Positions 1-10,931 of a stretch of DNA of 10,931 nt are shown piece after piece. The DNA is taken from the NCBI GenBank assembly GCA_018650165.1, contig JABIGM010000036.1, positions 1 to 10,931 on the forward strand. The letters run 5' to 3'. Position 1 is the stretch's first letter; each line of letters opens with the position of its first letter. The notes under the pieces were generated by a model. It was not told the DNA's origin, searched no databases, and worked only from the letters and a program-made list of their open reading frames with translations. The DNA comes from Methanobacteriota archaeon. Its GTDB lineage: Archaea; Thermoplasmatota; Poseidoniia; Poseidoniales; Poseidoniaceae. A program made the position numbers and the translations under genes.

Positions 1-1161
1 ACTTGCGCCGCCACCTGTTGAAACGTGCCCCATCTTGTCGATTAATCCACGCTGATTGACTAGAGTTGCAGTGTGACCTCCGCCCATTACGGCATACCCT
101 TCACTCTCCGCACATGCGTTTAGCATCTCGACAGTTCCTAAAGCGAAATCTGACATTTCAAATACACCTGCTGGTCCATTGAGAATGATTGTTCCGGCAC
201 TTTTTATCGCCTTTGAAAGAGCACGAATACTGGTAATTCCCAAATCGAAGATAGGTGCCTCAATCGGCAACTGTTCGAGCGAATAATCCGCTCTACTTCC
301 TTCTAGATTTAGCGCGACATCACTTGGCATGATTATACATTCAGGGAAGTCTACGAGGAGCTTGCTTGCTGTAGCGATTGTGCTGTCCCAATTATCTTTA
401 AGTTCGTTTTTTAGGAAGGTGATGTTTACTTCTCCAAGATCAATTCCCGAAAGATATAGGAATAGATTTGCAACTCCGCCAGTGACCCATATATGGTCAC
501 AAATATCGCCACGAAGCATGTTATCGGCTACAATCACAGAATCATCTACCTTGATTCCACCAAGAACTGCAATACAAGGGCGCTTTGGATTTTCCAAAGC
601 CTGACCGAGTTTTGATAATTCATGATTCATCAATTCTCCAGCAATACAAGGAAGAGCATTAGTGAATCCTACAATCGAAGGGGTGTTACGATGAGCACAA
701 GCGAATGCATCATTGACAAAAGCATCAGCGACGAGAGATAGATTTTGTACCATACGTGTTTCAGAAAGTGCAACAAAATCGCCTTTAGCGTTATTTTCTT
801 CTTCATCCATACGTACATTGTTCAGCATTAACAACTCGCCATTTTCAAGACTTTCAATTGCCGTAAGGGCCTTCTTACCATAGATGTCATCAACCCATTT
901 GACATTTCGACCAAGCAAGCGCCCTAACTCTCTTGAATGACCTATTGTGGATGTGAAATCCTTTTTACCAGGCCTAGATTGATGTGCCAATATTACAACT
1001 TTAGATTTAGAAAGTCGATTCAATGTCGGTATAATCAACCGAATTCTAGTATCATCTAGGAAGACATTTCTTTCAGGGTCCATAGGAGAATTGATGTCTA
1101 CGCGCACCAATACAGTGCGCCCGTCGAGGTCGACCTCATCGAGGTTGAGGACCTTTGCCAT
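1..1161 (-). CDS. pgk: Phosphoglycerate kinase (3' end runs off the left edge of the window)
   Basis: Hand translation from the ATG at 1161 gives MAKVLNLDEVDLDGRTVLVRVDINSP...LAHQSRPG...FVNDAFACAHR...NGPAGVFE...MGGGHTA...HVSTGGGAS. These are canonical PGK motifs in one frame (387 codons). It is missing from the ORF track because there is no stop codon inside the window. Confidence 0.98.
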   Translation of the reverse strand, partial: MAKVLNLDEVDLDGRTVLVRVDINSPMDPERNVFLDDTRIRLIIPTLNRLSKSKVVILAHQSRPGKKDFTSTIGHSRELGRLLGRNVKWVDDIYGKKALTAIESLENGELLMLNNVRMDEEENNAKGDFVALSETRMVQNLSLVADAFVNDAFACAHRNTPSIVGFTNALPCIAGELMNHELSKLGQALENPKRPCIAVLGGIKVDDSVIVADNMLRGDICDHIWVTGGVANLFLYLSGIDLGEVNITFLKNELKDNWDSTIATASKLLVDFPECIIMPSDVALNLEGSRADYSLEQLPIEAPIFDLGITSIRALSKAIKSAGTIILNGPAGVFEMSDFALGTVEMLNACAESEGYAVMGGGHTATLVNQRGLIDKMGHVSTGGGAS

Positions 1162-1259
1162 CAGTCAATCCGACTCGCTTACGGTTTTTGATACGACCGG
1201 TCCAAACGCGCGTCCTATACCTAACCAAAGCGCGAAATCTCATATACCCATATTGAACG

Positions 1260-2213
1260 ATGGTAAGCATGGCGCGCGAGAACCCATTGGAAGGTCCTCG
1301 TAAACGTGCAAAAACTACCACTTCTTCATTCGGTGTATCGAAACGTGAAGGTCACGATTCTTCGGTCTACTATGGCGCAAGAATGTATGATGACTTAGTT
1401 TCTCAAAGAGACGTGGGAGAAACAGTAGAATTCCCACCAGAATTAGAAAATCTTGTAATCAATGGAGATTCAAAGTCGATGCCAATTCCAGATAACTGTG
1501 TTCATCTTGTTGTAACATCTCCACCCTATAATGCATCTAAAGCATATGATGAAGATTTGTCTTTGGCAGAATATCTTAGTTTGTTGCACGAGGTTTTCGC
1601 TGAGTGCTACCGTGTTCTTGCTCCAGGTGGACGTATGGTAGTAAATGTGGCTAATTTGGGCCGCAAACCATACATTCCCTTATCCAGCCATATTAATCTG
1701 ATAATGCACGAAATTGGTTTCATGCATCGTGGCGAAGTGATATGGGATAAATCTGCAAGTGCAGGCTCATCTTGCGCATGGGGGTCATTCCAGTCTGCAT
1801 CAAATCCATGTTTACGAGATATACATGAGTATCTCTTGTTGTTCTCCAAGGGAGATTACAAACTTCCACGAACCAAAAACGAGAGGGCTGAAGGAAGGAT
1901 TGATACTATTGGTCGTGACGAATTCATCCAGCAAACCAAATCGATCTGGTCGTTCCCTACCGAGTCTGCAAAAAGAGTCAATCACCCAGCGCCGTTTCCG
2001 GTTGAATTACCAAAACGTTGCATCGAGATGTTTACTTTCACAGGTGACGTGGTATTAGATCCGTTCTTAGGATCGGGTACAACCGCAGTCGCAGCTAAAA
2101 TGAGTGGACGCAAATACATTGGTTGTGACTTGTCTGCAGAGTATTGCGCTATCGCTGAAGATAGACTAGCAATGACCGAAGCCTATGTGCCTGTAATTGC
2201 TCAAAGTGAGTAA
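1260..2213 (+). CDS. Site-specific DNA methyltransferase, beta class, N6_N4_Mtase family (probably m4C); start at 1260 or 1269
   Basis: Catalytic motif IV VTSPPY precedes SAM-binding motif I VLDPFLGSGTT (beta permutation), with HPAPFP before motif I. SPPY is typical of N4-cytosine methyltransferases, but the modified base cannot be proven from sequence. Confidence 0.93.
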   Translation: MVSMARENPLEGPRKRAKTTTSSFGVSKREGHDSSVYYGARMYDDLVSQRDVGETVEFPPELENLVINGDSKSMPIPDNCVHLVVTSPPYNASKAYDEDLSLAEYLSLLHEVFAECYRVLAPGGRMVVNVANLGRKPYIPLSSHINLIMHEIGFMHRGEVIWDKSASAGSSCAWGSFQSASNPCLRDIHEYLLLFSKGDYKLPRTKNERAEGRIDTIGRDEFIQQTKSIWSFPTESAKRVNHPAPFPVELPKRCIEMFTFTGDVVLDPFLGSGTTAVAAKMSGRKYIGCDLSAEYCAIAEDRLAMTEAYVPVIAQSE

Positions 2214-2837
2214 TTACATTCCGCCTTGAGGCGGTTGTTGATACTGAACTGGTTGCTCGTATTGAGGAGCAGCCATTTGAGTAGCCGCAGGAGCAGCGCC
2301 CATCATTGGTGCCATTTGTTGTTGAACAACAACAACTTCACCTCCGCCAGATTTCAGAGTTAGAGCAAATATTCCACCAAGAAGAAGGAATATTCCGCCG
2401 CAGCATAAGATTCCAAATGAACCAATCATTGCAAAGAATCCACCTACTGCTTCTTCGAGATATTCGCCTTCATCAGCGATTGCAATGTTTACATTCGATT
2501 CAATGGTGTAAGTATCTGAACTATCAGCATACCACCCACCGAGGTAATTTACTCCTAATTCTTCATCCTCGTCACAGTAGCTGATCCAGCCATCTGTAGT
2601 GACCACTTCATTGCCGGAGCTGTTGGTTATAGTGACCTCTGCCGAGTCACAACTCGCTTCAGTGTAAACACCGTACCAAACTTCAGCGTCTCCATTCAAA
2701 GAGCCATTCTTGCCTTCGTATAGGTTGTCTTCCATTGGGTCGAAACTCATTCCCATTCCGCCCACTACGAACATTATTATTCCAATTGCTGTAGTTATTC
2801 CACCTAAAATAAGCATTACTTTTGTTGCTGTATGCAT
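2214..2837 (-). CDS. Hypothetical membrane protein: N-terminal TM/signal anchor, acidic extracellular domain, second TM, Q/P/M-rich tail
   Basis: 207-aa ORF with hydrophobic segments VMLILGGITTAIGIIMFVVGG and FFAMIGSFGILCCGGIFLLLGGIFALTL, and tail QQQMAPMMGAAPAATQMAAPQYEQPVQYQQPPQGGM. A TATA-like box lies about 23 nt upstream. Confidence 0.85.
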   Translation of the reverse strand: MHTATKVMLILGGITTAIGIIMFVVGGMGMSFDPMEDNLYEGKNGSLNGDAEVWYGVYTEASCDSAEVTITNSSGNEVVTTDGWISYCDEDEELGVNYLGGWYADSSDTYTIESNVNIAIADEGEYLEEAVGGFFAMIGSFGILCCGGIFLLLGGIFALTLKSGGGEVVVVQQQMAPMMGAAPAATQMAAPQYEQPVQYQQPPQGGM

Positions 2838-2857
2838 GTTTATGCCGAACGAGTGTT

Positions 2858-2867
2858 AGTTTATACA
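2858..2867 (-). promoter_or_regulatory. Putative archaeal TATA box for the 2214..2837 gene (leaderless transcript)
   Basis: The minus strand reads TGTATAAACT, with TATAAA at 2860-2865, 23 nt from the ATG at 2837. This spacing fits a leaderless archaeal mRNA. Confidence 0.45.
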
Positions 2868-2919
2868 CATTCCTCCGTCAATGCGAGTCATTTTGAACTA
2901 TTGCCTGCAGGGTGGCCTG

Positions 2920-4137
2920 ATGATGGATGACCTACCCGCACTGGTTGGTCCTGAGGGCGAAGATTGGCGAGTGCCAGTCGGTGAACTTCAGACAAGGCAA
3001 TCGAGCCTTGCTTCAAGTTTGAGAGAATCAGGCCTCAAAGGTGCACTTATTCAAACACCAGTCGATTTGTACTACTACACAGGGGGGCGTCAAAACGGAA
3101 CTCTTCTGGTTACAGCAGAAGGGGATGCACGACTCTTTGTACGCCGCTCATTAGCAAGAGCGAAGTATGAATCAGGTGGCAGCGACTCCCCCCATACCGT
3201 GGAAACATTTCCTCGCATGGCCCAATTCACAGAAGAAATTGGTTGCACACCTGCAATGCAATTCGGGGAACTTCCACACGGCTTTGCATCAAATTTTGCT
3301 GAGAAAACGGGAGCAACAGAAGATTGTACCTCAATTGTCCATACTCAACGCGAAGTCAAAAGTGCTTGGGAATTGCAAATGATGGCAGAAGGCGCAGAAA
3401 TTCAATTAGCAATGTTCGAGGCAGTAGAAACCCTCGGTGGTGAAGGCGTATCTGAAATCGAATTAGTTGCGGCAGCAGAGGCAGTTAGTAGAGCCGCTGG
3501 ATTTGGTGGAAATGTGCAGATGAGACGTTTCCCATTACAATGCGATAGAGGGGTAATTGTTTCAGGTCGCGCAGGAGGGATACCATCATTTTTTGATTCT
3601 GCAATTGGAGGAACTGGGCCACATCCGATGGCTTCGATGGGTAGCGGTTTTTCTACAATCAAAGCGAATGAACCCGTACTCGTCGATTTGGTACATTTGC
3701 ATCGCGGATATGTTGTTGATGCAACGCGAATGTTTGTCGCAGGTTCACTTTCTTCACAATGGCAGGAGCGCTTAGAAGACATGGTGGCTGTGAAGGAGGT
3801 TGTAGTTGATATTCTAGATCAAGGCCTTGACTGTTCAGAAGCCTGGAGGCAAGGGCTTGCTTTGGCAGAAGAGTTTGGTCACGGTGATAATCTGATGGGA
3901 ATGGCGCCAGACCAATCCCGTTTCCTCGGCCATTCAGTTGGTCTTCAGTTAGATGAATCCCCTGTGGTCGCAGAAGGGTTTGACCGCCCGTTGCCAATAG
4001 GTGGAACAATGGCAATCGAGCCTAAGGTAGTTTATGCGGATGGTAGTATTGGCAGCGAAGATACCTGGGTTAGAGATGAAGAGGGGATGCGTCCAATCAC
4101 AATGGATGGGGCTGTTCCTTGGATTACAGAATGGTGA
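2920..4137 (+). CDS. M24 family Xaa-Pro peptidase (prolidase/aminopeptidase P-like) with creatinase-type N-terminal domain
   Basis: N-domain DLYYYTG. All five metal ligands are recognisable: VLVDL, VDATR, FLGHSVGL, MAIEP, GSEDT. The start at 2920/2923 (MMDD) is preferred to 2881 because GGTGG lies just upstream. Confidence 0.93.
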   Translation: MMDDLPALVGPEGEDWRVPVGELQTRQSSLASSLRESGLKGALIQTPVDLYYYTGGRQNGTLLVTAEGDARLFVRRSLARAKYESGGSDSPHTVETFPRMAQFTEEIGCTPAMQFGELPHGFASNFAEKTGATEDCTSIVHTQREVKSAWELQMMAEGAEIQLAMFEAVETLGGEGVSEIELVAAAEAVSRAAGFGGNVQMRRFPLQCDRGVIVSGRAGGIPSFFDSAIGGTGPHPMASMGSGFSTIKANEPVLVDLVHLHRGYVVDATRMFVAGSLSSQWQERLEDMVAVKEVVVDILDQGLDCSEAWRQGLALAEEFGHGDNLMGMAPDQSRFLGHSVGLQLDESPVVAEGFDRPLPIGGTMAIEPKVVYADGSIGSEDTWVRDEEGMRPITMDGAVPWITEW

Positions 4138-4141
4138 TATT

Positions 4142-4408
4142 ATGAGTAATGAAATAATTTTAGATGAAGATTTCACAGAGAAAATGACAGACTGGGATGA
4201 GTCTGATGTAGGAAAAAGAATCGCAAAGAGAGTTACTTCAAACGGCACATATTTCAATGAAATTATCGTTCAAGTGTTTTGCCAATATTGTGCCTCAGAA
4301 TTCATCGGTCCAGCAAGAGAAGCTGGTGGATTTTTGGGCGGTCATGAATGTTTCCATGCATGGGAAGTCTCACAAGCCATCGGCCGTGAGGACGGACTGG
4401 TGGAGTGA
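4142..4408 (+). CDS. Small acidic protein with a C2H2-like zinc finger (88 aa)
   Basis: The ATG at 4142 follows GGTGAT (4133-4138), which overlaps the peptidase stop. Motif C47-QY-C50-x3-F-x10-L-x2-H68-x3-H72. The ORF-track start at 4034 overlaps the peptidase and is unlikely. Confidence 0.8.
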   Translation: MSNEIILDEDFTEKMTDWDESDVGKRIAKRVTSNGTYFNEIIVQVFCQYCASEFIGPAREAGGFLGGHECFHAWEVSQAIGREDGLVE

Positions 4409-4409
4409 A

Positions 4410-5195
4410 ATGGCCAAACCGTATTCTTCAAGTCATATTGGGTTCGTATCCTCTGGTTTTACAGAAATGCGCCTCTCAGGTGCCGTAAAAGAACAACTTG
4501 TAGAGATGCTTGTTGCAGAAATCGACCGTATGGTTCCAGCGATGGAGTCTGCAACTCTTTCAGCAACTCCCGACAAGAAGACATTGGACGATACTAACCG
4601 CACTCGACTAAATTACAATCGTACTAGAGAATTGATGATTGAAAGATTATCGGATTTAGAGAGCGTAGGCTCAGAGGCAGTTCAAGCGGGAATTGAACAC
4701 CTAGAGACCTATCTAAAACGTACACTAAACAACGCCGAAATGGCTGCATCAAAAGACCGAGTTAACACGATTAAACCACGGCATATTCAAACGGCAACGA
4801 TTCCGGTAATCGATGAAACAAATAGTGAAATGGCACCTCCTAAAGAGGTAGAAGAAGACCTTCTAGAGGGGCAGGTTAGTGGCTCTGCTCTAACGCCAAT
4901 GGTCTTGAGAAAATTGGCTCGTTCTTTTGGGGGAATGCCGATTACAGATGCTGCAGTCGAGGAACTTCTCCTATTGTATTACGAAGTTGTAGATGAGACC
5001 GGACAAAACATCCGAGAGCACGCTCAATTAGGAAGTAATCCAGCTGGGTTTATTGATTCATTAGACAAAATGAAGGATTTGATGATGCTTGGATGGATTC
5101 GCAGAATGTTAGTTCGCGCCGGCAAAGATGCTGACGAACGTGGATACAAGAGAATCGATGTTGAACAACTGATTAATCTCGACCCATTTGAGTAA
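4410..5195 (+). CDS. Multi-histone-fold protein (apparent triplet, 261 aa)
   Basis: The ATG at 4410 follows GGAGTGA. Fold 2 (aa ~66-130, RLNYNRTRELM...SVGSEAVQAGIEHLETYLKRTLNNAEMAASKDRVNTIKPRHIQTA) has histone alpha1-L1-alpha2-L2-alpha3 spacing. Fold 1 (aa ~4-62, ...MRLSGAVKEQLVEMLVAEIDRMVPAMESATLSATPDKKTLDD) and fold 3 (aa ~160-258, LTPMVLRKLARSFGGMPITDAAVEE...AGKDADERGYKRIDVEQL) are more divergent. Recognised by eye, with no HMM run. Confidence 0.78.
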   Translation: MAKPYSSSHIGFVSSGFTEMRLSGAVKEQLVEMLVAEIDRMVPAMESATLSATPDKKTLDDTNRTRLNYNRTRELMIERLSDLESVGSEAVQAGIEHLETYLKRTLNNAEMAASKDRVNTIKPRHIQTATIPVIDETNSEMAPPKEVEEDLLEGQVSGSALTPMVLRKLARSFGGMPITDAAVEELLLLYYEVVDETGQNIREHAQLGSNPAGFIDSLDKMKDLMMLGWIRRMLVRAGKDADERGYKRIDVEQLINLDPFE

Positions 5196-5222
5196 TTCAT
5201 GTTAGATTGCACCACAACCAGT

Positions 5223-5543
5223 TCAAAGTAAAAATTCCAATTGTCCTGAGATTAGTAAAATGAGTATTACTACTTGCATTGTAACAATTACCCAACTAAT
5301 AACCACTGTTTTTTGAGCAAGTTCAGTGCCCGGATGTCCCGGATGTGCGAGAGTCATATTTCTCTCCTTAATGGCATAGTACAAACAAGGAACCGACATA
5401 ATGAGTAACATCAACCAAAAACTAGCGACTCCCAAAATTATAATCCACTTAGAACTGGTTTCCGGCCAAGATACCACTTCATTTACATCAGCGTCATCCA
5501 ATTGTAAATCAACTTCAATACTCTGTGGAGTCGATGTTTGCAT
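5223..5543 (-). CDS. Small membrane protein with two hydrophobic segments (CD225/dispanin-like or DUF4190-like topology)
   Basis: MQTSTPQSIEVDLQLDDADV...WIIILGVASFWLMLLIMSVPCLYYAIK...ELAQKTVVISWVIVTMQVVILILLIS. The start at 5543 is preferred to 5576 because an AT-rich TTAATATTTTT box lies about 25 nt upstream on the minus strand. Confidence 0.7.
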   Translation of the reverse strand: MQTSTPQSIEVDLQLDDADVNEVVSWPETSSKWIIILGVASFWLMLLIMSVPCLYYAIKERNMTLAHPGHPGTELAQKTVVISWVIVTMQVVILILLISGQLEFLL

Positions 5544-5591
5544 AGAATGAGGCCACGCGGAAAAAAATATTAACATTTCTCCAGATAGTGA

Positions 5592-5705
5592 TGTACAGAT
5601 TCCAAAAATACAGATTTAGATGGTGGCAGGGTTAATGATGGAGGCGAAATTGGTAACATGAGTGAACCTAATGACCAATCAGACGATGGTCAAATTAATG
5701 GATGA
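5592..5705 (+). pseudogene. Possible relic of a Ca-binding DxDGG/DxDGDG repeat-protein gene
   Basis: A stop-bounded frame with no usable start before the motif reads CTDSKNTDLDGGRVNDGGEIGNMSEPNDQSDDGQING*. This resembles the TDPxxxDTDGGGVxDGxEVxxGTDPNDPSDD repeat unit of secreted acidic proteins. Confidence 0.4.
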
Positions 5706-5782
5706 AATCATCTCAAGACGTTCGAATAATGTAGCCACACCTTCTTATTGGTGATGCTCTTCGGCCCAAATGAGGAATCAAC

Positions 5783-6310
5783 ATGGGTAACATGATTGGA
5801 AAGGCAGCTCCGGAATGGAGTGCAGCGGTATACGATAATGGCGAAAAGACAGTTATGTCAAGTGAAAGTCTGGCTGGAAAGTGGTACCTAATTTATTGGT
5901 ATCCTTTCGATTTCACATTCATCTGCCCAACAGAAATTGTAGGTTTTGAAGAACTAAAGGAAGACTTTGAAGACGACGGAATCACCGTAATTGGATGTTC
6001 TACAGATTCATATTTCAGCCACAAGGCTTGGTTCGCAGACTCTGCAACATTCCCTGCCGGAGTTACTCATCCAGTTATCGGTGACACTACACACAGAGTT
6101 ACCAATGATTTCAACATGATGAACGCAGCTCTTGGCTGTGGATTCCGCGGTACTGTTCTTGTAGACCCAGAAGGGGTTGTCAGAATGTATTCAATCAACG
6201 GAATGGATGCAGGAAGATCACCTGCTGAAGTTCTACGTACCTGCCAGGCTGAACAAGTCGGTGGACTATGTGGTGCTAACTGGAAGAAAGGCGACGATTT
6301 CGCTGCTTGA
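5783..6310 (+). CDS. ahpC: 2-Cys peroxiredoxin (AhpC/Prx1 subfamily)
   Basis: Peroxidatic motif YPFDFTFICPTEI (PxxxTxxC), GCSTDS, catalytic Arg in FRGTVLVDPEG, resolving Cys in LCGANW. RBS TGAGGA at 5771-5776. Confidence 0.95.
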   Translation: MGNMIGKAAPEWSAAVYDNGEKTVMSSESLAGKWYLIYWYPFDFTFICPTEIVGFEELKEDFEDDGITVIGCSTDSYFSHKAWFADSATFPAGVTHPVIGDTTHRVTNDFNMMNAALGCGFRGTVLVDPEGVVRMYSINGMDAGRSPAEVLRTCQAEQVGGLCGANWKKGDDFAA

Positions 6311-6323
6311 TTAGGTGATTCAA

Positions 6324-6641
6324 ATGGAGATGCTCGGTCCAAAGGACTGGGAAGATTTTCTATCTGCGCCAATCGCTGTATTGATGTTGGGTAAAACCGA
6401 CTGTGCAGCCTGTGAAGAGTGGACAGTTGAACTGCTGAACCACGAAATTCCAGAAGGTGTCAGAATCGGAAAGATTCTTCTCGATAAGCCAGGATATGGT
6501 CGATTCAAGATCGCTCATGATTGGGTTGCTAATGTTGACGTATTACCATTCAATGCAATCTATGTCAATGGTGAAATGAAGAAGCAATGGGCTGGAGGCG
6601 GCATGGAACGCTTGCAGACTAGGCTGAATCGATTCATTTGA
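6324..6641 (+). CDS. Thioredoxin-fold protein with CAAC active site
   Basis: VLMLGKTDCAACEEW (CxxC after a beta strand), cis-Pro loop VDVLPFNAIYVNGE, about 105 aa. GGTGAT at 6314-6319 favours the ATG at 6324 or 6330 over the GTG at 6315. Confidence 0.85.
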   Translation: MEMLGPKDWEDFLSAPIAVLMLGKTDCAACEEWTVELLNHEIPEGVRIGKILLDKPGYGRFKIAHDWVANVDVLPFNAIYVNGEMKKQWAGGGMERLQTRLNRFI

Positions 6642-6686
6642 ATTGTTAACAAACAACAATACAGGTAATGCATTTCGAAGCGGTTA

Positions 6687-7538
6687 GTGTACTCTGTACT
6701 TCTAGCTGCTTTATTCGCCGGCATAGTGGCAATTCTAGTCACTGTAGCCATTGAGAAATGGGGTGGAATCATTGGAGGAATACTTGGTACTCTTCCTACA
6801 ACCATCGTTCCAGCAACAATCGGAATGTATGTTGAAGGAGGTTCTGATGATCTTGCTACCAGCATGTCACTGATTCCATTTTGGATGCTACTCAATGCTC
6901 TTTTCGTTGCTTCTTGGGTTGTTTATCCTAGAATGAAAGAAGGAGTAACGCTCGCTCAAATGACAGTGGTTTCACTTGGATTCTGGTCTGTTTTGGCTAT
7001 ACTGATGACGATTTCATTAACAGAGGCTCTCAATTATTTTTCAGAGAATGCTGTTGGTGTTGCCGGATTGGTTGCGTTACTTGGGCTTGGTATCTGGATG
7101 ACCTGGGTTCCACAAAAAGCACCAAAGGGAACGAATTCTGTAACAGTGAAGGTACTAATGATGCGCGGATTGGCTGCTGCAACTGCCATCGGAATTGCAG
7201 TTCAATCATCCAGTATGGGCCAGCCAATCATTGCTGGCTTAGCTTCAGTTTTCCCAGCGATTTTCTTGACTACAATGGTAGCATTATGGATGGCTCAAGG
7301 CTCTGATGTTCCAACAGGCGCAGCAGGGCCAATGATGTTAGGGGGCTCTTCAGTGGCTGTTTATTCACTGATTGCGCCGTGGGCGTTACCAGAATATGGA
7401 ATTATTGTTGGCACTCTTATCTGCTGGTTTTCTGCAGTTGTTTCAACCTCAATTCCTGCCTATTCCTATCTCAGGTGGAGGCAATCAAAATTGATTATCG
7501 TTAATTCGTTAGACACCAGTCATACATCGATTGAATAA
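6687..7538 (+). CDS. Polytopic membrane protein made of two homologous halves (DUF3147-like)
   Basis: 283 aa, almost entirely hydrophobic, with roughly 9-10 TM segments by eye. Internal repeat GIIGGILGTLPTTIVPATIGMYVEGGSD versus PIIAGLASVFPAIFLTTMVALWMAQGSD. GTG start. The family label is from recall, not a search. Confidence 0.8.
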   Translation: MYSVLLAALFAGIVAILVTVAIEKWGGIIGGILGTLPTTIVPATIGMYVEGGSDDLATSMSLIPFWMLLNALFVASWVVYPRMKEGVTLAQMTVVSLGFWSVLAILMTISLTEALNYFSENAVGVAGLVALLGLGIWMTWVPQKAPKGTNSVTVKVLMMRGLAAATAIGIAVQSSSMGQPIIAGLASVFPAIFLTTMVALWMAQGSDVPTGAAGPMMLGGSSVAVYSLIAPWALPEYGIIVGTLICWFSAVVSTSIPAYSYLRWRQSKLIIVNSLDTSHTSIE

Positions 7539-7809
7539 TCGGTGCTAGTGATTCTGATTTTTCTGTTAATTTGTAGGAAATCGACTTTGAATCACTTACC
7601 TCGCGCTTCACTAACCCATATTCTTCAAGTTCATTCAACCGTCTTGAAACGGTTGTCCCCGATGAATCCACGCTAGATTTTAGTTTAGTGAAAATCAGTG
7701 AACCACTTGCTTTATGCAGTACCAAAAGAATGTGTAAAGACTTTGATTTTGTCAAAACCTCTAGAAGATCGTCAACCTTGGCATAAACTGGGTCGCATTC
7801 AATTTCCAT
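7501..7809 (-). CDS. HxlR/DUF24 (MarR-like) winged-helix transcriptional regulator
   Basis: 102 aa: LLEVLTKSKSLHILLVL...LIFTKLKSSVDSSGTTVSRRLNELEEYGLVKREV...SYKLTEKSESLAPIIQSMYDW matches the HxlR pattern (LxxRLxELExxGLVxR, YxLTxxG, LxPIL..L..W). Confidence 0.9.
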   Translation of the reverse strand: MEIECDPVYAKVDDLLEVLTKSKSLHILLVLHKASGSLIFTKLKSSVDSSGTTVSRRLNELEEYGLVKREVSDSKSISYKLTEKSESLAPIIQSMYDWCLTN

Positions 7810-7913
7810 ATCTAACCAACCCTACGATTCGTTGCTAATATATCACTGATTTCAATTATTAGTTACATCGCCGTTACCATATAGTTAATTCTTGAACTCT
7901 TCAGGGGGGGTTT

Positions 7914-10900
7914 ATGCAGAAGTTGGTAAGGTCGCCTGTATTGATTTCTTGCCTATTGGCTGCAACAATGCTAAGCGTGATGTTTTCGCCCATTATGACG
8001 CAAAGTCCCATTCTCGAAAATAGTACGGATAACTCGAGAAGCGATGAGTTCTCAACTTGGACACTATCTCCTACAACAGGACCGCATACTGGAGGGACAA
8101 ACCTCACATTAACGACTACCGGCCTTTCATCATATTTTGAAGAAAGTAATTGGGAAAATTTCACAATTGATTATTCTGCAGATGTAGGTAAATTCTCATC
8201 AGTAGCAGTCGATTCCAATGGTGAACTTCACATTTCATATCGGGATGCTACAAATGGGCATTTAAAGTACGCATCCAATGCAGGTGGAACTTGGACTAAC
8301 TATCCAATAGACAACGGCGGGGGATACATTGGTAGATACACATCAATTGACGTAGATTCCAACGATAATGTACACATCTCTTACGGTAACCTAAATTCTT
8401 GGGACCTAAAGTATGCGACAAATGTCGCTGGCTCGTGGAGTCGAAGTACAATCGACGATGGAGGCACTGGCCAAGCGGGTATGTACTCCTCGCTAGTAAT
8501 TGATTCAAATGATTTGATTCATGTTTCTTATTGGGGCCGAAATTCTGACCTTAAGTATGCTGCTAAATCAGCAAGCGGGGGAACTTGGGTAGATGAAATA
8601 GTTGAGTGGGGATATATCACGGGAGAATGGACTTCTATTGCGCTTGATTCAAACAATGAACCATTTTTTTCTCATGTGTCTGAAACACACGACCGTGTCG
8701 AAATAGGTTACAAGAGTGGCGGTTATTGGACTACACCGACTGTAGATTCTGGAAGTTCAGGTGAGATTGATAATGGTACATCTATAGCAATAGATTCCAA
8801 TGATGCCAAGCACATTGTCTACTATGATGAAGACAATGGCGATTTGAAGTATGCAGACTTCAACACTCAATCTAACCTATGGCAGAACACAGTTTTGGAT
8901 AGTACTGGCGATGTAGGCAAGTACCCTTCAATTGAAATTGATTCTCAGGATAATATCCACGTGGCATACTACGATAATGGAAATCAAGAATTGAAGTATG
9001 CATATTACGATGGTACTTCTTGGAGTTCCTCTACTTTGGATGAATCTGGAGGAATGCACCCATCTCTTACAATCGATGCAAATGATAACATCTACATTTC
9101 ATACTACGATGATACAAATTCAAACCTCAAGATGATACAAAACATCGTAAATTCGAACGACCCTCTCGGTGAGGTGTCAATCGAGTTTGTAGGCTATGGA
9201 AATGTAACTGGTACGGTACTAGATGATGAGACGATCACATTTTCATCTCCACCAGGTAATATCGATGGAGAAGTAGTAGATTTGGTAATTTGGCTGGAAA
9301 ACGGATCAAACGTCAATCTTCCTGTAAGCTTCGAATATGAAACATATGATTCAGACGGCGATGGCATTCCAAACACCTCTGACGATTGTCCTCAAACCTA
9401 CGGAGATTCCACAATTGACCAAACAGGATGTCCAGACTCAGATGGTGATGGATACAGCAATTCAGGAGATGCATTCCCTAATGAGCCTAGTCAATTCAGT
9501 GATTATGATGATGATGGATGTGGAGATAATCCATCTGGAGTAAATGCTGATGAATTCTCTTACGATACTACACAGTGTACAGATTCTGACTCAGACGGTT
9601 ACGGAGACAATCTTAGCGGAAACAACCCGGACCACTTCCCTTCAGATTCTAGTCAATGGAACGATACAGACGGTGATGGTTTTGGCGATAATCCTCTAGG
9701 AAACAACTCCGATAATTGCCCATCAGAAGCAGGGAATTCGACTATGCCTGGCCGAGGTTGCCTTGATTCTGATGGAGATGGATATGCTAACACATTCGAT
9801 GCATTCCCGTTCGATGCCAGTGAAACTCACGATACAGATAGTGATGGGGTTGGCGACAACTCCGACGCTTTCCCAGTAAATAGCATGGAACAATTCGATG
9901 CTGACGGAGATGGTGTTGGTGATAATGCAGATGCTTTCCCTGACGATGCCAATGAAACCAATGACAGAGATGGTGACGGTGTTGGAGATAATTCAGATGC
10001 TTTCCCTGATAATGCAAATGAATCCACAGATTCAGACGGTGACGGTATTGGCGATAATGCGGATGAATATCCTTTGGTTGACAATTTCATCGATTCTGAT
10101 GATGATGGAATCTTAGATTTACAAGACGCATTCCCGGGCGACGCAACTCAAACAAATGATTCAGATGGTGATGGATATGGAGATAACCTCTCAGGAAATA
10201 ATCCTGACCAATTCACGAATGTATCTACGCAATGGGCAGATACAGATGGTGATGGATATGGCGACAATTGGGGTAACTCATCTTGGAACTCTACACGCGT
10301 GATTGATTTCCCCGGAGAATTTGTTGAGAATGCAGAATTAGCTGACCATTGCCCAACTATTTCAGGCAACTCTACTGCGAATGACATCTTTGGCTGCCCA
10401 GATGGAGACGGCGATGGAATAGCAGATCAATATGACGAAGTAAATGGGTCAGCCGTAATAGAAGAAGAGCCTGAACAAGAAACCCAAGATGAATCAAGTT
10501 CTGAAGAAGAATCATACATAGATTCACTACTTTCTGGAAATACAGAAACTATTACTCAAACGGTTGGTTTCGGGGCTATATTACTTGCAGTCCTCGCTTT
10601 GCTACAAACCAATCTTGTAGCAGGTTTACTTCCTGATGCCTTTAGATGGGTTCAAGTTTTACGTCGCTCGAATAAACTTTCAAAAGAAGAAATCAAGGAA
10701 CTGAATTACCTTCAATCTCTTGTCCAAGCATACTACTATGATATTGAATCACTATTCGAAGAACTCGACCAACTTAGGTCTGACTTGACCGGTAGGTATA
10801 CCAATAACGAAATCAGCAAAAAGACCAGAGAAAAGATCGTGACATTGATTGAAGATTTGCAAACTATGGACTCTGATAAGATTGCATCTATTGCGAACAG

Positions 10901-10931
10901 TGAGGCCTATTTCGGCCTAGCAGAAACAACA
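7914..10931 (+). CDS. Large cell-surface type I membrane protein: signal peptide, IPT/TIG domain with inserted 7-blade beta-propeller, TSP3-like Ca-binding repeats, TM helix, cytoplasmic helical domain (3' end runs off the window)
   Basis: Hand translation gives 1006 codons with no stop, from MQKLVRSPVLISCLLAATMLSVMFSP (signal-like) to ...AYFGLAETT. TM segment VGFGAILLAVLALLQTNLVAGLL starts at about 10563. It is missing from the ORF track because there is no stop codon inside the window. Confidence 0.93.
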   Translation, partial: MQKLVRSPVLISCLLAATMLSVMFSPIMTQSPILENSTDNSRSDEFSTWTLSPTTGPHTGGTNLTLTTTGLSSYFEESNWENFTIDYSADVGKFSSVAVDSNGELHISYRDATNGHLKYASNAGGTWTNYPIDNGGGYIGRYTSIDVDSNDNVHISYGNLNSWDLKYATNVAGSWSRSTIDDGGTGQAGMYSSLVIDSNDLIHVSYWGRNSDLKYAAKSASGGTWVDEIVEWGYITGEWTSIALDSNNEPFFSHVSETHDRVEIGYKSGGYWTTPTVDSGSSGEIDNGTSIAIDSNDAKHIVYYDEDNGDLKYADFNTQSNLWQNTVLDSTGDVGKYPSIEIDSQDNIHVAYYDNGNQELKYAYYDGTSWSSSTLDESGGMHPSLTIDANDNIYISYYDDTNSNLKMIQNIVNSNDPLGEVSIEFVGYGNVTGTVLDDETITFSSPPGNIDGEVVDLVIWLENGSNVNLPVSFEYETYDSDGDGIPNTSDDCPQTYGDSTIDQTGCPDSDGDGYSNSGDAFPNEPSQFSDYDDDGCGDNPSGVNADEFSYDTTQCTDSDSDGYGDNLSGNNPDHFPSDSSQWNDTDGDGFGDNPLGNNSDNCPSEAGNSTMPGRGCLDSDGDGYANTFDAFPFDASETHDTDSDGVGDNSDAFPVNSMEQFDADGDGVGDNADAFPDDANETNDRDGDGVGDNSDAFPDNANESTDSDGDGIGDNADEYPLVDNFIDSDDDGILDLQDAFPGDATQTNDSDGDGYGDNLSGNNPDQFTNVSTQWADTDGDGYGDNWGNSSWNSTRVIDFPGEFVENAELADHCPTISGNSTANDIFGCPDGDGDGIADQYDEVNGSAVIEEEPEQETQDESSSEEESYIDSLLSGNTETITQTVGFGAILLAVLALLQTNLVAGLLPDAFRWVQVLRRSNKLSKEEIKELNYLQSLVQAYYYDIESLFEELDQLRSDLTGRYTNNEISKKTREKIVTLIEDLQTMDSDKIASIANSEAYFGLAETT
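8148..9140 (+). repeat. Seven ~46-49 aa beta-propeller blade repeats (coding)
   Basis: The consensus W...(I/V/L)D...G.Y.SI.IDSND..HISYY......LKYA occurs 7 times, for example GKFSSVAVDSNGELHISY, GRYTSIDVDSNDNVHISY and GKYPSIEIDSQDNIHVAYY. Confidence 0.9.
9348..10437 (+). repeat. Fourteen DxDxDG thrombospondin-type-3-like Ca-binding repeats, including 66-bp tandem units
   Basis: Motifs such as DSDGDGIPN, DTDGDGFGDN and DADGDGVGDNADAFP. Units start at 9765, 9831, 9897, 9963 and 10029 (66-bp period), then at 10092 and 10158. Confidence 0.92.

Follow-up and report, generated by a model that had tools for sequence, protein, structure and literature searches.

The locus raises the question of how many histone folds are joined in the 261-aa protein it encodes, whether each of them is paired within the same chain, and whether such a protein would bind DNA. 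Marine Group II archaea are uncultured plankton of the surface ocean. Older genome work described them as lacking histones (Borrel 2014). The family to which the protein studied here, P0001, most probably belongs is the only recognisable histone-type gene of this group and is the obvious candidate for the organisation of its DNA. An earlier note had read P0001 as three tandem histone folds, namely a fused doublet, an acidic linker and an expanded third fold. Analysis of the window (the whole 10,931-nt stretch of DNA) and of the protein family confirmed the doublet, the linker and a third module that appears to be histone-derived, but this module (aa 160-258) reads as a contracted doublet and not as a third fold.

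The locus and the protein family

The histone gene is preceded on the same strand by two genes, as follows.

2881-4137, forward strand: Xaa-Pro (M24) peptidase gene, Pfam Peptidase_M24 and Creatinase_N, upstream neighbour
4142-4408, forward strand: open reading frame for an 88-aa Cys/His protein (P0206), its stop 1 nt before the histone ATG
4410-5195, forward strand: gene for the multi-histone-fold protein P0001, open frame including the stop codon, 261 aa

The translated frame 4410-5195 contains no internal stops, and its 261-aa product has 31 K/R and 43 D/E residues, a pI of 4.96 and a net charge of -12; the hand count of charged residues in the earlier note was exact. The start at 4410 gives the MAKP N-terminus conserved in about 340 homologues. 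A longer open reading frame from 4257 was rejected as an upstream start call that overlaps the frame of the neighbouring ORF and is not a conserved extension. The same applies to the 278-281-aa forms found in databases, in which the extra residues are the out-of-register tail of the upstream ORF; the N-terminus of the family is MAKP.

P0206 had no Pfam match. Three further genera of the family have its counterpart at the same place (62-73% identity), which gives four genera in total, and in others it is absent; P0206 and the histone gene are possibly co-transcribed. In 9 of the 11 loci compared, which come from both families of the order, the M24 peptidase gene lies next to the histone gene, and a block of methylase, M24 peptidase, an optional zinc-finger ORF and the histone gene is conserved order-wide. 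The histone genes of a divergent clade, described below, lie in another context, with DnaK, DnaJ and TraB neighbours. Gene neighbourhood was considered as a clue to function, and no functional link was drawn either from the conserved block or from the context in the divergent clade. Contigs from one RNA-library run of a metatranscriptome were identical to 4804-5059 and 5097-5247; such contigs neither prove transcription nor rank expression, and the stretches of the gene outside them carry no information.

A word-indexed search retrieved 339 homologues of 259-281 aa from marine metagenomes, with about 340 full-length sequences at 78-96% identity. Their names include Candidatus Poseidoniaceae and Thermoplasmatota archaeon, and some carry the JGI label 'histone H3/H4'. 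Searched exhaustively with HMMER, 1.84 billion cluster representatives gave only 83 clusters (50% identity), with full-length members down to 22% identity. P0001 is the product of the single histone-type locus that searches with PF00808 and with P0001 itself both found in its genome, which measures 1.75 Mb and is 80% complete. When 300 genomes of the class were sampled, the family was present, almost always in single copy, in 133 of 140 genomes of the same family and, in a genus-by-genus pattern, in 34 of 114 genomes of the sister family; it was found in none of the 43 genomes of a third family. In the phylum-wide sample, divergent full-length copies were found in five genomes of two other families, outside Poseidoniia but within Thermoplasmatota. 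These genomes measure 3.1-4.4 Mb, the matches have E-values of 1e-30 to 5e-83, and the contigs that carry them reach 249 kb. The divergent copies (the clade of P0171, P0177, P0186 and P0187) are 22-26% identical to P0001. Since they share the architecture of a doublet followed by a contracted doublet, this architecture is old and predates the splits between these lineages. The genome studied here and two others of its genus yielded neither Alba nor HU; Alba occurs in 26 of 33 genomes of the family and in 1 of 26 of the sister family.

The family has already been catalogued by two surveys, and P0001 is no new kind of protein. The supplement of Schwab et al. 2024 (Nat Commun, PMC11390915) lists a 'Poseidoniia double' and states of the C-terminal domain that it 'likely used to be a double histone fold'. 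In a 2026 survey (Nat Commun, PMC13260811) a 'cluster 5 acidic quadruplet' comprises 130 sequences with a median length of 262 aa and a median pI of 5.2, described as having four histone-fold motifs. It is given as exclusive to Poseidoniales (Poseidoniaceae and Thalassarchaeaceae), where it is always the sole histone gene, with one related genome outside the order. P0001, with 261 aa and a pI of 4.96, lies close to these medians and agrees with the published family in taxon, in being the sole histone gene and in architecture. Family identity was set here by the published descriptions, as the supplements give UniProt accessions only. We consider it highly probable that P0001 is a member of this 'Poseidoniia double' or 'cluster 5 acidic quadruplet' family, with two tethered pseudodimers of which the second is contracted. 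Comparison with published histone classifications, which the earlier note had proposed, thus placed the protein; the outcome that the note had named as fatal, a described doublet family with an unrelated C-terminal domain, came out in its first half, but the C-terminal domain itself appears to be histone-derived. The divergent clade modestly widens the distribution published as 'exclusive'.

The N-terminal doublet and its candidate DNA contacts

The full-length protein was modelled with AlphaFold2 (AF2) from a 20-sequence alignment; the model has a mean pLDDT of 77.5 and a pTM of 0.45, and leaves the orientation of the modules to each other undefined. The N-terminal half and the linker comprise the following segments.

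4419-4595, forward strand: histone fold 1, aa 4-62; alpha1, L1 (MRLS), 29-residue alpha2 and L2 (KKTL), without alpha3
4605-4799, forward strand: histone fold 2, aa 66-130; complete, the only sequence-detectable fold, with L2-alpha3 TIKPRH, net basic
4800-4886, forward strand: disordered acidic linker, aa 131-159; pLDDT 34-43, 1 K/R versus 8 D/E

In fold 1 the model places alpha1 at 7-14, the L1 bridge at 21-22 (MRLS) and alpha2 at 24-52. The L2 region (aa 55-65), which includes KKTL (56-59), has a pLDDT below 50, and no alpha3 helix follows it. Fold 2 comes directly after, with alpha1 at 69-78, alpha2 at 88-115, the L2 bridge at 120-121 and alpha3 at 123-129. The model agrees here with the earlier note, which had described an MRLS loop, a long alpha2, a KKTL loop and a truncated alpha3 running almost directly into fold 2; alpha3 of fold 1 is absent altogether.

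With the whole protein as query, Pfam Histone (PF00125) matched aa 67-129 at E 5e-5 and 23.9 bits, below the gathering cut-off of 26.4. Of the isolated segments, fold 2 matched PF00125 at 27.3 bits; fold 1, the C-terminal module and the halves of that module (including folds 3 and 4, as listed below) gave no Pfam match, so that the Pfam search by segment that had been suggested recovers one fold only. A phmmer search with the single protein against PDB sequences returned chance-level matches only (uL30, E 0.18). The family profile of the N-terminal half matched HmvA, an archaeal histone, at E 3.7e-7; it also matched H2A.Z and H3, and in each case the match ran through fold 2. The fold 2 segment has a pI of 9.4, and fold 2 is net positive in most family members. 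By structural comparison fold 2 aligned with 1ku5_B (Z 6.2, rmsd 1.4, 66 aligned).

Residues 1-134 were aligned to solved structures by exhaustive structural comparison (VIA-align), with these matches.

Melbournevirus doublet, 7n8n_A: Z 13.3, rmsd 2.5 A, 132 aligned
M. kandleri, 1f1e: Z 12.2, rmsd 3.0 A, 125 aligned
Sos, 1q9c: Z 11.3, rmsd 3.0 A, 121 aligned
Thermus, 1wwi: Z 9.8, rmsd 3.2 A, 124 aligned

In a Foldseek search of the PDB with the full-length model, the top-ranked entries were single-chain histone doublets, none of them at E <= 0.001. By these models, folds 1 and 2 are an intramolecular histone pseudodimer that spans aa 1-134, and the fused doublet proposed from the letters of the gene holds up against solved histone doublets (Z 12-13).

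The linker had likewise been marked correctly, at aa ~131-158. It carries a net charge of -7 in P0001 and was net acidic in 20 of the 20 family members checked, with variable sequence and a length of 25-38 aa across the family. Conservation in the family spans the full length of the protein and is strongest in the blocks KTLDDPxRTRLNYNRTRELM and TIKPRH; invariant or near-invariant are K57, T58, L59, D61, R64, L67, R71, T120, I121, K122, R124 and H125. As the earlier note had claimed, the canonical R-D pair is replaced in every L2-alpha3 element. At these positions the alignments read K...N (fold 1), V...H (fold 2) and Y...Q (C-terminal module), and K-T and T-I-K are retained despite this replacement.

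That P0001 is a non-wrapping, monomeric, nucleoid-associated DNA binder, which would bind through its N-terminal doublet, has in our estimation about an even chance of being correct. Contact with DNA would be made by the Arg-x-Ser of L1 in fold 1, by the K-T and T-I-K motifs of the L2 loops and by the conserved Arg-rich segment that precedes alpha1 of fold 2. Binding may be modulated by the acidic linker together with the degenerate C-terminal module, or these may provide a second, weaker contact with DNA or protein. We favour this reading because the best-conserved residues are at classical DNA-contact positions (L1 Arg-x-Ser, K-T, T-I-K, R64 and R71), because fold 2 is basic, and because the genome yielded no further known chromatin protein.

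The alternative that survives best keeps the same architecture and has the folds co-opted as a protein-protein scaffold or for some other role, with no binding of DNA. The acidity of the whole protein (pI 4.96) and the loss of the R-D pairs are in its favour, as is the presence of non-chromatin double folds among the close structural matches, such as Sos and the SAGA components Spt3/TAFs. In the 2026 survey, AlphaFold3 and MD predicted neither DNA wrapping nor nucleosome-like complexes for cluster 5, and its authors suggested that these proteins 'might not bind DNA' and that the fold was perhaps co-opted (PMC13260811). Conservation nevertheless peaks at the elements that would contact DNA, namely the K-T of the fold 1 L2, the T-I-K of the fold 2 L2, and R64/R71; fold 2 by itself is basic, and neither Alba nor HU was found in the genome or in the two others of its genus. 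Moreover, acidic histones of halophiles bind DNA. We therefore rate a role away from DNA as doubtful, albeit a serious competitor to the DNA-binding reading.

The C-terminal module

The AF2 model and the profile alignments divide the C-terminal module (aa 160-258) into two parts.

4896-5030, forward strand: first part, 'fold 3', aa 163-207; alpha1-L1-alpha2, a putative copy of fold 1
5040-5174, forward strand: second part, 'fold 4', aa 211-255; extra helix 211-225 and alpha2C-L2-alpha3 (228-255), a putative, internally deleted copy of fold 2

Helices are predicted at 163-174, 180-207, 211-225, 228-243 and 252-255, and helix 180-207 is a full-length alpha2 of 28 residues. Modelled as a domain by itself, the module reached a pLDDT of 87 and a pTM of 0.78. 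Single bridge residues were assigned at 178 (L1) and 249 (L2) in both the full-length and the domain-only model. As these are the sole bridge residues of the domain model, L1 and L2 would pair with each other within the chain, a pairing read from the bridge-residue assignment. ESM Atlas models of relatives agree with this fold at a TM of 0.93-0.94 and an rmsd of 1.1-1.4 over 105 residues.

Profile-profile comparison with hhalign matched the N-terminal half to the C-terminal half at 91.8% probability (E 7.5e-7, 94 columns), and fold 1 to fold 3 at 92% probability (E 5.9e-7). The register places aa 160-207 on alpha1-L1-alpha2 of fold 1 and aa 228-254 on aa 100-126 of fold 2, that is, on its alpha2C-L2-alpha3. 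Between these two stretches about 25 residues are missing, so that L1 and the first part of alpha2 of fold 2 are absent; the placement of helix 211-225 on alpha1 of fold 2, in the middle of this alignment, is weakly supported. A reversed alignment and 20 column-shuffled alignments served as controls, and all gave E >= 0.03. The same register was obtained independently in the divergent clade (E 7.7e-6) and across clades (8e-6 and 5e-5). In the C-terminal module of the divergent clade, L2-alpha3 is still that of a canonical histone (RGKKTIDVEEI). On this sequence evidence the module duplicates the whole N-terminal doublet in contracted form and does not correspond to one fold. One chain would then hold two tethered intramolecular pseudodimers, with four segments derived from histone folds of which only fold 2 is complete. 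From its first fold the C-terminal module would retain alpha1-L1-alpha2, and from its second alpha2C-L2-alpha3; these would pair with each other and need no partner in trans.

It is very unlikely that the module is instead an expanded, unpaired third fold that follows the pseudodimer and pairs in trans, so that the protein would dimerise, bridge or polymerise, as the earlier note had deduced from an odd number of folds. Bridging, polymerisation and a scaffold in the manner of NF-Y, all raised in that note, are speculative. There is some ground for the count of three, as aa 160-258 show just one recognisable L1 and one recognisable L2, and the profile of the module reads against single histones as one fold with a ~40-residue insertion (HmvA, and TAF12 likewise). 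Against HmvA it matches in two stretches, residues 2-35 and 41-64 (E 6.4e-4), and it is this match in two pieces that gives one expanded fold by eye. Yet helix 180-207 already has the full length of an alpha2, L1 and L2 are bridged in-chain in both AF2 models, with the same fold in the ESM Atlas, the domain is modelled confidently as a monomer, and the profiles relate the whole module to a whole doublet. The free fold expected for pairing in trans is thus self-paired in the predictions, whether the protein is modelled at full length or as the isolated domain. Complex prediction with two copies of the C-terminal domain scored 0.08, below the mark, and speaks neither for nor against pairing in trans.

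By structural comparison the C-terminal module aligned with histone doublets (1f1e at Z 8.1, covering 101 of 105 residues; 1wwi, Z 7.9) and with AAA+ lids (MCM 8ouw_6, Z 8.2, rmsd 2.0 over 70 residues; RuvBL, Z 7.8, rmsd 2.2). Scores of this size (Z about 8) are in the grey zone, where histone doublets tie with AAA+ lids. A Foldseek search of the PDB with the model of the module found nothing at E <= 0.001, with histone doublets and RuvBL lids prevailing in the ranking. In one half of a histone dimer, alpha1 and L1 come from one chain and alpha2C-L2-alpha3 from the other, which gives two helix-strand-helix units, as in an AAA+ lid. Alva et al. are said to have pointed to this resemblance in 2007. 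Given such geometry, a tie between the two groups would be expected. Very unlikely, too, is a module unrelated to histones, an AAA+ lid-type four-helix or other domain fused to the doublet: it would account for the tightest superpositions, those on MCM and RuvBL, for further ones on Lon and clamp-loader delta and for weak Pfam matches of a few members to Cdc6_lid and LonB_AAA-LID, but Pfam finds no AAA+ ATPase core in P0001, the profiles tie the module to its own doublet with clean controls and to HmvA, and the divergent clade retains a canonical histone L2-alpha3.

Taken with the DNA-binding reading, the contracted doublet allows a bolder proposal. Marine Group II might have P0001 as its main chromatin protein, acting in a manner new for histones: a monomer with three L1-L2 sites of DNA contact, on two pseudodimers tethered by the acidic linker, that would loop or bridge DNA instead of wrapping it. 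Its C-terminal module, a lid-like half histone dimer, could be a living intermediate in the proposed transition from lid to histone fold. We regard this extended proposal as improbable.

Comparison with known systems

Nothing essential separates P0001 from the published cluster 5 acidic quadruplet. To that description our analysis adds detail on the folds: fold 2 alone appears complete, fold 1 is without alpha3, and the second pair is probably a contracted duplicate. It thereby offers a reason why three folds are counted by eye and four in the literature. To the published distribution it adds five genomes from beyond the class Poseidoniia, which carry the divergent clade. The description of the 'Poseidoniia double' by Schwab et al. 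offers the same reading of the C-terminal domain from structural similarity, whereas here it is based on controlled profile-profile comparison of sequences.

Compared with canonical histones of the HMf type, which consist of a single fold of ~65-70 aa and score above the Pfam cut-off, P0001 is 261 aa long and reaches 13.7 bits against PF00808 (cut-off 21.4). The RKT motif and the R-D pair of the HMf-type L2-alpha3 are not found in it.

The doublets of Methanopyrus kandleri (HMk) and of the Halobacteria type are closer in plan, as the N-terminal 134 residues of P0001 superpose on 1f1e as a pseudodimer at a sequence identity of about 14%. HMk, however, has two complete folds and nothing further, whereas in P0001 fold 1 is without alpha3 and the doublet is followed by the acidic linker and a putative contracted pseudodimer.

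Viral histone repeats, i.e. the doublets of Marseilleviridae and the triplets and quadruplets of giant viruses, likewise carry several folds per chain, and the Melbournevirus doublet 7n8n_A is the best structural match to the N-terminal part of P0001. The viral repeats are eukaryote-like paralogues, H2B-H2A and H4-H3, which assemble into nucleosomes. In P0001 both pairs would derive from one archaeal doublet, with the second degenerate, and nucleosome-like assembly is not predicted.

AAA+ lids, finally, share with the C-terminal module two helix-strand-helix units whose strands are paired in-chain, and superpose on it over about 70 residues at about 2 A. The module differs from them in that it is joined to no ATPase core, has an extra helix besides an alpha2 of 28 residues, and shows kinship in sequence to histone folds.

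Genes flanking the histone gene and other chromatin proteins

Open reading frames that accompany the gene for P0001, the 261-aa multi-histone-fold protein, in the window include those below; the ones for the kinase, the peroxiredoxin and the winged-helix regulator are ordinary neighbours.

1-1161, minus strand, phosphoglycerate kinase
1260-2213, plus strand, N6/N4 DNA methylase (PF01555, E 9e-51)
4142-4408, plus strand, 88-aa ORF, acidic at its N-terminal end, whose cysteines and histidines follow the pattern CxxC...HxCxH
5783-6310, plus strand, AhpC/TSA peroxiredoxin
7501-7809, minus strand, HxlR/MarR-type winged-helix regulator
7914-10931, plus strand, ORF of more than 1006 aa, continuing past the window end

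The methylase gene belongs to a block (methylase, M24 peptidase, histone gene) that is conserved in both families, Poseidoniaceae and Thalassarchaeaceae, and no restriction enzyme was recognised beside it. The TGA of the 88-aa ORF lies 1 nt ahead of the histone ATG. This ORF is kept at the same position in three further genera of Poseidoniaceae (62-73% identity) and is missing from other genera and from the sister family. A Pfam search gave no match for its product, and none at E <= 0.01 for the long ORF at the window end. The highest coverage of the stretch by metatranscriptome contigs was observed over the peroxiredoxin gene.

We looked for Alba (PF01918) and HU (PF00216) in the source genome (G000) and found neither; a search of two congeneric genomes likewise gave no Alba. 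In the genomes searched of several sister-family genera, neither Alba nor a histone-like protein of the P0001 type was detected.

Relatives of P0001 beyond the class

Published surveys describe the P0001 family as exclusive to Poseidoniia or Poseidoniales (Schwab et al. 2024, PMC11390915; Nat Commun 2026, PMC13260811). We found a divergent clade with P0001-type architecture in five Thermoplasmatota genomes (3.1-4.4 Mb) outside the class (loci L027-L031 in G391, G358, G385, G394 and G362), its copies sharing 22-26% identity with P0001 and carrying a canonical RGKKTIDVEEI in the C-module, the contracted doublet copy. The match in G362 is in split pieces with an in-frame TGA inside.

In the ESM Atlas we also observed a cluster of ~118-aa proteins, mainly from Nanobdellota, with weak CBFD_NFYB_HMF and DUF1931 signals. 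Compared with the P0001 C-module it gave TM scores of 0.66/0.59 over 85 aligned residues, and it may represent a further compact single-chain histone-derived domain.

Fold 2 and eukaryotic H2A

Fold 2 of P0001 (aa 63-127; window 4596-4790) contains two motifs akin to eukaryotic H2A. In the alignments, RTRLNYNRTRELM pairs with RAGLQFPVGRIHRxL of H2A, and TIKPRHI, replaced by TIKPRHL in most relatives, pairs with ITPRHLQLAI. The best PDB sequence matches include single-chain H2B-H2A.Z chimeras (E 1e-5 to 1e-3). Judged from these sequence comparisons, the likeness of fold 2 to H2A could be a case of convergence.
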